Positions 1 to 64,000 of a DNA stretch of 64,000 nucleotides are shown here, piece by piece. The stretch's first letter is position 1. Every line of letters starts with the position of its first letter. Source of the DNA: an uncultured Candidatus Accumulibacter sp. (lineage in GTDB: Bacteria; Pseudomonadota; Gammaproteobacteria; Burkholderiales; Rhodocyclaceae); assembly GCA_964420975.1 (NCBI GenBank), contig CAYQVH010000018.1, forward strand, positions 8,847-72,846, written 5' to 3'. A program made the translations under genes and the position numbers. The notes beneath the pieces were generated by a model. It did not search any database. It had not been told where the DNA came from and was given only the letters and a program-made list of their open reading frames with translations.

Positions 1-27
1 GCGGCGCTCATCGCCTCAGTCTGGCGA

Positions 28-504
28 TCAACCAATTCCCGGGAGATGCTTCGCCACCATCAAGGCGACGACCAGCACCATGGCGCTGAAGGCGGGCACC
101 CCGAGCCGGAACCACCATCGCGCCAGACGCCAGTACGCGTCGGGCAGCGGCGAGCCCTCGGCGGCGGCGGCAGCGGCCATCCGCCGCATTCGGATCTGCA
201 GCCACACCACCGGCAACCAGCAAGCGCCGGCGAGTAAATAGAGACCGAGACTGGCGGCGATCCAGGGTGTGCTTATCGGCAGGCCGAGCATGGCAACCAT
301 GGCCAGGCCACTGATCGGTTGCAGGATCACGGTCGGCGTCGTAAACAGCCAGTCGGCGAGGACGACATGCCGGTTGGTTCCGGCAATCAATACCACGTCG
401 CCCGTGCGGTCGGCCATCCATTTGTAGAAAGCGCTCCCCAGGCCGGTACCGAACAACAGGACCATGCTGAGGAGGTGCACGGTCTTGATCGTCGTGTAAG
501 TCAT
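28..504 (-). CDS. DUF2269 family integral membrane protein
   Basis: 158 aa, hydrophobic helices; motifs HLLSMVLLFGTG, DWLFTTP, CWLPVVWLQ, LMVAK typical of DUF2269; overlaps upstream SDR gene by 4 nt. Confidence 0.85.
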   Translation of the reverse strand: MTYTTIKTVHLLSMVLLFGTGLGSAFYKWMADRTGDVVLIAGTNRHVVLADWLFTTPTVILQPISGLAMVAMLGLPISTPWIAASLGLYLLAGACWLPVVWLQIRMRRMAAAAAAEGSPLPDAYWRLARWWFRLGVPAFSAMVLVVALMVAKHLPGIG

Positions 505-1367
505 GGCAGCGCTCCGCTACCCGCCGCGTCGGCGAAGAACAGCCATCGCCGTGCGGCCAACGGCGCCCGACCGAGGAAAGCGGCCAGTGGCGCCGTGTCC
601 GCCGCATAGCCGAATTGCAGCATGCGCAGGTTGTCCGGCTGCAGAATCGGATGCACGCCGCGACCGGCGAAGGCGATCGCCATCGCCACCGCGTACGGAA
701 TCCGCAACCACGGCGCCGGCGACAAGCCCTGCGCGCAGCGCATCCGTTGCAGCCAGTCCGCGACGGTCACGCTTTCCGGCCCGACGAGGTCCAGGGTCAG
801 TCGTGTTTCGGCGCAAGCAAGACTGCGCATGACGGTTGCGACGACGTCGCCGATGTGGACCGGTTGCAACCGTTGTCGGCCGTCTCCGACCACCGGGATG
901 ACCGGCAGCACCGAGAGTCGCAGGAACAGCGTCGCGCTACTGCCGCCGCGACCGTAGATCAACGACGGGCGCAGCACCAACCAGTCGAGGTCGAGGCGGC
1001 GCAGTTCGTCGTCGGCGGCGCGCTTGCTCCGGTGGTAGGCGGAAAACGCCTGGTCGTCAGCCCCCAGCGCCGAAATCTGCACGACGCGAGGTACTCCCCT
1101 TTTGGCGCAGGCCCGGAAAAGTGTGGTCGGTGCCAAGGTATGGACGACCTTGAACGACTGTCCCGCGGTTTCGGCGAGGATGCCGACGCTGTTGATCACG
1201 GCGTCGACGCCGTCCAGATGGGGAAGCCAGTCGTCTGGAACCAGCCGGGTCGCAAAATCGACGCCGTCGCGTCGGGATACCGGAACCACCCGGTGACCGG
1301 CGGCAGTGAGGGCGGCGGCAAGATTGCGACCGATGAAGCCGGTCGCTCCGGTGAGCAGGACGTTCAT
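501..1367 (-). CDS. NAD(P)-dependent epimerase/dehydratase, atypical SDR (NDUFA9-like)
   Basis: Rossmann motif MNVLLTGATGFIG, YHRSK (YxxxK), LRPSLIYG; start placed at ATG 1367 rather than the ORF-track start 1472. Confidence 0.9.
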   Translation of the reverse strand: MNVLLTGATGFIGRNLAAALTAAGHRVVPVSRRDGVDFATRLVPDDWLPHLDGVDAVINSVGILAETAGQSFKVVHTLAPTTLFRACAKRGVPRVVQISALGADDQAFSAYHRSKRAADDELRRLDLDWLVLRPSLIYGRGGSSATLFLRLSVLPVIPVVGDGRQRLQPVHIGDVVATVMRSLACAETRLTLDLVGPESVTVADWLQRMRCAQGLSPAPWLRIPYAVAMAIAFAGRGVHPILQPDNLRMLQFGYAADTAPLAAFLGRAPLAARRWLFFADAAGSGALP

Positions 1368-1497
1368 GGGCGGCTCCTGAGGAGTGGTTGGAGCCCCCAG
1401 TCTGGGTTGCCGCGCGGGCCCTGGCTTCCGCTTTGATCGCAGTGGAACAACTTCCGCTTCCGGAAGGATCATTCCGGAGCAAGCCGCCGCCCGCCAG

Positions 1498-2526
1498 TCA
1501 GCCGGCGGCTGCCCTGGCGACGGTATGCAGCTTCCGGTACCGGCCGGGAGTCATTCCCTCGAGCTCCCGAAACGCCTCGTAGAAGTTGGACTGCGACGTG
1601 AAGCCGACGCCGAGGCCGACCGAGAGGACCGATGCCGAGGGCTCGGCGAGCAACATCGCCTTCGCCGCCGCAACCCGCTTCTCCCGCAGATAGCGCGAGT
1701 AGCTCACGCCGAGGCGGGTATTGATCAGTTCCGACAGCTGATGAGAACTGATCCCGATCCGCCGCGCCAGGCTGGCGAGGCTCAGGTCCGGATCCTTGTA
1801 GACACCTTGGTCGGCCATCAGCGCGGCCAGTCGGGCGAGCGCCGCGGCGCAATCGACGTTGCCGAGAGTCGAGCTTGCGTACGCCGCTTGCGCCGCCTGC
1901 GTCACCTCCGTCGACAACGCTGGGCGCAACCCCAGGGTGATCTGGACGAGGACGAAAGCGCTGCCGATGGCAATCGCGTACCAGACGAAGAAATCCTTGT
2001 CCGGCATGCCGACGCCGACGATGCCGAGCGCCGACGCGCCCAGGGCGATGGCGAAGACACCGCTCAACCACCGTATCTCGAGCCGGAAATGCGCCCTTTC
2101 ACCCCGCAGGAGGTAGATGCAGCGACCCAGCCAGGCGAGATAGCCGGCGCCGATCAGGAACGCGACGGGCAAGGCGACAGCGGGCGGGAGGACGAGCGAC
2201 CCGACGATCGGCAGGGCGTGCGCTACCCACTCCGAGCGCTTCGCGGCCCCCGAGAAGCCGACCATCAGCGGCCGGCTGAAAAAATGGAACGCCGGTGCGA
2301 CGGCGAACAACAGCAGGCGGTACGGCAGCGTCTCGATCCAGGGTCGATCGAAATACAGCCAGGCGAAATGCGCGACCTGGATTCCGGCCAGCGCCGCCAG
2401 CAGCGTCAAACCCATCACCCTTGCCGCCGGCTGGTCGGCGTAGTGGCGGCGACGGAAATGGGTCAGCGCCAGGACGACCGCGCTGAACAGGGAAAATCCA
2501 ATCAACAGGAGAGCGAGGGCTTTCAT
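1498..2526 (-). CDS. AraC family transcriptional regulator with N-terminal membrane sensor domain
   Basis: N-terminal ~200 aa multi-TM; C-terminal AraC HTH (LSLASLARRIG, GFTSQSNFYEAFRELEGMTPGRYR). Confidence 0.9.
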   Translation of the reverse strand: MKALALLLIGFSLFSAVVLALTHFRRRHYADQPAARVMGLTLLAALAGIQVAHFAWLYFDRPWIETLPYRLLLFAVAPAFHFFSRPLMVGFSGAAKRSEWVAHALPIVGSLVLPPAVALPVAFLIGAGYLAWLGRCIYLLRGERAHFRLEIRWLSGVFAIALGASALGIVGVGMPDKDFFVWYAIAIGSAFVLVQITLGLRPALSTEVTQAAQAAYASSTLGNVDCAAALARLAALMADQGVYKDPDLSLASLARRIGISSHQLSELINTRLGVSYSRYLREKRVAAAKAMLLAEPSASVLSVGLGVGFTSQSNFYEAFRELEGMTPGRYRKLHTVARAAAG

Positions 2527-2737
2527 CGGAGCAGGCTCGTAGGCACACGCGCATCATAATGGGCGCGCACCCGGTCGACCTCGGGCAAGCGGCCCGATCA
2601 TCCAGCTCCTCACGGCAACTCGGGATTTTGGTCAGGTGATCGCCGAGTCGTCGTGCAGCACACCGCGCGTCGCCAGCTTGGACTCGGGTGACTCCGACAG
2701 GGGCTGCCAAGGCCTTCGCACCGCGGGGTCGGCGTCA

Positions 2738-2836
2738 GAGGTCGTGAATAAATCTACTGCGCGGCCGATCTGCGGCGTTGCTCACTCGCTCACTCCTCGC
2801 CTATCGACCCGCTCGCGACGATTTCTTCACAACCTC
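2738..2836. mobile_element. 99-bp MITE with 17-bp terminal inverted repeats and TCA target duplication
   Basis: GAGGTCGTGAATAAATC (2738-2754) vs GATTTCTTCACAACCTC (2820-2836), 15/17 inverted match; TCA at 2735-2737 and 2837-2839. Confidence 0.7.
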
Positions 2837-3262
2837 TCAGTCATCGCCTGGCTTGCCGACTGGCGCAGTCGCCGCGTCACGCGCCAGCAGGTCGGCGACG
2901 GTGGCGGTCGCAAACCACGCCGGCGGCGTCCAGCTATCGGGGACATACTTCTGTCCCCAAAGTGCCAATTGCTGCAGGACGGGCAGCAGGTCCGCCCCTT
3001 TGGCGGTCAGAAAGTACTCATAGCGCAGGGGTTTCTGCTGGTAGGGCCGGCGGGCGATGAGGCCGTTCTCTTCGAGCAGCTTCAGCCGTTGGGCGAGGAT
3101 GTTGGTCGGAATGCGCTCGGGCGATCCCTGGAAGTCCTTGTAGCGCGTCTTGCGTGCCATCAGGTCGCGAACGATGAGCAGGCTCCAGCGGTCGCCAAGC
3201 AGGTCGAGCGACGCGGCGAGCGGGCAGAGCGAGCGGAACGAACCGTGTGGCGAGAGTTTCAT
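2837..3262 (-). CDS. HxlR family winged-helix transcriptional regulator
   Basis: CPLAASLDLLGDRWSLLIVRDL, ILAQRLKLLEENGLI, YEYFLTAKG motifs. Confidence 0.92.
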   Translation of the reverse strand: MKLSPHGSFRSLCPLAASLDLLGDRWSLLIVRDLMARKTRYKDFQGSPERIPTNILAQRLKLLEENGLIARRPYQQKPLRYEYFLTAKGADLLPVLQQLALWGQKYVPDSWTPPAWFATATVADLLARDAATAPVGKPGDD

Positions 3263-3290
3263 GGTGGAGCCACTTTACCTGTCGACTTGG

Positions 3291-3348
3291 TCGCTTGCAA
3301 TTAGAAAGCAACTGTGGCAGCATCGTCTCACTTGCTAATTGCAAGTGA
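3291..3348. promoter_or_regulatory. Two copies of a palindromic operator TCACTTGC-N5-GCAAGTGA, probable HxlR binding sites
   Basis: Perfect 8-5-8 palindrome at 3328-3348; 17/21 inverted copy at 3291-3311; lies between divergent hxlR and GFA genes. Confidence 0.6.
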
Positions 3349-3401
3349 CTAGGAATGGCCGTCGACGGCCATCCCCCCACGCCTGATTTCTGGAGGACAC
3401 C

Positions 3402-3839
3402 ATGAGTGAGAGCGCTACTACCGTCCATCAAGGTCGTTGTTTATGCGGCGCGATTCATTTTGCCGCTGCCGGTGAACCGATGATGACCGGCTTCTGCTAC
3501 TGCGAGAGTTGTCGCCGATTGAGCGGCGCTGGACACGCCTTTCACGCGTTGTGGCCGGAAGCCGCGGTAACCTTCAGCGGCGCGGCGCGCGATTTCGCCT
3601 GGCAGGCGGATAGCGGCGCAACGGTGACGACGAGTTTCTGCCCAACCTGCGGCAGTCCGCTGTTCGGCCGCAGTTCCGGCATGCCCGGAATGCTGACGCT
3701 GCGCGTCGCCAATCTCGACGAGCCGGAAGCCTTTACGCCGCAGATGGCAGTTTACGCCAAGCGTCGGCTATGCTGGGATTCGCTCGACCCGAACCTGCCC
3801 ACCTTCGACGAAATGCCGCCGGAGCCGGCGCAGCCCTGA
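3402..3839 (+). CDS. GFA (CENP-V) family zinc-binding protein
   Basis: GRCLCGAI, CYCESCRR, FCPTCGSPLF cysteine motifs. Confidence 0.92.
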   Translation: MSESATTVHQGRCLCGAIHFAAAGEPMMTGFCYCESCRRLSGAGHAFHALWPEAAVTFSGAARDFAWQADSGATVTTSFCPTCGSPLFGRSSGMPGMLTLRVANLDEPEAFTPQMAVYAKRRLCWDSLDPNLPTFDEMPPEPAQP

Positions 3840-3849
3840 TGCGAACGGC

Positions 3850-4539
3850 TTGGCGAACCCGACCATGTTTTCATCACAGACTTTCGACTTCCTCGCCGAA
3901 CTGACGGCAAACAATCGGCGCGACTGGTTCGTGGCGAACCAGGCACGTTACGAGGCGTTGGTGCGCGAACCGGCCCTGGAGTTCATCGCTGCCATGGCAC
4001 CGCATCTGAATCGTTTCGCGCCCCATTTCCGCGCCGAGGCGAAAAAAGTGGGGGGGTCGCTGATGCGGGTTTTTCGCGACACGCGTTTCGCGCGCGACAA
4101 GTCGCCGTACAAGACCAACGTCGGCATCCACTTTCGCCATGCCCTGGGCAAGGATGTCCACGCGCCGGGGTACTACGTACACCTCGCCGCTGACGGCTGT
4201 TTCCTTGGCGTCGGCTGCTGGCATCCCGAGCCGGTGGCTCTCGGGCGCCTGCGCGAGGCGATTGCGGAGGCGCCCGAACAGTGGTTCAAGGCGCGCGACG
4301 ATCCGCTCTTCGCGGCGTCTTTCGCGCTTTCTGGCGACAGCCTGACGCGCCTGCCGCGGGGCTACGCTGCCGACCATCCGGCGCGGGAAGACCTGAAACG
4401 CAAGGATTTTATCGCCGTCGCGCCGCTTGCCTTTGACGAAGTCGTGGCACCCGAACTGCCGGCGATCGTCGCCCAGCGTTTCACCGCTGCGACGCCGCTG
4501 ATCGCCTTTCTCTGCGGCGCGCTCGGCGTTCCCGCGTAA
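3850..4539 (+). CDS. DUF2461 (TIGR02453) family protein
   Basis: FDFLAELTANNRRDWF, RVFRDTRFARDKSPYKT, LKRKDF motifs; the start may be the ATG at 3865. Confidence 0.88.
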   Translation: MANPTMFSSQTFDFLAELTANNRRDWFVANQARYEALVREPALEFIAAMAPHLNRFAPHFRAEAKKVGGSLMRVFRDTRFARDKSPYKTNVGIHFRHALGKDVHAPGYYVHLAADGCFLGVGCWHPEPVALGRLREAIAEAPEQWFKARDDPLFAASFALSGDSLTRLPRGYAADHPAREDLKRKDFIAVAPLAFDEVVAPELPAIVAQRFTAATPLIAFLCGALGVPA

Positions 4540-4542
4540 AGA

Positions 4543-4559
4543 CCCTGCCGGCGGCAGGG
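4543..4559. terminator. Hairpin between convergent genes, probable terminator
   Basis: CCCTGCC-GGC-GGCAGGG 7-bp stem directly after the DUF2461 stop codon. Confidence 0.4.
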
Positions 4560-4568
4560 CGCTCGCCG

Positions 4569-7500
4569 TCACGCTCCCGGCGCAGGCGGCGGTGATGCCT
4601 CCTCGATCGTCCTTCGCAGCGCCTCGGTCGGCGGCGAGGGGACCGTCTGGAGTTCGCGCGCCAGCGCCTCGCGGCAGCGGCGATAGACGCGCAGCGCTTC
4701 GGCGCGCTCGCCCTGCTCGTAGAGGCCGCGCATCCAGACCCGGTAGAGCGGCTCGCGACCCGGATCGACGGCGAGCGCCGCGCGGCACAGCGCGCAGGCC
4801 TGAGCACCCTGGCCGAGATCGCCGAGCGCGCTCGCCAGATCGGCGAGCACGTCGATCACCTGGGCGCGCAGCGCCTCGCGCGCGCTGCGCGCCCAGGGCG
4901 CGTCCTCGGCGGGCAGGAAGTCCCACGGCGCAAAAGCGAGTAGCGCCCGACTGTGCGCGGCGAAGCGCGTCACCGTCTCCTCGGCGTTACCCGCAAGGGT
5001 CGCGCGCGTCTCGTTCAGCCGGCGCTGCAGCTGCCAGAGATCGACCCAGCAGCGGTGCGGGTTCAGCGTCAGGTAGCCGTCGTCGACCTGCAGCGCGTCG
5101 CTCTGGCGTAGCCGCTGCCGCAAGCGGGCGAGCGTAATGTCGAACGCGCCGCGGCTCGCCTCCGCCTCGCCGTTCTTGCTGCGCCCGTTCGGTGGCCCGC
5201 CGGGCGCCTCTTCCTCGCCCCAGAGCGCGGCGACGACGCGCGCCACTGGCACGGCGCGCCCGCCGAAGGCGATCAGGGCCTTGAGCAGTTGCACCGGCTT
5301 TGCCGAAGGGCGCGCGCCGTGGTTCGCCGGCACCTCATCGACGCACCAGCCGAAACGACCGAGCGTGTGCACCCGCACCGGCCACGGCCAGCCCTCCGGC
5401 GGCGCCGGTGGTGGCGGCAGCCGGCGACCGCGAATCAGCCGGCGCGCATACTCGGTTTCGACGCCGTGCTCGAGCGCGTAGGCGCACAGCCGCGACATCA
5501 CCGCCGGGCGAAAGCCATGGTGGTTGAGATAATCCTCTTCCCGCCCGATCGCGAAAGCGTCGCGCAAGGCGCGTATTCCGCGTTCCTCGTCAATCGTCTC
5601 GAGAGCGAGGAACGCTTCACTCAGTCCCGCCTGATACGCCAGCATCGGACTACGCAACGCCTCGCTCGCCGCACGTACCTGCGCCAGCTGCGGCCAGGCT
5701 TCGGCGGTTCGCCCGCACAGATGCAAGGCTTCGGCTTGTACCAGCGCTTCCAGCGCGAACTGATGCGGCCCGCCGTAGCGATCGGCGATTGCCTTCGCCT
5801 GGGTGATGGCGTGCAAGGCGGCAGGACCGTCGCCAGCCTGAAGTTCGATCAGCGCGCTGAGAAAATGGAAATGCGCGACATCGATGTGTCGTCGCCGATC
5901 GAGGGTCGCTTGCAGTCGCTGGAGCGCCGTTCGGCTGCGTTCGAGTTCGCCGTCGCTCAGGCAGGCGTAGATTTCGAGCGCGCCGAGAAAGAAATCCCAC
6001 ATCCGCAAACCGTTGTCGCGCGCTAATCGATGGCCGCGGGCACCGGCCGCGGCTGCATCCTGCAGGCGGGCGTCGCTCCAGGCGTACATCGCCCGGATCG
6101 CCTGCCACAAGACGGCGAAGACCGGTGCCAGCGTGTCTTCGTCACTCGGCTGCAGGACGGTCATCAGGCGCGCAAAGGGCGCCCGGCGGCCGACGACCAC
6201 CGAGTAGTAAATCGGTAAGTTGCAGGCGAGCAGGAGGCGCTGATGCTCGTCCGGACAGACATCGATCTCAGCGTGTAGCCGTCGGATGGCTTCGTCGATC
6301 GCCGGGTCCTGCGGTCGCCAGAACATCAGGGCGCTGAACCGGCTGGCGGTGAAACGCGGGACGAGCGAGGCGTCGGGTTCGCCGAATTCGTCACCTAGCG
6401 AGGACACTTCGTTCAACCAAAACTCGAGCTGGCTGAAGTCGGCCCACTCCAGGCAAATCAGATCGACGCTCGCGCACCAGGCGCGGAACGCGCCTTCGGC
6501 GTCGTGGCGCTGGCGAAAGCGGTGATAGGCGCGGGCGAAAGCGTCCTGCGCTGCGGGCGGGTCAAGGTGCAGCTGGGCTTCGCCCAGCCAGTAGCCGAGC
6601 CAGGGATCGTCGTCGCGGCGCTGGCGCGGGAGCGCGTGCAGCCAGCCGGACAGCGTCTGCTGCCAGCCGTGCGCGACGAGGAGCGGCGCTTCAACGCGGA
6701 TCAGGGCTTCGAGTTCCGGCCAGTGGTGCCCGGCGATGAGGAGCTGGGCGGCGGCCTCGCGCTCGCCGGCGGCGGCGAGCAAGGCGGCGGCGTGGCGTTC
6801 GATGCGGGCGAGCTCGGCGGCCGGGAAGTGTTCTTGGGCGCGCCGGACGAGAAAGCCGCGCAGCAGCGGGTGGAACTCGTACTGCGTTTCGCCGGCGCGC
6901 GGATGCGGCGTGGTGAGCAAGCCGTCTTGCGCCAGGCGGGCGAGCAGCGGGGTGGCTTGCGGCGTGCCGCACAGCGCCTGCGCCTGGTCGGCACCGATCC
7001 GCGGCAAGTGCGCGACGGTGAGCAGAAGGGCTTGTGTGGGGGCGTCAAAACGCGCGAAGACTTCGCCGGCGAGGTAGTGGAAGAGCGCGCTCTGGCGCAC
7101 GGGGACGTCGCCGGCGTGCAGGGCGGTGAGTTCGGACGGGTCGAGTTGCAGCAACAGCTTGAGGATGGCCGGCCAGCCGCGGCTGAGCTGGTGCAGCGCG
7201 GTCATTTGGGCGAGCGAGCGTCTTTCCGCGGTGGGCTGGTGTTCGGCGAAGAACTGGCGTTGGACGGCGAGCGACTCGTCTTCGGTAAACGGCAGTTCGC
7301 GCGCTTCGAGTGCGGTGAGCAGGCCGTTGGCGAGCAAACGGGAGAGTTCGGCGGGGGCTTCGAGGCGGCTGGCGATCAGCCAGTGGACGCCGGGCGGCGC
7401 TTCGTCGAGCGCGACCGACAGCAGGGTGCGAAAGCCGGGCGAGGCGAGCGCTTCGTGGGCGTTGTCGAGGACGAGGTGGCTCGGCGGCGAAAGCTCGGCG

Positions 7501-7865
7501 TAATAGCGGCGAAAGAAGGTGCGCAGGAAGGCGTCGAGGTCGTCGGGTGGCAGCGAGGCGAGCGGCGGGAAGCCGAGGGTGCTCGGCGCGCGCAAGCGGG
7601 CGGCGGGGCTTCGTTCGTTCGCGGGGCGTACGCACTGCTGCAACGCGTGGCAGCCGACGGCGACGTCGCCTTCGCCGGCGTCGATCTGGCACCAGCCGGT
7701 CAGGCACTGGCGGGTGCTGAGGTAGCTGGCGAGCAGTGTCGTCTTGCCGGCACCCGCGCCGCCGTGAATCCACACCGCGCCTGCGGCGAGCGCGGCGTCG
7801 AGCCGCCGGAATAGCCGCTCGCGCTGAACCGGCGACGTGATGCGCGGCGGCTCAAACTTCCCCAT
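4569..7865 (-). CDS. MalT-like STAND ATPase / TPR / BTAD-domain transcriptional activator
   Basis: Walker A GGAGAGKTT, MalT-like LIASR and YEFHPLLRGFL, helical repeats, C-terminal wHTH plus BTAD (WVDLWQL, DPGREPLYRVWM). Confidence 0.85.
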   Translation of the reverse strand: MGKFEPPRITSPVQRERLFRRLDAALAAGAVWIHGGAGAGKTTLLASYLSTRQCLTGWCQIDAGEGDVAVGCHALQQCVRPANERSPAARLRAPSTLGFPPLASLPPDDLDAFLRTFFRRYYAELSPPSHLVLDNAHEALASPGFRTLLSVALDEAPPGVHWLIASRLEAPAELSRLLANGLLTALEARELPFTEDESLAVQRQFFAEHQPTAERRSLAQMTALHQLSRGWPAILKLLLQLDPSELTALHAGDVPVRQSALFHYLAGEVFARFDAPTQALLLTVAHLPRIGADQAQALCGTPQATPLLARLAQDGLLTTPHPRAGETQYEFHPLLRGFLVRRAQEHFPAAELARIERHAAALLAAAGEREAAAQLLIAGHHWPELEALIRVEAPLLVAHGWQQTLSGWLHALPRQRRDDDPWLGYWLGEAQLHLDPPAAQDAFARAYHRFRQRHDAEGAFRAWCASVDLICLEWADFSQLEFWLNEVSSLGDEFGEPDASLVPRFTASRFSALMFWRPQDPAIDEAIRRLHAEIDVCPDEHQRLLLACNLPIYYSVVVGRRAPFARLMTVLQPSDEDTLAPVFAVLWQAIRAMYAWSDARLQDAAAAGARGHRLARDNGLRMWDFFLGALEIYACLSDGELERSRTALQRLQATLDRRRHIDVAHFHFLSALIELQAGDGPAALHAITQAKAIADRYGGPHQFALEALVQAEALHLCGRTAEAWPQLAQVRAASEALRSPMLAYQAGLSEAFLALETIDEERGIRALRDAFAIGREEDYLNHHGFRPAVMSRLCAYALEHGVETEYARRLIRGRRLPPPPAPPEGWPWPVRVHTLGRFGWCVDEVPANHGARPSAKPVQLLKALIAFGGRAVPVARVVAALWGEEEAPGGPPNGRSKNGEAEASRGAFDITLARLRQRLRQSDALQVDDGYLTLNPHRCWVDLWQLQRRLNETRATLAGNAEETVTRFAAHSRALLAFAPWDFLPAEDAPWARSAREALRAQVIDVLADLASALGDLGQGAQACALCRAALAVDPGREPLYRVWMRGLYEQGERAEALRVYRRCREALARELQTVPSPPTEALRRTIEEASPPPAPGA

Positions 7866-8187
7866 GGCCGATCACCCCTCCTCGTGTCTGCCGTTTGCTT
7901 CTCCTCGGCGCGAACCCGGCGTGGCGTGGGATTCTTGGGGGCTCGAGCGCCAAGGAGAGAGTTATGGTAGCAGCTTATCGGCTTCGATCCATCGTCTTCC
8001 ACCGAACGGGGGGCAGTCGAAAGTGTTGGTCGCGAGCGCAAACGTGGCCGCCCCCTTCTCTTGAAGGGGAGCAAGAGCCTGCCCCGACCGTCTTTGAAAT
8101 CCTTGTTTTCGACCGCTTGACCGGTTTATCGGCGGGCGAACACGCCGAGGGGTCGTCCGCGCCAAACCAAACCCCGCTTGATCCGCG

Positions 8188-9126
8188 TTACGCCTGACCC
8201 GGCAGCCGGCCGTCTCGCGGCGCAGGCGTCGCTGGCTGCGCCGTGCGCAGCAGGTAGTCGAGAAAGGCCTGCGCCGGCAAGGAGAGGATCTTGGTTTTCA
8301 GATGGACGACCCGCCACGGCCGGCGTAGAGGGAAGCCGGCGACGTCGAGGAGGCAGACGCCGGCGGCGGCCGGGTCGAGCGGCAAGGCGAAGCGCGACAG
8401 GGCCGCCGGGCCCATGCCGCTGGCGACGAGGTCGCAGATCGCTTCGTTACTGTTGACCGTCAGCTTGACGTCGAGCTTCAGGCCGAGCTGCGCCAGATGG
8501 GCGTCGAGCGTGCGCCGCGAGCCGGAGCCAGATTCGCGCAGGATGAAGCGCTCGTGCGCCAAGTCCGCGAGCTCGACTGGGCGGCCAGCCGCCCAGTGAC
8601 CCGCAGCCGCGATGATGACGATCTCGTTGTCCAGAAAGGGATGGCTGACGACATCGACGTCCTCTGGTGGATAGACCATGATATAGAGGTCGTCGAGGTT
8701 GCTGCGCAGGCGCGAAATGACCCGGTCGCGGTCGCCGATCTCCATCTCGACGTCGATCGCCGGGAAACGACAGCAGAAAGCGCCGAGCATGCGCGGCAGG
8801 AAGTGCCTCGCGGTGGTCACCAGCGCCAGCCGTAGCCGGCCGCGCTGCAGACCCTTGAGGTCGGCGATCGCCGACTCGAAGCGGTTCCAGACGTCGTCGA
8901 GTTGTCGCACGCTCTTCAGCAGTTCCTCACCGGCGTCGGTCAGTGTCAGTTCGCGACCTTCGTGTTCGAAGAGCGGCAGCCCCAACGTGTCGACGATCTG
9001 CTTGATCTGCAGCGAGACGGCTGGCTGCGTCAGGTGTAGTACCGCCGCTGCTTTCGTGAAGCTGCGCTGCGCGGCGACTGCGGCAAAGGTTTCGAGCTGG
9101 CGGAAGGTCAGGCGGCGTCGCGGCAT
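8188..9126 (-). CDS. LysR family regulator, CbbR/CmpR-like
   Basis: LTFRQLETF, SFTKAAAVLHLTQPAVSLQIKQ HTH; RESGSGSR motif typical of the CbbR/CysL group. Confidence 0.9.
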   Translation of the reverse strand: MPRRRLTFRQLETFAAVAAQRSFTKAAAVLHLTQPAVSLQIKQIVDTLGLPLFEHEGRELTLTDAGEELLKSVRQLDDVWNRFESAIADLKGLQRGRLRLALVTTARHFLPRMLGAFCCRFPAIDVEMEIGDRDRVISRLRSNLDDLYIMVYPPEDVDVVSHPFLDNEIVIIAAAGHWAAGRPVELADLAHERFILRESGSGSRRTLDAHLAQLGLKLDVKLTVNSNEAICDLVASGMGPAALSRFALPLDPAAAGVCLLDVAGFPLRRPWRVVHLKTKILSLPAQAFLDYLLRTAQPATPAPRDGRLPGQA

Positions 9127-9252
9127 ATATAAGCCATGGCAAATGGTGTCTCACATAATACCTCATTGGACATTATTTCATCCGGCCCAGACAATGGCGT
9201 CGTCGCGCTGGAAGGCCGACACCTGTTGAACCCACCGATCAGGAGAAACCCC

Positions 9253-9771
9253 ATGCGTCACTACCCCTCCGACAGCGCTGAAGCCATCGCCCGCGTCGTC
9301 TCTCTCGCCCTGCTTGCCGACGGAGGACTGGATAACAGCGAACTGCGAACCCTCGAACAGCGTGCGATTCTTGAGCAGCTGAAAGTTGGCGACGACACCT
9401 TCGATCGGGTGCTGCACGAGTTCTGCGACGACGTGCTGCTCACGGCACGTGCGCCAAACGTCGGCCAGATCGAACTCGACGGCGACGTCATCGACGGTCT
9501 GCTTGCCGACATTGGCTCGCCTGCACTGCAAAGACAGGCGCTGCGTGCGATTCTCGACATCGTCGCTGCCGACCGCTGTCTCAACGGCGGCGAAGCCGTC
9601 CTGGTGTCGCAGGCACTCAGCCGCTGGCAGCTCGATCTGTGTGACGTGGCGGACGGCGAGCCGTGGCCAGTCGAACGTTCTTGCGCGCCGGAAGAGGAAG
9701 TATGGGCCGACTGGACGCCACCGTTTGCGTCTCGCTCCGGCTTCCGTCCCGCGTCAGCGCCGGCCGCCTAG
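9253..9771 (+). CDS. TerB-like (tellurite resistance fold) protein
   Basis: SLALLADGGLDNSEL and IVAADRCLNGGE TerB-like helices; RBS AGGAG at 9241. Confidence 0.7.
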   Translation: MRHYPSDSAEAIARVVSLALLADGGLDNSELRTLEQRAILEQLKVGDDTFDRVLHEFCDDVLLTARAPNVGQIELDGDVIDGLLADIGSPALQRQALRAILDIVAADRCLNGGEAVLVSQALSRWQLDLCDVADGEPWPVERSCAPEEEVWADWTPPFASRSGFRPASAPAA

Positions 9772-10509
9772 CCCAAGGTAACTATTTATGACGCGGCGAT
9801 CGTCTGCCAGCTCGGCGCTCGTTCCGGAGAGCGCCAGCTCGCCGGTTTCGAGGACGTAGCCGTAGTCGGCGACCTGCAGCGCGGCGCGCGCGTTCTGCTC
9901 GACGAGGAGCATTGCGACGCCGCTTTTTCGCAGTCCGCTGATCGTCCGGAAGATCTCCTTGATCACCAGCGGTGCCAGGCCGAGGCTCGGTTCGTCGAGC
10001 AGCAGCAGGCGTGGCTTTGCCATCAGTGCGCGGCCCATCGCCAGCATCTGGCGCTCGCCGCCGGAGAGCGTGGCCGCGAGCTGCCGGCGACGCTCAAGCA
10101 GGCGAGGGAAGGTGTCGAACACCTGCTCGATCGTCTCCAGATGGTCACGGTGCCCGGCGCGATAGCGGTCGAAAGCACCAAGCAGCAGGTTGTCCTCGAC
10201 GCTCATTTCGGCAAACAGCTCGCGTTTCTCGGGAACCAGCGTCATCCCCTGGCGCACGCGCTGCTCGACGCTGCGCTGGCCGACGTTTCGTTCGCCGAGA
10301 TAGGCGATCTCGCCACGCGCTGGCAGCAGGCCGATCAACGCCGCGAGCAGCGTCGTCTTGCCGGCGCCGTTGGGGCCGATGACGGTGACGATCTCGCCGC
10401 GATGCACGGTCAGCGAGACGCCGTGCAGCGCGTCGACCTTGCCGTAGCTCACCGCCAGCTCGCGGACCTCGAGCACGACCGGCCGCTCGTCGGTTTCCGG
10501 CGGGATCAT
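9754..10509 (-). CDS. livF: Branched-chain amino acid ABC transporter ATPase (LivF-like)
   Basis: [36 protein letters not shown]. Confidence 0.93.
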
Positions 10510-12278
10510 TCGACTCCCCCAAGATACGCTTCGACGACCAGCGGGTTGCGCTGGATTTCTTCCGGCAGTCCGACGGCGAGCTTGCGTCCGAACTCCATGA
10601 CGACGACGCGATCAGCCAGACCCATGACGAAATCCATGTCGTGCTCAACGAGCAGGATGCCCAGGCCCTCGTCCCGCAGACGGCGCAGCAGGTCGGCGAG
10701 CGCCTGCTTCTCCAGGTAACGGAGGCCGGCCGCCGGCTCGTCGAGCAGCAACAGGCAGGGATCGGCGGCCAGGGCGCGCGCGATTTCGACCAGGCGCTGC
10801 TTGCCGAGCGGCAGACTGCCGGCGGCTTCGTGCAGCTGTTCGCCCAGACCGCAGCGCTCGCTCTGCGCCGCCGCTTCGCGCAGGAGGCGCGCCTCCTCGT
10901 CGCGGTCGGCACGGCAGGCGGCGGCGACGTAGCCTTGGCTGCCGCGCAGGTGGGCGCCGATGGCGACATTTTCGAGCACGCTCATCGTCGGCAACAGGCG
11001 CACGTGCTGGAAAGTCCGGCTCATGCCGAGACGGGCGATCTGGCGCGCCGGCAGTGTTTCGATGCGGCGGCCGCGAAACGTCACTTCACCCGAGGTCAGC
11101 CGGTCGACGCCGGAGAGTCCGTTGAACAGCGTTGTTTTGCCGGCGCCGTTGGGGCCGATCAACGCCATCACCTCGCCGGCCTGAACCTGAAAACTGACGC
11201 GATCGTTGGCGACCAGGCCACCGAAACGCTTGCTTGCGTCCTTGACGTCGAGCAGCGGCGACCCTCTCGTCGGCAGCGGCCGCCGCGTCAGCGCGGTCGC
11301 CTCGGGCAATCGCCGCCGCGGGCTGGGCGCCGCCGGCCAGAAGTGGGCGAGCAAGGGCCAGACGCCGTCACGCGCCCGCTGCAGGACGACGATCATCAAC
11401 AGCCCGAAAACGATCATCTCGAAGTTGCCGCTCTGCCCGAGCAGCCGCGGCAACCAGTCTTGCAACCACTGCTTGAGGATCGTGATCAGGGCGGCGCCGG
11501 CGATCGCTCCCCAAACGTGGGCGACGCCGCCGACGACGGCCATGAACAGGTACTCGATTCCCTGCGTCAGCGAAAACGGTGTCGGATTGACAAACCGCTG
11601 CAAGTGCGCGTACAGCCAGCCGGAGACGCTGGCGTAAAGCGCGGCGACGGTAAAGATGACGATCTTGGCGCGCGGCGTATGGACGCCCATCGCTTCGGCC
11701 ATCAGCGAGCCGCCGCGCAGAGCGCGGATCGCGCGTCCCTCGCGGGAATCGAGCAGGTTGCGCGTCGCCAGGACGAAAAGCAGGAGCAGCCCCCAGATGA
11801 GATAGAAGAATTCCCGTCCCGACCGAATCTCGTGCCCGGCAAGCGACAACGGCGGAATGCCGGTGATCCCGGTATGTCCGCCAAGCAGTTCGAGGTTGCC
11901 GAACAGGTAGTAGAAGCTGATGCCCCAGGCGATCGTCCCCAGCGGCAGGAAGTGCCCCGATAGCCGCAGGGTGACAAGGCCGAGCGAGACGGCGACGAGC
12001 GCCGTCAACAGCAGTCCGGCGGGGAGCGTCAACCACGGTGAAACGCCCAGCACGGTCGTCAGGTAGGCGGTCGTGTAGGCGCCGAGGCCGACGAACGCCG
12101 CCTGTCCGAACGAGGTCAGGCCGCCGACGCCGGTCAGCATCACCAGTCCGAGGGCAACGATCGCGTAGAGCCCGATGTAATTGAGCAGGGTGACGCTGAA
12201 CTCGGGCAGCAGCAGGGGCGCCGCCGCGAGCACGGTCAGCAGGCCGCCGGCCGTCGCCGCCTGCCAGTGGCGGCTCAT
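10506..12278 (-). CDS. Fused branched-chain amino acid ABC permease/ATPase (LivM-LivG)
   Basis: N-terminal LivM TMs ([13 protein letters not shown]), C-terminal [22 protein letters not shown]. Confidence 0.92.
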
Positions 12279-13309
12279 GGTTCTTCCACGTGCGGCGTCT
12301 TCAGCGAGCGCCAGAGCAGCACCGGGAGGATCAGCGTGAACACGATGACCTCCTTGAAGGCGCTCGCCCAGAACGACGAATACGCTTCGAGCAGGCCGAC
12401 CAACACGGCGCCGGCGGCAGCCAGGGGATAGCTGGCGAGACCGCCGATGATCGCGCCGACGAAACCCTTGAGGCCGATCAGAAAGCCCGAGTCGTAGTAC
12501 ACGGTGGTGATCGGTGAAATCAGGATTCCCGAGAGGGCGCCAATCGCCGCTGCGAGACCAAACGAGAGTCTCCCGGCGAGCGTTCCGGAAATGCCCATCA
12601 GCCGGGCGCCGGTACGGTTCATTGCCGTTGCCCGCAAGGCCTTGCCGTAAATCGTCCGTTCAAAGAAAAGGTAGAGGGCGACAATCAGCAGCAGGCTGGC
12701 GACGATCACCAGCAGCGTCTGACCCTGCAGCACGGTGTTGCCGAGTTCAAAGCTGACGTCGGTGAAGGCCGGCGTACGCGAGCCTTCAGCGCCGAAGAAG
12801 AGGAGACCGAGTCCGACCAGCGCGACATGGATGGCGACCGAAACGATCAGCAGAACGAGAATCGACGCTTCGGCAACCGGTTGATAGGCGAGGCGGTAAA
12901 TCATCGGCCCCAGCGGAACGACCAGCATCAGGCAAAGCACGATCTGCAGCGGCAGCGGCAGCGTCGCAGCCGAAACGGCGAGCAGCGCGCCGGCGAGCAA
13001 TAGCGGCGCGCCGCAATTGACCAGCAGGATCAGCGGCAGCCGCCCGTAGTGCCGGTTGCGCAACGCCCGCGTCCCGTCGATCAGGGCAATCACCGTGCCC
13101 AGCGCGAGCAACAGCCAGAGCGTCGCCGGCAGCCGATCGGCCTGCAAGCTCGCCAGCGTCAGCGCGCCAAAGGCGACGAACTCGCCCTGCGGAATGAAGA
13201 TCACGCGCGTGACGGCAAAGACGAGCACCAGCGCCAGCGCCAGCAGCGCGTAAATGGCGCCGTTGCTCAGACCGTCCTGTCCGAGCAGCAGTGCAATCTG
13301 CAAGTCCAT
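12275..13309 (-). CDS. livH: Branched-chain amino acid ABC permease (LivH-like)
   Basis: [28 protein letters not shown] motifs. Confidence 0.9.
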
Positions 13310-13385
13310 GCCGATTATCCCGTCGCGCCAGCGGCGGCCGACGCGCAGGCAGCGGCCGCCTTCCGCCGCCGCCGCGCAACGCGGG

Positions 13386-14534
13386 CTACTTGACCAGCTT
13401 CCAGCTGCCGCCTTCGATCTTCACCATTACTCGCGAGCGCTGGTCAAAACCCAAGTGGTCCTGCGCGCTGAGGTTGAAAACGCCGTGCGCCACGGTCAGG
13501 TTACGCGTGTTTTCGAGACTTTCGCGCAGCGCCCGGCGGAATTCCGGCGTCCCTGGCGACGCCTTCTTGAGGGCCGCCGGGACAGCGTTGGCGAGCAGCT
13601 TGCCGGCGTCCCAGGCGTGGGCGCCGAAGGTCGACACGCTGCCTTTCCCATGCACGGCTTCGTAGGCATTCACGTACTCGAGCGCAGCCTTCTTCACCGG
13701 GTTGCTGTCCGGCAACTGTGCGGCGACAAGCACCGGACCCGCGGGGAAGAACGTGCCCTCGCAATCCTTGCCGCAAACCCGTAGAAAGTCGGCGTTGGCA
13801 ACCCCGTGCGTCTGGTAAAGGACTCCATTGTAGCCCTTCTCCTTCAGCGATTTCTGCGGCAGAGCGGCGGGCGTCCCGGCACCGCCGATGAGCACGGCGT
13901 CGGGTTTGGCGGCGAGAATCTTCAGGATCTGACCGGTGACCGTCGTGTCCGAGCGGTTGAAGCGTTCGTTGGCGACGATCTGGATCTTGCGCGCTTCGGC
14001 GATCTTTGAGAACTCGTTCCACCAGCCTTCGCCGTAAGCGTCGGCAAAGCCGATATACGCCACCGTCCGCACCTGGCTGTCGAGCATGTGCTGGACGATC
14101 GCGGTCGCCATCTGCGCGTCGTTCTGCGGCGTCTTGAATACCCAGGCGCGCTTGGCGTCCATCGGCTCGATGATCCGTGACGACGCCGCCATCGCGATCA
14201 TCGGGGTTTCGGCCTCGGCGACGGCGTCGATCATCGCCAGCGAATTGGGCGACGTCGTCGAGCCGATGATGACGTCGACCTTGTTCTCGGCGATCAGCTT
14301 GCGCGTGTTCTTCACTGCCGTCGTCGTATCCGAGGCGTCGTCGAGGACGAGGTAATTCACTTTCTGGCCGGCAATCGTCGTCGGCAGCAGGGCCACCGTA
14401 TTTTTCTCCGGAATCCCCAATGACGCTGCCGGACCGGTCGCCGACAGCGTCACGCCGACGTTGATCTCGGCGTGCACAGCGCCGGCGACGATCGTCGCCG
14501 CGGCGGTCAGCCAGGCCGCAAGTGTCCTTCTCAT
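13386..14534 (-). CDS. Branched-chain amino acid ABC substrate-binding protein (PBP type 1)
   Basis: Signal peptide MRRTLAAW...VHA, SATGPAASLGIPE, LDDASD; start at ATG 14534. Confidence 0.9.
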   Translation of the reverse strand: MRRTLAAWLTAAATIVAGAVHAEINVGVTLSATGPAASLGIPEKNTVALLPTTIAGQKVNYLVLDDASDTTTAVKNTRKLIAENKVDVIIGSTTSPNSLAMIDAVAEAETPMIAMAASSRIIEPMDAKRAWVFKTPQNDAQMATAIVQHMLDSQVRTVAYIGFADAYGEGWWNEFSKIAEARKIQIVANERFNRSDTTVTGQILKILAAKPDAVLIGGAGTPAALPQKSLKEKGYNGVLYQTHGVANADFLRVCGKDCEGTFFPAGPVLVAAQLPDSNPVKKAALEYVNAYEAVHGKGSVSTFGAHAWDAGKLLANAVPAALKKASPGTPEFRRALRESLENTRNLTVAHGVFNLSAQDHLGFDQRSRVMVKIEGGSWKLVK

Positions 14535-14604
14535 CGTTCCCGTCCTCCCTCTGGTCGAAGCGCAACAAACCCCCATTGTGCGGCCATGGGAATCGCCAGA
14601 CAAG

Positions 14605-15384
14605 TTAAACGAAGGTGTCGTAAGCGAAACGCGCGATGAAGACGCCGACGACGAGCAGAAAGGCGCGGCGGACGAAGGCGCTGCCGTGGCGCAACGCGAG
14701 GTACGTGCCGACCAGCGAGCCGACGACGTTGCAACTCGCCATCAGTACCGCCAGCGGCAGCAGCAAGTGGTCGTGCGGAATGAAATACGCCAGGGCCGCC
14801 AGATTGGTCGCCACATTGACCACCTTCGCCGCCGCCGAGGCGTGCAGAAAATCGAAACCGAAGAAGCGAATAAAGAGAAAAATCAGGAAGCTGCCGGTCG
14901 CCGGCCCGAAAAAGCCGTCGTAAAAACCGATCGCGCCGCCGACCAGCAGCGCGTAGGCAAATTCACGACGGCCGCTGTGTTGCGGGCGGTGCACGGCGCC
15001 AAAGTCGCGGCGCCAGTAGATGTAGGCGGCGGCGCCAATCAGCAGAAGCAGGATCAACGGCCGCAGCAGCGCCGGTGGCAACCGGGCGACCGCCATCGCG
15101 CCGAGATACGAGCAGGAGAACGCCGCCGCCGCCGCGGGCAAGGTCGTTCGCCACGGCATGCGAATGCGGCGCGCGTAGCGCCAGGCCGCGTTGCTGGTTC
15201 CGAAGACGCTCGAAAACTTGTTGGTACCAAACAGCGTCGCCGCGCTCTCCTGCGGCAAGGCGCCGAACAACGCCGGAATCTGCACCAGCCCCCCGCCTCC
15301 GGCGACGGAATCAATAAAGCCGGCGAGCACCGCTGCGACCGCCAGCACACCCAGTGGCAGCGGGTCGAGGCCGGCAATCGTCAC
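14605..15384 (-). CDS. TSUP (TauE/SafE) family transporter
   Basis: AGFIDSVAGGGGL, GFYDGFFGPATGSF repeats. Confidence 0.92.
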   Translation of the reverse strand: MTIAGLDPLPLGVLAVAAVLAGFIDSVAGGGGLVQIPALFGALPQESAATLFGTNKFSSVFGTSNAAWRYARRIRMPWRTTLPAAAAAFSCSYLGAMAVARLPPALLRPLILLLLIGAAAYIYWRRDFGAVHRPQHSGRREFAYALLVGGAIGFYDGFFGPATGSFLIFLFIRFFGFDFLHASAAAKVVNVATNLAALAYFIPHDHLLLPLAVLMASCNVVGSLVGTYLALRHGSAFVRRAFLLVVGVFIARFAYDTFV

Positions 15385-16158
15385 TCAGCGCTGCGCCAGC
15401 AAAAACAGGCGCCGGAACGGAAACAGCGTCGTTCCGTTCGGTTGCCGCGGGTACGCGACACGCAGGCGCGCCCGGTACGCGGCGAGAAAATGCTCGGCCG
15501 TCGCCGCGTCGAGGCGTGCCAGATAAGGCCGCAAGGTCGTTCCCTGCATCCAGTCGAGCAGGCCGTCGTCGCCGGCGAGGGCGTGCAGATACGTCGTTTC
15601 CCAGATCGAAAGCTGGCGGCAGTACGGCGCCAGCAAGTCGAAATAGTCCCTGGCGGCAAGCACGGCACCGAGGCGAACGCCGGCGAACGCCGCCTGCCAG
15701 CCGGGATCACCCGCCAGGTCGACGAGGATCTGGTGCGACGGCGCGTCGAAGTTGGCCGGCATCTGCACCGCCAGCACGCCGTTTTCGGCGAGCTGATCCA
15801 ACAACTGCGGCAACAGGCGCTCGTGATGCGGCAGCCAGTGCAGCGCCGCGTTCGAGAAGATCAGCCCAGGCGGTTGCGCCGCCTGCCAGTCGGCAATGTC
15901 GCCCGCCTCCCAGACGATCCGCTCGGCCGGCGTCGCCGCCGCTTGGCCGAGCATCGCTGCGTCACTGTCGATCGCCGTGATCTGCGCCGATGGCCAGCGC
16001 GCAGCGAGCAGGCGCGTAATGTTGCCGGCGCCGCAGCCGAGATCGACGATCGTGGCGACATCGCCAGCGACGATTTCCCCGGCTCGGGCCAGCAGGTCGA
16101 GCGCCGGCCGCCGGCGCTCTGCGGCGTACTTCAGATAGAGATCCGGATCCCAGCCCAT
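15385..16158 (-). CDS. tam: Trans-aconitate 2-methyltransferase
   Basis: WDPDLYLKYAAERRRPALDLL, DLGCGAGN, FSNAALHW, GTTLRP, FPFRRLF. Confidence 0.88.
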   Translation of the reverse strand: MGWDPDLYLKYAAERRRPALDLLARAGEIVAGDVATIVDLGCGAGNITRLLAARWPSAQITAIDSDAAMLGQAAATPAERIVWEAGDIADWQAAQPPGLIFSNAALHWLPHHERLLPQLLDQLAENGVLAVQMPANFDAPSHQILVDLAGDPGWQAAFAGVRLGAVLAARDYFDLLAPYCRQLSIWETTYLHALAGDDGLLDWMQGTTLRPYLARLDAATAEHFLAAYRARLRVAYPRQPNGTTLFPFRRLFLLAQR

Positions 16159-16284
16159 CGACTTCCTCCCTTCATGGCGGCTGACGGCGCCGTCGCCCGC
16201 GCGACCGCCGTCAGTATGCGCCTGCTTTCATCGCTACTGGCATCGGCGTCAACACTCCGTCCGGCCGGCGTTTAGTCTCCGCAG

Positions 16285-16298
16285 TTGACATTGATCAC
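16285..16298. promoter_or_regulatory. Possible FNR/CRP-family box
   Basis: TTGAC-ATTG-ATCAC vs consensus TTGAT-N4-ATCAA, 100 bp upstream of a cytochrome c gene. Confidence 0.35.
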
Positions 16299-16397
16299 AA
16301 AAGGGTCAAATTTCCGTCATCTTGTTTGCTCGTCGAGCAGGCGAGCAGTTAAGTTAGCAGTGGATGGGGCATACAACGTGACGAGGAGGAAAAAAGT

Positions 16398-16814
16398 ATG
16401 AACCGAAAGGTGATCAACATTCTGGTGCTGGCTGCCTGGGTAGCCGGAGGCGAGGGAATTGCCGGCGAACGCATCGATCTCGGCAAGGCTGAGTACGAGT
16501 CAAACTGCGTCCTCTGTCACGGGCGCGACCTCAAGGGCGGCGCGTATGTCGATTTTCTAAAGGTTACGCCGCCCGATCTATCGCAGCTGGCGAAGAAGAA
16601 CGGCGGCGTGTTTCCGGTCGAACGGGTGTATGCGATGATCGACGGCCGCCAGGAAGTCAAGGCCCACGGTGGTCGCGACATGCCGATCTGGGGCCGGGAT
16701 TATCAGCTCAAAGCCGCACAGCACTACGTCGACGTCGCCTACGATCCGGAAACTTTTATTCGTGGTCGCATCCTGGCGCTGATCGACTATCTGAATCGAA
16801 TGCAAAGCAGATAG
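16398..16814 (+). CDS. Periplasmic monoheme cytochrome c
   Basis: Signal peptide, CVLCH heme motif, PPDL, HGGRDMPIWG with axial Met. Confidence 0.9.
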   Translation: MNRKVINILVLAAWVAGGEGIAGERIDLGKAEYESNCVLCHGRDLKGGAYVDFLKVTPPDLSQLAKKNGGVFPVERVYAMIDGRQEVKAHGGRDMPIWGRDYQLKAAQHYVDVAYDPETFIRGRILALIDYLNRMQSR

Positions 16815-16874
16815 GTGGGCGATTGCCGCCAATAGCCGCGATAATCCCCCTCTCTTGCCTCGCGGGGTACTCGG

Positions 16875-17831
16875 ATGTGGGGAGGGGTTGCTTTTGCGCT
16901 CGCCGCCGGAATGCTCTGGGGACTGGTTTTCATCGCCCCGCTGCTGCTCCCCGAGTACCCGCCGGCGCTGCTTTCGTGTGGTCGCTATCTGGCGTTCGGG
17001 CTGATCACGCTGCCGCTCGCCTGGTTCGACCGCCACGAACTGGCGCGTTTGAGTCGGGCGGACTGGCTGGCCGCGCTCAAGCTGGCGGCGATCGGCAACC
17101 TGCTTTACTACCTTTGCCTAGCGAGCGCGATCCAGCGCGCCGGCGGGCCGCTGCCGACGATGATCATCGGCACGCTGCCGGTAGTGATCGCGATCTGTGC
17201 CAACCTGCGCGGCGACGCGCGTGACGGCCGGCTCCCGTGGCGGCGGCTGGCGCCGTCGCTGCTCGTCATCACCGCCGGCATTGCCTGCGTCAATCGCGCC
17301 GAATTTGCCTTGGTCGCCAACGACGCGGCCGCCGACACTCGGCGCTACGCGATCGGCGCACTGCTTGCCGTCGGCGCCGTCGCCTGCTGGACTTGGTACC
17401 CGCTGCGCAACGCCGACTGGCTGCGCGAACACCCCGGCCGTCAGCCGCGCGCCTGGGCGAGCGCGCAAGGGCTGGCGACGCTGCCGTTGGCGCTCGCCGC
17501 CTACCTCGTCTTCTGGCTGGCACTCGCGGTCAGCGATGACGCGCTGCCGATGCCGTTCGGTCCACGCCCGGCCGCTTTCGTCGGCCTGATGGCGGCGATC
17601 GGCCTGTTCGCGTCTTGGCTCGGCACGCTGTGCTGGAACGAGGCCAGTCAACGTCTGCCGCCGGCGCTCGCCGGTCAGCTCATCGTCTTTGAGACGCTCG
17701 CCGCGCTCGCCTACGCCTTTGCGCTCCGTGCGCAGTGTCCGCCGTCGCTGACCCTGACGGGGATCGCGCTGCTTGTCGGCGGTGTTCTTTGGGCGCTACG
17801 GATCAAGCCGCAACGAACGAACCGCGGGTGA
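16875..17831 (+). CDS. DMT/EamA family transporter (YtfF-like)
   Basis: About 10 TMs; GQLIVFETL motif. Confidence 0.85.
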   Translation: MWGGVAFALAAGMLWGLVFIAPLLLPEYPPALLSCGRYLAFGLITLPLAWFDRHELARLSRADWLAALKLAAIGNLLYYLCLASAIQRAGGPLPTMIIGTLPVVIAICANLRGDARDGRLPWRRLAPSLLVITAGIACVNRAEFALVANDAAADTRRYAIGALLAVGAVACWTWYPLRNADWLREHPGRQPRAWASAQGLATLPLALAAYLVFWLALAVSDDALPMPFGPRPAAFVGLMAAIGLFASWLGTLCWNEASQRLPPALAGQLIVFETLAALAYAFALRAQCPPSLTLTGIALLVGGVLWALRIKPQRTNRG

Positions 17832-17942
17832 CGCGTCCGGCAATGGTGGCCCCGTTTGTTGGGACAAAAAAGGCTCCAGGACTGATTGGCCCACTCGACG
17901 GCGAGATCGCGCAGGATTTCGGGGAAAGTTCCCTCGGTCGGG

Positions 17943-18584
17943 TCAGTCTTCCGCTTTCCCAGGCGGCGTCGATCTTGGGTCACCCTTGGCAGACGAAATT
18001 CCGGCGGAATCACCGTCGCCGGAGGGCTGCGTCACGTGACGCTGCATCGAGGCGAAGAAACGGTCGTAGAAGGGGCCGGCGGGAATCGTTTCACTCGCCA
18101 CCTTGACCAGCGAGTCTTCGCTCGCCGCGAGCGGTATCGACAGCGACCCGAAGGCGGCGACGCCGACGCTCGCCGAGTTGGGGTTCTTCTTCAGCGCATA
18201 ACGGTCCTGGATCGCGTTGACATAGGCCGTCGTCACGGCCTCGGCCCCGCTTTCCGCGGCGCAGACGACGTGAAAGACGATCTGCACGTGCACCTCGCCT
18301 TCCGGCTGAAAATGCTTGGTCGCACTGACAAAATCGCGACGCGCCGTGTTCACCAGATAGCCCTGGCTGAGCAGGGCGCGACGTGCGGCTTCGCAGGTCG
18401 CCTCGACGCTGGCGTCGAAGAGTCGGGAGAAAGTCTCGCTCGCCTCGAAACGTTCGTTCTGGTAGACGGCCAGTGTGCTACGCGAACCGCCACAGCCTGC
18501 CAGCAGCAAAATGGCCAGTGTGCCGAGCAGGTAGCGCGACAGCGATCGTCTCGCCGCCAACGGCTTAAACGAGCGGTACCCCAT
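17943..18584 (-). CDS. DUF2242 family lipoprotein
   Basis: Lipobox LLAGC; CEAARRALLSQGY, KVASETIP motifs. Confidence 0.8.
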   Translation of the reverse strand: MGYRSFKPLAARRSLSRYLLGTLAILLLAGCGGSRSTLAVYQNERFEASETFSRLFDASVEATCEAARRALLSQGYLVNTARRDFVSATKHFQPEGEVHVQIVFHVVCAAESGAEAVTTAYVNAIQDRYALKKNPNSASVGVAAFGSLSIPLAASEDSLVKVASETIPAGPFYDRFFASMQRHVTQPSGDGDSAGISSAKGDPRSTPPGKAED

Positions 18585-18590
18585 GCCGCT

Positions 18591-21326
18591 TCAGTGCGCC
18601 TGGTCCCAGTTGGCGCCCACACCGACCTCGACGAGCAGCGGCACGCGCAGGTCGGCAACAGTGGTCATCAGCGCCGGCAGCTCGCGGCGCACGCGCGTCA
18701 GCTCGGCGTCCGGCACTTCGAGCACGAGTTCGTCGTGCACCTGCAGCAAGAGTCGCGTCTGCAACTGTTCGCGGTCAAGCCAGCGGAACACGGCGATCAT
18801 CGCCGACTTGATCAGATCGGCGGCTGAACCCTGCATCGGCGCGTTGATCGCGGCCCGCTCCGCGGCCTGACGCCGTGCCACCTGGCTCGAACGAATTTCC
18901 GGCAGCCAAAGGCGACGCCCATAGACTGTCTCGACGTAACCTTGACTGCGCGCCGTTTCGCGGGTCGTCGCCATGTACTGGGCGACGCCGGGGTAACGCG
19001 CGAAGTAGCGCTCGATGTAGGCCTGGGCGGCGCCGCGTTCGAGGTCAAGCTGGCGAGCGAGACCGAAAGCGCTCATGCCGTAGATCAGGCCGAAGTTGAT
19101 CACTTTGGCCACCCGCCGCTGGTCAGGGCCCACCTCGTCCGGTCGCACGCCGAAGATCTCCGCCGCCGTCGCCCGGTGCACATCCTCTCCGGAGGCGAAA
19201 GCTTGCAGCAGACGCGTGTCCTGTGAGAGATGCGCCATGATGCGCAGCTCGATCTGTGAGTAGTCGGCAGAGACGATCGAACTCCCCGGCGGGGCGATGA
19301 ACGCCGCACGGATACGCCGTCCCTCCGCCGTCCGCACCGGGATGTTCTGCAGGTTGGGCTCGCTCGACGCCAGACGTCCGGTCACCGCCACCGCCTGCGC
19401 GTAACTGGTATGCACGCGACCGGTCACCGGGTTGACCATCTTCGGCAACTTGTCGTTGTAGGTTCCCTTGAGCTTGGCGAGCTGCCGCGCTTCGAGCAGG
19501 ATCTTGGGCAGCGGATAGTCCAGGGCAAGTTCGGACAACACTTCCTCGTCGGTCGACGGGGTTCCCGACGGTGTCCGCTTCTTGACCGGGAGACCGAGCT
19601 GGTCGAACAGGATTTCGGCCAGCTGCTTCGGTGAGTTGACGTTGAACGGCTGACCGGCAGCGGCGTGCGCACGCGCTTCGAGTTCGAGCAGGCGGCGACC
19701 GATTTCGTCGCTCTGCTCGCGCAGCAAGTGCGTGTCAATCAGCACGCCGCAGCGTTCCATGGCAAAAAGCACTTCCCGAACCGGCATCTCGATGGTTTCG
19801 TAGACCCGGCGCAGACCGGGGTCGGCAGCGATCTGCGGATAAAGGACCTCGTGCAGGCGCAGACAGACGTCGGCGTCTTCAGCAGCGTAGGCCGTCGCCC
19901 GATCGATCGCGACCTGCGAGAAGCCGATCTGGTTGACCCCTTTCCCACACAGTTCCTCGTAGGCGATTGTCGGCAGACCGAGGTGACGCGTCGCCAGTTG
20001 TCCGAGGTCGTGGCCACGCACGCCTTCCTTGCCTGACTCGAGGACGTACGATTGCAGCAGGGTATCGTGCTCGACGCCCGCCAGACGAATGCCATGATTG
20101 GCGAAGACGTGCTGGTCGTACTTGAGGTGCTGGCCGATCTTGGCGTGCGCCGACGACTCGAGCCACGGTTTCAGGCGCGCCAGAACGTCACTGCTCGCGA
20201 GCTGCGACGGCGCCCCCGGATAGTCGTGCGCGAGCGGCAGATAGACGGCGTCGCCCGCGGCCACGGCGAAAGAGATACCGACCAGGCGAGCCGCCAAGGG
20301 GTCCAGGCTGGTCGTCTCGGTATCGAGCGCGGTCAGCGGGCTGTGCTCGATCTTGCTCAGCCAATCGACAAAGGCCGACCAGTCGCCGAGCGTGCGATAG
20401 CCCTCACGGTGGCTGCCGTCGCTGGGTTGACGCGCCGGCGGGGCAGAGACGTCCACGGCCGGAGTTGACGGCTCGCCAGAGACCTCGCGCAGCCACGAAC
20501 GCATCTCGTAGCGCGTAAACAGTTCAACCAGGCGCTCACGGTCGGTGGGCCGCGGCGCCAGTTCAGGCAGCGTCAGCGGCAGATCGAGGTCGCAACGAAC
20601 GCTCAGCAGACGTCGGGCCAGCGGCAGGAAATCGAGCGACTTGCGCAGCCGGTCACCCACCACACCCGGCACCTCGCCGGCAGCGGCGATGACGCCGTCG
20701 AGCGACCCGTACTGGGTCAACCACTTGACCGCGGTCTTCGGCCCAACCTTGTCGACCCCCGGAACGTTGTCGACCGCGTCACCGACCAGCGCCAGATAAT
20801 CGACAATCCGTTCCGGCGGTACGCCGAACTTGGTGTGCACGCCGGCGACGTCGAGCGTCTCGCTAGTCATCGTGTTGATCAGCTTCACCCGCGGGCCGAC
20901 GAGTTGTGCCAGATCCTTGTCGCCGGTGGACACGACGACCTCGACCCCCTCAGCGGCTGCCTGCGTCGCCAAGGTCCCGATCACGTCGTCCGCTTCGACT
21001 CCGTCGACGATCAACAGCGGCCAGCCGAGCGCGGCGATCGCCGCCTGCAGCGGCTCGATCTGGCGTGCCAGATCCTCAGGCATCGACGGTCGATTGGCCT
21101 TGTACTCGGCATACCAGTCGTCACGAAACGTCTTGCCGCGGGCGTCGAAGACGCACGCCTTGTAAGCGACGTCGGCGGCACGATAGTCGGCATCCAGCCG
21201 GCGCAGCATGTTGAGCACGCCATGCAGCGCACCGGTCGGCTCGTTCTGCGTCGTCCGCAGATCGGGTAGCGCGTGAAAAGCACGATAGAGATACGAGGAA
21301 CCGTCGACCAGGAGCAGCGTGGGCAT
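18591..21326 (-). CDS. polA: DNA polymerase I
   Basis: LLVDGSSYLYRAFHA 5'-3' exonuclease, LDTET 3'-5' exonuclease, DYSQIELR, AKVINFGLIYG, QVHDE; start ATG 21326. Confidence 0.98.
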   Translation of the reverse strand: MPTLLLVDGSSYLYRAFHALPDLRTTQNEPTGALHGVLNMLRRLDADYRAADVAYKACVFDARGKTFRDDWYAEYKANRPSMPEDLARQIEPLQAAIAALGWPLLIVDGVEADDVIGTLATQAAAEGVEVVVSTGDKDLAQLVGPRVKLINTMTSETLDVAGVHTKFGVPPERIVDYLALVGDAVDNVPGVDKVGPKTAVKWLTQYGSLDGVIAAAGEVPGVVGDRLRKSLDFLPLARRLLSVRCDLDLPLTLPELAPRPTDRERLVELFTRYEMRSWLREVSGEPSTPAVDVSAPPARQPSDGSHREGYRTLGDWSAFVDWLSKIEHSPLTALDTETTSLDPLAARLVGISFAVAAGDAVYLPLAHDYPGAPSQLASSDVLARLKPWLESSAHAKIGQHLKYDQHVFANHGIRLAGVEHDTLLQSYVLESGKEGVRGHDLGQLATRHLGLPTIAYEELCGKGVNQIGFSQVAIDRATAYAAEDADVCLRLHEVLYPQIAADPGLRRVYETIEMPVREVLFAMERCGVLIDTHLLREQSDEIGRRLLELEARAHAAAGQPFNVNSPKQLAEILFDQLGLPVKKRTPSGTPSTDEEVLSELALDYPLPKILLEARQLAKLKGTYNDKLPKMVNPVTGRVHTSYAQAVAVTGRLASSEPNLQNIPVRTAEGRRIRAAFIAPPGSSIVSADYSQIELRIMAHLSQDTRLLQAFASGEDVHRATAAEIFGVRPDEVGPDQRRVAKVINFGLIYGMSAFGLARQLDLERGAAQAYIERYFARYPGVAQYMATTRETARSQGYVETVYGRRLWLPEIRSSQVARRQAAERAAINAPMQGSAADLIKSAMIAVFRWLDREQLQTRLLLQVHDELVLEVPDAELTRVRRELPALMTTVADLRVPLLVEVGVGANWDQAH

Positions 21327-21500
21327 CGGCAGACCATGGACAGGAGAGGAAAAAAACAACGGCTTGCACCGCACGCGCCGACAGCTACCTGGCCCGGCGA
21401 CCCCGGCGGCGCGGGCTGGCGAGCGGGTTAGCCGACAAACTGTACTACAATCGGGCGGTCAACTTCCCGCCGATCGTTCGACTTTTCCGAAGGACCTTGC

Positions 21501-21851
21501 ATGCGTCGCCAGACTGCCCTTGCCGTCGCCCTCGCCGTTTTCGCCCTGACTGCCAACGCAGCGTTGGCTCAGAACACGACCAACCTGCAACCGCTGCCCG
21601 CCGTACCCCCGCCACCACCCGACATGGCGCCGATGGACGCCGCGCTTGAACCGCAGGTGACGATCCGGAAACGCGAAGGCGACACGATCGAGGAGCATCG
21701 CATCAACGGTCGCTTGTATCGGGTCAAAGTCACCCCGGCGAACGGCATTCCCTATTGGCTCATCGACCGCCAGGGCGACGGCAACTTCACGCAGGAGACG
21801 ATGGGCAACGCCGACGTCGCCGTCCCGCAGTGGGTGATCGGCACGTTCTGA
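21501..21851 (+). CDS. DUF2782 exported protein
   Basis: Signal peptide; EPQVTI, IEEHRINGRLYRVKVTP, PQWVI; usual position beside polA. Confidence 0.85.
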   Translation: MRRQTALAVALAVFALTANAALAQNTTNLQPLPAVPPPPPDMAPMDAALEPQVTIRKREGDTIEEHRINGRLYRVKVTPANGIPYWLIDRQGDGNFTQETMGNADVAVPQWVIGTF

Positions 21852-21899
21852 ACGCATGGCGAGACCGTCGCACGCGTCGCCTGGGGTGTCCTGACCGCG

Positions 21900-22844
21900 A
21901 TGTCGGTGTTCACCCGTCCGCCGCCGGAGGAGCTGACCGCCTGGTTGGCGGGCTACCCCCTGGGACACTTGCGCCGGATCGAAGAGATCGCCGAGGGAGT
22001 CCAGAATTCAAACTTTTATCTCGCTACCGCAACCGGCGAGTACGTGTTGACGATCGTCGAACAAGCGAGCGGTGAAGCGATCGACTTCCACACCCGCTTG
22101 ATGGCGCATCTGGCGAGCCGCGGCATCCCCTGCCCGGCGCCGCTCGCCAACCACCGCCAGGAATACGTGACGAAGCTTGTCGGCAAACCGGCGGTCATCG
22201 TCAGCCGGCTTCCCGGCGCAGCGGTGCGGCAGCCGACGCCAACCCAGTGCGCCGCCGTCGGCACGTTCTTGGCCGATCTCCATCTGGCCGCAGCGACTTG
22301 TCCGGCACCGCTGCACCATCTGCGCGACACCTCGTGGTGCGTTGCGGTCGCCGAACAGGTCATGGCACGGCTGACTCCCAGCGACGCGTCCCTGCTTGCA
22401 GACGAGTTGTGCCATCAGCGCCACGCCCGGCCGCTTGACCTGCCTCGAGGCGTCATCCACGCGGATCTCTTTCGCGACAATGTACTGTTTCTTGGCGATC
22501 GCATCAGTGGCGTCGTCGACTTCTACTTTGCCGGCGTCGACGATTGGCTGTTTGATCTCGCGGTTACGGTCAACGATTGGTGCACGACCGGCGACGGGCA
22601 TGTGGACGACGAACGGTCGGCGCCTCTGCTTGCCGCGTACGACGCGTGTCGCCCCTTGCTGCCGGTTGAGCGGTCAGCTTGGCCGACACTGCTCCGGGCG
22701 GCAGCCTTACGCTTCTGGCTGTCGCGGCTGTACGACTGCTATCTGCCAAGACCCGGCAACCTGGTCACGCAGCGTGACCCAGAAGTCTTTCGAAAGATTC
22801 TGTTCAACCACCGCGCCGCCGCCTCGCCGATAATCTCCGGTTAG
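21900..22844 (+). CDS. thrB: Homoserine kinase type II
   Basis: MSVFT, GVQNSNF, GVIHADLFRDN, DFYFAG, RAAALRFWLSR. Confidence 0.92.
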   Translation: MSVFTRPPPEELTAWLAGYPLGHLRRIEEIAEGVQNSNFYLATATGEYVLTIVEQASGEAIDFHTRLMAHLASRGIPCPAPLANHRQEYVTKLVGKPAVIVSRLPGAAVRQPTPTQCAAVGTFLADLHLAAATCPAPLHHLRDTSWCVAVAEQVMARLTPSDASLLADELCHQRHARPLDLPRGVIHADLFRDNVLFLGDRISGVVDFYFAGVDDWLFDLAVTVNDWCTTGDGHVDDERSAPLLAAYDACRPLLPVERSAWPTLLRAAALRFWLSRLYDCYLPRPGNLVTQRDPEVFRKILFNHRAAASPIISG

Positions 22845-22873
22845 CCGCTGCGAACCTCTGGCTGCTCTCGATC

Positions 22874-23617
22874 ATGGACCAAGACCGCTTTCCGATACCC
22901 GCCCCGGCTTTCGACGGCGCCAGCCGCCAAGTCGAAATAGGCAACCTCTTCCAGTGGTTTCGCGAAGGATGGGCGGCCTTCGTGGTCAATCCCGGGAACT
23001 GGCTGGCGATGATGCTGATCGTCGTCATCGCCTTCATCGGCGTTTCGATCGTTCCCTTCCTCGGCGGAATCGTCGCCCAGTTGCTGACCCCGTTGCTCGC
23101 CGCCGGACTGCTCGTCGCTTGCCGCAAGATCGCCAACGAGCAGCCGTTCACCGTCGCCGACCTGTTCGCCGGTTTCCAGCAGAAGACCGGGGAATTGCTG
23201 ATGCTCGGCGTCGTCTATCTGGTCGCCGTGTGGGTCATCGCGCTGCTCGTCGTGCTCTTCGCCGGCGGTGGCGTCGTGGGCGGCCTGGCGATGGGCAACC
23301 CGCTCGGCCTCGTGCTCGCCGCCGGTGGCTTTCTCGTCGGCGGCCTGCTCTGGCTGCTGCTGTCCATTCCACTGACCATGGCGATGTGGTTCGCGCCGGC
23401 CCTCGTCCTCTTTAACGACATGGCGCCGGTGGCTGCGCTGAAAGCCAGTTTCCAGGCTTGGCTGAAAAACTTCACGACCTTCCTCGTCCTCGGACTGCTG
23501 CTGCTGATCGCCACTTTTTTCGCCGTCCTGCCTTTTGGCCTCGGCCTGCTGGTGCTTGGCCCGGTCGTCGCGGGGACCGTTTATGCGTCGTACCGCGACA
23601 TTTTTCTGACTACTTGA
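22874..23617 (+). CDS. BPSS1780 family membrane protein
   Basis: WFREGW, LFAGF, WFAPALV, N..TFL pattern; follows thrB. Confidence 0.8.
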   Translation: MDQDRFPIPAPAFDGASRQVEIGNLFQWFREGWAAFVVNPGNWLAMMLIVVIAFIGVSIVPFLGGIVAQLLTPLLAAGLLVACRKIANEQPFTVADLFAGFQQKTGELLMLGVVYLVAVWVIALLVVLFAGGGVVGGLAMGNPLGLVLAAGGFLVGGLLWLLLSIPLTMAMWFAPALVLFNDMAPVAALKASFQAWLKNFTTFLVLGLLLLIATFFAVLPFGLGLLVLGPVVAGTVYASYRDIFLTT

Positions 23618-23630
23618 ACGCTTTGACACC

Positions 23631-24407
23631 ATGCAAGCACTGACGCTTTCCGCCGCTCACGGCTGGCGCTGGCTGGCCGAGGGTTTCCGCCTGTTTCGGC
23701 GCAACCACGTGATGCTGACCTTTCTGATCGTCAGCTACTGGTTGTTGATGGGCATCGTCAACATGATTCCCGTCGCCGGCACGATCGTCAGCACGCTGTG
23801 CATCCCGGCGTTTTCAGTCAGCTTGATGAACGCTTGCCGCAACATCGAGAACGGCCGACCGGTCACGCCCCAACTCCTGTTTTCCGGCTTTCACCAACAT
23901 CTGCGCCCGTTGCTGACGCTCGGTGGCGTTTATCTGGTGGCGATCACCCTCATTCTGTTCGTCTCCTCGCTTGCCGATGGCGGCGCGCTGTTACGACTAC
24001 TGCTGCTCGCCGACAAGCCGGAAGCCGAATTGCTGGCCGGCGGCGACCTGTTGTCCGCCGCCCAGATTGCGCTTGCCTTGCTCTGCCCGGTGATGATGGC
24101 CTACTGGTACGCGCCGGTGCTTTGCGGATGGCATGGCTTTTCAGCCGGCAAGGCGCTGTTCTTCAGCTTCTTTGCCTGCGCGCGCAATTGGCGCGCCTTC
24201 CTCACCTATTCGCTCGCGCTGCTGCTCGTCGCCCTGTTGCTGCCGATGGTCGTCATCGGAGTGCTCGCCGCCGTGCTGCCGGAAAGCGCCGGACTCGCCA
24301 CCTCGCTGGCGATGATCCTGATCATCCTGGTGCTGGCGCCGACCGTTTTTGCCAGTTTCTACGTCAGTTACCGCGAGGTGTTCGTCACCGGCGGCAGCGA
24401 TGCGTGA
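23631..24407 (+). CDS. BPSS1780 family membrane protein (tandem paralog)
   Basis: GWRWLAEGFRLF, LFSGF, WYAPVL, NWRAFL pattern. Confidence 0.8.
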   Translation: MQALTLSAAHGWRWLAEGFRLFRRNHVMLTFLIVSYWLLMGIVNMIPVAGTIVSTLCIPAFSVSLMNACRNIENGRPVTPQLLFSGFHQHLRPLLTLGGVYLVAITLILFVSSLADGGALLRLLLLADKPEAELLAGGDLLSAAQIALALLCPVMMAYWYAPVLCGWHGFSAGKALFFSFFACARNWRAFLTYSLALLLVALLLPMVVIGVLAAVLPESAGLATSLAMILIILVLAPTVFASFYVSYREVFVTGGSDA

Positions 24408-24460
24408 GACGCTGTGGAAGAAGCCGCCGAGCATTCTCGGCGGCGCCATCGATAGCGTGC

Positions 24461-24490
24461 CAGCCGTGCCCAGCCGTGCCCAGCCGTGCC
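24461..24490 (+). repeat. Tandem repeat (CAGCCGTGCC)x3
   Basis: Three exact 10-bp units, 24 bp upstream of the rsfS start. Confidence 0.85.
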
Positions 24491-24514
24491 ATTACCAGGA
24501 GAATTGACTTGCCG

Positions 24515-24895
24515 ATGAAACTTGCGCAACTGGAAAAAGTTGTCGTCGACGCGCTCGAAGACATCAAAGGCCGCGACATCGAGGTGATCGACACCAGCCG
24601 ACTGACGGCTCTGTTCGAACGCATGGTCATCGCCTGCGGCGACTCGAACCGGCAAGTCAAGTCGCTGGCGCGCAACGTCCAGGACAAGGTCCGCGCCGCC
24701 GGTGGCGACGTCCTTTCATGCGAGGGAGAAGAAGTCGGCGAGTGGATTCTGGTCGACCTCGGCGACCTCATCGTGCATGTCATGCAACCAGCCGTGCGCA
24801 GCTACTACAACCTGGAGGAACTGTGGGGCGGCAAGGGCCCGCTGCGCGCGCGCCGGGCGGCGACCGTCGAGGCCGGCGGCTTCGAGCGGCGGTGA
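24515..24895 (+). CDS. rsfS: Ribosome silencing factor (Iojap)
   Basis: LEDIKGRDI, WILVDLGDLIVHVMQP..R.YYNLEELW. Confidence 0.95.
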   Translation: MKLAQLEKVVVDALEDIKGRDIEVIDTSRLTALFERMVIACGDSNRQVKSLARNVQDKVRAAGGDVLSCEGEEVGEWILVDLGDLIVHVMQPAVRSYYNLEELWGGKGPLRARRAATVEAGGFERR

Positions 24896-24908
24896 GGCGA
24901 CGCGTTCC

Positions 24909-25379
24909 GTGCGACTCACCGTCCTTGCCGTCGGACACCGGCCGCCAGAGTGGGTTAGCCAGGGCTGCGACGAGTACGTCAAGCGCATGCCCCGCGAACT
25001 GCCCCTGGCGATCGTCGAAATCAAGCCGGCGACGCGCGGCAACAAGACGCGCGAGCAGCTCCTGGCGACGGAAAGGACGCGACTGCTGTCGGCACTCAAT
25101 GGCTACGACCGGATGATCGTCCTCGATGAAAAGGGGGAGGATCTGACGACCCTGGCGCTTGCCGGACGCTTGTCCGGATGGCTGCGTGCCGGTGGCGCGA
25201 CGGCGTTCGTCATCGGCGGCGCCGACGGCGTTGACGCCTCGCTGAAGCAGCAGGCGCAGGCCTTGATTCGCCTTTCCAGCCTGACACTGCCGCACGCCCT
25301 CAGCCGCCTCGTTCTCTGCGAACAGCTTTACCGGGCCTTCAGCATTCTTCGCCAGCACCCTTATCACCGCGAGGGTTGA
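24909..25379 (+). CDS. rlmH: 23S rRNA pseudouridine1915 N3-methyltransferase
   Basis: GTG start; FVIGGADG, LSSLTLPH, EQLYRA, HPYHR. Confidence 0.95.
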   Translation: MRLTVLAVGHRPPEWVSQGCDEYVKRMPRELPLAIVEIKPATRGNKTREQLLATERTRLLSALNGYDRMIVLDEKGEDLTTLALAGRLSGWLRAGGATAFVIGGADGVDASLKQQAQALIRLSSLTLPHALSRLVLCEQLYRAFSILRQHPYHREG

Positions 25380-26003
25380 GTGACGACCGCCGCCCAACCG
25401 CTTCGGATTCATCTCGCTTCCCGCAGTCCGCGCCGCCGCGACCTACTGCATCAGATCGGTGTCGGCTTCGATACCCTGCTCCTGCGCCAGCCACCGCGGG
25501 ATGCGCTGGAACTCGACGAGACCCCGTTTCGAAACGAAGAGCCGATGGCCTACATACAGCGCATCGCCCGGCGCAAGGCAGAGCATGGCTGGCGCATCGT
25601 GCAGTGGCGCCGACTGCGTTCGCAACCGGTGCTTGCCGCGGACACGACCGTGGACGTGGACGGCGAGTTGATCGGCAAGCCGACGAGCATCGACGAAGCA
25701 GAGCGCCTCCTGAAACGTCTTTCCGGCCGGACGCACCGCGTTCTGACAGCGGTCGCCGTAACCTGGGAAGAACGTCATCTGGAAGCCATTTCGGTCAGCG
25801 AGGTTCGCTTTCGGGTGGTCGACGACGACGAAATCGCTCGCTACATCGCCACCGGCGAGGCGATGGACAAGGCGGGAGGCTACGGAATTCAAGGGCGTGC
25901 CGGCATGTTCGTCGCGCATCTTGCCGGCAGCTACTCGGGCGTGATGGGCCTTCCGCTTTGCGAAACGGCGCTCTTGCTGAAACGATTCGGATGGACGCCG
26001 TAG
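25380..26003 (+). CDS. maf: Maf family nucleoside triphosphate pyrophosphatase (YhdE-like)
   Basis: LASRSPRR, LAADT, LSGRTH, DKAGGYGIQG, GSYSGVMGLP. Confidence 0.95.
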   Translation: MTTAAQPLRIHLASRSPRRRDLLHQIGVGFDTLLLRQPPRDALELDETPFRNEEPMAYIQRIARRKAEHGWRIVQWRRLRSQPVLAADTTVDVDGELIGKPTSIDEAERLLKRLSGRTHRVLTAVAVTWEERHLEAISVSEVRFRVVDDDEIARYIATGEAMDKAGGYGIQGRAGMFVAHLAGSYSGVMGLPLCETALLLKRFGWTP

Positions 26004-27748
26004 ACAAGTCGGCAGCGGCCACGCTCGAAAACCGCATCTTTGCCGAGCAAATCGACCTGGTTTACCGGCTGACGCCCCACACCCTGACCATGTCAATGAT
26101 CGGCTCAACGCTGGTCGTCGCCGTCCTCTGGACTTCGGCGCCGCGCGCGTGGTTGCTCGGCTGGTATTTGTTTCACCACCTCGTTACCGGCGCGCGTTAT
26201 CTGCTGATTCGCGTTTATCGCCGTGCCGCCCCAGCCGCCGACGCGGTGACACCCTGGAAGCAGCGCTTCGTCGCCGGTACGATCGCTGCCGGTAGCGTTT
26301 GGGGCGTCTGCGGCACAGCGCTATTGCCGCCCCCCGGCGAGGCGACGCAGTTCTTCATCGGACTCTATCTGGTGGGCGTCGCCGCCACCGGCATGTTCAG
26401 TCTGTCGCCCTATTTCTGGTCTTTCGTTCCTCTCGCCGGGGGCACCCTGCTACCGATGGCCGCCGTGCTTCTCGCTTCCGGTGTTGGCGGGCTGCAGCTC
26501 ACCGGGACGGCCATTTTTCTTTTCCTTTACATCGCCCTCGCCAATGCTCGGCGCTTCGAGCGCATGACGATCGAGTCGATCCGTCTGCGCCTGCAACTCA
26601 GCGAAGCGCGCGACGCCGCCGAAGCTGCAAACCGGGCCAAATCACGCTTCCTGGCCAACATGAGTCACGAGATCCGGACGCCGATGAACGGCGTGCTGGG
26701 CATCGCCGAATTGCTGCTTGCCTCCCCGCTCTCGGAAGTCCAGCACCAGCGTCTGGAAACGCTTTACCGTTCGGGCCAGGATCTGCTGGACGTGATCAAC
26801 GACATTCTCGACGTTTCGAAGATCGAGGCCGGCCGGCTCGAGCTTCGCAACGCCGTTTTTGACCTGCAGGCGATGCTCGGTGACCTGGTCGAAGCGTTTG
26901 CTGTACCCGCGGCGGCCAAGGGGCTGACGCTGACCCTGCAGGTCGCGGCCGACGTTCCGCTCGCCGTCGACGGGGACCTGCCACGCCTGCGTCAAGTGCT
27001 GACCAATCTCGTCGCCAACGCGATTCGATTTACCGAAACTGGCGGCGTCGCCTTGCTGGTCAGCCGTGACCTCGACAACCGTATCCGCTTCGTGGTGAAC
27101 GATACCGGTCCAGGGCTGGCGGCGGGCGAGTGCACGCGGGTATTTGACGCTTTTGCCCAAGCCGATGACTCTGACAGCCGTCGCTACGGCGGCACCGGAC
27201 TCGGTCTCGCCATTGCTCGCCAGATCGTCACCCTGATGCACGGCGAGATTGGCGTCGACAGCACACCCGGCGGCGGCTCGACGTTCTGGTTCGTCGTCCC
27301 TTTGAGCGCGGGCGAGCTACCGGCGCCTCAACCACTCCCTACTGTCACGGAGTCAACCTTGCAAACACTCAATGGTCATGTCCTGCTGGTCGAGGACAAT
27401 AGCGTCAATCGTATGGTGGCAGAAGCCTTCCTGCGTCGCTTCGGCTTGCAGGTGAGTGTCGCTGTTGACGGTGAGCAGGCCATCGCAATGACCGCCGCTC
27501 AGCGTTTCGACGTCATTCTCATGGACTGCCAGATGCCGAATATTGACGGCTTTGAAGCGACCCGAGTAATCCGGGCGCGCGAAAGCGAGCCGGAGAGCAA
27601 GGGTACCGCGCCGCTGCCGATCATTGCGCTCACCGCCAACGCCTTCGAAGGCGATCGCGATCGCTGCCTGAAGGCGGGAATGAGCGACTTCATCGCCAAG
27701 CCGTTCAAGCAGACCGAGCTCTACGAGATGCTTGCACGCTGGCTGTGA
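25991..27748 (+). CDS. Membrane-bound hybrid sensor histidine kinase/response regulator
   Basis: TM N-terminus; [16 protein letters not shown]-box, [19 protein letters not shown], receiver [10 protein letters not shown]; start ATG 25991 overlaps maf. Confidence 0.92.
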
Positions 27749-27791
27749 GTAGCTTCGCTGAGCCACCGGCGCGCCGCATAAAGTAGGCTGA

Positions 27792-28865
27792 CTACTTCGC
27801 CAACCAGCGTTCCATCGATCCTCGGCTCAGGCGTGCACCGAACGTCTCCAGCGTCCACCGCGCGACGTCGTCGGCGACTTCGCCGTCAACGCTGACGACG
27901 GTGCGCAGGTCGAGGTCATGCGTCGCCTGCGGCGCCACCGATTGGTTCATCATCGCCCGCAGCAAAGCGGTCGGCAGCAAGGCGTTGCGCACCCCGCAAC
28001 GATCAAGCAAAGTCAGCGCCTGGCACGCGTCGACGTGACCGTCGTAAGCCAGCAGCGGTGCGCCAAAATGCCAGGTAGGCAGGACCACGCCCCACAGCCC
28101 GGGGTTGCCCGCCCAGTCCGCCGGCGACCAGACAAGATCGCCGGCGAGTGGAAACGGGGCATGCCCTTCGAGAAAACGGCTGACCGCACCGAACAGGGTA
28201 CGGTGCGCGAGCACAGTACCGGGCGTCTTTTCGTCGTCGCCGTCAGGACCGACGATCATTGCTGCGTCGGCGGCCAGGGTGCGCCGCGGCGAGTAGCGTG
28301 GAGAGGCATGCTCGAGTACGGCGGACCACCGACAAACGTCGCCGGCAAGTCCGCAGCCGACGCCGATCAGATGTCGCAAGGCGTCCAGTTCACGACGCAC
28401 CGACTGGACAGCGTCGAGACCCGCCGCCGCCGCGATGAGAATGTGGGCGCCAGTGTCGCGCAGACGGCGCACGATGAGCGGTGGCGCCATGCGCCTCGGC
28501 AGCGGCACCAGCAACGCGCCCATCTGACAGACGGCGACCAAGGCGATCGCGTACTCCACCGACTGCGGCAGTGAGACCGCGACCCGATCGCCCGGCAGTG
28601 TTCCGAGCGCGGCGAGCACATTGGACAGACGGTTGGCCTGCTGTTGAATGTCCCAAAAACTGTACGCCGCGCGCCGCCCACCGGCGTCCTCGCAATAGAG
28701 CGCCAACCGGCCACGCTCGCCTGCCCAGCGACCACAGACGTCAACGGCGAGATTGAAATGCTCGGGCACCTGACCGTGGAATGGCCGCTGCTCGTCGCCG
28801 TTTTCAGTCGCCGAGGGTTCGTCGGCCGACGTGGCAGGGCATTCGCCGTGATCACCTGCCGCCAC
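27792..28865 (-). pseudogene. Truncated, degenerate acyl-CoA synthetase (ANL) homolog; pseudogene or pseudoenzyme
   Basis: N-terminal PEHFNLAVDVC, SNRLSNVL and GDRVAV match acyl-CoA ligases, but the A3 loop reads IVGPDGDDEKTPGTV and the ORF ends before A5-A10; start uncertain (GTG 28865 assumed). Confidence 0.6.
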
Positions 28866-30105
28866 GGAGTCGCTCGTCGATGAGTTCGATCCAGTGTCGA
28901 ACAGGCAAAGTGCTGCCGCCCTGCAGATGCATCTGGCATCCGATGTTGGCAGTGACCAGCACGGTCGGCGAATCGGCGGTGAGTGCCGCCAGCTTGTCGT
29001 CGCGTAAGCGGTTGGCCAGCTCGGGCTGAGTGATCGAATAGGTGCCGGCTGACCCGCAGCAGAGGTGCGCATCGGCAACCGCAACGAGTTGGTAGCCGGC
29101 ATCGGTCAACAGACTCTCGACGACGCCACGCAGCTGTTGTCCGTGCTGCAGGGTGCAGGGTGAATGAAAAGCCACCCGCTGGCCGCCGAATGCCCCGGCT
29201 GACCCCAGTAACTCGCGGAGACGGTCGCGTTCGTCGGCGAGTACCTCGCAGGCGTCGCGCGTCAGCGCTGAGATGCGTTCCGCTTTTTTTGCGTACGCCG
29301 GATCGTCCTTGAACACTTCGCGATACGCCCGAACGTGTTCGCCACAACCCGACGCGGTCATGACAAACCCCTCGACCTGTCCGCCAACGAGCAAGGACCA
29401 CCAGGCGTCGATCACCTGTCGCATGTCCTGGCGCCCTTTTTCGCGGGCGTTGAGGTGATAGCGCAAGGCGCCGCAGCAAGCGGCGGCGGGAACTACAACC
29501 AGTTCGATCGCCAGCCGATCCAGAACGCGTGCCAGCGCCGCATGGGTGTTCGGCGCCAGGATCGGCTGCACACAACCGGCCAGCGCCACCAGCCGCCGCC
29601 GATGTCCCGCCGGGGCCGGCCACGGACCGGAGTCACTCCCTGCCGCGGCCGGCACCTTGCCAGCAAGCGCTGCCGGCAACAGGGGTCGCAACCACTGTCC
29701 AAGGCGGACCGCCGGCTTGAAGACCCAGCGTCTCGGCAAGGCTTCGCAGAGCAGGAATCGCATCGCACGGTCGGTCAGAGAACGCGGCACGCGTTCGTCG
29801 AGCACCTGACGACCAATTTCGAGCAGGCGATGATAACGGACACCGGACGGACACGTGGTCTCACACGAACGACAACTCAGGCAGCGGTCAAGATGAGTTT
29901 GGGTTCTTTTACTCACCGGCTGCCCCTCGAGCATCTCCTTGATCAGATAGATGCGGCCGCGTGGCCCGTCGAGTTCGTCGCCTAACAGTTGAAACGTCGG
30001 ACAGGTGGCAGTGCAAAAACCACAATGCACGCAGCTGCGCAAAATGGCATCGGCCTCTCGGCCAATCGCCGTATCCTTGATGAAATCGGCAAGCGTCGTC
30101 TGCAT
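28852..30105 (-). CDS. glcF: Glycolate oxidase iron-sulfur subunit
   Basis: CVHCGFCTATCP, CLSCRSCETTCP, CCG domains, TANIGC. Confidence 0.95.
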   Translation of the reverse strand: MQTTLADFIKDTAIGREADAILRSCVHCGFCTATCPTFQLLGDELDGPRGRIYLIKEMLEGQPVSKRTQTHLDRCLSCRSCETTCPSGVRYHRLLEIGRQVLDERVPRSLTDRAMRFLLCEALPRRWVFKPAVRLGQWLRPLLPAALAGKVPAAAGSDSGPWPAPAGHRRRLVALAGCVQPILAPNTHAALARVLDRLAIELVVVPAAACCGALRYHLNAREKGRQDMRQVIDAWWSLLVGGQVEGFVMTASGCGEHVRAYREVFKDDPAYAKKAERISALTRDACEVLADERDRLRELLGSAGAFGGQRVAFHSPCTLQHGQQLRGVVESLLTDAGYQLVAVADAHLCCGSAGTYSITQPELANRLRDDKLAALTADSPTVLVTANIGCQMHLQGGSTLPVRHWIELIDERLRGGR

Positions 30106-30117
30106 GATCGGTAACGC

Positions 30118-31185
30118 TCAAAAGTCCGGATACAGGCGGCCGCGGTTGAACACTCCGTGCGGATCGAAAGCCGCCTTCAGACGGCGATGGATGCCCGCCA
30201 GCGGCGTTGACAACGGCTGAAAGACACCCGCTGAGCGCTTCAGTCCCGGGTCCCCACGAAACAGGGTGGCGTGCCCATCGGCGTTGGCGGCCGCCGCCCG
30301 CACGGCGTCCGGTTCGCCGCCACGCAGCCAGCGCTGCGCCCCACCCCATTCGATGAACGTCCGACCAAGACGCTGCGGTGCCGCGGTAGACGGGAGCGAC
30401 AGGCGCCAGAGCGCCTCGTCGCCGGCAAAAAAGTCCTGCTCCTGTTCGCGTACGGACCGCCAGAACGACGCGGCATCGTCGTCGCCAAGCAGATCGCCAC
30501 CGAGCTTTTTGTGCGCGGCGTCGATGGCTGCTGCGGCCCCGGACAGGCGAACGGTCATTTGACCGTCGTGCCAGGCCGAAGCCGAAATGGGCAGCGGCCG
30601 CCCGCCCCACTCGTTGAGTCGCGCCAGCGCTGTAGCCTCGTCCAGGAAAAAGACGACGCTCTTTTCTGCTGCTGGCGTCGGCAGAACTTTCAGCGACACC
30701 TCCAGCACGACGCCGAGCGTTCCGAGGCTCCCAGCCATCAACCGCGCCACGTCGTAACCGGCAACGTTTTTCATCACTCGGCCACCAAACGAGAGCACGT
30801 CGCCGCGACCGTCGAGCACCTTGACGCCGAGCACGAAATCACGAACCGCGCCCGCGGCCGGCCGACGTGGTCCGGACAAGCCGCTCGCCAGCATCCCGCC
30901 GACGGTCGCTGTCGACCCAAAATGCGGGGGTTCAAAGGCCAGCGCCTGACCTTCGTCTGCCAACGCGGCCGCCAGGTCGCGCAAGGGCGTACCGGCGCGC
31001 ACCGTGACCACCAGCTCGGTGGGTTCGTAAGCAACGATTCCCCGACACGCGCCGACCGGCAGCGGCCCACCCTGCTCCGGCTCGCCATAGAACGCCTTGC
31101 TGCCACCGCCGCGAATCGCCAGCGGAATGCCGGAAGACACCGCTTCGCGGATGCGCTGGCGCCATTCGTCGATCAGAGCGTCCAT
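30118..31185 (-). CDS. glcE: Glycolate oxidase FAD-binding subunit
   Basis: YEPTELVVTVRAGT, FGGRVMKNVAGYD, FDPHGVFN. Confidence 0.95.
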   Translation of the reverse strand: MDALIDEWRQRIREAVSSGIPLAIRGGGSKAFYGEPEQGGPLPVGACRGIVAYEPTELVVTVRAGTPLRDLAAALADEGQALAFEPPHFGSTATVGGMLASGLSGPRRPAAGAVRDFVLGVKVLDGRGDVLSFGGRVMKNVAGYDVARLMAGSLGTLGVVLEVSLKVLPTPAAEKSVVFFLDEATALARLNEWGGRPLPISASAWHDGQMTVRLSGAAAAIDAAHKKLGGDLLGDDDAASFWRSVREQEQDFFAGDEALWRLSLPSTAAPQRLGRTFIEWGGAQRWLRGGEPDAVRAAAANADGHATLFRGDPGLKRSAGVFQPLSTPLAGIHRRLKAAFDPHGVFNRGRLYPDF

Positions 31186-31209
31186 TGCGCCGGCTCCGAG
31201 CAACGATCG

Positions 31210-32688
31210 TCAGAGCGAGACGGCAACCGAGAGTCCGGTGCGCGCCTGCGTGTACTCGCGGCAGCGCGCCAGCGTCGGCACTCCCTTGCCCGGATTGAGC
31301 AGGCCATACTCGTCGAACGCCGCCTTCAGGCGATGGAAAGCGGCAATCTCGGCTTCGCTGAACTGCTCGGCCATGAGCAGAATCTTCTCCAGGCCAACGC
31401 CGTGCTCGCCCGTAATCGTGCCGCCAAAACGCACCGACAGCTCCAGAATCTCGGCGCCAAAAGCAACAGCACGTTCGATTTCGCCGGCCTGATTCGCGTC
31501 GTACATGATCAAGGGGTGCAAGTTGCCGTCGCCGGCGTGAAAGACGTTGGCGCAGCGGAGGCGGTACTTTTCCGAGAGGTCATTGATCGCAGCCAGCATT
31601 TCGGCCAAGCGCTTCCTCGGAATCGTGCCGTCCATACACAGATAGTCGGGAGTCATCCGTCCGACCGCCGGGAACGCCGCCTTGCGTCCAGCCCAGAAAC
31701 GAAGTCTCTCGGCTTCGCTCGTCGAAACGCGCAGACTGGTCGCTCCGCTCCCCTCGAGTACCGCGGCCATGCGAGCGATCTCTTCGCCGACTTCCTCCGG
31801 CGTACCGTCAGACTCGCACAGCAGGACCGCTGCCGCTTCCAGATCGTAGCCCGCGTTAACGTAGGGCTCGACCGCCTGAATTGCCTTCCGGTCCATCATC
31901 TCCAGTCCGGCTGGAACGATGCCGGCAGCGATGATGCTGGCCACCGCGTCGCCAGCCTGACGCACGTCGTCAAACGAGGCCATCACCACCTGCGCCGTTT
32001 CGGGCCTCGGCGTCAGTTTGACCGTCACCTCGGTAATCACGACCAGCAGCCCTTCGGAACCGTTAACCAAAGCCAGCAGATCGTACCCCGGCGCGTCAAG
32101 AGCGGCACCACCGATTTCAACGACCTCGCCTTCGACCGTCAGTCCGCGCACGCGCAGGACGTTGTGCACCGTCAATCCATACTTCAGACAGTGCACACCG
32201 CCCGAATTCTCGGCCACGTTGCCGCCGATCGTACACGCGATCTGCGACGACGGATCAGGTGCGTAGTACAGACCATGCACCGCCGCCGCTTCGGAAACCG
32301 CCAGATTGCGTACGCCGGGCTGGACCACGGCCGTCCGTGAGCACGGATCGACGCGAAGAATTTTCTTCAGGCGAACAAGCGATACCACGACCGCGTCCGG
32401 ATGCGGCGTTGCGCCCCCGGAAAGACCGGTCGCCGCCCCCCGCGCAATGACCGGCACTTTCAGCCGGTGGCAGATTCTGAGGATCGCCTGCACCTGCGCT
32501 TCGCTATCCGGCAAGGTGACGATCAACGGTAACTGCCGAACCGCCGTCAGGCCGTCGCATTCATACGGCCGTAGATCCTCTTCTTCAACGAGCACGGCCG
32601 TCTCCGGCAGTATTTCGCGCAGTTGCCCAATCAAGTGCGCACGATCCACCGGAAAGCGGCGATCTGCGAGCGTACGGGCGAGGTTCAT
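31210..32688 (-). CDS. glcD: Glycolate oxidase subunit D
   Basis: YECDGL, PDPSSQIACTIGGNVAENSGG, HAGDGNLHP, GEHGVG. Confidence 0.95.
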   Translation of the reverse strand: MNLARTLADRRFPVDRAHLIGQLREILPETAVLVEEEDLRPYECDGLTAVRQLPLIVTLPDSEAQVQAILRICHRLKVPVIARGAATGLSGGATPHPDAVVVSLVRLKKILRVDPCSRTAVVQPGVRNLAVSEAAAVHGLYYAPDPSSQIACTIGGNVAENSGGVHCLKYGLTVHNVLRVRGLTVEGEVVEIGGAALDAPGYDLLALVNGSEGLLVVITEVTVKLTPRPETAQVVMASFDDVRQAGDAVASIIAAGIVPAGLEMMDRKAIQAVEPYVNAGYDLEAAAVLLCESDGTPEEVGEEIARMAAVLEGSGATSLRVSTSEAERLRFWAGRKAAFPAVGRMTPDYLCMDGTIPRKRLAEMLAAINDLSEKYRLRCANVFHAGDGNLHPLIMYDANQAGEIERAVAFGAEILELSVRFGGTITGEHGVGLEKILLMAEQFSEAEIAAFHRLKAAFDEYGLLNPGKGVPTLARCREYTQARTGLSVAVSL

Positions 32689-32742
32689 GACGTCTTCCCA
32701 GAATCCGGCGACGGCCCGCAATCTGCGGCGGGCAGTCCGGCA

Positions 32743-32769
32743 TTACGTCGCTTACGTCGCTCACGTCGC
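32743..32769. repeat. Tandem repeat (TTACGTCGC)x3, last unit with one mismatch
   Basis: 9-bp units 55-80 bp upstream of the glcD start. Confidence 0.75.
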
Positions 32770-32840
32770 CACGGGACCATTGCACGCAGCCTCACGGGTA
32801 AGCGGCGGAGCTTCCCGCGCTTACCTTGACCTAAGCCATC

Positions 32841-33572
32841 TCAGCCGCCCGAGCCGACGTAACCGGGCAATCCTGCCGCCTCGGGCAGGCTGGCAAGATG
32901 CACCGCCTCATCAATGATCGCCTGCCGATCCTCGTCCTTCATCTCGGAAATCAGGATGTCAACATTGTTGACCTCATTACGGAGCACCCCCTTGTCGAGG
33001 ATCATCCGCATGCGAAAGTACTGCGCCCATTGAAACTCGGCGAAGTCCGCCTGGGATTTCTCGTAGCCAAAATGCGTGCGCACATACCAAGCGAGGCCCC
33101 GGTACGGATCGTTGCGCAGGTCCTTGACGTGCTTCGGCAGCGCGTCCGGCTGGATGGGCCCTCCACCCGTGTGATCAAACAGAAAGACCCAGGCGTTGTC
33201 GTGCATCGCCTTCCAGAAATTGTAGTCCTTGAGAACGCTCCAGTTGTACAACACCTCGACCACCACCCGCGCGTTGCCGGTGTCAATCCCGGCCTCGTTC
33301 TTGTCTTTCGCGGCATCCCAGAGCGCGCGTGCCAAATGGTGATGATCGGTCAGGTAGTACTTGTCGTCGTTGCCAATGACGATCGGCACCGGGTGCGTGA
33401 TCAGATAAGCGATGAGGTCGTCCCGGCTCTTGTTGCGCATCGACTCCGCCTTCGCGTTCACCTCGTCAAGACCGACGCCGCATTGCGTCGGGTGCAGCTC
33501 CGAGACCCGCAGCTGGTAAAGCTGTCCACCACGATGGGCACGCGGCGTACATTCCTCGTAATTGAAATCCAT
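32841..33572 (-). CDS. ParB-like/Srx-fold protein (ParBc_2 type)
   Basis: LHPTQ.GVG, PVPIVIG, YLTDHHH, LRNDPYRGLAW, FAEFQWA motifs. Confidence 0.75.
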   Translation of the reverse strand: MDFNYEECTPRAHRGGQLYQLRVSELHPTQCGVGLDEVNAKAESMRNKSRDDLIAYLITHPVPIVIGNDDKYYLTDHHHLARALWDAAKDKNEAGIDTGNARVVVEVLYNWSVLKDYNFWKAMHDNAWVFLFDHTGGGPIQPDALPKHVKDLRNDPYRGLAWYVRTHFGYEKSQADFAEFQWAQYFRMRMILDKGVLRNEVNNVDILISEMKDEDRQAIIDEAVHLASLPEAAGLPGYVGSGG

Positions 33573-33616
33573 GATCCTTCTCCTCTCGACATCGGCCCCG
33601 GCGGGGCAGCGAATGC

Positions 33617-33898
33617 TTAGGTCTGTGCCTGCTCGTTGGCCAGTGCCTTCGCGGTAATCTCTTCGTACAAGCGCGCCATTCTCGTCGCCAGTTCCTGATA
33701 TTCGGGATGTCGAGCCAGAAACGGTTTGGCGTCCTCGGTATCGGCAAACACTCTTTCCAAAAAGCCGATGTCAAGGTCATCCAGCAACTGACCCGAGTCC
33801 ACTTTTGCCTTGAGGTCGAGAGCGCGCGGCAAACGCTCCTTCTCCAGGCGTTCGAGAACCACCATTGCCAAACCGAGATCGTCCGTCTCCTGACTCAT
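33617..33898 (-). CDS. Hypothetical protein (93 aa, helical)
   Basis: RBS AAGGAG upstream; plausible acidic helical composition; co-oriented with the ParB-like gene. Confidence 0.65.
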   Translation of the reverse strand: MSQETDDLGLAMVVLERLEKERLPRALDLKAKVDSGQLLDDLDIGFLERVFADTEDAKPFLARHPEYQELATRMARLYEEITAKALANEQAQT

Positions 33899-34320
33899 TC
33901 CGTGCTCCTTTCTTCTCCGAGTTCCTCTGCCACAACTTCGGCGGTCGAGAGGCCGACAAGACTCCTGCACGCCGAATGTGACGGCCCATGATGCCAGTTG
34001 TCCGCTGCAAAAGGCAATAGGCGCCCTTTGGCAATGACGATCTGGCAAAGCGCCGACCACATCACAACCGGTTACACAAGCCGGACAAACGGGCAACAGA
34101 TCGGCGCTCCGGGATTCGCTATCGTGCACTCCGTCGCTGATGCACTTTCTCCTCCCCCTCCCCCGTGCCTCAGTGACGACCCTCCGGCCCGCACAGCCCC
34201 TCCCTCTGTGCGGGCCGTTTCTTTTTCAGCCGGCCTATAATCACTCGCCCAGCGAACCGGCGTACGACGCCGCGGGAGAATCGGTTCTGGGGCGGCGATT
34301 TCTTTTTCGGAGAGGTGGAC

Positions 34321-37071
34321 ATGTACCGGTGGCTGAGGACCGCGCAAACCGTTCTCTGTTGGCTGGCCTTGAGTTTCGTCCCGGCAGTCGCGGACACCGC
34401 GTCGCTCAAGTTGCCGCCCGGGGTCAGCAAGCTGCATACCGTCGAGGGCGTCAGCGAGTATGCACTGGGCAACGGTTTCCGTTTCATCGTCTTTCCTGAC
34501 GCCGCCAAAGCGACGGTCACAGTCAACATCACCTATCTCGTCGGCTCGCGCCACGAGAGCTACGGCGAAACCGGCATGGCCCATCTCCTCGAGCATCTGA
34601 TCTTCAAGGGCTCGAAAAACTTTCCCGACCCGGCGCGGGAGTTCAAGGCACGCGGCTTTCAGATCAATGGGACGACCTGGCTCGATCGCACGAATTACTA
34701 TCTGACATTCCCCGCCAACGACGACAACGTGCGCTGGGCGCTGAGCTGGATCGCGGACTCGATGGTGAATTCGCATATTGCCCGCAAGGACCTCGACACC
34801 GAGATGACCGTTGTCCGCAACGAGTTCGAGATGGGTGAGAACGACCCGGCGAGCGTGATGATGAAACGCATGCAGTCGCTGCTCTACGACTGGCACAACT
34901 ACGGCAACAACACGATCGGCGCCCGCAGCGACATCGAGCAGGTCAAGATCGAAAACCTCAAGGCTTTCTACCGCCACCACTATCAGCCAGACAACGCCGT
35001 CCTCACCGTCGCCGGCCGCATCGACGAGCAAAAGACGATCGAGCGGGTCGCCAGCACCTTCGGTCGTCTGCCAAAGCCTTCTCGCGTTCTGCACGAGCAG
35101 TGGACGGTAGAGCCAACGGCGGACGGCGAACGCCAGTTCGTCGTCCGCCGCAAGGGCGAAGTCCCGCTCGTCACGCTGGCCTACCGGACGCCGTCGAGCC
35201 TGCATCGCGACGCCGACGGCGTCAGCATGGCCGCCGAAATCCTTGGCGATACGCCCAACGGGCGTCTGCACGCCGAACTCGCGCAGACCGGCCTCGCCGC
35301 ACACGTCTTTGCCTACACCGTCGACGCGCGCGACCCAGGGTTTGTCGTCTTTGGTGCGACCGTCAACCAGGGCGTGGCGATCGAGCGTGTCCGCGACAAA
35401 CTGGTCGAGGTGGTCGAAAACAGCTTCGCGCGCCAAGGAGCGACGCCAGCCGAACTCGCGCGCGCCGTCGAGCAATCGCGCACGGCGCACGAGCGAGCGC
35501 TCGCTGATCCTGAAGCCTTCGCCGTCATGCTTTCCGAATACCTTGCGCTCGGCGACTGGCGGCTGTTCTTCTATGCCCGCGATCAACTCGACCGGATTAC
35601 CACCGCCGACGTCGATACGGCGGCGCGCAAGTACTTCGTGCGCGACAACCGGGTGGTCGGGACCTTCCTGCCTGACGATGCGCCCCAACGCGCCGTGATC
35701 CCGCCGTCGCCGCGCGCTTCCGAACTCCTCGCCAACTACCAGGCGCGGACCGACGGTGATGCCGGCGAAGTCTTCGAACCGACGCACGATAACCTCGCGC
35801 ATCGCAGTCACCTGCGGACCGTCGAGACCTTGCGGATCGTTCTGCTACCGAAAAAGAACCGGGGGAAGACCGTCAACGTCGCGATGAGTTTTCGCTGGGG
35901 CGACCGGGAATCACTCGCCAGGCGCAACGTCGCTGGCCAACTCGCAATCGCCATGCTGACCCGCGGCACGAGCAAGATGACGCGACAAGCCATTGCCGAC
36001 GAGATCGTCCGCCTGAAAATACGCGGCAGCCTGACCCACTTCGAAACGACGCGCGACAAGCTGCCGGCGGCGTTGCGACTGGTGGCTCACCTGTTGCAAG
36101 ACTCGACCTTTCCCGAAAGCGAGTTTGAAGCGCTCAAGCGAGAACATCTGACCGCACTGCAATCGCAGCTCGACAACCCGGAAGACCTGAGCGCCGACGC
36201 GATGCGTACGCACTTCAATACCTACCCGCCCGACGACCCACGCCACCACCTCCCTTTGGCGCAACGGATAGAACGTGTTCAGCAAACCACGCGCGAGGAA
36301 GTCGTCGGCTACCATCGCGAGCTCGTCGGAACCGCGCGCGGCGAGTTGGCGATTGTCGGCGACTTCGACGAGAACGCAGTGGCCGCCGAAATCGCGTCCC
36401 TGTTTCCCCGTCAAGTGTCGCGCGCACCCTACAGCCGCGTCGACCGCGAGTTCAGGGAGGTCGCCGCAAAACGGGTGCTGATTGACACACCGGACAAGGA
36501 GAACGCCATCGTCCGCGTCAGAACCGACCTCCGGGTGCGTGACGACGACCCCGATGCCCCTGCCTTGTACGTCGCCAACACCATCGTCGGCGGCGGCAGC
36601 GGCTTGTCGAGCCGACTAATGGACCGTCTGCGCCAAAAAGACGGAATCAGCTACAGCGTCGTGTCGTCACTGTCGATGGGAAGTCGCCAGGCGCTGTCGA
36701 GCTGGTCGATCTTGGCAACGACAGCGCCGCAGAACGTCAGCCGCGCCGAGCAGGCGATTCTCGAAGAAATCCGGCGGGCTCGCGATAGCGGCTTCACCGC
36801 GCAGGAAGTCGCCGAAGCCAAAAAAGGGCTGCTCGAATCACGTGCCATCAGCCGCGCCCAGGATCCGTCGGTCGCTGCACAGTGGTTGTCGTATCTCGAT
36901 CTCGACCGTGACTGGACGTTTTCGAAGGACTTCGAAGCAAAAATTGCCGCCCTGTCGGCCGAACAGGTCAGCGCCGCGTTCCGCAAGCACATTGATCCCG
37001 AACAACTCACCCTGGTCATCGCCGCCGACAATCGCCGGCCACCAGCCGTCCTGGGTGAACAAGGCAGGTGA
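34321..37071 (+). CDS. M16 family (pitrilysin/PqqL-like) exported zinc protease
   Basis: Signal peptide; inverted zinc motif GMAHLLEH, NGTTWLDRTNY; four M16 domains. Confidence 0.92.
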   Translation: MYRWLRTAQTVLCWLALSFVPAVADTASLKLPPGVSKLHTVEGVSEYALGNGFRFIVFPDAAKATVTVNITYLVGSRHESYGETGMAHLLEHLIFKGSKNFPDPAREFKARGFQINGTTWLDRTNYYLTFPANDDNVRWALSWIADSMVNSHIARKDLDTEMTVVRNEFEMGENDPASVMMKRMQSLLYDWHNYGNNTIGARSDIEQVKIENLKAFYRHHYQPDNAVLTVAGRIDEQKTIERVASTFGRLPKPSRVLHEQWTVEPTADGERQFVVRRKGEVPLVTLAYRTPSSLHRDADGVSMAAEILGDTPNGRLHAELAQTGLAAHVFAYTVDARDPGFVVFGATVNQGVAIERVRDKLVEVVENSFARQGATPAELARAVEQSRTAHERALADPEAFAVMLSEYLALGDWRLFFYARDQLDRITTADVDTAARKYFVRDNRVVGTFLPDDAPQRAVIPPSPRASELLANYQARTDGDAGEVFEPTHDNLAHRSHLRTVETLRIVLLPKKNRGKTVNVAMSFRWGDRESLARRNVAGQLAIAMLTRGTSKMTRQAIADEIVRLKIRGSLTHFETTRDKLPAALRLVAHLLQDSTFPESEFEALKREHLTALQSQLDNPEDLSADAMRTHFNTYPPDDPRHHLPLAQRIERVQQTTREEVVGYHRELVGTARGELAIVGDFDENAVAAEIASLFPRQVSRAPYSRVDREFREVAAKRVLIDTPDKENAIVRVRTDLRVRDDDPDAPALYVANTIVGGGSGLSSRLMDRLRQKDGISYSVVSSLSMGSRQALSSWSILATTAPQNVSRAEQAILEEIRRARDSGFTAQEVAEAKKGLLESRAISRAQDPSVAAQWLSYLDLDRDWTFSKDFEAKIAALSAEQVSAAFRKHIDPEQLTLVIAADNRRPPAVLGEQGR

Positions 37072-37092
37072 GCGCCGAGCTCACCTGACGAC

Positions 37093-37527
37093 CTACTTTT
37101 TCAGACTGTCGCGAATCTCGCGCAAGAGGAGCACTTCCTCGGCCGGTTCGGGAGGCGCCGCTGGCGCCGGCGGGGGTTCACTCTTCTTCAACCGGTTGAT
37201 CTGCTTCACCATGAGGAAGATGATGAAGGCGAGGATGATGAAATTGACCAGAATGGTAATGAAGCTGCCATAAGCGAAGATCGGCACCTGGGCTTTCTTG
37301 AGCGCATCGAGCGTCCGTGGCGTCCCCTCGGGAATCGTACCAAGAACCAGGAACATGCCGCTGAAATCGAGCTTGCCACCCATAACCCAGGCGACGAAAG
37401 GCATGATGAGATCACCGACCACCGAGTCGACGATCTTGCCAAAAGCCCCGCCAATGATCACGCCGACGGCAAGATCCATGACGTTGCCTTTCATCGCAAA
37501 CTCTTTGAATTCCTGCAGCATGCTCAT
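37093..37527 (-). CDS. mscL: Large-conductance mechanosensitive channel
   Basis: [35 protein letters not shown]. Confidence 0.97.
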
Positions 37528-37616
37528 CGAGAGCCTCCCTGGTCGTTGTTTTCCGGAAGAACGCGCGTCAGTGCGAAGCGGCTGATTATAGTTTCCAGCC
37601 GTCCGCCAGGGAAGCC

Positions 37617-38774
37617 CTACAGGGCGCGCAACCTTTCTCCAGCAGCCGCCAGCGTCGCCTCCTGCTTGGCGAAACAGAAGCGTACGACGCGATCATCGCG
37701 TCGGTCACGATAGAAAACCGAGATCGGGATGGCGGCCACTCCCGCCTCGCGCGTCAGCCAACGCGCAAAATCTCGGTCAGGCAGCGTGGAAATCGCGCCG
37801 TAACCGGCAAGCTGAAAGTAAGTCCCTCGACAAGGCAGAAGCTCGAAACGCGAATCGCGCAGCTGCCGCCGAAAAAAGTCGCGCTTGCCTTGGTAAAACG
37901 ATGCCAGCTGCAGATAGCGCGAAGCGTCGTTCAGGTAGTCGGCGATGCCGTACTGGCACGGCGCGTTGACGGTAAAGACGTTGAACTGATGGATCTTCCG
38001 AAACTCTGCCATCAGGTCGCCGGGCGCCAGAACATAACCGGTCTTCCAGCCAGTAATGTGGAAGGTCTTGCCAAACGAGGAGACGATCACGCTCCTAGAC
38101 GCTAGCTCGGGATGCGCCGCGAGACTGTGGTGTTGCGCTCCGTCAAAGACGATGTGCTCGTACACCTCGTCGGCCAGCACGACGATCGGGCAGTCGCGCG
38201 TCAGCTCGGCCAGGCACGCCAGATCGCTGGCGTCGAGCAGGCTGCCGCTCGGGTTGTGCGGCGAGTTGACGACGATCATCCGCGTCCGATCGGTCAGCAA
38301 GCTGCGTACCTGCTCCCAGTCCGGCCGATAGTCGGGAAACGTCAGTTGCGCGTAGACCGCCCGGCCACCGACGGTTTCGATCGCCGGCACGTAGCTGTCG
38401 TAAACCGGCTCAAGAACGATCACCTCGTCGCCAACGCCGACGAAAGCAGCGATGGCCGTAAAGATCGCCTGCGTCGCTCCTGCCGTCACGGTGATCTCGC
38501 GTTCCGCGTCGTAGCGCACGCCGTAAAGTGCGGCCACTTTGTCGGCGATCGCCGCCCGCAGCTCCGGAATCCCGGCCATGGGGGGGTACTGGTTGCGTCC
38601 TTCACGCATCGCGCGGAGAGTCGCGTCGAACAACACGGGATCGGCCTGAAAGTCGGGAAATCCCTGCGACAAATTGATCGCGCCGCAGTCGGCCGCCAGC
38701 TTCGACATGACGGTGAAAATGGTGGTCCTGACTTCGGGCAACTTGGAAACGGGAACAACAGACGAATCGGGCAT
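37617..38774 (-). CDS. ybdL: PLP-dependent methionine aminotransferase (YbdL-like)
   Basis: [40 protein letters not shown]. Confidence 0.88.
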
Positions 38775-38995
38775 CGCTTTACCGAGCAGGCGCGTCAGAC
38801 AACAGGCGGGCGCCTAGTTTAGAGCCAGTTGGGGCCCAGGTCCAAGCCACCCACGGCACCTGGTCATGCGGTACGCTATACGATCCAGATGCGTCGCGGT
38901 GTCGCCTTGTGCCGTTTGCCCACAATTCGTACAGGACACGCCGGTCTTGCTCGGAACGGACGATCGCGCGCCTTGCTTGACGTTTTCGCCCCCTC

Positions 38996-40054
38996 ATGCG
39001 TTTGATTTCCCTTCGCCTCGCTGCGCTGCTCGCCTTTCTGAATCCGCTGGCACCGGCGGCAGCCGCACCGCCCCTGCCGGCGATGGACGCCGATCTCAGC
39101 GGACTAACGGTTTCCGGCGTCTCCTCGGGTGGATACATGGCCGTGCAGTTTCACGTCGCGCACTCGCGCTTGGTACGCGGAGCCGGGGTCATCGCCGGCG
39201 GGCCGTACGCGTGCGCCGATGGCTCAACCTGGCACGCCCTGACCCGTTGCATGTCGCCTTCCTCATGGGCACCGCTACCCTCCGTCGAGGATCTCCGCAG
39301 CCGTACCGAAGCCGCCGCAGGTAGCGGGCGCATCGACCAGACTTCCGGCCTGCGTGGAAGCCGCGTATGGCTGTTTTCCGGCGGCCAAGACACGATTGTG
39401 AAAACACCCGTGATGGATCGCCTGGCGGCGTACTACGCCTTGTGGCTAACACCCGACGCGATTCAATACGTCAAGCAGAGGGACGCCGTGCACGCGATGA
39501 TTTCCGCCGCCGATCCACAGGCAAACGCGTGCGACAGCAGCGAATCGCCCTACATCAACCGTTGCGGAGATCTCGACGCGGCCGGCGAAATCCTCGCGCA
39601 GCTCCTCGGCCCACTGAACGTCCCCACTGCCGCGGAGGGGGAGACGTTGCTCTTCGACCAACGTCCTTTTGTTGGCGGCCAGGCGGTCGACGCCGGTCTC
39701 GCCGACGAGGCGTACGTCTATGTGCCGCGTGCCTGCCGGCAAACGTCGTGTCGTGTCCACGTCGTCTTTCACGGCTGCCGGCAGAGCGCTGCGCAAGTCG
39801 GGCGCCGCTTCGTCGACGGCGCCGGCTACAAACGCTGGGCCGACAGCAACCGACTGTTGATTCTCTATCCGCAGACGACCCCCCGTTATGGGCCGGCTTG
39901 GGGTTCGACGACCTGGATCAGCAACCCCTTCGCGTGCTGGGACTGGTGGGGTTACTCCGGTCCCGACTACGCGACGCGTGATGGGCGACAAATCAAGGCC
40001 GTGCGCACGATGCTCGAGCGTTTGGCAGCACCGCGTGAGTCGTCCAGGCAGTAG
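38996..40054 (+). CDS. Secreted poly(3-hydroxybutyrate) depolymerase/esterase, type II catalytic domain
   Basis: Signal peptide; lipase box GVSSGG near N-terminus, AGGPY.CA, HVVFHGC.Q, CWDWWGY. Confidence 0.82.
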   Translation: MRLISLRLAALLAFLNPLAPAAAAPPLPAMDADLSGLTVSGVSSGGYMAVQFHVAHSRLVRGAGVIAGGPYACADGSTWHALTRCMSPSSWAPLPSVEDLRSRTEAAAGSGRIDQTSGLRGSRVWLFSGGQDTIVKTPVMDRLAAYYALWLTPDAIQYVKQRDAVHAMISAADPQANACDSSESPYINRCGDLDAAGEILAQLLGPLNVPTAAEGETLLFDQRPFVGGQAVDAGLADEAYVYVPRACRQTSCRVHVVFHGCRQSAAQVGRRFVDGAGYKRWADSNRLLILYPQTTPRYGPAWGSTTWISNPFACWDWWGYSGPDYATRDGRQIKAVRTMLERLAAPRESSRQ

Positions 40055-40057
40055 CCC

Positions 40058-40309
40058 TCACGACGATCGGCTGCGGAGGCGACCATAGATAACCAGCAAG
40101 AGAATTGCCATGATGACTGAGGCGATGAAGCCGGCACCCTCACCCGCTCGATACCAGCCAAGCCACTGACCGACGACGCCAGCCAGAAACGATCCCGCGA
40201 TCCCGAGCAACACCGTGGCGATGAAGCCCATGTTCTCTTTGCCGGGGTGAATCACCTTGGCGATGACGCCGATGACGAAACCCAGAACGATCGTCCAAAC
40301 GATACCCAT
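40058..40309 (-). CDS. GlsB/YeaQ/YmgE transglycosylase-associated membrane protein
   Basis: IVLGFVIGVIAK, LGIAGSFLAG pattern. Confidence 0.88.
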   Translation of the reverse strand: MGIVWTIVLGFVIGVIAKVIHPGKENMGFIATVLLGIAGSFLAGVVGQWLGWYRAGEGAGFIASVIMAILLLVIYGRLRSRSS

Positions 40310-40364
40310 CGCTTACTCCTTTGTCGCGTGCTTCACCCTGGAAAATCCATTTGACGAGGCAGGA

Positions 40365-40880
40365 TCACGAAATCGGCGGAATCCGCAGCACCTGCCCCGG
40401 ATAGATTTTGTCGGGATGGCTGAGCAACGGCCGATTGGCTTCGAAGATTAGCGGGTACTTGTTGGCATTGTCGTAGTGCAGTTTGGCGATCTTCGACAGA
40501 TTGTCGCCGGCCACCACGGTGTAGAAGGTCGCTTCGGGCTCGCTTTGATCGACCGAAAGCTTGTCATCGACCTGCGCAACACCGGTCACGTTGCCGCAAG
40601 CAAGAAGGATTTTCTCTTTGCTCGCCTGGTCGCCGGCAACGCCAAAAACGGTCGCCGTACCGCTGGCCCCATCAAACGTGACGGTCAATCCCGTGACAAC
40701 GAGCCCGAGTGTATTGATGTAGGCCTCAATCGCGTCGCCGGCCTGACGGTTCAACTCGTCCAGGCGCGCCTGCGCGTCCGCGTCATCGGGAGCACTCGCC
40801 AGCGCCTCGGACGCTGCCTCGGTATCCTTGCTGTGAAACAGCTTTTCTCCCGCTTCCTTGACAAAATCAAACAGCCCCAT
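40365..40880 (-). CDS. lysM: BON-LysM protein (YgaU/Kbp-like)
   Basis: MGLFDFVKEAGEKLF, YTVVAGDNLSKIAK, KIYPGQVLRIP. Confidence 0.92.
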   Translation of the reverse strand: MGLFDFVKEAGEKLFHSKDTEAASEALASAPDDADAQARLDELNRQAGDAIEAYINTLGLVVTGLTVTFDGASGTATVFGVAGDQASKEKILLACGNVTGVAQVDDKLSVDQSEPEATFYTVVAGDNLSKIAKLHYDNANKYPLIFEANRPLLSHPDKIYPGQVLRIPPIS

Positions 40881-40975
40881 GGGTCTCCTCCTGGTTGGGT
40901 AGTGCCGGGCGGCAGTCAGCCACGTCCGGCGGCGGCCAGTTTATCACTGCTCACGACAGGGACAACGGCGTCGGC

Positions 40976-41036
40976 GGTCAAACGCGTTCCGTTGTATGCT
41001 TGCTCGCCAACGTTACTCCCCCTCCCGATCGCTCTT
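40976..41036 (+). repeat. 61-bp direct repeat, copy 1
   Basis: GGTCAAACGCGTTCCGTT(G/A)TATGCTTGCTCGCCAACGTTAC(T/G)CCCCCTCCCGATCGCTCTT, 59/61 identical to 46252-46312. Confidence 0.9.
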
Positions 41037-41089
41037 CCTGATTAGCAACGAGCGTCAGCCGCCCAAATCGAGTGCTGGGGCTGCGGCGC

Positions 41090-42294
41090 GGAGAACCTGG
41101 GCTGGACACCGGAGGAGGAAGAATACCGGCGCGATCTCGACGCACAACGCAACCAGCTCGAACGGCGGACGAACAACATCCTGGCCGAAGCGACGGCGCG
41201 CTTCGTCGACGCCAGTCGCCGCGCCAACGAAGCCCGGATCAAATCCTTCGACAGCGCCCGCACCGGCCTATCGGTGAAACTCGGCGAGATGCAGAGCAGC
41301 GTGCAATCGGCGGCCTGTGCACCGCCGGCCTCGTGCTACTACCCGACGCCAGGGGTCTGACGCTGATCGTGACCACCGACGAGGGCGCGGGTACCGCTGC
41401 TGCGCCAGGTCAGTGAAGCCGAACTGAATGCGCTGGTCGGCAGCCTGCCGAGGCGCAACTCGACCAGCTGGCGGGAGTCCAGCAATGGGCGATTCTGCCT
41501 TACGGCAGCCTGCGCGACCTGCCTTTCGCCGCGCTGATCAACCCGGCAGACGGCAAGCACCTGATCGAGCAGTACGCCCTGGTGACTCTGACCGCCGACG
41601 GCAGCGGCCGCTTCGAGGGGCTCGAAACGCTCCCCAGGGTCGCTGGCAGGGGGTCGCGCTCGGCGCTTCGCAGCCCGACCCGGAGTTCGGCAACCTTGCT
41701 CTGCCCGGAGTCCTGCGCGAGGTGTGCGGCGTCGTTCGCGACCCGCAGGCCGGACGCTGCCGCGCCGGCGAAGGCGTCGTTGCCGGCCAGCGCTACCTCG
41801 ATGCCGGGTTCACGCCGGAGATTTTGCGCCGCCTGATGAGCCCAGGCGGCGGCGCCGGATCGAACTTCCTGCACATCGCCACCCACTTCAAGGCCGAGAA
41901 ATCGCTGCTCCTGCTCGGCGACGGCAGCAAACTGCGCGCCGCCGACATCGTCGCCTGGACGCCGCGGCTCGGCCAGTACGATCTGATCGCGCTGTCGGCC
42001 TGCGATTCGGGAGTGACCGAAGCAGCCGTCGAATCGCTCGGCGCGATGTTCCGCTCGCAGGGCGCCAAGGCGGTGCTGGCGACGCTGTGGCCGGTCGCCG
42101 ATGTCGGCGCCGCGCCGCTGATGGTCGAGTTCTACCGCCTGCGCGGCGAACAGCAGGCGATGAGCAAAGCCGCAGCCCTGCGCCAGGCGCAACTGGCGAT
42201 GCTCGGCGGCAAGTTGAAAGCCGAGAACTCGGGAATCGACCTGCGCCATCCGTACTTCTGGGCGCCCTACGTGTTGATGGGAAACTGGTTGTGA
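41090..42294 (+). pseudogene. Eroded CHAT (caspase-like) domain gene
   Basis: Motifs spread over different frames: LPYGSLRDLPFAAL, FLHIATHF, LIALSACDSG, LATLWPVAD, HPYFWAPYVLMGNWL; stops and deletions in the 5' part. Confidence 0.75.
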
Positions 42295-42351
42295 CAGCGA
42301 CGCAATTGAGCCGGTGACGATCCACTGGAACCGTCGGCCCTGTCGGGGAAT

Positions 42352-42783
42352 TCAAATCACGACGAGATGACGGCTTCCTGCCTCAGGAACGGCTTGCAGC
42401 GGTACCGCGCGACCCAGCGTCACCAGGCGGCCGCCTTGCTGCACCGCCAGCGCCAGCAGATAGACGTCGGTCACTTGGCGGGAGCCGAGGACGGCATTCC
42501 AGGCAATTCGTCCGCGATCGAGGATGCTCACGGCGTCCGACCAGAAGACGTGATGGCTGGTCGCCGTCGCCCCCGCGAGGCGTTCGGCGATGGCTCCGGC
42601 CGGCAGTGGGTTGGGGTAGCCGGCTTGTGACATGATCCGGATACAACCGTTCTCGGTCAGCGGGCACGACGCCCAGCCCGACTGGATATTCTCTTGCAGC
42701 CAGGCCATGGCTCTGCCGTGATGCAGGTGATCGCTGTCCAGCAGGGCGATCAGCACATTCACATCGAGCAAGGCGCGCATCAA
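42352..42783 (-). CDS. vapC: VapC-type PIN domain toxin
   Basis: LLDVNVLIAL, TENG, QVTDVYLLALA PIN acidic residues. Confidence 0.88.
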   Translation of the reverse strand: MMRALLDVNVLIALLDSDHLHHGRAMAWLQENIQSGWASCPLTENGCIRIMSQAGYPNPLPAGAIAERLAGATATSHHVFWSDAVSILDRGRIAWNAVLGSRQVTDVYLLALAVQQGGRLVTLGRAVPLQAVPEAGSRHLVVI

Positions 42784-43028
42784 ACGCCTTCCTCGTCTCT
42801 CAGCTGGTCTACCTGCTCGTTGGTGACCACTTTCCCCCGTGACGGGAACGGTCGGAAACCGTGGACGGCCGCCGGCTCGCCGGTGCTGCTGGTCGTCGAT
42901 GGCGGCGATTGGGTCAGGGTTTGTCGCACGAGCTGCGAGATCACCCGGCCGGCCGTCGTCCCGCCACGCCGGGCAAGCTCCTTGGCAGCCAGCAAAACAT
43001 CGTCTTCGATATCGAGTGTGGTGCGCAT
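42780..43028 (-). CDS. vapB: VapB-type RHH/CopG antitoxin
   Basis: MRTTLDIEDDVL RHH start, VVTNEQV..LRDEEG tail; 4-nt overlap with the toxin gene. Confidence 0.85.
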   Translation of the reverse strand: MRTTLDIEDDVLLAAKELARRGGTTAGRVISQLVRQTLTQSPPSTTSSTGEPAAVHGFRPFPSRGKVVTNEQVDQLRDEEGV

Positions 43029-43046
43029 GAGTGTCCTCCTCGCACG

Positions 43047-43070
43047 TGATGCGGTGATGCTAAGGCATCA
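43047..43070. promoter_or_regulatory. Probable vapBC autoregulatory operator
   Basis: TGATGC-TAAG-GCATCA palindrome (43055-43070) plus an extra TGATGC half-site at 43047, just upstream of vapB. Confidence 0.5.
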
Positions 43071-43187
43071 GTGCGCCACAAGCAAGGGACGATGCCAAAC
43101 CCTATGGCATCACGGACGATCGGGGTGTCTTCCTCAAGCCAGCGGCGCCTCCATCGTGCCTACTTCACCTGGCCGGGCGTCAGCGCC

Positions 43188-43302
43188 GTAGGTTGCGCTG
43201 AGCCCGCGAAGCCCAAGCGCCTGAACCAGGCGAGAGACGTTTTGAAGCAGAACGATGAGACGAGGCGCCGCGGGTTGTTGGGCCTCGCGAACTCAGCCCA
43301 AC
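43188..43302. repeat. Degenerate inverted REP doublet (GTAG family)
   Basis: GTAGGTTGCGCTGAGCCCGCGAAGCCCAAGC (43188-43218) and inverted GTTGGGCCTCGCGAACTCAGCCCAAC (43277-43302). Confidence 0.55.
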
Positions 43303-43959
43303 GGACACGCTGCGGCAACCCGGCGTCGAAGCCTGGGGGTCGGGTATCATCGCCGGGAGGGTGGTGTCGTTTGGCGATGACCGGAGGACGAGGGGGGCCG
43401 GTTTCTCGATGAGTGCGTCGTGCTTGCGGGTGGCGATCACCTACGTGCCCAGGCTCAACTCAGGGCGATTGCATGAATCTTATACAAGACCCAGAAGTTC
43501 GGCGCGAAAGCTGTCGGAAGAGGCAGCGATGAGTCGCTGAACCTTGAGGCCGCCCTTGCGTTTTACGGGAGCAAGGCGCAGGAGGTTCAAGACAAACTGG
43601 CGTAAGACGGCGAAATTCTGAGCGACATGATCGGTACGCGCGCGCATCGGGTCGTCGCCAAAGACGACATCCATGCACCCATGCAAACTGTTTTCGACGC
43701 GCCAGTGCATGCGGACAGCTTCGTTCATGCGCTGCGCGTCGGGAGCCAGGCTGCTCACGTAGAAACGACGTTCAACGGAGGTTTTTCCGCGGATCGTCCG
43801 CTCGCTGGTGATCATCGCGAAGGACTTCAGGTCTGGCCAGCGATTGGGAGCGTGCAGGCAGTCAAGCGGGTCGAAGACATGGCACCGCCGGACCTCCAAC
43901 CGGCCATGATCTTTATATGGACGCCTCCCGTTTGCCAAGGACGATATTGGTGTGTTGGG

Positions 43960-44115
43960 ACAGATAGGCTGCAGTTTTATATCCGGCCTGTAGTGCAGGA
44001 GGATGCCTGCTGGCCCTGATGGAATCCGCTGACCCGCGCCTCATTTCTCCAAAGGACTCGAAGTCCGAAAGAACATTCAGGCTTGGCGGGTCACGGTCTG
44101 ACCTGTTTGCCATCA
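43960..44115 (-). ncRNA. Predicted bridge RNA / seekRNA of the IS1111-group element
   Basis: Two stem-internal loop-hairpin units; loop strands match the target (AAAGAACAT 44068-44076, TTTCTCCAA 44044-44052) and the circle junction (ATGGAAT 44019-44025, TTTATAT 43976-43982); boundaries approximate. Confidence 0.8.
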
Positions 44116-44194
44116 CACTTTTATCGACCTTGCGCAACCTTTACGGCGGCCACTCCTTTCATCAAAGTGGTTGATGCAACGTTGTGCGTTGGCC

Positions 44195-45220
44195 CTACGC
44201 GGGCTGACTCACAAACCCTTTTTGGTACGTCCGCTCATGGGCCAGCAGGGCCCAGATCGTGCGCGCCATCTTGTTGGCCAACGCGACCACCGCGACATTC
44301 AGCGGCCGGCGTCGGCGCAGTTCCGTGATCCACGGTTCCGGCTCCCGGGTATGCGTCAGCACCGAGCGTGCGCCGTGGATCAGCAGCGTGCGCAGGTAGG
44401 TATCGCCGCGCTTGCTGATGCCCAAGAGCCGTATTCGCCCGCCAGTGCCGGTTTGTCGAGGAACCAGACCCAACCAGGCGGCAAATTCGCGCCCGGATTT
44501 GAAGGCCTTGGCTTCGCCCATCGTGGCCACCGCCGCCGTCGCGCTCAGCAGGCCCACGCCGGGAATGCCGGCAAGACGCTGGCAGGCTTTGTCTTCTCTG
44601 TGCCAGACCTTGAGCCGCCGCTCGATTTCCCCGATTGCATCGTCGAGCTTGCCGATGCGCGCCCACTGCTCGCGCAGGGTGTCGATGACCATCGTCGGCA
44701 GTCGATCCGCCAGCCGCTGTAAGGCTTCGGCCAGGCCTTTCCTGAGCCCGACCTTGCCTTGTGCCATCACTTCGCCATATTCGGTCAGTAGCCCGCGCAG
44801 GCCATTGATCTGCGCCGTGCGGAACTTCACCAACTGCTGGCGCATGCGGTGCAGGGCCAGCATCGCTTGCTGCTCCTCGGTCTTGACGGCCACCGCCTTG
44901 ACACCTGGCTGCTGCACCGCCGTCCAGATGGCGCGGGCGTCATGCGCGTCGCTCTTGTTGCCGCCGACGAAGGGTTTCACCCCCTTGGCCGGCATGAGTT
45001 TGACCTCGTGCCCCATCGCGACGAGTTTCCTCGCCCAGTGCTGCGATCCGCCGCAGGCTTCCAGACCGATCAGGCAGGGCGCCCGGTTGGCAAAGTGCGC
45101 CAGGAACTTCTCGCGCTTGAGCTGCAAACTCACGATTTCTCCGGTCGCCAAGTCGATCCAGTACAACTGAAACACCCGTTTGGCGATATCCACGCCAACC
45201 ACTGTTTTGCTATCCTTCAT
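44195..45220 (-). CDS. IS110 family DEDD recombinase/transposase (341 aa)
   Basis: VGVDIAK, GLEACG, KSDAHDA, IPGVG, FAAWLGLVP, KRGDTYLRTLLIHGA, VALANKMAR; RBS GGAGG before ATG 45220. Confidence 0.96.
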   Translation of the reverse strand: MKDSKTVVGVDIAKRVFQLYWIDLATGEIVSLQLKREKFLAHFANRAPCLIGLEACGGSQHWARKLVAMGHEVKLMPAKGVKPFVGGNKSDAHDARAIWTAVQQPGVKAVAVKTEEQQAMLALHRMRQQLVKFRTAQINGLRGLLTEYGEVMAQGKVGLRKGLAEALQRLADRLPTMVIDTLREQWARIGKLDDAIGEIERRLKVWHREDKACQRLAGIPGVGLLSATAAVATMGEAKAFKSGREFAAWLGLVPRQTGTGGRIRLLGISKRGDTYLRTLLIHGARSVLTHTREPEPWITELRRRRPLNVAVVALANKMARTIWALLAHERTYQKGFVSQPA

Positions 45221-46251
45221 TTCGGACCCTCCGGTTTGCCTGTGAAGATCCCATTCCTCCACCTTGGGCACTTCGATGCCGTCGGCCCGTGAGGGTCCCT
45301 CTCCCATACAACCACCACCCAGACTTATCCACGGCGCCGGGCGCCGACGGTCACCTCTATGACCAGAGGTGACCGGCGCGGTGGTTAAGTCGTGTTCAGC
45401 GCTCACGGGGTGGGAGGCGTCCATTCCATTTCTCGACGACTTCGTGAAACGGATGAGGCGTCTTGCCTGGCGCTGCCTCGAAGGCGCTGACAAAATCCGT
45501 GATCGACTCGGCCAGTGTGGGCGGATTGTCCTTGACCGCCAGCACATCGTTGGCCCCCCGATCGCGAATGGCTTGTGCAATGCCGGGCTGGGTGCCCATG
45601 GCGTCGATGGTCACGATGCAGCCTTCCAGGGCCAAGGTCGCCAGCAGTTCGGGAATGGCGGTCTTATCGTTCGACTTCGCGGCCGTCGCACGCTGTCCCA
45701 GCACCAGGCCCGCCTGGGCGGCAAAGGCGCTGACCAGATGCCACGGCGTGGCACCCACTTTTCCTGATCGACGGCTCGTCTTGCCGTCGATCGCGACCAC
45801 TTCGCCCTTCGTCAAGGCCGGCACCACCTGGCCCACCCAGCGCAAGAACGCCGCACCGAACTCGTCGGGATCCATCGCCGCGAAGACGCGGCCAAACGTG
45901 TCATGGCAGGGGATACCGCGCTCAAGTTTCAGATACTTCCGTAGCCCGTCCCGTTTCTCTTTCGCCCACACCTCGATAGCGACGAAGGTATCGGCACCCG
46001 ACAGGACCGCGCAGACGGCAACCACCCGCCATTCCACCCGATCGTGCTCGACCTTCTTTGCCTGTCTTGGGTCCCGCACCCCAACCCAGACGTCTACCCA
46101 CCGAACCGAGTTCTCTGCCTGCATGGAAACCCCCAAAAAGACAGAAAACTACACAAATCAGAGGGCTGTGAACAGCCCCTTCGTAACTCCTTGAGGGTAA
46201 ACGATTATTTTGAAGTGTTCACGACGATGGCATTCATGCGATTGCCCTGGG

Positions 46252-46312
46252 GGTCAAACGCGTTCCGTTATATGCTTGCTCGCCAACGTTACGCCCCCTC
46301 CCGATCGCTCTT
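46252..46312 (+). repeat. 61-bp direct repeat, copy 2
   Basis: 59/61 identical to 40976-41036; starts 2 bp outside the ISAs1 TIR and ends 18 bp before the nucleotidase start codon. Confidence 0.9.
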
Positions 46313-46330
46313 TGATCACCAGGCAAGGAC

Positions 46331-48196
46331 ATGCGCCCGTCTTCGTTCTACCCGCTCGCGCTCGGCGGCGTCTGCCTTCTGGCACTCGCTCTCGCTGCTT
46401 GCCAAACGCCAGTCAGTCCCGCGCCCAAGCGCGCCGGTCTGGAAATTCACATCGCGCACATCAACGATCATCATTCGCACCTCGAAGCGCACCCCGACTT
46501 CGAAGTGCGGGTCGACGGCGTGCCAACGCAGGTCGAGCTCGGCGGCTTCCCGCGGCTGACGACACTCTTCAAGCAACACGCTGACTTGCCGAACCTGATC
46601 AAGGTCCACGCCGGTGACGCGCAAACGGGTACGCTGTACCACACGCTCTATCACGGCGAGGCCGACGCCGCCTTGATGAATACGGTCTGTTTCGACGTCC
46701 TTGCGCTCGGTAACCACGAATTCGACGAGGGCGACGCCGGGCTGCGACGCTTTCTCGATCATCTGCGCAGCGATTCGTGCCGGACGACGGTTCTCGCCGC
46801 CAACGTTGAACCGGCGCTCGGAACACCGCTGGCGCCCGAACGCCCGCACGACTACTTGCAGCCCTACGTCTTGCGCCAGTTCGACGGGGTTACCGTCGGC
46901 TTGATCGGGATCGACGTGCGCGGCAAGACGATGCTCTCGTCGCGCCCACTGCCAAGCACCGTTTTCCGCGACGAGATCGAAACCGCCCAGCGGATCATCG
47001 ACGCTCTGCGCGCCCAAGGCGTTCGCCACATTGTCCTGGTTACCCACCAGGGCTACGCGGCCGATCGGCGAATGGCGGCCGCCTTGAGCGATGTGGATGT
47101 CATCATTGGCGGCGACTCGCACACGCTGCTCGGGGAGTTCGGAGCCTTCGGGATCGCCGGTGTCGGACCGTATCCGACGGTGGTCAGCAACCGAGACGGC
47201 GATCCGGTGTGCATTGGACAGGCGTGGGAGTACGCCAAGGCGTTTGCCTTGATGAAGGTCCGTTTCGACGAGCATGGAGCCGTCGCCGATTGCCACGGCG
47301 AGGTGACGCTGCCGATTCGCGACCGCGTGCGGCAGCGAGACGCGACCGGCGCGTTCGTCGAGGTCGACCCCACGACGCGCCGCACCGTGCTCGCTCGCCT
47401 GACCGCCGAGCGCAGTGTTCGTGTCGTCAGCCCCGACCCCGGCGCGCAGGGACGGCTCGAACACTACGCACGCCGCCTGGAAATCGTGGCGCGACAGCGG
47501 ATCGGCACCGCGGACGAGGCGCTGTGTCTGGTCCGCGTGCCTGGAGAATCCGGCCATCGCAGCGCCGGTGTCGCCGGTTGTGAGGCGGCGAATACCCTGG
47601 CCCGCGGCAGCGACGTCGCCCAGGCCGTCGCCAGCGCGTATCGACAGGCCAGCTTACTGGCTGATGTCGCGCTGCAAAACGGCGGCGGCGTGCGCGCCGC
47701 AATCGCCGCCGGGGGCGTCAGCTACCGCACCGCGTACGACGTCCTGCCGTTCAACAACGTGCTGATCGAACTTCAACTCAGCGGCCAGCAGATTCTCGAC
47801 GTACTCGAGGAAGCCGTCGCCAATCATGTCGATAACGGCGGTTCCGACGGTTCACACCCGTACGCCGCCGGCCTGCGCTGGCATCTCGACCTGTCACGAG
47901 CGCGCGGGCAACGATTCACCCAGGTCGAAGTCCGCGCCCGAAGCGCTGACGAGTGGCAGCCGCTCGAACCGGATCGACGGTACACGGTCGTCGTCAACGA
48001 CTATCTGGCCCAGGGCGGCGACGGTTATTCGTTGCTGGCAAGGTTTCACCGCTCCGAAGACAGCGTCAACACCTACCTCAGCTACACCCAAACCTTCGTC
48101 GATTACCTGCTGGCGCGCGGCCGCATCTCGCGCCCGCCGGCGGCGGAATACAGCCACCAGAGCGTGATCACTCGAGACGGCCAACGCCTTCGTTAG
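46331..48196 (+). CDS. 5'-nucleotidase/metallophosphatase lipoprotein (NadN/UshA-like)
   Basis: Lipobox LAAC; HINDHHSH, AGDA, GNHEFD, GGDSHT, NGGGVR, LPFNN. Confidence 0.92.
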   Translation: MRPSSFYPLALGGVCLLALALAACQTPVSPAPKRAGLEIHIAHINDHHSHLEAHPDFEVRVDGVPTQVELGGFPRLTTLFKQHADLPNLIKVHAGDAQTGTLYHTLYHGEADAALMNTVCFDVLALGNHEFDEGDAGLRRFLDHLRSDSCRTTVLAANVEPALGTPLAPERPHDYLQPYVLRQFDGVTVGLIGIDVRGKTMLSSRPLPSTVFRDEIETAQRIIDALRAQGVRHIVLVTHQGYAADRRMAAALSDVDVIIGGDSHTLLGEFGAFGIAGVGPYPTVVSNRDGDPVCIGQAWEYAKAFALMKVRFDEHGAVADCHGEVTLPIRDRVRQRDATGAFVEVDPTTRRTVLARLTAERSVRVVSPDPGAQGRLEHYARRLEIVARQRIGTADEALCLVRVPGESGHRSAGVAGCEAANTLARGSDVAQAVASAYRQASLLADVALQNGGGVRAAIAAGGVSYRTAYDVLPFNNVLIELQLSGQQILDVLEEAVANHVDNGGSDGSHPYAAGLRWHLDLSRARGQRFTQVEVRARSADEWQPLEPDRRYTVVVNDYLAQGGDGYSLLARFHRSEDSVNTYLSYTQTFVDYLLARGRISRPPAAEYSHQSVITRDGQRLR

Positions 48197-48534
48197 GCAA
48201 GGCCTCCGGCATCGGCGGCTCGTAAACGGGGATATGAGTCACCGGCAATGACAGGTGATCTGTCTGCATCGGCCCACACAATGTCCACATCCGCAAGGTG
48301 ACTGCATCGCAAGTCACTTACAATCTTCGGTCGCAAGAGAAGCCAGAATTGCGGAAACGTCAGGGAGTTTGGCGTGGTCGCAGACTTCGCGGACAAGGCG
48401 TCCTCGTCACTCACTGAAAAGCGGTTTCGGCCAGTCCTGTGCTTCGCAAGGGAGGGCATGCCGGTACGTTGGCGGACTTCGGAGACAGTCCGCGCGTCGG
48501 CCACCCGGGGACTTGATTGACCAAAGGAGCAAAC

Positions 48535-50211
48535 ATGTCTTATTCGGCTTTCGTGCAAGCACGCGACTACCTTCAGGCCCATCGCACGGACTACGAGACC
48601 GCTTATCGCGGTTATCAGCCGCCGCAACTCACGAAGTTCAACTGGGCGCTCGACTACTTCGACGTCATGGCGAAGGACCACCACGGCCTCGCGCTGTGGG
48701 TTGTGAACGAAGACGGGTCGGAGCAGAAGGTGTCGTACGCCACGATGTCGAAGCGCTCCAACCAGGTGGCGAACTGGCTTCGGGCGCAGGGGGTTCGGCG
48801 TGGCGACCGGATACTGATGATGCTCGGCAACGAAGTGCCGCTGTGGGAGACGATGCTCGCCTCGATCAAGCTCGGCGCCGTACTGACACCGGCAACGACC
48901 TTGCTGGCGCCGGATGACTTGCGCGACCGTCTCGAACGCGGCCAAGTGCGGCACGTGATCATCGGTCACACCCACGCCGAGAAGTTCGCCAGCTTGCCGG
49001 GTAGTTACACGCGGACCACGGTCGGCGGCAGCGTCGACGGTTGGCAGTCGCTCGAACAGGCTTACGAGGAGTCGACCGATTTTGTCGCCGATGGACCGAC
49101 GATGGCGACCGACCCGCAGCTGCTCTACTTCACTTCCGGAACGACCTCGAAGCCGAAGCTGGTCCTGCACAGCCAGCAGAGTTATCCGGTCGGACACCTG
49201 TCGACGATGTACTGGCTCGGACTACAACCAGGCGACGTGCACTGGAACATCAGTTCGCCGGGCTGGGCGAAGCACGCCTGGAGCTGTTTTTTCGCGCCGT
49301 GGAACGCCGGGGCGACGATTTTCATCTACAACTACGCCCGTTTCGCCGCGGCGGCGATCCTCGATACGCTTGTCCGATGCGAAGTCACCACGCTCTGCGC
49401 GCCGCCGACCGTCTGGCGGATGCTGATCCAGGAGGATCTGCGCAAGTATCCGGTCAAGGTCCGCGAGCTGATCGGTGCCGGCGAGCCGCTGAATCCGGAA
49501 GTCATCGACCAGGTCAAGGAGGCGTGGGGAATCACGCTGCGCGACGGCTTCGGCCAAACCGAAACGACCGCCCAGGTCGGCAACTCGCCCGGCCAGCCGG
49601 TCAAGCTCGGTTCGATGGGACGGCCAATGCCCGGCTACCAGGTGCGTCTGGTCGACGCTGACGGCCACGTCGGCGACGAGGGCGAAATTTGCCTCGATCT
49701 TTCGACGCGCCCGATCGGGTTGATGATCTCGTACGCCGACGACCCCGAGAAGACCGCCGAAGTGATGCGCGACGGCTTTTACCATACCGGTGACACGGCC
49801 TCGATCGACGCCGACGGCTATATCACGTACGTCGGCCGCGCCGACGACGTCTTCAAGGCTTCCGACTATCGCATCAGTCCGTTCGAGCTCGAAAGCGTGC
49901 TCATCGAACACGAGGCCGTCGCCGAAGCAGCCGTCGTGCCGAGCCCGGATCCCTTGCGTCTCGCCGTACCGAAAGCCTTCCTGACCCTGCGCGCCGGCTA
50001 TCAACCCAGCCGTGAGCTGGCGCGTGAGATCTTCGTCTTCCTGCGCAGCCGCTTGTCGCCGTACAAGCGCGTGCGCCGGATCGAGTTCCGCGAACTGCCG
50101 AAGACGATCTCGGGCAAGATTCGCCGCGTCGAACTGCGCAAGGGCGAGCAGGACAAGGGAACGGCGACACGCGCCGAACTCGAGTTCTACGAAGACGATT
50201 TCGACCTCTGA
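48535..50211 (+). CDS. Short/medium-chain acyl-CoA synthetase (ANL family)
   Basis: A3 YFTSGTTSKPK, DGFGQTE, YHTGD, GRADDVFK, LPKTISGKIRR; RBS AAGGAG. Confidence 0.93.
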   Translation: MSYSAFVQARDYLQAHRTDYETAYRGYQPPQLTKFNWALDYFDVMAKDHHGLALWVVNEDGSEQKVSYATMSKRSNQVANWLRAQGVRRGDRILMMLGNEVPLWETMLASIKLGAVLTPATTLLAPDDLRDRLERGQVRHVIIGHTHAEKFASLPGSYTRTTVGGSVDGWQSLEQAYEESTDFVADGPTMATDPQLLYFTSGTTSKPKLVLHSQQSYPVGHLSTMYWLGLQPGDVHWNISSPGWAKHAWSCFFAPWNAGATIFIYNYARFAAAAILDTLVRCEVTTLCAPPTVWRMLIQEDLRKYPVKVRELIGAGEPLNPEVIDQVKEAWGITLRDGFGQTETTAQVGNSPGQPVKLGSMGRPMPGYQVRLVDADGHVGDEGEICLDLSTRPIGLMISYADDPEKTAEVMRDGFYHTGDTASIDADGYITYVGRADDVFKASDYRISPFELESVLIEHEAVAEAAVVPSPDPLRLAVPKAFLTLRAGYQPSRELAREIFVFLRSRLSPYKRVRRIEFRELPKTISGKIRRVELRKGEQDKGTATRAELEFYEDDFDL

Positions 50212-50241
50212 AACGCTGAGTCAGCGTCGCCTCAAAGACCA

Positions 50242-50273
50242 CAGGGTTTGTCGCATCCTCGCGACAAACCCTG
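50242..50273. terminator. Perfect 13-bp hairpin between convergent genes
   Basis: CAGGGTTTGTCGC-ATCCTC-GCGACAAACCCTG. Confidence 0.55.
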
Positions 50274-50419
50274 CTTGACCCGACTGCCGACGACAGACGG
50301 CTAAGGCTTGCCCTCGGTGAGCTGGTGCCCGGGCATAGCCGCAGCCACGAGGGGATCAGCGGCGAACGAGGCGAACTCGCGCACTGGGTCGTCCTCTCGG
50401 TCAGGCGGAACCGCCACGT

Positions 50420-50962
50420 TCAACCGGCGGACGCCGACCGGTGGTGCCGGAGCGCGACCGGTTGGGGTTCGAGTTTCCGGCGCAGCACATGGTCCACCGA
50501 AAGTCGCCCCGGACCCATCAACAGCAGTGGCAGCAACATGCCGATATAGAGAACGGGCAACTTGAAGTTGCCAAAGCCCTGGTCGGTGATGACGTAGCCC
50601 TTGAGCAGTTCGCTGGCGCTTGCCCACGATGCGGGCCAGTGCACGCTGGCAATCGCCACCACCGTCAGTACGACCAAGGATAGCGAGAAGAAACGGGTCA
50701 TCACGCCAAACACCAAGGCGACACCACCGAGGATTTCGAACCAGGTCGCGAGCTGCCAACTGACCGCCGGTGGAACGAGGTCGAATGGAAACGGGAAGCG
50801 GTCGTGGATGTCGGTAAACCAGTTTTCCCCGCCGAGCTTCTCGATCCCGGCCTCGAAGAACTCCCAACCGAGGACGAGTCGCAGACTGAGCAAACCGATG
50901 GCCAGGCCAAGCCAGTCAACGGCCGCCAAGCCCTTCCAAAGCAGCGGACGAGGCGACGTCAT
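50420..50962 (-). CDS. DoxX family membrane protein (HvfX-like)
   Basis: [35 protein letters not shown]. Confidence 0.85.
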
Positions 50963-51696
50963 GGCCTGCTCCCGAGAAGGAGGTGTTGACGATGCAACTG
51001 TCGCAGGACCTCACTGCCAAAAGCGACCAGTTGCGCAAGAGACGGGTGCTGCAGCTCGCCGGCGATTTGTTCGAGAGCCGCACGGCCGCTGGTATCACCG
51101 ACCGAAAGCAAAGTCAGAAGGCGCGCCGTGACAGCGTTGAGCTCGGTGAAGCCAACCTCGTCGTCACTGTGGCGATGCACCGCGAGATAGGTGGCCAGCG
51201 GCTTCCGCGGCCGGTAGGCGAAGCCGATGCGATGCACTGGCCAGGCGTAGTGCAACACCCGACAGCTTGGATTGACGACCACGACCTCGCGCAACAGGTC
51301 ACCTTCCGGATCGTGCGCGGGCGTCGGGACGTCCAGCGCTTCGACCGCCAGCTCCACCCACTCGTAGTGCGCGAGATCGGCAAACCAGGCGGGAAGCGGC
51401 GGCTTCGTCTCGGCCTCGGCAAGGTAGCGAACGAATTCGCGGGGAATCTCCCGAAATAAGGGCGTGTGCAACGGCCAGTCGCGATAAAAGCTGCGATTGA
51501 GCCGCCGCCAGCGGCGTTCGCCAAGCAGCTGTCGCCCGACCGGGAAGCACGCGTCGAGAAAGCCGCAGAGGTTGTTGAACAGCAGTTCGGCGTAGACCGC
51601 GGCGGTACGCCCGGGAACGCCGGCGGGCCGCCGATGGCGATGCGGGTCGCGCAGGTAGCGGCCAAAACTGCGCTGGAAATCCTGATACTCGTTCAT
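50959..51696 (-). CDS. DUF2063 (HvfC/BufC-like) MNIO partner protein
   Basis: [40 protein letters not shown]. Confidence 0.88.
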
Positions 51697-51697
51697 T

Positions 51698-52552
51698 TCA
51701 GGCTGCCCTGCGCGTTGCGTATGGAGCGGCGGCCTGCAGGCGGGCGATGGTCTCCACCTCGGCGCTCAGGCGATCGAGTTCGGGAAAGTTGAAATCACGT
51801 TCCAGGCACGTCGCAACGTCGCCACCAATGCGCTGGTAGAGCGCCGCGAGCAGATCCCAGACCGGATCAATCACCTCCGCACCATGGGTGTCGATGATCA
51901 ACCCGTCAGGCTCGACGTAGTGGCCCGCCACATGGACATACGCCGTCCGCTCCAGCGGCAAGGAGTCGATATAAGCGAGCGGTTCAAAGCCGAAATTACG
52001 ACTATTGACGTAAACATTATTGACGTCGAGATGCAGCAGGCAGTCGGCCTCGGTCAAAACGGCGGTCATGAACTCGCTCTCGCTCATTTCAGCCCCCGGC
52101 GGCGCAACGTAGTAGGAAGGGTTCTCGATGCCGATACGCTGGCCGAGGACGTCCTGCGTCTGGCGGATTCGGTCCACCGTCCAGCGAACGGCGTCGCCGG
52201 TCAGGGGGATCGGCAGCAAGTCATACAAATGACTGTCGTCGCTGCACCACGAAAGATGCTCGGTGTACAGCGTCATCCCGTGTTCGCCCATGAACGAACG
52301 GATTTGCCGCAACAAGCTCGTATCCAGCGGTGCCAAGCCGCCGAGCGAGAGCGACAAGCCGTGGCAGACAAAGGGGTAGCGTTCGCTGAAACAGCGCAGA
52401 TCCCGTTGCCAACGACCGCCGACACCCGCCCAGTTCTCCGGCGCCAACTCGAAAAAAGCGATTGCCGGCGGAACTGCCGACTTCAGCGCGGGAATCAGTT
52501 CGCGGCGAAAGCCGAGGCCGGCGCCGGTCACGGAACGAAGTGCAGCCATCAC
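51698..52552 (-). CDS. DUF692 multinuclear non-heme iron oxidative enzyme (MNIO; HvfB/BufB-like)
   Basis: GLGFRR, ELAPENW, HGLSLSLGG, EHLSW, IENPSYY, LDVNNVYVN, HVAGH, DTHG, LERD. Confidence 0.93.
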   Translation of the reverse strand: MMAALRSVTGAGLGFRRELIPALKSAVPPAIAFFELAPENWAGVGGRWQRDLRCFSERYPFVCHGLSLSLGGLAPLDTSLLRQIRSFMGEHGMTLYTEHLSWCSDDSHLYDLLPIPLTGDAVRWTVDRIRQTQDVLGQRIGIENPSYYVAPPGAEMSESEFMTAVLTEADCLLHLDVNNVYVNSRNFGFEPLAYIDSLPLERTAYVHVAGHYVEPDGLIIDTHGAEVIDPVWDLLAALYQRIGGDVATCLERDFNFPELDRLSAEVETIARLQAAAPYATRRAA

Positions 52553-52753
52553 CCCTCCAGAAGATGTTCAGCCAGCGCTGGCGACAAACCAAGCGTACCG
52601 CCAGCAACAAGACGCGGAAGAAACACACGCCTAGCGCGCCCGTCGTGATCCGGCTGGCGATCGCCAGCCGTCGCGCCCGCGTGTGTTCTCCTGCTCATCG
52701 GGAATCCGGACAACGATGAGGTCGCCACCATTGTCCCGACCCTCATCGACGTC

Positions 52754-53062
52754 CTACTTTTTGGTGCTGCCGCACTTGCCTTCGCCGCACTTGCCGTCCT
52801 TGCTCTTGTCGGCTTTCTTGTCGGCGCCGCACTTGCCTTCGCCGCACTTGCCGTCCTTGCCTTTTTCGGCTTTCTTGTCGCCACCACACTTGCCTTCACC
52901 GCACTTGCCGTCTTTCTGTTTCGTGTCTGCCTGTGCCAGCTGGTAGCCCGACTGCAGCGACTTGACCGCAAACGGATTCTCGGCGGCATGGGCGAGCGGC
53001 GACAAAGCGGTTGCGGCAAACGCGGAGGTGACGGCAAGCGAAGCGAGTTGACGTTTTTTCAT
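52754..53062 (-). CDS. HvfA/oxazolin-type secreted RiPP precursor (102 aa)
   Basis: Signal peptide, ENPFA..L.SGY linker, three DGKCGEGKCG units (six Cys); directly upstream of DUF692. Confidence 0.9.
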   Translation of the reverse strand: MKKRQLASLAVTSAFAATALSPLAHAAENPFAVKSLQSGYQLAQADTKQKDGKCGEGKCGGDKKAEKGKDGKCGEGKCGADKKADKSKDGKCGEGKCGSTKK

Positions 53063-53116
53063 TGTGATTTCTCCATTGGGTTGATGAGGTTGCGAACAGG
53101 CGAAGTGCCCGCTCAA

Positions 53117-53144
53117 GCGGATAGTCGCGCCAGCGAAAAGTTCC
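53117..53144 (-). promoter_or_regulatory. Possible ECF sigma promoter of the RiPP operon
   Basis: Minus strand GGAACTT-N16-TCCGC, resembling RpoE-type -35/-10 elements. Confidence 0.3.
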
Positions 53145-53261
53145 TTACAGGTTTTTTCTCGCGACTGACTGACGGTCGCTCCGACGCTTCTCGAGGCCCT
53201 GCGGCAGCACGTGCCGCGCACGACCGATTGATCGTTTCGACCAATCTCGTCCAACCGGCGT

Positions 53262-54851
53262 CTAGCCGACGACCTGACTCCAATCGAGTCCGAAACGCGC
53301 CAGGTACTTGCGCAGCCGATCGGCATCGTTGATCTGACTTTTCTGCAGTCGCGAGACGGCGAACAAGCGACGGCCGGCTTCGGACAGACTGGGCGAGCGC
53401 CGACAAACGTCGACGACGAAGTTGATCTGCCCGCGATCAAAAAGGTCGAGCGATTCGGCTGCGTCGCCTAGCAGGCGGCGTGCTGGGTCGGTGGGGAGGT
53501 CTTCGCCCCCCCAGGACGCGCGCAGGCGTTCGATTTCGGCCTCGACGTCGAGCTCGTTGATGCGCCCCCCGTCGCAAAGCGTCGCCAGGCGCGTCAGCGA
53601 GGCCGAAAGTTCGCGGAAGTTGCCGCTCCAACGCGCCGCGGACGAACACGCGAAGGCCAGGTAACGCCGTCGCGCCTCGACGTTGAAGCGAACCAGGCGA
53701 CCGTTGTCGCGCGCGTAGCGTTCGAGTTCGAAGTCAACATTGGGTTCGATGTCTTCGCGACGTTCGCAAAGTCCGGGCAGTTCGAACGTCCACAGGTTGA
53801 TCCGCGCCAACAAGTCCTCGCGAAAGCGACCTTCTCCCACCTCGCGACGCAAGTCGCGGTTGGTGCCCGCGATCAGTTGAAAGTCACTCGCCGCCTCACG
53901 GTCGCTACCCACCGGCAGGAAGCGTTTCTCTTCAATCGCCTTGAGCAGCATCGCCTGCTCGTCGACGCCCAGTTCGCCGATTTCGTCAAGAAACAACAGG
54001 CCGCCGTCGGCCGCTCGCAACAGCCCACCGCGCTCGACCTGCGCACCGGTAAACGCGCCGCGAACGTGGCCGAAGAGCGCCGACATCGCAGCGTCACCGC
54101 GCAAGGTCGCGCAGTTGAGTTCGACAAAGCGGCCGGGAAGGCGTTGACGCTGACGTTTCCACTCAAAAACCCGGCGTGCCAGAAACGACTTGCCCGCACC
54201 AGTCGGTCCGACCAGCAGCAGCGGCGCCCGCGAGCGAGCGGCAACCCGTTCGATGCGCTCGATCATGGCGTTGAACGCCGCGTTGCGCGTTGCGATCCCC
54301 GCTTTGAGGAAGCTCACGGTGTCTTCCTGTTCGCGCCGGAAGCGCTGCGCGATCTTGTCGTAGCACGAGAGGTCGAGGTCGATGATCGCGTAAGAACCAG
54401 CCGGGTTCGGCCCATCCCGGCCACGCGGCGGCGAGGTCTGGAGCAGGCGCGCCGGCAGGTAACGCGCTTCCGCGAGCAGGAACCAGCAGATTTGTGCGAC
54501 GTGACTGCCGGTCGTGATGTGAATCAGGTAATCGGCTTCGTCAGCGGCAAACGGATAGGCGCGTGCAAAGTCGAGTAACGTCGTATACACCTCCTCAAAG
54601 TCCCAAGGATCGCGGAGCTCGATTTCGACGCTCCGGACTTCGGTCTCCGGCGCAACGGACGCGATATCCAGTCGGGTCTGCTCGAAGAGTCCTCGACTGC
54701 GCTGATCGTGCAGTAATTCGAGCCGATGCACGACCAGGTCTTCCTGCTGACAAAGAGCGACGGTCGGTCGCCACCTTTGCCAACGCGCGCTACCTCGTCC
54801 CGCGTTATCGAGCTGCGTGCCCAGAAAACCGACCACGACCAGTTGGCGCAT
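53262..54851 (-). CDS. rtcR: RNA repair transcriptional activator RtcR (CARF + sigma54 AAA+)
   Basis: VVGFLGTQLD, RWRPTV, DPWDFEEVY, HITTGSHVAQIC, GPTGAGKS, GAFTGA, LFLDEIG. Confidence 0.96.
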   Translation of the reverse strand: MRQLVVVGFLGTQLDNAGRGSARWQRWRPTVALCQQEDLVVHRLELLHDQRSRGLFEQTRLDIASVAPETEVRSVEIELRDPWDFEEVYTTLLDFARAYPFAADEADYLIHITTGSHVAQICWFLLAEARYLPARLLQTSPPRGRDGPNPAGSYAIIDLDLSCYDKIAQRFRREQEDTVSFLKAGIATRNAAFNAMIERIERVAARSRAPLLLVGPTGAGKSFLARRVFEWKRQRQRLPGRFVELNCATLRGDAAMSALFGHVRGAFTGAQVERGGLLRAADGGLLFLDEIGELGVDEQAMLLKAIEEKRFLPVGSDREAASDFQLIAGTNRDLRREVGEGRFREDLLARINLWTFELPGLCERREDIEPNVDFELERYARDNGRLVRFNVEARRRYLAFACSSAARWSGNFRELSASLTRLATLCDGGRINELDVEAEIERLRASWGGEDLPTDPARRLLGDAAESLDLFDRGQINFVVDVCRRSPSLSEAGRRLFAVSRLQKSQINDADRLRKYLARFGLDWSQVVG

Positions 54852-54855
54852 GGAC

Positions 54856-54890
54856 TATCTCCTAAGATACATTGCTATCTAATATTCTAG
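54856..54890. promoter_or_regulatory. Candidate RtcR upstream activation sequence
   Basis: TATCT-CCTA-AGATA inverted repeat (54856-54869) plus a second CTATCT at 54875, about 120 bp upstream of the -24 element. Confidence 0.45.
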
Positions 54891-54988
54891 TCTGAGAGCC
54901 TGCGCCGGCGTTCACCAACGCGCCGTCACTTTTGAATTGGTTCAATAAACCCTACGGTTGAAGCCGCATGACAGGCAGCGAACGAAAC

Positions 54989-55004
54989 TGGCACGTCTTT
55001 CGCT
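54989..55004 (+). promoter_or_regulatory. Sigma54 (-24/-12) promoter of the rtcB operon
   Basis: TGGCAC-GTCTT-TCGCT with correct GG/GC spacing, divergent from rtcR. Confidence 0.75.
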
Positions 55005-55025
55005 TTGACGAAAGCGATCGTCACT

Positions 55026-55071
55026 GCGCCGCAAGGGCCCACGGGCCAGGGTTCAACAGCCCTGCCGGTGC
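55026..55071 (+). ncRNA. tRNA-like module A (acceptor-like stem plus T-arm-like hairpin)
   Basis: GCGCCG/CGGTGC stem enclosing CAGGG-TTCAACAG-CCCTG (55047-55064). Confidence 0.35.
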
Positions 55072-55099
55072 GCGATGGCCGGACGCTGGTCCGTCGCCG

Positions 55100-55181
55100 T
55101 CGCGTATGCCGCCGCGACGCATGCGGTCATCTCGCGGACTCGGGTGAGTGAATGCGGGTTCGAATCCCGCCCCGCGAACCA
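55100..55181 (+). ncRNA. Pseudo-tRNA module B ending in ACCA
   Basis: Canonical T arm GCGGG-TTCGAAT-CCCGC (55154-55170), then a 7-nt acceptor strand CCCGCGA and ACCA; 5' partner TCGCG at 55100 or TCGCGG at 55132; non-canonical D and anticodon arms. Confidence 0.6.
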
Positions 55182-55182
55182 C

Positions 55183-55246
55183 TGGATAGCTCAGTCGGGT
55201 AGAGCAGCCGCCTTGGCGGCGTGTCGCAGGTTCGACTCCTGCTCCA
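55183..55246 (+). ncRNA. Pseudo-tRNA module C with a 4-nt anticodon loop
   Basis: TAGCTCAGTCGGGTAGAGCA D arm, GCCGC-CTTG-GCGGC, T arm GCAGG-TTCGACT-CCTGC; only a 4-bp acceptor stem TGGA/TCCA. Confidence 0.65.
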
Positions 55247-55530
55247 AGCCTGTCTTCAAACGACAGTGCGTTATCAGTAACACCCGCCGGTCGCGGCATG
55301 CGCAAGCACCCGCCATCGGGCGCGCGCGGCCCCTGCCCCGGATCAGCGGCAGAGCCGGACGGCGTCGCGGGTCGCTGCGTCGGGAGCCGCATGGCTCGTG
55401 AGCGCAGGCACTCGGCGCCGACGGCTTCCCCGCTGCTCTCGGAAGGGCGGCCCCGCCGCCCGCTGCCGACCGGCAACAAACAGAAGGTGTGCTGCCCTCA
55501 GCGCGGGGAATCAAGAGGAAAGGAAACGCG

Positions 55531-56691
55531 ATGTTGAAACGATTGGTCGTAAAAAAGAGCGAACGCGGAGTGTTGCGTAAGGACGGCGACTTCGAGGCGA
55601 TTCTTCCGCCTGGACGCTACCGCTTCGTCGATCCGTGGCGCCGGGTCTCACTCCAGTTGTGGCCCGCCGATTCGCGCATGACCGACCTCGATCTGGTCGA
55701 CTACCTGCTGCAAGAGGACGCCGCGACAGCCACCGAACACTTTGTCCCGATGGTTCTCGGCGAAGACGAAGCCGGCCTGCGCTATGAGAACGAAACGCTG
55801 GTCGAGATTCTGCCGCCCGCCTCGCGCAACTACTGGTGGAAGGGGTTCCTGAACCATCGCCTCGAGCGCGTCGACCTGAAGGCAGAGGCGACTTTGCCGT
55901 CCAGACTGGCAGCTCGCTTGGCGCAACCCGCGCTGCGCGGGCAGCCGGTCACCGGCCTCGGTGGCCTGCTCCTGCAACAGGTCCCCGTCGGTTGGGTCGC
56001 GGTCGTGCGTGTCGACGGCAAAGTGAAAGACCTTCTCGCGCCGGGGCTGGCCGCGTTCTGGCGCTTCAACCACGAGGTGCAGCTCGAACTGGTCGACACC
56101 CGCTGGCAGTCGATGGAAGTCAGCGGCCAGGAGATCCTGTCGCGTGACAAGGTCGCGCTGCGCCTCAACCTGGTCGCCACTTGGCGTTATTCCGACGTGT
56201 TGCGGGCCTTCGAACAGCTCTGCAAGCCTGCCGAACACCTCTACCGCGAGCTGCAGCTCGGGTTGCGGGCGGCGGTTGGTACGCGCTCGGTCGACGAACT
56301 GCTTGACAACAAGCAGGTCATCGATGAGGGAGTCGCCGCGCACGTGGCCCGCAAGCTGCAAGGCTTCGGACTCGAAGTCGCCAGCCTCGGCGTTCGTGAC
56401 ATCGTACTGCCAGGCGAGATGAAGACGATCCTGGCGCAGGTGGTTGAGGCACAGAAGTCGGCGGAGGCGAACGTCATCCGCCGGAGGGAAGAAACCGCCG
56501 CCACCCGCTCGCTGTTGAATACGGCGCGGGTCATGGAGGACAACCCGACCGCTTTGCGCCTGAAGGAACTGGAAACGTTGGAAAGGGTCGCCGAGCGCAT
56601 CGATCGCATCTCGGTCTTCGGCGGTCTCGATCAGGTGCTCGACGGACTGGTTCGTATTGGTCACGGCAAAACGGAGGAGAAACGTACATGA
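55531..56691 (+). CDS. SPFH/band-7 (slipin) family protein
   Basis: VDTRWQSMEVSGQEILSRDKVALR, VRDIVLPGEMK, RREETAATRSLLNTA..MEDNP..L.LKELE. Confidence 0.9.
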   Translation: MLKRLVVKKSERGVLRKDGDFEAILPPGRYRFVDPWRRVSLQLWPADSRMTDLDLVDYLLQEDAATATEHFVPMVLGEDEAGLRYENETLVEILPPASRNYWWKGFLNHRLERVDLKAEATLPSRLAARLAQPALRGQPVTGLGGLLLQQVPVGWVAVVRVDGKVKDLLAPGLAAFWRFNHEVQLELVDTRWQSMEVSGQEILSRDKVALRLNLVATWRYSDVLRAFEQLCKPAEHLYRELQLGLRAAVGTRSVDELLDNKQVIDEGVAAHVARKLQGFGLEVASLGVRDIVLPGEMKTILAQVVEAQKSAEANVIRRREETAATRSLLNTARVMEDNPTALRLKELETLERVAERIDRISVFGGLDQVLDGLVRIGHGKTEEKRT

Positions 56692-57101
56692 TCAGTGGCA
56701 AACAGAAGCGTCTCGCGCTGCGCGAACGGTGCCGCTTGCGCGCCGCACGCCGCCTCGCCGTGATGCAGCAAGCGACCCGAGAGCCGGCGCCGGCGCGAAC
56801 GGTGCCGGTAGGCGCCCCACTGCTCGTGTCCGGCGCCTGGCCTGGAGCGCCGGACTTCATCCGGCGCGGCTATTACCAGGACACGCCCTTTTCGTGTGTC
56901 GACTGCGGTGCGTTCTGCGTCTGGTTCGCCAGTCGCCAGAAGTGGTGGTACGAAGTCGCCGGCGGCGACCTCGCCAGCACGGCGCGCCGCTGCGCCGCCT
57001 GCCGCGCGGCGGAAAGGCAGCGCAAGGCCGACGCACGGCAGTGCCGGCTCGCCGGCATCGAGGCAAAGGTCGGGCGAGCCAGGACGGCGTTGCTCCCGTA
57101 A
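56688..57101 (+). CDS. Zinc-ribbon protein (zf-trcl-like)
   Basis: D.PFSCVDCG...QKWWYE...RCAACR; 4-nt overlap with the SPFH gene. Confidence 0.7.
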   Translation: MISGKQKRLALRERCRLRAARRLAVMQQATREPAPARTVPVGAPLLVSGAWPGAPDFIRRGYYQDTPFSCVDCGAFCVWFASRQKWWYEVAGGDLASTARRCAACRAAERQRKADARQCRLAGIEAKVGRARTALLP

Positions 57102-57153
57102 GATCACGGCCGCGAAGAAGAACTGCCCCGCCCGGAACCCGGAGACAATCACC

Positions 57154-58395
57154 ATGACAGAACATCAGCAACAGCCATCGGCGAGTGAAGTGATCGCCCT
57201 GCCCGGCACACACCCCATCCGGATGTGGACAGAAGGTGTACCGGTCGAGGAAGAGGCGCGCCAGCAACTCATCAATACGGCGCGCATGCCGTTCATTTTT
57301 CGGCACTTGGCGGTAATGCCCGACGTCCATCTGGGAAAGGGATCGACCATCGGCAGCGTGATTCCGACCCGTGGCGCGATCATCCCGGCAGCAGTCGGCG
57401 TCGACATCGGTTGCGGCATGATCGCGACGCGAACGACGCTGAACGCCGCCGACCTGCCGGACAACCTGCATCCGCTGCGTACGGCGATCGAACGTGCGGT
57501 TCCGCACGGGCGTACCGTTGGTCGCGGCAAGCGCGACGAAGGCAGCTGGGAGAATCCGCCTGAGTTCGTCAGCCGGTTGTGGGGCGAACTGTTGCCTGGC
57601 TTTCAGCGCCTCGTCGACAAGCATCCGCGTCTGAAATCAACCAACCACTACAAGCACTTGGGAACGCTGGGCAGCGGTAACCACTTCATCGAGGTCTGTC
57701 TGGACGAGGTCGATCGCGTCTGGTTCATGCTGCATTCGGGGTCCCGCGGAATCGGCAACGCGATCGGCTGTCTATTCATTGAACTCGCGCAGTCGGATAT
57801 GCGCCGACATCACGCGAGTCTGCCCGACCGCGACCTCGCCTATATCGAGGAAGGCAGCCCGAACTTTGCCGATTATCTGGAGGCGGTCGGCTGGGCACAG
57901 GACTACGCGCGCCACAACCGGCAGGCAATGATGACCCATCTTGTCGCCGCCGCACGGCAGGTGATCGCGCGGCCATTCGCGATCGACGCCGAGGCGGTCA
58001 ACTGTCATCACAACTACGTACAACAGGAGACCCACTTCGGCGCGGAAGTCTACGTCACGCGCAAAGGCGCGGTCTCGGCGCGCAGGGGCGAGCTCGGGAT
58101 CATCCCCGGCTCGATGGGCGCACGCAGCTACATCGTGCGAGGACTCGGCAACGAGGAGGCGTTCTGTTCGTGCAGCCACGGCGCGGGGCGGACGATGAGC
58201 CGCAATGAGGCCAGGCGGCGCTTCACCGTCGCCGACCAGGAACGCGCCACCGCGCACGTCGAGTGCCGCAAGGATCGCAACGTGATCGACGAAATCCCGA
58301 TGGCGTACAAGAACATCGACGCCGTGATGTACGCCCAGCGATCGCTGGTTGAAATCGTGCATACGCTACGGCAGGTGGTCTGCGTCAAGGGCTGA
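57154..58395 (+). CDS. rtcB: RNA 3'-phosphate/2',3'-cyclic phosphate 5'-OH ligase
   Basis: MPDVHLGKG, GVDIGCG, GTLGSGNHF, HSGSRG, HNY, RKGA, PGSMG, SHGAGR, YKNID. Confidence 0.97.
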   Translation: MTEHQQQPSASEVIALPGTHPIRMWTEGVPVEEEARQQLINTARMPFIFRHLAVMPDVHLGKGSTIGSVIPTRGAIIPAAVGVDIGCGMIATRTTLNAADLPDNLHPLRTAIERAVPHGRTVGRGKRDEGSWENPPEFVSRLWGELLPGFQRLVDKHPRLKSTNHYKHLGTLGSGNHFIEVCLDEVDRVWFMLHSGSRGIGNAIGCLFIELAQSDMRRHHASLPDRDLAYIEEGSPNFADYLEAVGWAQDYARHNRQAMMTHLVAAARQVIARPFAIDAEAVNCHHNYVQQETHFGAEVYVTRKGAVSARRGELGIIPGSMGARSYIVRGLGNEEAFCSCSHGAGRTMSRNEARRRFTVADQERATAHVECRKDRNVIDEIPMAYKNIDAVMYAQRSLVEIVHTLRQVVCVKG

Positions 58396-58542
58396 TAAAG
58401 CGTGTAAATAATCACTTGATTAGAAATGAAGCTCCTTCTGGCTCACTTTCTGCGCCACCAACCCCATAGGCTGGTGACGTCTCACCAAGGAGCTTGCGCG
58501 GTGGCACAGAACTCTATTCAACGCCCAAGGCCACCCGGTGTA

Positions 58543-58579
58543 GGCGAAGCTCACGCCGGTGTCGGGCGTGAGCTTCGCC
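58543..58579. repeat. Perfect 15-bp hairpin, REP-like (preceded by GTA)
   Basis: GGCGAAGCTCACGCC-GGTGTCG-GGCGTGAGCTTCGCC; GTAG at 58540-58543. Confidence 0.6.
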
Positions 58580-58606
58580 CGGGATTTCGTCTTCCAAGAG
58601 GTGGGG

Positions 58607-58752
58607 TATAACGCCCCGGTAAATTGGAAGGAGAAGTGACGTTGAAGAAGATACCGAAGCAGGAAAACCCCGCCGAGTTCAAGGAATTGTCGGTGAAACG
58701 AGTAAAGGCAGGCCAAAGCGTTGGCGTTGTGGCCCGGGAGCTGGGGGCTGAT
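58607..58752 (+). mobile_element. IS3 family remnant (left end and orfA fragment)
   Basis: LKKIPKQENPAEFKELSVKRVKAGQSVGVVARELG resembles the IS3 OrfA HTH; homology stops after about 36 codons. Confidence 0.7.
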
Positions 58753-58892
58753 TGGACTCCAACTCTTTTTTGGTTGTGGTCCCACCGTAGGGAAAGCGCT
58801 ATTCTTGCCACCTATCTGCGCACCGCCCGTTCCAGTTTCAGTCGGTCGGAGGCGTGCCGGGCGGCAGGTTTTTCTTGCTGGGAGATTCGCGG

Positions 58893-59459
58893 ATGCGTTG
58901 TCCGGTTGGCCGCTCGATCGGTCATTGCTGGCGCGGTCTGGCGCTAGTCACTCTAGTGATCGCCGGAGCATGCGGGCAGTCGCCGACACCGCCAGCGACG
59001 CCGCCCGCATTAGGGGAAATCCGCAATTTCACCGGAACCTGGTCATTCACCGGCGCCCGCCAGATCATGCCACTGGCAGCCGGTGATCAAGCGGGGATCT
59101 TCTCGGTCAAGGGTTCGCTGTTGCTTACCGGGCAGGAGCGGCCCGCGCTCGGCTTCCTGGCCGAGGTTATCGGCTTCTCAGACAGCCAGAAGGGCATGGT
59201 GGGGCGCAGCGTGTGGATCGACCAGCGCGGTGACAAGGCGTTCAGCGAGCTCTCCGGCGAATCCGCGCTTCCCGGACATTCGATCAACGGCCGCTTCACC
59301 GGGGGGACCGGCCGCTACGCCGGCGTTACCGGCGAATACCGTTTTACCTGGCAGCGGCTGTCGGAAAGTGAGGACGGCGTCAGCGGACGGGTCAGCGACC
59401 TCGCCGGCTGGGCGCGTCTGGCGCCGCCGATTACCCCTGCCCCCGGAGGGCCGCAATGA
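58893..59459 (+). CDS. Hypothetical exported/lipoprotein, beta-rich
   Basis: IAGAC lipobox-like; FTGGTGRYAGVTG motif; coupled to the DASS gene; start uncertain. Confidence 0.6.
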   Translation: MRCPVGRSIGHCWRGLALVTLVIAGACGQSPTPPATPPALGEIRNFTGTWSFTGARQIMPLAAGDQAGIFSVKGSLLLTGQERPALGFLAEVIGFSDSQKGMVGRSVWIDQRGDKAFSELSGESALPGHSINGRFTGGTGRYAGVTGEYRFTWQRLSESEDGVSGRVSDLAGWARLAPPITPAPGGPQ

Positions 59460-60868
59460 GTGCCCGCAATTCCCGCATCCGCGAAACGCTGACAGCGCTG
59501 GCGCCATTCGCTCTGGCTCTCGGCCTCTGGTTCGCGCCGATTCCGGAGGGGTTGACACGCGAGGCGTGGCACCTGTTCGCGATTTTCGCTGCGGCGATCT
59601 TCGCCGTGATCATCAATGCCTTCCCTTTGCTGACCGCCGCGCTGCTCGCCGGCGCCGCTGCGGTGCTCAGCAATACGCTCGATCCGGTCAAGGCCTTCGG
59701 CGGTTTTGCCAACCAGAGCGTGCTGCTGGTCGTCGTCGCCTTCCTCGTCGCGCAGGCGGTGGTCAAGTGCGGACTCGGCCGGCGGATCAGCCTGCGCGTG
59801 GTGAGCGTTTTCGGAAAATCGACGCTCGGGCTGGCATATAGCATTTTCATCACCGATGCCCTGATCGCTCCCGGCTTCCCGAGCAATACCGCGCGTGGCG
59901 GTGTTCTCTACCCGATTGTCCTCGCGATTGCCCAGAACAGCGGGTCGCTGCCTGGCGACGAGAGCAAGCGGCGTCTCGGCGGCTACCTGATGTTCTGCGG
60001 CATGGCCAGCCTCAGCGTGTCGTCGGCGTTGTGGCTGACCGCCACCTCGGCCAATCCGATCGGCGTGTCGCTGGCGGCGGAAAAGGGGCTGCAGGTCAGT
60101 TTCGGCTCCTGGCTTTTGGTCGCCTCGGTGCCGGCGCTGGTCGCGATTGGCCTGCTGCCGCTTGTGCTCTACCGGCTTTTCCCGCCGGGGGTGACCGCCA
60201 CACCCGACGCGCCGAAGGCCGCGCGCGAGGCGCTGCGCGAAATGGGGCCGCTGTCGCGCGACGAGTGGATCACGGCGGTGGTTTTCGCCACCATGGTTTG
60301 CGCGTGGATCCTCGGCGGGACGCTACACCTTAATCTCACGGCGGTGGCCATCGCCGGTCTCGGCACCTTGCTGGCGACTCGGGTACTGACCCTCGACGAC
60401 ATATATCTGCAGGGCAGCACGCTGGCGACCTTCCTCTGGCTGGCGGTGCTCTTCGCCCTGAGCGGGCAGCTCAACGAGATGGGTTTCATGGGTTATGTCG
60501 GGGAGCGGCTGGCGTTGATGCTCGGCGAGGTCTCGTGGCCGGTTGCCTACGTCGTGCTGCTGCTGCTTTACGTGGCGATGCACTACATGTTCGTCAGCCA
60601 GTCGGCGCAGGTGCTGGCGCTGCTCGGTGTTTTCCTCGACGTTGGCGTCCAGACCGGCGTCCCGGTTCACCTGATGGGCTTTGCTCTGCTCTTCGCCAGC
60701 AGCTACTTTTCGACGCTGACGCCGCAGGGCGGCAGCCAGAACGTCATCTTCGTCGCCAGCGACTACCTGACTCAGGGCGAGTTGTATCGTCTCGGGCTGC
60801 TGACGACGCTCTTCTGCACCTTGGTGTTCCTGCTGATCGGGACACCCTGGGTGCTTTGGGTCGGCTGA
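59456..60868 (+). CDS. DASS family anion/dicarboxylate transporter (CitT/TtdT/YflS-like)
   Basis: WHLFAIF, PSNTARGG, LWLTATSANP, HYMFVS, TPQGG motifs. Confidence 0.9.
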   Translation: MSARNSRIRETLTALAPFALALGLWFAPIPEGLTREAWHLFAIFAAAIFAVIINAFPLLTAALLAGAAAVLSNTLDPVKAFGGFANQSVLLVVVAFLVAQAVVKCGLGRRISLRVVSVFGKSTLGLAYSIFITDALIAPGFPSNTARGGVLYPIVLAIAQNSGSLPGDESKRRLGGYLMFCGMASLSVSSALWLTATSANPIGVSLAAEKGLQVSFGSWLLVASVPALVAIGLLPLVLYRLFPPGVTATPDAPKAAREALREMGPLSRDEWITAVVFATMVCAWILGGTLHLNLTAVAIAGLGTLLATRVLTLDDIYLQGSTLATFLWLAVLFALSGQLNEMGFMGYVGERLALMLGEVSWPVAYVVLLLLYVAMHYMFVSQSAQVLALLGVFLDVGVQTGVPVHLMGFALLFASSYFSTLTPQGGSQNVIFVASDYLTQGELYRLGLLTTLFCTLVFLLIGTPWVLWVG

Positions 60869-60907
60869 ACGACGCTGGGAGTACCTGATCTTTCGAAAGG
60901 AACGGAC

Positions 60908-62305
<1,398 letters not shown>

Positions 62306-62399
62306 TCCGTTGCCAAGAATTAGCCGTGTCCATCGAGTTTCCGGCAGACCGGGATGGTGGCCGGGCTGCTTTCCGTTTTCCGCTGGGAGAGCAAGCATC

Positions 62400-63725
62400 A
62401 TGTCCCTGACGATATTTGTTCAGTTCGCGGTAGTCCTCACGGCAATCTGACTGGGCGCACGCTACAGCGGTGTGGGACTTGGCCTCTGGGGGGCGGTCGG
62501 CCTGCTGGTGCTGGTCGTCGGTTTCGGGGTAACGCCGACCTCGCCGCCGATCGACGTCATGCTGATCATCCTGGCGGTGATCATGGCCGCCTCGGTGATG
62601 GACGCTGCGGGCGGGATCGACTTTCTCGTCCGCATCGCCGAGCGGATCATCCGCGCCAACCCAAAGTACGTCACCATCGTCGCTCCGCTGACTACGTGGA
62701 GCTTCACCTTCGTCGCCGGTACCGGGCATATCGTCTATCCGCTGCTGCCGGTGATCTACGAGACCGCGCACCAGAGCGGTATTCGCCCCGAGTGGCCGAT
62801 GGCGATCGCGACCATCGCCTCGCAGCAGGCGATTACCGCCAGCCCGGTTGCCGCGGCGACGGCGGCGATGATTGGCCTCTTTGCCGAGAAAGGGCTGACC
62901 CAGTGGGGGCTGCCCGAGATCCTGATGGTCTGCGTACCGGCAACGCTGGCCGGCGTGGTCGCAGGAGCCATTGTTTCGATGTTTCTCGGCAAGGATCTGC
63001 GGGACGATGCCGAGTATCAGGCGCGCCTGGCGACCGGCCAGATTCCGGCGCCAAAGGCGGCGAGCGAGCGGCCGCCGCTGAGGCCGGCGGCCAGGTTTTC
63101 GGCGTATCTCTTCCTGAGCGGCGTCGCGCTGGTCGTGCTGTTCGGTTTCTTTCCCGAGTTGCGCAAGCCGCCGGGTGCCAAGAGCCCGCTCGGCATGCCG
63201 ATCGTCATCGAAATCGTCATGATGGCGGTCGCCGCGATCATGCTCATGGCCACCAAGGTGAATGCCGATGAAGTGCCCAAGACGGCTACGCTCCGCGCCG
63301 GCGTCGTCGCGGTGATCGGCATTTTCGGGCTCGCCTGGCTGGGCGACAGCTTCATCGCCGCGCACAAGGAGGTGATTGTTCCAGCCATCGGCCACTGGGC
63401 CGAGGCTGCGCCATGGACTTTCGCCTTTGGACTGTTCTTTGCTTCCGTGCTGCTTTACAGCCAGGCAGCGACGACGCGAGCACTGATGCCGCTCGGCATT
63501 GCGCTCGGAATTCCCCCACAATTCCTGATCGCGATGTTTCCCTCGGTCAACGGCTACTTCTTCATCCCGACCTACGGCTCGCTGATCGCCGCGATCAACT
63601 TCGACCTTTCAGGGACGACGAAAATCGGCAAGTACGTTCTGAACCATTCGTTCATGATTCCCGGCCTCGTCGCGACTTCAGTCGCCGTGACCAGCGGCCT
63701 ACTGCTGGCGCGGGTGATTTTCTGA
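62400..63725 (+). pseudogene. Anaerobic C4-dicarboxylate transporter (DcuA/DcuB family) with an in-frame TGA at codon 17
   Basis: ATG 62400 with GGAG RBS reads MSLTIFVQFAVVLTAI*LGARYSGVGLG; the rest is intact (AGGIDFLV, ITASPV, PTYG, GTTKIGKYVLNHSF). Confidence 0.75.
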
Positions 63726-64000
63726 CTTGGCGGCGGGAGCAAGAGAAAAGGCCGACGTCATTCCCCGAGGTGACAAAGCGATCAATCGGAGGGCGCAACC
63801 TTTCACGAAGCCTACCTTGAACTGCAACGGGCCGACGGTCGACGACGTCCAGGCAAAGCTCCGCTGGCAGCTGTAGAGCATTGGGTCAGCGAACAGAATC
63901 AGGAATCGCGGATAGCATGAAACTCGCCCTTTGGAAGACGAAAATAGAGGGAAGCTCAGGAAGCTCACCTACAATGCGGACTTTTCTTTTGGGATACGAG

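Follow-up and report, generated by a model that had tools for sequence, protein, structure and literature searches.

The locus carries two insertion sequences, one inside the other and both on the minus strand of the window (the 64-kb stretch of DNA that was analysed as a whole). The inner one is intact, had no name so far and belongs to the IS1111 group of the IS110 family; it interrupts the transposase gene of an ISAs1-family element. The features of the two elements, in window coordinates, are as follows.

43461-46249, minus strand: ISAs1-family insertion sequence that hosts the inner element, about 1272 bp long once this is removed
43461-43478 and 46232-46249: ISAs1 terminal inverted repeats (inverted repeat I5, 18 nt, 89% complementary)
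45432-46136, minus strand: N-terminal part of the interrupted ISAs1 transposase ORF, last residues ...FHEVVE(K)
43480-43914, minus strand: C-terminal part of the interrupted ISAs1 transposase ORF, first residues (K)DHGRLEV...
43914-45430, minus strand: IS1111-group insertion sequence, 1517 bp (6+3-bp extension convention)
45412-45424: sub-terminal inverted repeat of the left end, reading ATGGACGCCTCCC on the transposase strand, with 6-7 bp between it and the element tip
45322-45391, no strand assigned: imperfect palindrome of 32 nt within the 5′ non-coding end (I1, an inverted repeat with 78% complementarity)
44195-45220, minus strand: DEDD transposase/recombinase gene, 341 aa, coordinates including the stop codon
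43917-43929: sub-terminal inverted repeat of the right end, with 3 bp between it and the element tip
43912-43914, minus strand: shared AAA at the 3′ junction, including the AA core dinucleotide (counterpart at 45429-45431)

The family membership of the inner element follows from its protein domains, its inverted repeats and its catalytic motif. The recombinase matched Pfam PF01548 with 50.6 bits (cut-off 29) and PF02371 with 74.1 bits (cut-off 21.3), and the NCBIfam model NF033542, 'IS110 family RNA-guided transposase', with 326 bits against a cut-off of 140. Its motif GLVPRQTGTG aligns to the SG motif of ISCro4 (9t56), with T opposite the S of ISCro4, and IS621 (8wt6) was matched over the same region, weakly (E = 3.6e-5) and in the C-terminal domain only. 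The sub-terminal repeats form a perfect 13-nt inverted repeat (I22), the motif being present at just these two places in the window, and the terminal extensions outside them read AATGGA or AAATGGA at the left end and ATA at the right end. The non-coding region downstream of the transposase gene is longer than that upstream (281 vs 210 nt), and it is the only one of the two ends that is conserved across all relatives; the palindrome of the 5′ non-coding end was found in the closest relatives only, and the BLAST matches of the left end are split in the more distant ones. The recombinase protein is identical to P0001, and the identical protein was otherwise found only on a 1238-nt contig without flanks and on contigs of the same configuration as the window.

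The sequence-only reading had set the limits of the insert at 43906-45437, and these are here corrected to 43914-45430. The boundaries can be shifted by at most 2 nt, as AAA (TTT on the plus strand) is found at either junction and a single time in the empty site, and the ends so defined align with those of 160 relatives. When the insert is excised in silico, the host regains a single unbroken ORF of 380 codons containing ...HEVVEKDHGRLE..., and the empty ISAs1 site is indeed present on a public contig, on which exactly 1517 bp are skipped with 3 ambiguous letters; two further public runs yielded high-depth empty-site contigs with the junction reading ...CCATGATC|TTTCTCGAC. The claim that the ISAs1 reading frame (V-E-K-D-H) is restored without the insert is thus borne out by both the ORF and the empty-site contigs. 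Insertion took place without true target duplication, the empty-site contig holding just the 3-nt shared AAA. The reconstructed ISAs1 transposase scored 363 bits on NCBIfam NF033564 ISAs1 (cut-off 70), with Pfam PF13808 and PF01609 matching its two halves, so that both features of the family, the ISAs1-type DDE transposase and the terminal inverted repeats, are present in the host element. Its closest plasmid-borne relatives are annotated as ISAs1 or ISPa60-like (65-70% identity).

Elsewhere in the window we found no second copy of the element, of its RNA scaffold or of the ISAs1 target, and no circle-junction contig was found in 13 public runs (X1-X14 except X8). A promoter scan gave no sigma-70-type site within the linear element. 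In the IS1111 group the abutted ends of a circular intermediate form a promoter at the junction, and by eye a putative TTGGCA-N15-TATAAA arrangement would span the circle junction here.

The predicted guide RNA of the 3′ non-coding end

The downstream non-coding end carries the parts of a predicted seekRNA or bridge RNA, listed below in the order of transcription from the minus strand, with the scaffold as a whole in the first line.

43965-44116, minus strand: conserved seekRNA/bridge-RNA scaffold in the 3′ non-coding end, about 150 nt
44086-44093, minus strand: 5′ arm of the outer stem (RNA UGACCCGC), pairing with 44030-44037 and so closing the target loop
44067-44078, minus strand: target-loop 5′ strand, RNA 5′-GAAUGUUCUUUC-3′, complementing the top strand G-AA-AGAACAT
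44054-44066, minus strand: inner hairpin GGACU-UCGA-GUCC between the guide strands (GGACT 44054-44058 / AGTCC 44062-44066)
44042-44053, minus strand: target-loop 3′ strand, RNA 5′-UUUGGAGAAAUG-3′, sense of the left half-site plus core
44016-44029, minus strand: putative donor-loop 5′ strand, RNA GCGGAUUCCAUCAG, of which AUUCCAU complements the start of the left end, ATGGAAT (7/7)
43974-43984, minus strand: donor-loop 3′ strand, RNA GGAUAUAAAAC, matching the right end plus core, CCATAT-AA-A

All the stem, hairpin and loop motifs listed in the sequence-only reading were found again at their positions, including the outer stem, which as DNA reads TGACCCGC (44030-44037) and GCGGGTCA (44086-44093), and the loop motifs AAAGAACAT (44068-44076), TTTCTCCAA (44044-44052; reverse complement TTGGAGAAA), ATGGAAT (44019-44025) and TTTATAT (43976-43982). 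The 301-nt end folds better than its shuffles (z = -3.6), and nucleotide identity of the scaffold remains at 75-93% among relatives whose transposases are 70-88% identical. In an alignment of 48 relatives, 98% of the cells are paired and 12 of the 25 pairs show compensatory change; as controls, slid partners gave at most 45% pairing, and none of 500 shuffles scored as high on four of five measures, while on the fifth, further pair types, 5 of the 500 did. The outer stem (helix 1) contributes 8 pairs, 6 of them with compensatory change, and is 97.7% paired, and two of the four pairs of the inner hairpin switch from GC to AU or from AU to GC, in 15 and 24 of the 48 sequences.

The two target-loop strands had been proposed to match the two halves of the target, and they do so in the window at 9 of 10 positions for the 5′ strand (against the site G-AA-AGATCAT) and at 7 of 9 for the 3′ strand (against GTCGAG-AA-A). 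Among the relatives, both strands covary strongly with the flanks over about 130 independent insertions. The longest exact run between the 5′-strand guide and its own 3′ flank had a mean of 6.19, compared with 3.45 +/- 0.09 for permuted guides, and that between the 3′-strand guide and its own 5′ flank a mean of 6.35, compared with 4.46 +/- 0.10; none of 1000 permutations was as high for either strand. The position-wise match profiles agree with this result, the 6 nt upstream of the flanking ATG matching the 5′ strand at 59-94% (shuffled, 29-51%) and the 4 nt left of the core matching the 3′ strand at 90-98% (shuffled, 43-63%). Across the relatives the core, either AA or AG, varies in concert between the target, the element ends and both RNA loops. 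As judged from these alignments, the covariation of guide and flank matches the published seekRNA/bridge-RNA architecture of IS1111 elements.

The second loop had been read as matching the circle junction, and for this claim the two strands gave different results. The donor-loop 3′ strand changes along with the right-end variants ATATAA, ATATAG, ATACAA and ATACAG of the relatives, but the 5′ strand does not track the variants of the left end, and RNAalifold pairs its CCAUCA with an upstream UGAUGG, so that the assignment of the donor-loop 5′ strand is uncertain. By analogy with ISEc11 and IS621, the target-loop 3′ strand UUUGGAG-AA-A, which has the same sense as the left half-site and the AA core, would pair with the bottom strand and the 5′ strand AUGUUCU-UU-C with the top strand of the core and the right half-site; the second loop would carry the right end of the element itself plus the core, AUAU-AA-A, and the circularised element would be inserted by recombination at the shared AA core.

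It may be argued that the matches between loops and flanks are coincidental, with the protein, or a resemblance to the sub-terminal repeats, determining the target and with the 3′ end being only a terminator or a binding site for the transposase. The sub-terminal repeat GGGAGGCGTCCAT does resemble a Shine-Dalgarno motif followed by CAT, an Rfam scan of 43400-46300 gave no family match at E <= 1, and in the shallow RNA run X11 low-depth contigs lay on the transposase gene and the junction but none on the non-coding end. Against this stand the permutation result for both strands, the concerted change of the core at four places, the experimental precedent for IS1111 seekRNAs (PMC11187229), and four relatives (L051, L134, L135 and L158) with guides that are not of the ribosome-binding-site type and with flanks that match accordingly, all of which make coincidence highly improbable. 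The view of the locus as an RNA-guided IS1111 element is in good agreement with the domains, the motif, the 13-bp repeats and the architecture of the guide RNA.

Target sites of the clade and the insertion into ISAs1

The relatives form a clade of thousands of members in Proteobacteria and other phyla, with guides built on one template, in which a Shine-Dalgarno-like tetranucleotide and an A(A/G) core are followed, after a spacer, by 5-6 specific nucleotides and by an invariant AU, which pairs with the AT of the start codon. Among 117 distinct 3′ flanks, 109 contain ATG, mostly 7-8 nt after CCATAT, and 76 of these 109 ATGs open an ORF of at least 60 codons, compared with 9 and 35 in the other two frames. 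A Shine-Dalgarno-like 4-mer stands in 80 of 99 5′ flanks (logo GGRG-AA), and 9 of 10 downstream ORFs tested carry Pfam domains from the N-terminus (thiolase, ExbD, SDR, DUF1993, ABC transporter, MsrA, TatA and others). The flanks thus show members of the clade inserted between the predicted Shine-Dalgarno sequence and the ATG of ordinary genes, and all relatives lie in one orientation relative to the direction from Shine-Dalgarno to ATG. The right end and the ATG-anchored match were 7 nt apart in 42 events, 8 in 33, 9 in 8 and 10 in 6, and this spacing differs even among copies of one element, unlike the fixed register of IS621. The right-end GGGAGG was considered as a replacement Shine-Dalgarno sequence and rejected, since at about 16-18 nt from the ATG it is probably too far away for normal function. 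A sister lineage (L003, L004, L029, L083, L104 and L109), with transposases about 85% identical, targets the terminal inverted repeats of ISAs1.

On balance we favour the view that these elements represent a large, apparently undescribed IS1111-group clade with a target loop that recognises translation initiation regions, one guide strand through the Shine-Dalgarno-like tetranucleotide and the core and the other through the AU anchored on the start codon, with a flexible spacer of 5-8 nt between the half-sites. Offshoots would have been re-aimed at sites that simply fit the template, those in ISAs1 terminal repeats among them. Our search of the literature on IS110/IS1111 elements targeting ribosome-binding sites, with ISfinder outside its range, found nothing relevant, and this class of target is possibly unreported at the level of the clade. 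If this view is right, RNA-guided recognition would mimic the reading of the ribosome, targets would be available in any bacterial host, and the element would come to lie precisely between the ATG of a host gene and its Shine-Dalgarno sequence.

The site used within ISAs1 is cGAG-AA-AGAtC-ATGg, in the codons V-E-K-D-H-G in the middle of the ORF. Its ATG is out of frame with ISAs1 and opens only 26 codons; as read from its sequence, GAG-AA-AGATC-ATG is an out-of-frame pseudo-site and its ATG a predicted pseudo-start. The sequence-only reading had taken the guide as programmed against ISAs1 itself, which would be a codon-level safe harbour and would be parasitised and inactivated. On this proposal the guide would have been selected for the conserved E-K-x-H-G-R codons, and ISAs1 would offer a multi-copy, host-neutral harbour. 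Several points accord with that proposal: the site agrees with the ideal 15-mer at 12 of 15 positions; the DNA encoding VEKDHGR is conserved within this ISAs1 subfamily, and four other copies, in which it reads G(T/G)(G/C)GAGAAAGACCATGG, differ from the ideal by 2-3 mismatches; samples of three studies contain the interrupted copy; and the sister lineage on ISAs1 terminal repeats indicates that targeting of one IS by another does occur in the clade. A match between guide and site cannot decide the question, since every insertion will be observed at a site that fits its guide. About 0.5 sites with at most 3 mismatches are expected by chance per 64 kb, which amounts to dozens per genome, so that a hit with 3 mismatches is not special.

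The following observations speak against this proposal. The guide of the window element has the generic form of the clade (Shine-Dalgarno-like motif, AA, spacer, CAT), and its Shine-Dalgarno-like motif and invariant AU are features of the clade, not specific to ISAs1. Its 3′ strand, the commonest left guide strand of the clade, is identical in L001, L002, L013, L015, L035-40, L082, L087, L094, L107 and L132, none of which shares its site, and at least 10 elements with the identical strand occupy normal ribosome-binding sites before ordinary genes. An 811-nt metagenomic contig of low depth from run X6, identical over 43912-44125 including both loops, has the flank ...CATCATCAGGA|TTTATATGG, which is not ISAs1. 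Uninterrupted ISAs1 sites are abundant in material with the element or its relatives; in runs X5 and X6 they reached a depth of 66-95, and they were at least 10-fold deeper than the element of the same runs. A perfect match was found in no ISAs1 variant, and none of the 160 relatives lies at the VEKDHGR position. For the window element a single ISAs1 insertion is known, not a majority of copies at one position of the target element, and dedication to one target is found only in the sister lineage. With this evidence a guide aimed at ISAs1 codons is not supported and appears unlikely. The right flank of the X6 contig matches the guide poorly, and since this is the sole other site recovered, the ISAs1 site is the best-matching one known for this guide.

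In a search for further copies, the exact target-loop pattern had no match in the metagenome contigs, and this collection yielded no others with the same guide. The cluster mates at 90% identity or more were rejected as such copies, L162 being from a different species with other guides and L164/L165 being a decayed, truncated remnant.

We consider it likely that the guide is of the generalist ribosome-binding-site form and that the insertion into ISAs1 was opportunistic, a near-cognate hit on a look-alike site; the window copy would have used an ISAs1 sequence that mimics a ribosome-binding site. A multi-copy ISAs1 may still serve as a recurrent and harmless landing site. An intermediate case, in which the guide is a generalist and the copies in ISAs1 are kept preferentially by selection, giving a de facto refuge without specific programming, would agree with the notion that insertions between Shine-Dalgarno and ATG should often be deleterious while the window insertion inactivates only a transposase, and with the recurrence in several samples of the interrupted copy, whose depth in runs X1 and X2 equals that of the genome around it. 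We regard it as quite improbable, for the insertion in ISAs1 is the only one known there, and many genomes, complete or nearly so, have relatives that persist before ordinary genes, where as many as 6 copies may occur in one genome (L035-L040).

With the opportunistic reading, the original claim is deflated to a normal RNA-guided IS of the IS1111 type, one of thousands of natural bridge/seekRNA recombinases. The interest for specialists lies in the pattern at the level of the clade, where about 130 natural pairs of guide and target keep one ribosome-binding-site template and the spacing of the half-sites varies in a way not predicted by the fixed-register model of IS621; the re-targeting of the sister lineage to ISAs1 terminal repeats is a part of this pattern of possible interest. 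If confirmed, the clade would provide useful natural data on the tolerance of IS1111 seekRNAs to mismatch and register, and a case in which host genes are systematically uncoupled from their Shine-Dalgarno sequences by a mobile element.

Comparison with known RNA-guided insertion sequences

The IS1111 group is characterised by transposases of 330-350 aa with the motif GL-P----S(t)G in the C-terminal domain (PMC11187229), and in its seekRNAs the complement of the top strand lies 5′ of the match to the bottom strand, the two overlapping in the target (Siddiquee et al. 2024, PMC11187229). The window element shares with ISEc11, ISXne4, ISKpn4, ISPst6 and ISPa11 (PMC11187229) the DEDD transposase of about 340 aa with the motif GLxPxxxx(S/T)G, the 13-bp sub-terminal inverted repeats with extensions of 6-7 bp and 3 bp, and the longer non-coding region downstream of the transposase gene, and its predicted RNA shares the strand order and the overlapping target matches. 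As with those elements, the relatives have been re-targeted in nature by swapping of the two guide strands on a conserved scaffold. In contrast to their targets (attC, REP sequences or a single short linear site), the target of the present clade is a template of the translation initiation region, and the distance from the crossover to the ATG-anchored match ranges from 7 to 10 nt.

The bridge RNA of IS621, of the IS110 group (Durrant et al. 2024, PMC11208160; Hiraizumi et al. 2024, PMC11208158), has the same internal loops for target and donor, the same two strands per loop addressing opposite DNA strands, and the same use of a core dinucleotide common to target, donor and both loops. Several points set the window element apart from IS621: its predicted RNA is encoded at the 3′ end instead of the 5′ end and has its guide strands in the opposite order, its sub-terminal repeats are long, AA or AG takes the place of CT as the core, and the right-hand donor guide is without support from covariation.

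The IS1111-family elements IS4321 and IS5075, as described by Partridge & Hall 2003 according to the papers that cite it (PMC11208160, PMC11187229), occupy a fixed position within the terminal inverted repeats of the Tn21 family. On this description, the sister lineage treats the terminal repeats of ISAs1 as IS4321 and IS5075 treat those of Tn21-family elements, whereas the window element, in the one such insertion known, is found at mid-ORF in ISAs1, away from the terminal repeats.

Nested insertion sequences and their site

Two mobile elements, one within the other and both on the minus strand, were identified in the window. Re-checking of the window confirmed all the coordinates of sequence features given in the sequence-only reading, and the features used in this analysis are as follows.

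Features of the nested elements
43461-46249, minus strand: outer element, an ISAs1-family insertion sequence with 18-nt terminal inverted repeats (repeat I5)
45432-46136, minus strand: ISAs1 transposase ORF, N-terminal piece (PF13808 and PF01609)
43480-43914, minus strand: ISAs1 transposase ORF, C-terminal piece (PF01609)
43914-45430, minus strand: inner element, bounded after the convention of Siddiquee et al., with an extension of 6-7 bp on the left and 3 bp on the right
43917-43929 and 45412-45424: sub-terminal inverted repeats of the inner element, perfect, 13 bp
44195-45220, minus strand: inner-element transposase ORF, 341 aa (PF01548 and PF02371)
Downstream of the inner-element transposase gene: non-coding end, 281 nt
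ISAs1 site used by the inner element: GTCGAGAAAGATCATGG

The two ISAs1 pieces, when joined, form a single ORF of 380 codons that contains FHEVVEKDHGRLEV and gives 363 bits on NCBIfam NF033564 ('ISAs1 family transposase'). The transposase of the 1517-bp inner element gives 326 bits on NF033542 ('IS110 family RNA-guided transposase'), and its GLVPRQTGTG motif aligns to the SG motif of ISCro4 (9t56); IS621 (8wt6) was also matched across this region. The sequence features listed as defining the IS1111 group (PMC11187229) are all present in the inner element. Its 5' non-coding end includes a segment of about 100 nt with an imperfect 32-nt palindrome (45322-45391), which is shared by the closest relatives only, the distant ones being without it or carrying other sequence (joints in run X3).

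The empty form of the site was found in public sequencing runs. An independent contig, from run X4, has the ISAs1 site intact and lacks precisely 1517 bp, with an ambiguity of 3 letters (TTT on the plus strand), and runs X5 and X6 carry the uninterrupted CCATGATC/TTTCTCGAC at a depth of 66-95. Runs from several studies of activated sludge and wastewater contain the population of the window, and the interrupted ISAs1 copy has the depth of the surrounding genome in runs X1 and X2. At least three studies, dated 2018-2023 and covering activated sludge and wastewater, yielded runs with an identical junction between element and ISAs1 (45402-45658), one of these runs being a metatranscriptome; the carrier population thus seems widespread in treatment plants.

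On one side of ISAs1 lies a gene for a PIN-domain protein (143 aa, PF01850) with an overlapping 82-aa ORF upstream that has no Pfam match (together 42355-43028, minus strand), which looks like a VapBC-type toxin-antitoxin pair adjoining ISAs1; a 5'-nucleotidase-type gene (46331-48196) lies on the opposite side. In runs X1 and X2, position 46312 leads back to 43300 on one contig through 2263 letters of other sequence (flanking stretches 43300-43519 and 46252-46312), which suggests that the same population contains either another arrangement or a further copy of the sequences that flank ISAs1.

Fold of the non-coding end and agreement of guides with flanks

The 301-nt end, described here as RNA read on the transposase strand, folds better than 100 of 100 shuffled sequences (z = -3.6); Rfam holds no model for this 3'-end RNA.

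Parts of the target loop
Outer stem UGACCCGC/GCGGGUCA with a 3-bp CCU/AGG helix: closure of the internal target loop
44067-44078: 5' strand of the target loop, GAAUGUUCUUUC
44042-44053: 3' strand of the target loop, UUUGGAGAAAUG
Between the two strands: hairpin GGACU-UCGA-GUCC

The 3' strand has the same sense as the left half-site plus core (UUGGAG-AA-A against GTCGAG-AA-A, 7/9), while the 5' strand is complementary to G-AA-AGAACAT, to which the site G-AA-AGATCAT agrees in 9 of 10 positions. The same strand order is known for the seekRNAs of IS1111 elements (PMC11187229), the complement of the top strand coming first and the match to the bottom strand second, with overlap of the two in the target. 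A second loop holds GGAUAUAAAAC, matching the right end CCATAT plus core AA plus A, and also AUUCCAU, the complement of the left-end start ATGGAAT. The assignment of AUUCCAU as the right-hand donor guide is uncertain, since left-end starts vary among relatives (ATGGAAT, ATGGTAT, ATAGAAT, ATTGAAT and ATGGGAT) without a matching change in the RNA, and since RNAalifold predicts pairing of CCAUCA, part of this putative guide (44016-44029), with an upstream UGAUGG (44110-44116); both sides of this helix are changed in the lineage of locus L074.

For comparison we collected 160 loci with relatives of the inner element (transposase identity 70-89%) from one genome per species and from metagenomes. 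At 75-93% nucleotide identity, the non-coding end downstream of the gene surpasses the coding part in conservation, with the exception of two hypervariable stretches that are exactly the two target-loop strands. For five helices in 48 diverse sequences, 98% of cells are paired and compensatory changes occur in 12 of 25 pairs; slid controls were paired to at most 45%, and none of 500 shuffles scored as high on four of five measures (5 of 500 on the measure of further pair types). The longest stretch of exact agreement averages 6.19 nt for the 5'-strand guide with the 3' flank of its own insertion (3.45 +/- 0.09 for permuted guides) and 6.35 nt for the 3'-strand guide with the 5' flank of its own insertion (4.46 +/- 0.10); none of 1000 permutations of guides among insertions came as high for either strand. 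In anchored profiles, the match is 90-98% over the 4 nt left of the core (43-63% when shuffled) and 59-94% over the 6 nt upstream of the flanking ATG (29-51%). The core, AA in most elements and AG in some, changes jointly in the target, the element ends and both loop strands. This agrees with the logic of bridge RNAs and seekRNAs, and the proposal of RNA guidance for this IS1111 element, with a target loop and a putative donor loop, stands.

No sigma-70-like promoter was detected by a promoter scan within the linear inner element. Other IS1111 and IS110 elements suggest that joining of the ends into a circle may create a promoter, and TTGGCA-N15-TATAAA, judged by eye, would span the junction; no circle-junction contig was seen among the contigs of the public runs. 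In the single RNA run, contigs of low depth covered just the transposase gene and the left junction; that the non-coding RNA is expressed is an inference.

Target class of the clade and the ISAs1 site

The flanks of the relatives are not ISAs1 but have the form (A)GGAG-AA, element, AA-N5-6-ATG. An ATG is present in 109 of 117 distinct 3' flanks, mostly 7-8 nt past CCATAT, and opens an ORF of at least 60 codons in 76 of these 109 (9 and 35 in the other two frames); at about 30% of the sites no long ORF is opened. A Shine-Dalgarno-like 4-mer was found in 80 of 99 5' flanks (logo G-G-R-G-A-A), and nine of ten downstream ORFs tested have a Pfam domain starting at the N-terminus, the domains including thiolase (from residue 4), ExbD, short-chain dehydrogenase, DUF1993 (from residue 5), ABC ATPase, MsrA and TatA. 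The members of the clade therefore insert into the ribosome-binding sites of ordinary genes, with the Shine-Dalgarno sequence on one side and the start codon on the other; the thiolase and tatA loci of L020 and L039 are examples. In the alignment, the AU pairing with AT of the start codon is nearly invariant (at least 90%), and GGAG, AGGA or GAGG almost always precedes the core on the 3' strand, so that the scaffold itself encodes the template. Targeting of this kind by such a clade was not found in the literature searched, ISfinder standing outside that search. At L051, L134, L135 and L158 the guides are not of the ribosome-binding-site type and the flanks match those guides, which speaks for target choice by the RNA and against choice by the protein.

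The 3'-strand guide of the window's element is the commonest in the clade, identical in at least 10 other elements that lie ahead of unrelated genes (loci L001, L002, L013, L015, L035-40, L082, L087, L094, L107 and L132). Its ideal site, TTTGGAGAAAGAACATG, or TTTGGAG-AA-AGAACAT(G), is a ribosome-binding-site template, from which the ISAs1 site cGAG-AA-AGAtC-ATGg differs by three mismatches. As the ATG of this site is out of the ISAs1 frame and opens just 26 codons, we regard the site as a pseudo-ribosome-binding-site. Sites with up to three mismatches to the 15-mer are expected by chance about 0.5 times per 64 kb, hence dozens of times per genome.

The sequence-only reading had gone further and suggested that the guide is programmed against ISAs1 transposase genes through the codons of their conserved EKxHGR motif. 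The VEKDHGR motif is indeed conserved as DNA in four further copies of ISAs1, at 2-3 mismatches from the ideal target, and the ISAs1 site is the better match of the two sites known for this guide. Against such programming, which we consider improbable, stands the generic nature of the guide, and none of the 160 relatives occupies the VEKDHGR position; a tblastn search with the transposase of ISAs1 placed this element near only five of their loci, never at that site. No record of the identical transposase exists beyond a 1238-nt contig that lacks flanks and the contigs arranged as in the window. An 811-nt contig of run X6, identical to the window over 43912-44125 with both loops included, runs into GGAATCATGCGGCTTTTTGCATCATCAGGA/TTTATATGG (transposase strand, CCATATAAA/TCCTGATGATGCAAAAAGCC), a site that is not ISAs1, differs from that of the window and contains ATGs. 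Moreover, uninterrupted ISAs1 sites are at least 10-fold deeper than the element in the same runs. That ISAs1 serves as a refuge through selection only, without programming, we judge somewhat less probable still. The specific programming was not borne out, and chance use of a pseudo-ribosome-binding-site by a generic guide is preferred.

A decayed remnant of a close relative (L164:2043-3293 and L165:1792-2780; 95% nucleotide identity) is 5'-truncated at element position ~390, carries a ~160-nt insert near the stop codon and ends after the donor-loop 5' strand; its target loop nearly equals that of the window (GAAAGCACAGA vs GAAAGAACATT).

Sister lineage and apparently flexible register compared with known systems

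Six loci, with transposases about 78-87% identical to that of the window, carry guides (C)AGGGC-AA-(A)TCGCGCTAT or AATCGCAT, which spell CAGGGC-AA-TCGC(G)C(T)AT.

Positions of the sister-lineage insertions
L003:2803-4311
L004:2803-4311
L029:38-1493 and ~4100 (inverted)
L083:149-
L104:-1308
L109:898-2351

The 5' flank ends in CAGGGCAA after unrelated sequence at all five readable 5' junctions (L104 has none), and the 3' flank begins (A)TCGCGCTATG at all five readable 3' junctions (L083 has none). An ISAs1-type transposase gene comes next in four of the six loci, L029 carries an insertion of this kind at both ends of one ISAs1 copy, and the terminal repeat of the ISAs1 copy in the window (CAGGGCAATCGCATGAAT, 46232-46249) agrees with the guide of L083. 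The sister lineage targets the ISAs1 terminal repeats, 8 bp from the tip, in analogy to the behaviour of IS4321/IS5075 in the repeats of the Tn21 family; insertion into the ORF is a different behaviour, and the element in the window does not share this targeting of repeats.

The distance from the crossover to the ATG-anchored match was 7, 8, 9 and 10 nt in 42, 33, 8 and 6 events, respectively, and differs by 1-3 nt between copies of one element (L018-L022 and L035-L040). It appears that the left half-site with the core is read semi-independently of the 5-6 nt closest to the ATG, over a flexible spacer, something that the fixed-register model of IS621 does not predict. 'Half-match' insertion has been reported for IS621 (bioRxiv 10.64898/2026.08.31.748434), and it may be related to the flexible register of this clade.

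Follow-up and report, generated by a model that had tools for sequence, protein, structure and literature searches.

A slipin-RtcB operon is headed by a conserved RNA of about 285 nt that accumulates stably and has two tRNA-shaped modules

Rtc RNA-repair operons respond to tRNA damage caused by toxins, phage defence or antibiotics. The RtcR-controlled RtcB operons at the rsr-rtcB loci of Salmonella and Mycobacterium carry YrlA (Rfam RF02553), an RNA mimicking the T arm, D arm and elbow of tRNA, which in M. smegmatis is cleaved by RNase P and then receives CCA (PMC4201824). According to a passage in a citing paper (bioRxiv 10.1101/312249), a tRNA-resembling RNA termed b7a-tRNA ("band 7-associated tRNA") was predicted next to Band-7 (SPFH) and RtcB genes by Burroughs and Aravind in 2016 and proposed as a substitute for Ro60/Y RNA; Wang et al., writing in that paper, considered it perhaps functionally redundant with YrlA and, as of 2018, 'not validated experimentally' (bioRxiv 10.1101/312249). 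In P. aeruginosa PAO1, the gene PA4581.1 ('tRNA-Arg4') lies between rtcR (PA4581) and PA4582-PA4585, a position orthologous to that of the RNA described here; it has been annotated and discussed as a tRNA, noted in 2026 to be without CCA, and measured by qRT-PCR at roughly half the abundance of canonical tRNAs (PMC13637947). The rtc locus of the same species includes RtcA, and its slipin, PaFlo8 (PA4582), is encoded inside the locus (PMC13086221).

The window, that is, the whole 64-kb stretch of DNA that was analysed, encodes an RNA of about 285 nt that is conserved, accumulates stably and comes first in a slipin-RtcB operon. The divergent rtcR, the -24/-12 promoter and the rtcB gene of an RtcR/sigma54-controlled rtc operon are all found at this locus:

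53262 to 54851, minus strand: rtcR (Pfam RtcR, E=5e-84; Sigma54_activat, E=6.5e-48)
54989 to 55004, plus strand: sigma54 -24/-12 promoter, TGGCAC-N5-TCGCT, recognised from the sequence
55531 to 56691, plus strand: slipin, an SPFH/Band-7 protein (Pfam Band_7, E=9e-28)
56688 to 57101, plus strand: small ORF with a treble-clef zinc finger, between slipin and rtcB (Pfam zf_Tbcl, E=5e-12)
57154 to 58395, plus strand: rtcB, RNA ligase (Pfam RtcB, E=2e-127)

The rtcR product combines a CARF-type RtcR domain with a sigma54-interaction AAA+ domain, both recognised by Pfam. The start of rtcB is probably the ATG at 57154, which has GGAG ahead of it, and genes for dicarboxylate transport and fumarase follow downstream. 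The spacer between rtcR and slipin measures 680 nt and contains both the promoter, with its elements TGGCAC at 54989-54994 and TCGC at 55000-55003, and the structured RNA. The -24/-12 columns are invariant in alignment A2, and the same pattern lies upstream of the RNA in 45 of 56 loci outside the rtcR-lacking class, as against 1 of 21 rtcR-lacking loci. Where both rtcR and the RNA are present, rtcR is divergent from it in 49 of 50 loci, mostly 160-200 nt from the 5' domain of the RNA. A search around the RNA for a sigma70 promoter found none. Scanning 29 ORFs of the window against Pfam returned no TROVE/Ro60 domain and, in the general scan, no RtcA domain. The neighbourhood in Azoarcus sp. KH32C likewise holds no TROVE/Ro60 gene; its gene order is the same, with RtcB (410 aa) directly after slipin.

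Relatives were collected through slipin homologues, which number in the thousands under the name 'slipin family protein' and of which the closest belong to Rhodocyclales (Accumulibacter, Azoarcus, Dechloromonas). Among the 80 genomic loci fetched in this way, rtcB is present in 62. The zinc-finger ORF was found by tblastn in 23 related loci, in most of these directly 3' of slipin. Spacer similarity is detected by BLAST in most of the 80, and nhmmer likewise places both a 5' block and a tRNA-like block upstream of slipin in most of them. A covariance model of the 5' domain, R1, built from 26 sequences, matches 78 of the 81 sources searched, drawn from Rhodocyclales, Burkholderiales and Pseudomonas, with scores of 36-89 bits and a single match in the window; every match lies upstream of slipin. 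The RNA is in all cases on the strand of slipin, about 200-300 nt before its start, and it is found there even at loci where both rtcR and the sigma54 promoter are missing. The RNA, which has several domains, two of them tRNA-shaped modules, is conserved, covaries and keeps its place ahead of slipin-RtcB. Its architecture comprises a 5' three-way junction, an acceptor/T-arm minihelix with an encoded ACCA, a cloverleaf with a tetraloop, and two terminal hairpins:

55031 to 55316, plus strand: stable RNA, about 285 nt, delimited by metatranscriptome contig ends
55036 to 55113, plus strand: 5' domain, a closed three-way junction (covariance model R1)
55036-55038 with 55111-55113, plus strand: helix H1 of the 5' domain
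55044-55046 and 55048-55051 with 55060-55066, plus strand: helix H2 of the 5' domain
55067 to 55110, plus strand: long hairpin H3, with conserved base GGUGCG...GUAUGCC
55132 to 55181, plus strand: module 1, a tRNA 'top half', from the sequence and its relatives
55132-55138 with 55171-55177, plus strand: acceptor stem of module 1, 6-7 bp
55139 to 55148, plus strand: mini hairpin of 3 bp in module 1
55154 to 55170, plus strand: canonical T arm of module 1
55178 to 55181, plus strand: encoded ACCA of module 1
55183 to 55246, plus strand: module 2, a tRNA-like cloverleaf (Rfam tRNA, 41 bits)
55183-55186 with 55243-55246, plus strand: acceptor of module 2, 4 bp
55189 to 55205, plus strand: canonical D arm of module 2
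55207-55211 with 55216-55220, plus strand: stem at the anticodon position of module 2, capped by the tetraloop CUUG (55212-55215)
55226 to 55242, plus strand: canonical T arm of module 2
55250 to 55266, plus strand: hairpin CUGUC-UUCAAAC-GACAG, with a hairpin at this place in most clades
55293 to 55313, plus strand: terminal hairpin with a GCAA (GNRA) tetraloop, a conserved block in Rhodocyclales

Single-sequence folding was uninformative for this GC-rich RNA (z = -2.2 and -1.6), the second value, more exactly -1.57, being not significantly better than that of shuffled sequences. Across relatives, the three helices of the 5' domain are paired in 91.6% of cells as compared with 75.3% in shuffles, and their covariation score of 0.463, as against 0.174 in shuffles, was attained by none of 500 shuffles and dropped to 0.10 or less when the pairing partner was slid by 1-3 columns. 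Both sides have changed in 21 of 28 pairs, the closing pair of H1 being GC in 36 sequences, CG in 14, AU in 6 and UA in 5. Two longer-range closures of the RNA were considered. A stem joining 55036-55045 to 55283-55292, proposed by RNAalifold from 12 sequences, clashes with the covarying H1 and H2, in which compensatory changes are seen among 77 distinct sequences; G-to-A changes that break the long-range stem are compensated inside H2 instead, and this conflict led to its rejection. A closing helix of 55111-55118 with 55290-55297, taken from the centroid fold, is unsupported, being compensated in 3 of the 12 sequences of alignment A2 and broken in most others.

Module 1 resembles the top half of a tRNA, having neither a D arm nor an anticodon arm in the window and no anticodon arm in beta-proteobacteria. 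An alignment of modules 1 and 2 made with MAFFT for a second covariance model had to be abandoned, since the variable hairpin shifted the 5' acceptor strand out of register, and acceptor pairing was instead assessed by a direct count of complementarity with a shuffled control. Of 68 loci from relatives, 27 form all seven acceptor pairs and 40 form six of the seven; the mean best score is 6.38 against 5.47 for shuffled strands, a difference whose significance per sequence is weak. The stem is supported by the 27 perfect 7-bp helices, by the wide differences in sequence between them and by a spacing that is constant within each clade. CCA or NCCA follows module 1 in most beta-proteobacterial loci. 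The module takes the form of a full cloverleaf without CCA in Pseudomonas, and it is absent altogether from six loci.

Module 2 is the sole match to Rfam at the gathering score in the window, reaching 41 bits with the tRNA model (RF00005; gathering score 29) over model positions 4-67 with a shortened anticodon loop; the corresponding modules in 16 relatives score 36-60 bits. In 67 relatives the cloverleaf is 89% paired, with a covariation score of 0.403 as against 0.142 in shuffles, attained by none of 500; the D stem is invariant, and covariation is seen in the anticodon and T stems. Hardly any sequence variation occurs in the D arm and T loop, and the elements of the tRNA elbow are all retained, namely the D arm with GG, the T loop UUCGA, U8 and A14. 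The T-loop motif GGTTCRANTCC occurs twice in the 64-kb window, at 55157 and 55229, where 0.28 occurrences would be expected by chance. The acceptor keeps its inner 4-5 pairs only, the outer two being unpaired in 39/66 and 49/66 sequences, and no CCA follows the module. At the anticodon position about 24 relatives, roughly a third, carry a tetraloop (GAAA, GCAA, UUCG or CUUG), whereas about 26 keep a 7-nt loop, often of the form CU-NNN-AA, in which the triplet is not conserved. ARAGORN finds no tRNA gene in the 64-kb window; in many relatives it calls a 'tRNA' 250-400 nt upstream of slipin, with anticodons that vary by locus or are undefined. The features of a canonical decoding tRNA, that is, a 7-nt loop with a conserved anticodon, a 7-bp acceptor with CCA and a call by a gene finder, are thus all missing from module 2 of the window. 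Tetraloops or unconserved triplets beside a nearly invariant elbow indicate selection on the L-shape and elbow rather than on decoding.

The 3' part of the RNA is formed by plain hairpins. The hairpin at 55250-55266 recurs in other clades with stems such as CUGCC/GGCAG, UGGCC/GCCAA and GGUC/GACC and with variable loops. In Burkholderiales a GGUC-GNRA-GACC hairpin lies 3' of module 2, near the place of the terminal hairpin of Rhodocyclales, just past which the RNA ends. The initial annotation had read this stretch as an array of tRNA mimics, with four T-loop hairpins, transcribed first in an RtcR/sigma54 RNA-repair operon. The promoter and the placing of tRNA mimics at the 5' end of that transcript stand, and hairpins do exist at all four of the places named. 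Two of these, 55154-55170 and 55226-55242, are canonical T arms. The other two, 55048-55063, which is helix H2 of the 5' domain and has a loop varying in sequence and length among relatives, and 55250-55266, do not keep the T-loop consensus, so that a count of four T-loops is too high. Instead of four tRNA-like modules there are two, accompanied by a 5' three-way junction and a pair of plain hairpins. Three further readings were accurate: one module ends in a 7-nt acceptor strand (55171-55177, complementary to 55132-55138) followed by ACCA (55178-55181), its neighbour combines a canonical D arm with a 4-nt loop, and neither is a decodable tRNA.

Comparison with YrlA places the RNA outside that family. 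At a permissive threshold the YrlA model matches 55153-55205 with 31.6 bits, where the gathering score is 69. This match is confined to model positions 30-81 and takes in module 1's T arm, an 'acceptor hairpin' with poor pairing, and then the D arm of module 2; it reflects no more than the succession of a T arm and a D arm. None of 16 related loci yields a YrlA match at the gathering score. In contrast to YrlA, the modules are ordinary and unpermuted, module 2 has a T arm of its own, no Ro60 gene accompanies the RNA in the window, and the Ro-binding stem of the 5' and 3' ends is unsupported; CCA is encoded after module 1, whereas YrlA of M. smegmatis receives it. The absence of Ro60/TROVE from the window had been stated by the initial annotation, which also took the RNA as its best candidate for an undescribed system. 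This last claim does not hold. The RNA is real, being conserved in 78 of 81 sources, covarying across orthologous spacers in both the 5' domain and module 2, and represented by discrete transcripts; the 2016 prediction of b7a-tRNA and the annotation of PA4581.1 mean that it is not undescribed. By genomic context and tRNA likeness as the citing paper gives them, it is a member of the predicted and little-studied b7a-tRNA class, since the Band-7/SPFH gene and rtcB both lie downstream on the same strand and the resemblance to tRNA is strong. Compared with the b7a-tRNA described there, the tRNA-like part is one module within a transcript of about 285 nt, which also contains the three-way junction, the CCA minihelix and the terminal hairpins. 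This extended architecture, together with evidence of expression in natural communities, may be new. A literature search found no paper on the binding partners or function of the RNA.

Expression is indicated by metatranscriptomes, in which the RNA sequence is present in at least 19 runs from 8 studies. Contigs from 14 runs span just the RNA, mostly without the flanking genes, and pass from module 1 into module 2 without a break. Release of the modules by RNase P/Z, which the initial annotation had put forward, is conjectural. As these are assembled contigs and not reads, their ends may reflect strain variation; the 5' ends fall at 55031 (5 runs), 55032 (2), 55035 (1), 55036 (1), 55042 (3), 55056 and 55060, and the 3' ends at 55310-55321 (5 runs) and 55283-55285 (5), with single ends at 55252, 55388, 55457 and 55525. 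Judged by the -12 element, transcription would be expected to start some 15 nt upstream of 55031, a difference that points to trimming of the RNA at its 5' end. Depth, a rough measure in such assemblies, reached 16 in the bin of the RNA when four runs were mapped to 18 kb, with 0 in the rtcR and rtcB bins and at most 0.3 in that of slipin. At an Accumulibacter locus, where contigs begin inside the 5' domain, two bioreactor runs gave depths of 42 and 70 over the RNA against at most 3 over the flanking genes; two other runs covered the locus evenly, genes included, and are uninformative. What accumulates is a discrete RNA, with little mRNA from the genes on either side.

On balance, we consider it probable, by a modest degree of confidence, that the RNA acts in trans as a tRNA-shape-mimicking partner of a cage-forming slipin and of RtcB. 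It would be made as the first part of the RtcR/sigma54 transcript and survive as a structured 5' piece, which would form a ribonucleoprotein together with slipin, perhaps joined by the zinc-finger protein. The surfaces it presents would be those of the tRNA elbow and acceptor end, not the anticodon, and could recruit RtcB or tRNA-end enzymes, or position or regulate them, while cleaved tRNA-like substrates are repaired, a role that would parallel the one proposed for Y RNA with Ro60 in the Salmonella-type rtc operon. The partnership with slipin and RtcB is what their conserved adjacency would suggest. Simple co-transcription from the RtcR promoter fits poorly with P. aeruginosa, where the level of PA4581.1 is unchanged on induction of the Rtc proteins (PMC13637947). 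For experiments, the present results offer as handles a multi-domain RNA in place of a single tRNA-like unit, a discrete species occurring in nature, a dispensable anticodon loop and an invariant elbow.

The capacity of slipin to form a cage is suggested by its likeness to known assemblies. An alignment profile of residues 187-374 matches the oligomerising part of stomatin in the PDB (E=2e-23), and the AlphaFold2 model (pLDDT 77.7, with values of about 88-90 for most of residues 1-120) contains three N-terminal beta repeats, an SPFH domain and a long helix. Foldseek ranks stomatin, HflK/C and prohibitin cages as the top matches of this model. The major vault protein is the sole class aligned over more columns (423-481) than the query has residues (386), with E of about 1e-9; its TM-scores are low (0.36-0.38), so that the resemblance is one of fold only, and at the level of sequence Pfam reports no match of slipin to Vault repeats. 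The eukaryotic vault particle consists of the major vault protein, vault RNA and the TROVE protein TEP1. Slipin shares with the major vault protein the order of beta repeats, SPFH-like shoulder and long helix, and each is accompanied by a small structured non-coding RNA, whereas the assembly of slipin and its association with RNA are putative and vault RNAs are not tRNA-like in this way. The bolder version of the trans-acting reading, in which the RNA, slipin and perhaps the zinc-finger protein would form a soluble, vault-like SPFH cage joining RtcB to broken tRNA-like substrates, is best treated as speculative and doubtful. If true, it would amount to a bacterial ribonucleoprotein compartment for RNA repair and would link Ro60/Y RNA, SPFH cages and the eukaryotic vault as one evolutionary theme, with the 5' junction domain and tandem tRNA-like modules defining an RNA family absent from Rfam.

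The pattern of contigs that points to a discrete RNA would equally be produced by a structured 5' leader outliving its mRNA, and the most serious rival to the trans-acting partner, albeit an unlikely one, is a cis-acting leader, that is, a sensor or attenuator in the 5' UTR gating transcription or translation of slipin-rtcB. The ligand of such a leader might be a tRNA-end enzyme, RtcB, or tRNA that is uncharged or damaged, and the 285-nt species would be the leader in terminated or processed form. The constant strand and the distance of the RNA from the slipin start agree with this arrangement, as do the read-through contigs that reach 55388, 55457 and 55525 and the occurrence of the RNA without downstream mRNA, which is common to many attenuators. 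Against it, no intrinsic terminator was found around or after the RNA, the 220 nt between the RNA and the slipin start codon are poorly conserved, a search for an alternative pairing supported by covariation found none, and the same RNA stands before slipin in the loci that have no rtcR or sigma54 promoter; the Ro60/Y RNA operons, moreover, provide a precedent for action in trans.

A role as decoy or signal, which the first reading of the sequence had put forward, is distinctly less probable. [quoted passage not shown] Activation of RtcR by tRNA fragments with such an end has been proposed (PMC7790460, PMC10159003), competitive inhibition of an anticodon nuclease was raised as one possibility by the authors on YrlA (PMC7790460), and the 7-nt loops of the 26 or so relatives would be compatible with it. 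Yet the 'anticodon' is not conserved even among these, the CUUG tetraloop of the window and the GNRA or UUCG loops of the relatives that share this feature cannot mimic an anticodon loop, module 1 of beta-proteobacteria has no anticodon arm, and the tRNA-like YrlA of Salmonella escaped cleavage by the nuclease concerned (PMC7790460). No other part of the RNA is under as little constraint as the anticodon loop, and its free replacement by stable tetraloops across the family disfavours a decoy for anticodon nucleases, narrowing the mechanisms towards mimicry of shape.

That the modules are decaying or odd tRNA genes with no independent function, or else genuine tRNAs, which the name 'tRNA-Arg4' implies, is highly improbable, for Rfam scores above the gathering score and the ARAGORN calls in many relatives are outweighed by a position conserved over two proteobacterial classes, compensatory changes with an invariant D arm and T loop, an acceptor stem of 4-5 bp without CCA on module 2, anticodons that are arbitrary or absent, and fusion to a conserved 5' domain that is not tRNA. 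The 'tRNA' label is an annotation error that the present analysis corrects for a class missing from Rfam and annotated as ordinary tRNA in at least one model pathogen genome. In the fetched Pseudomonas loci, which come from other species than P. aeruginosa, two tRNA-like modules abut after the same 5' domain, module 1 being a full cloverleaf in place of the minihelix of the window, and ARAGORN reports them as two abutting 'tRNAs'.

The slipin downstream of the tRNA-like RNA (window 55531-56691, plus strand) lacks a membrane hairpin in its predicted structure model, in which three N-terminal beta repeats are followed by the SPFH domain and then by a long helix, and a structure-model comparison aligned its whole length with major vault protein. 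Between slipin and rtcB, and overlapping both, lies a further reading frame:

Window 56688-57101, plus strand: small treble-clef zinc-finger ORF (Pfam zf_Tbcl)

Because this position is conserved in 23 related loci, the zinc-finger ORF is a genuine fourth member of this operon.

The RNA itself varies in composition. Module 1, the minihelix ending in ACCA, is entirely missing in six of the loci fetched through slipin homologues (L022, L026, L027, L032, L035 and L059), where the 5' domain leads through a short linker to module 2, the tRNA-like cloverleaf; some lineages can therefore do without module 1. The short motif (A)CGGCAAC, found at window 55470-55500 shortly before the slipin start, recurs in distant relatives: in loci L038, L055 and L063 it stands directly ahead of the slipin ribosome-binding site. 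The motif can pair with part of the RNA's 5' domain, within the invariant GUAUGCCG, and this complementarity could hint at an interaction in cis. In Pseudomonas aeruginosa PAO1, PA4581.1, annotated as tRNA-Arg4, is located between rtcR and PA4582 (PMC13637947). Its position is that of the tRNA-like RNA, and it is not a standard tRNA; the tRNA-Arg4 label is probably a genome annotation error spread by tRNA finders.

Among the fetched relatives, about 20 Burkholderiales loci (including L025, L043, L045, L047, L056, L057, L060, L063, L065, L066 and L071), which have neither rtcR nor the sigma54 promoter, carry an HNH endonuclease gene that precedes the RNA-slipin-RtcB unit on the same strand. The C-terminus of the endonuclease is conserved among these loci (...DVHDWLAARLPKGSRLS, up to the stop). 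Farther upstream than the HNH gene, many of them bear a tRNA gene array whose 3-10 members look canonical (types Glu, Asp, Phe, Arg, Pro, His, Leu, Lys, Gln and Met). These features lie upstream of the RNA at a distance of about 0.5-2.5 kb. The whole neighbourhood may represent a tRNA-supply or repair island.

Other genes include the following:

L055 (Acidovorax benzenivorans) 1295-1634, minus strand: gene for a bacterial RNase P RNA (205 bits)
Window 50959-53440, minus strand: DUF2063/NGO1945 gene beside a gene for an MbnB/TglH/ChrH-type RiPP-modifying enzyme
Window 44195-45580, minus strand: IS110-family transposase ORF

The RNase P RNA gene lies beyond rtcR, about 1.8 kb upstream of the tRNA-like RNA, and this proximity may be coincidental synteny. 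Adjoining the DUF2063/NGO1945 and RiPP-enzyme gene pair, window 52.6-53.2 kb reaches a metatranscriptome depth of up to 71 and is, besides the RNA, the only stretch of high depth in the 18 kb examined; since the contigs there carry repeat-like joints, it may encode precursor peptides.
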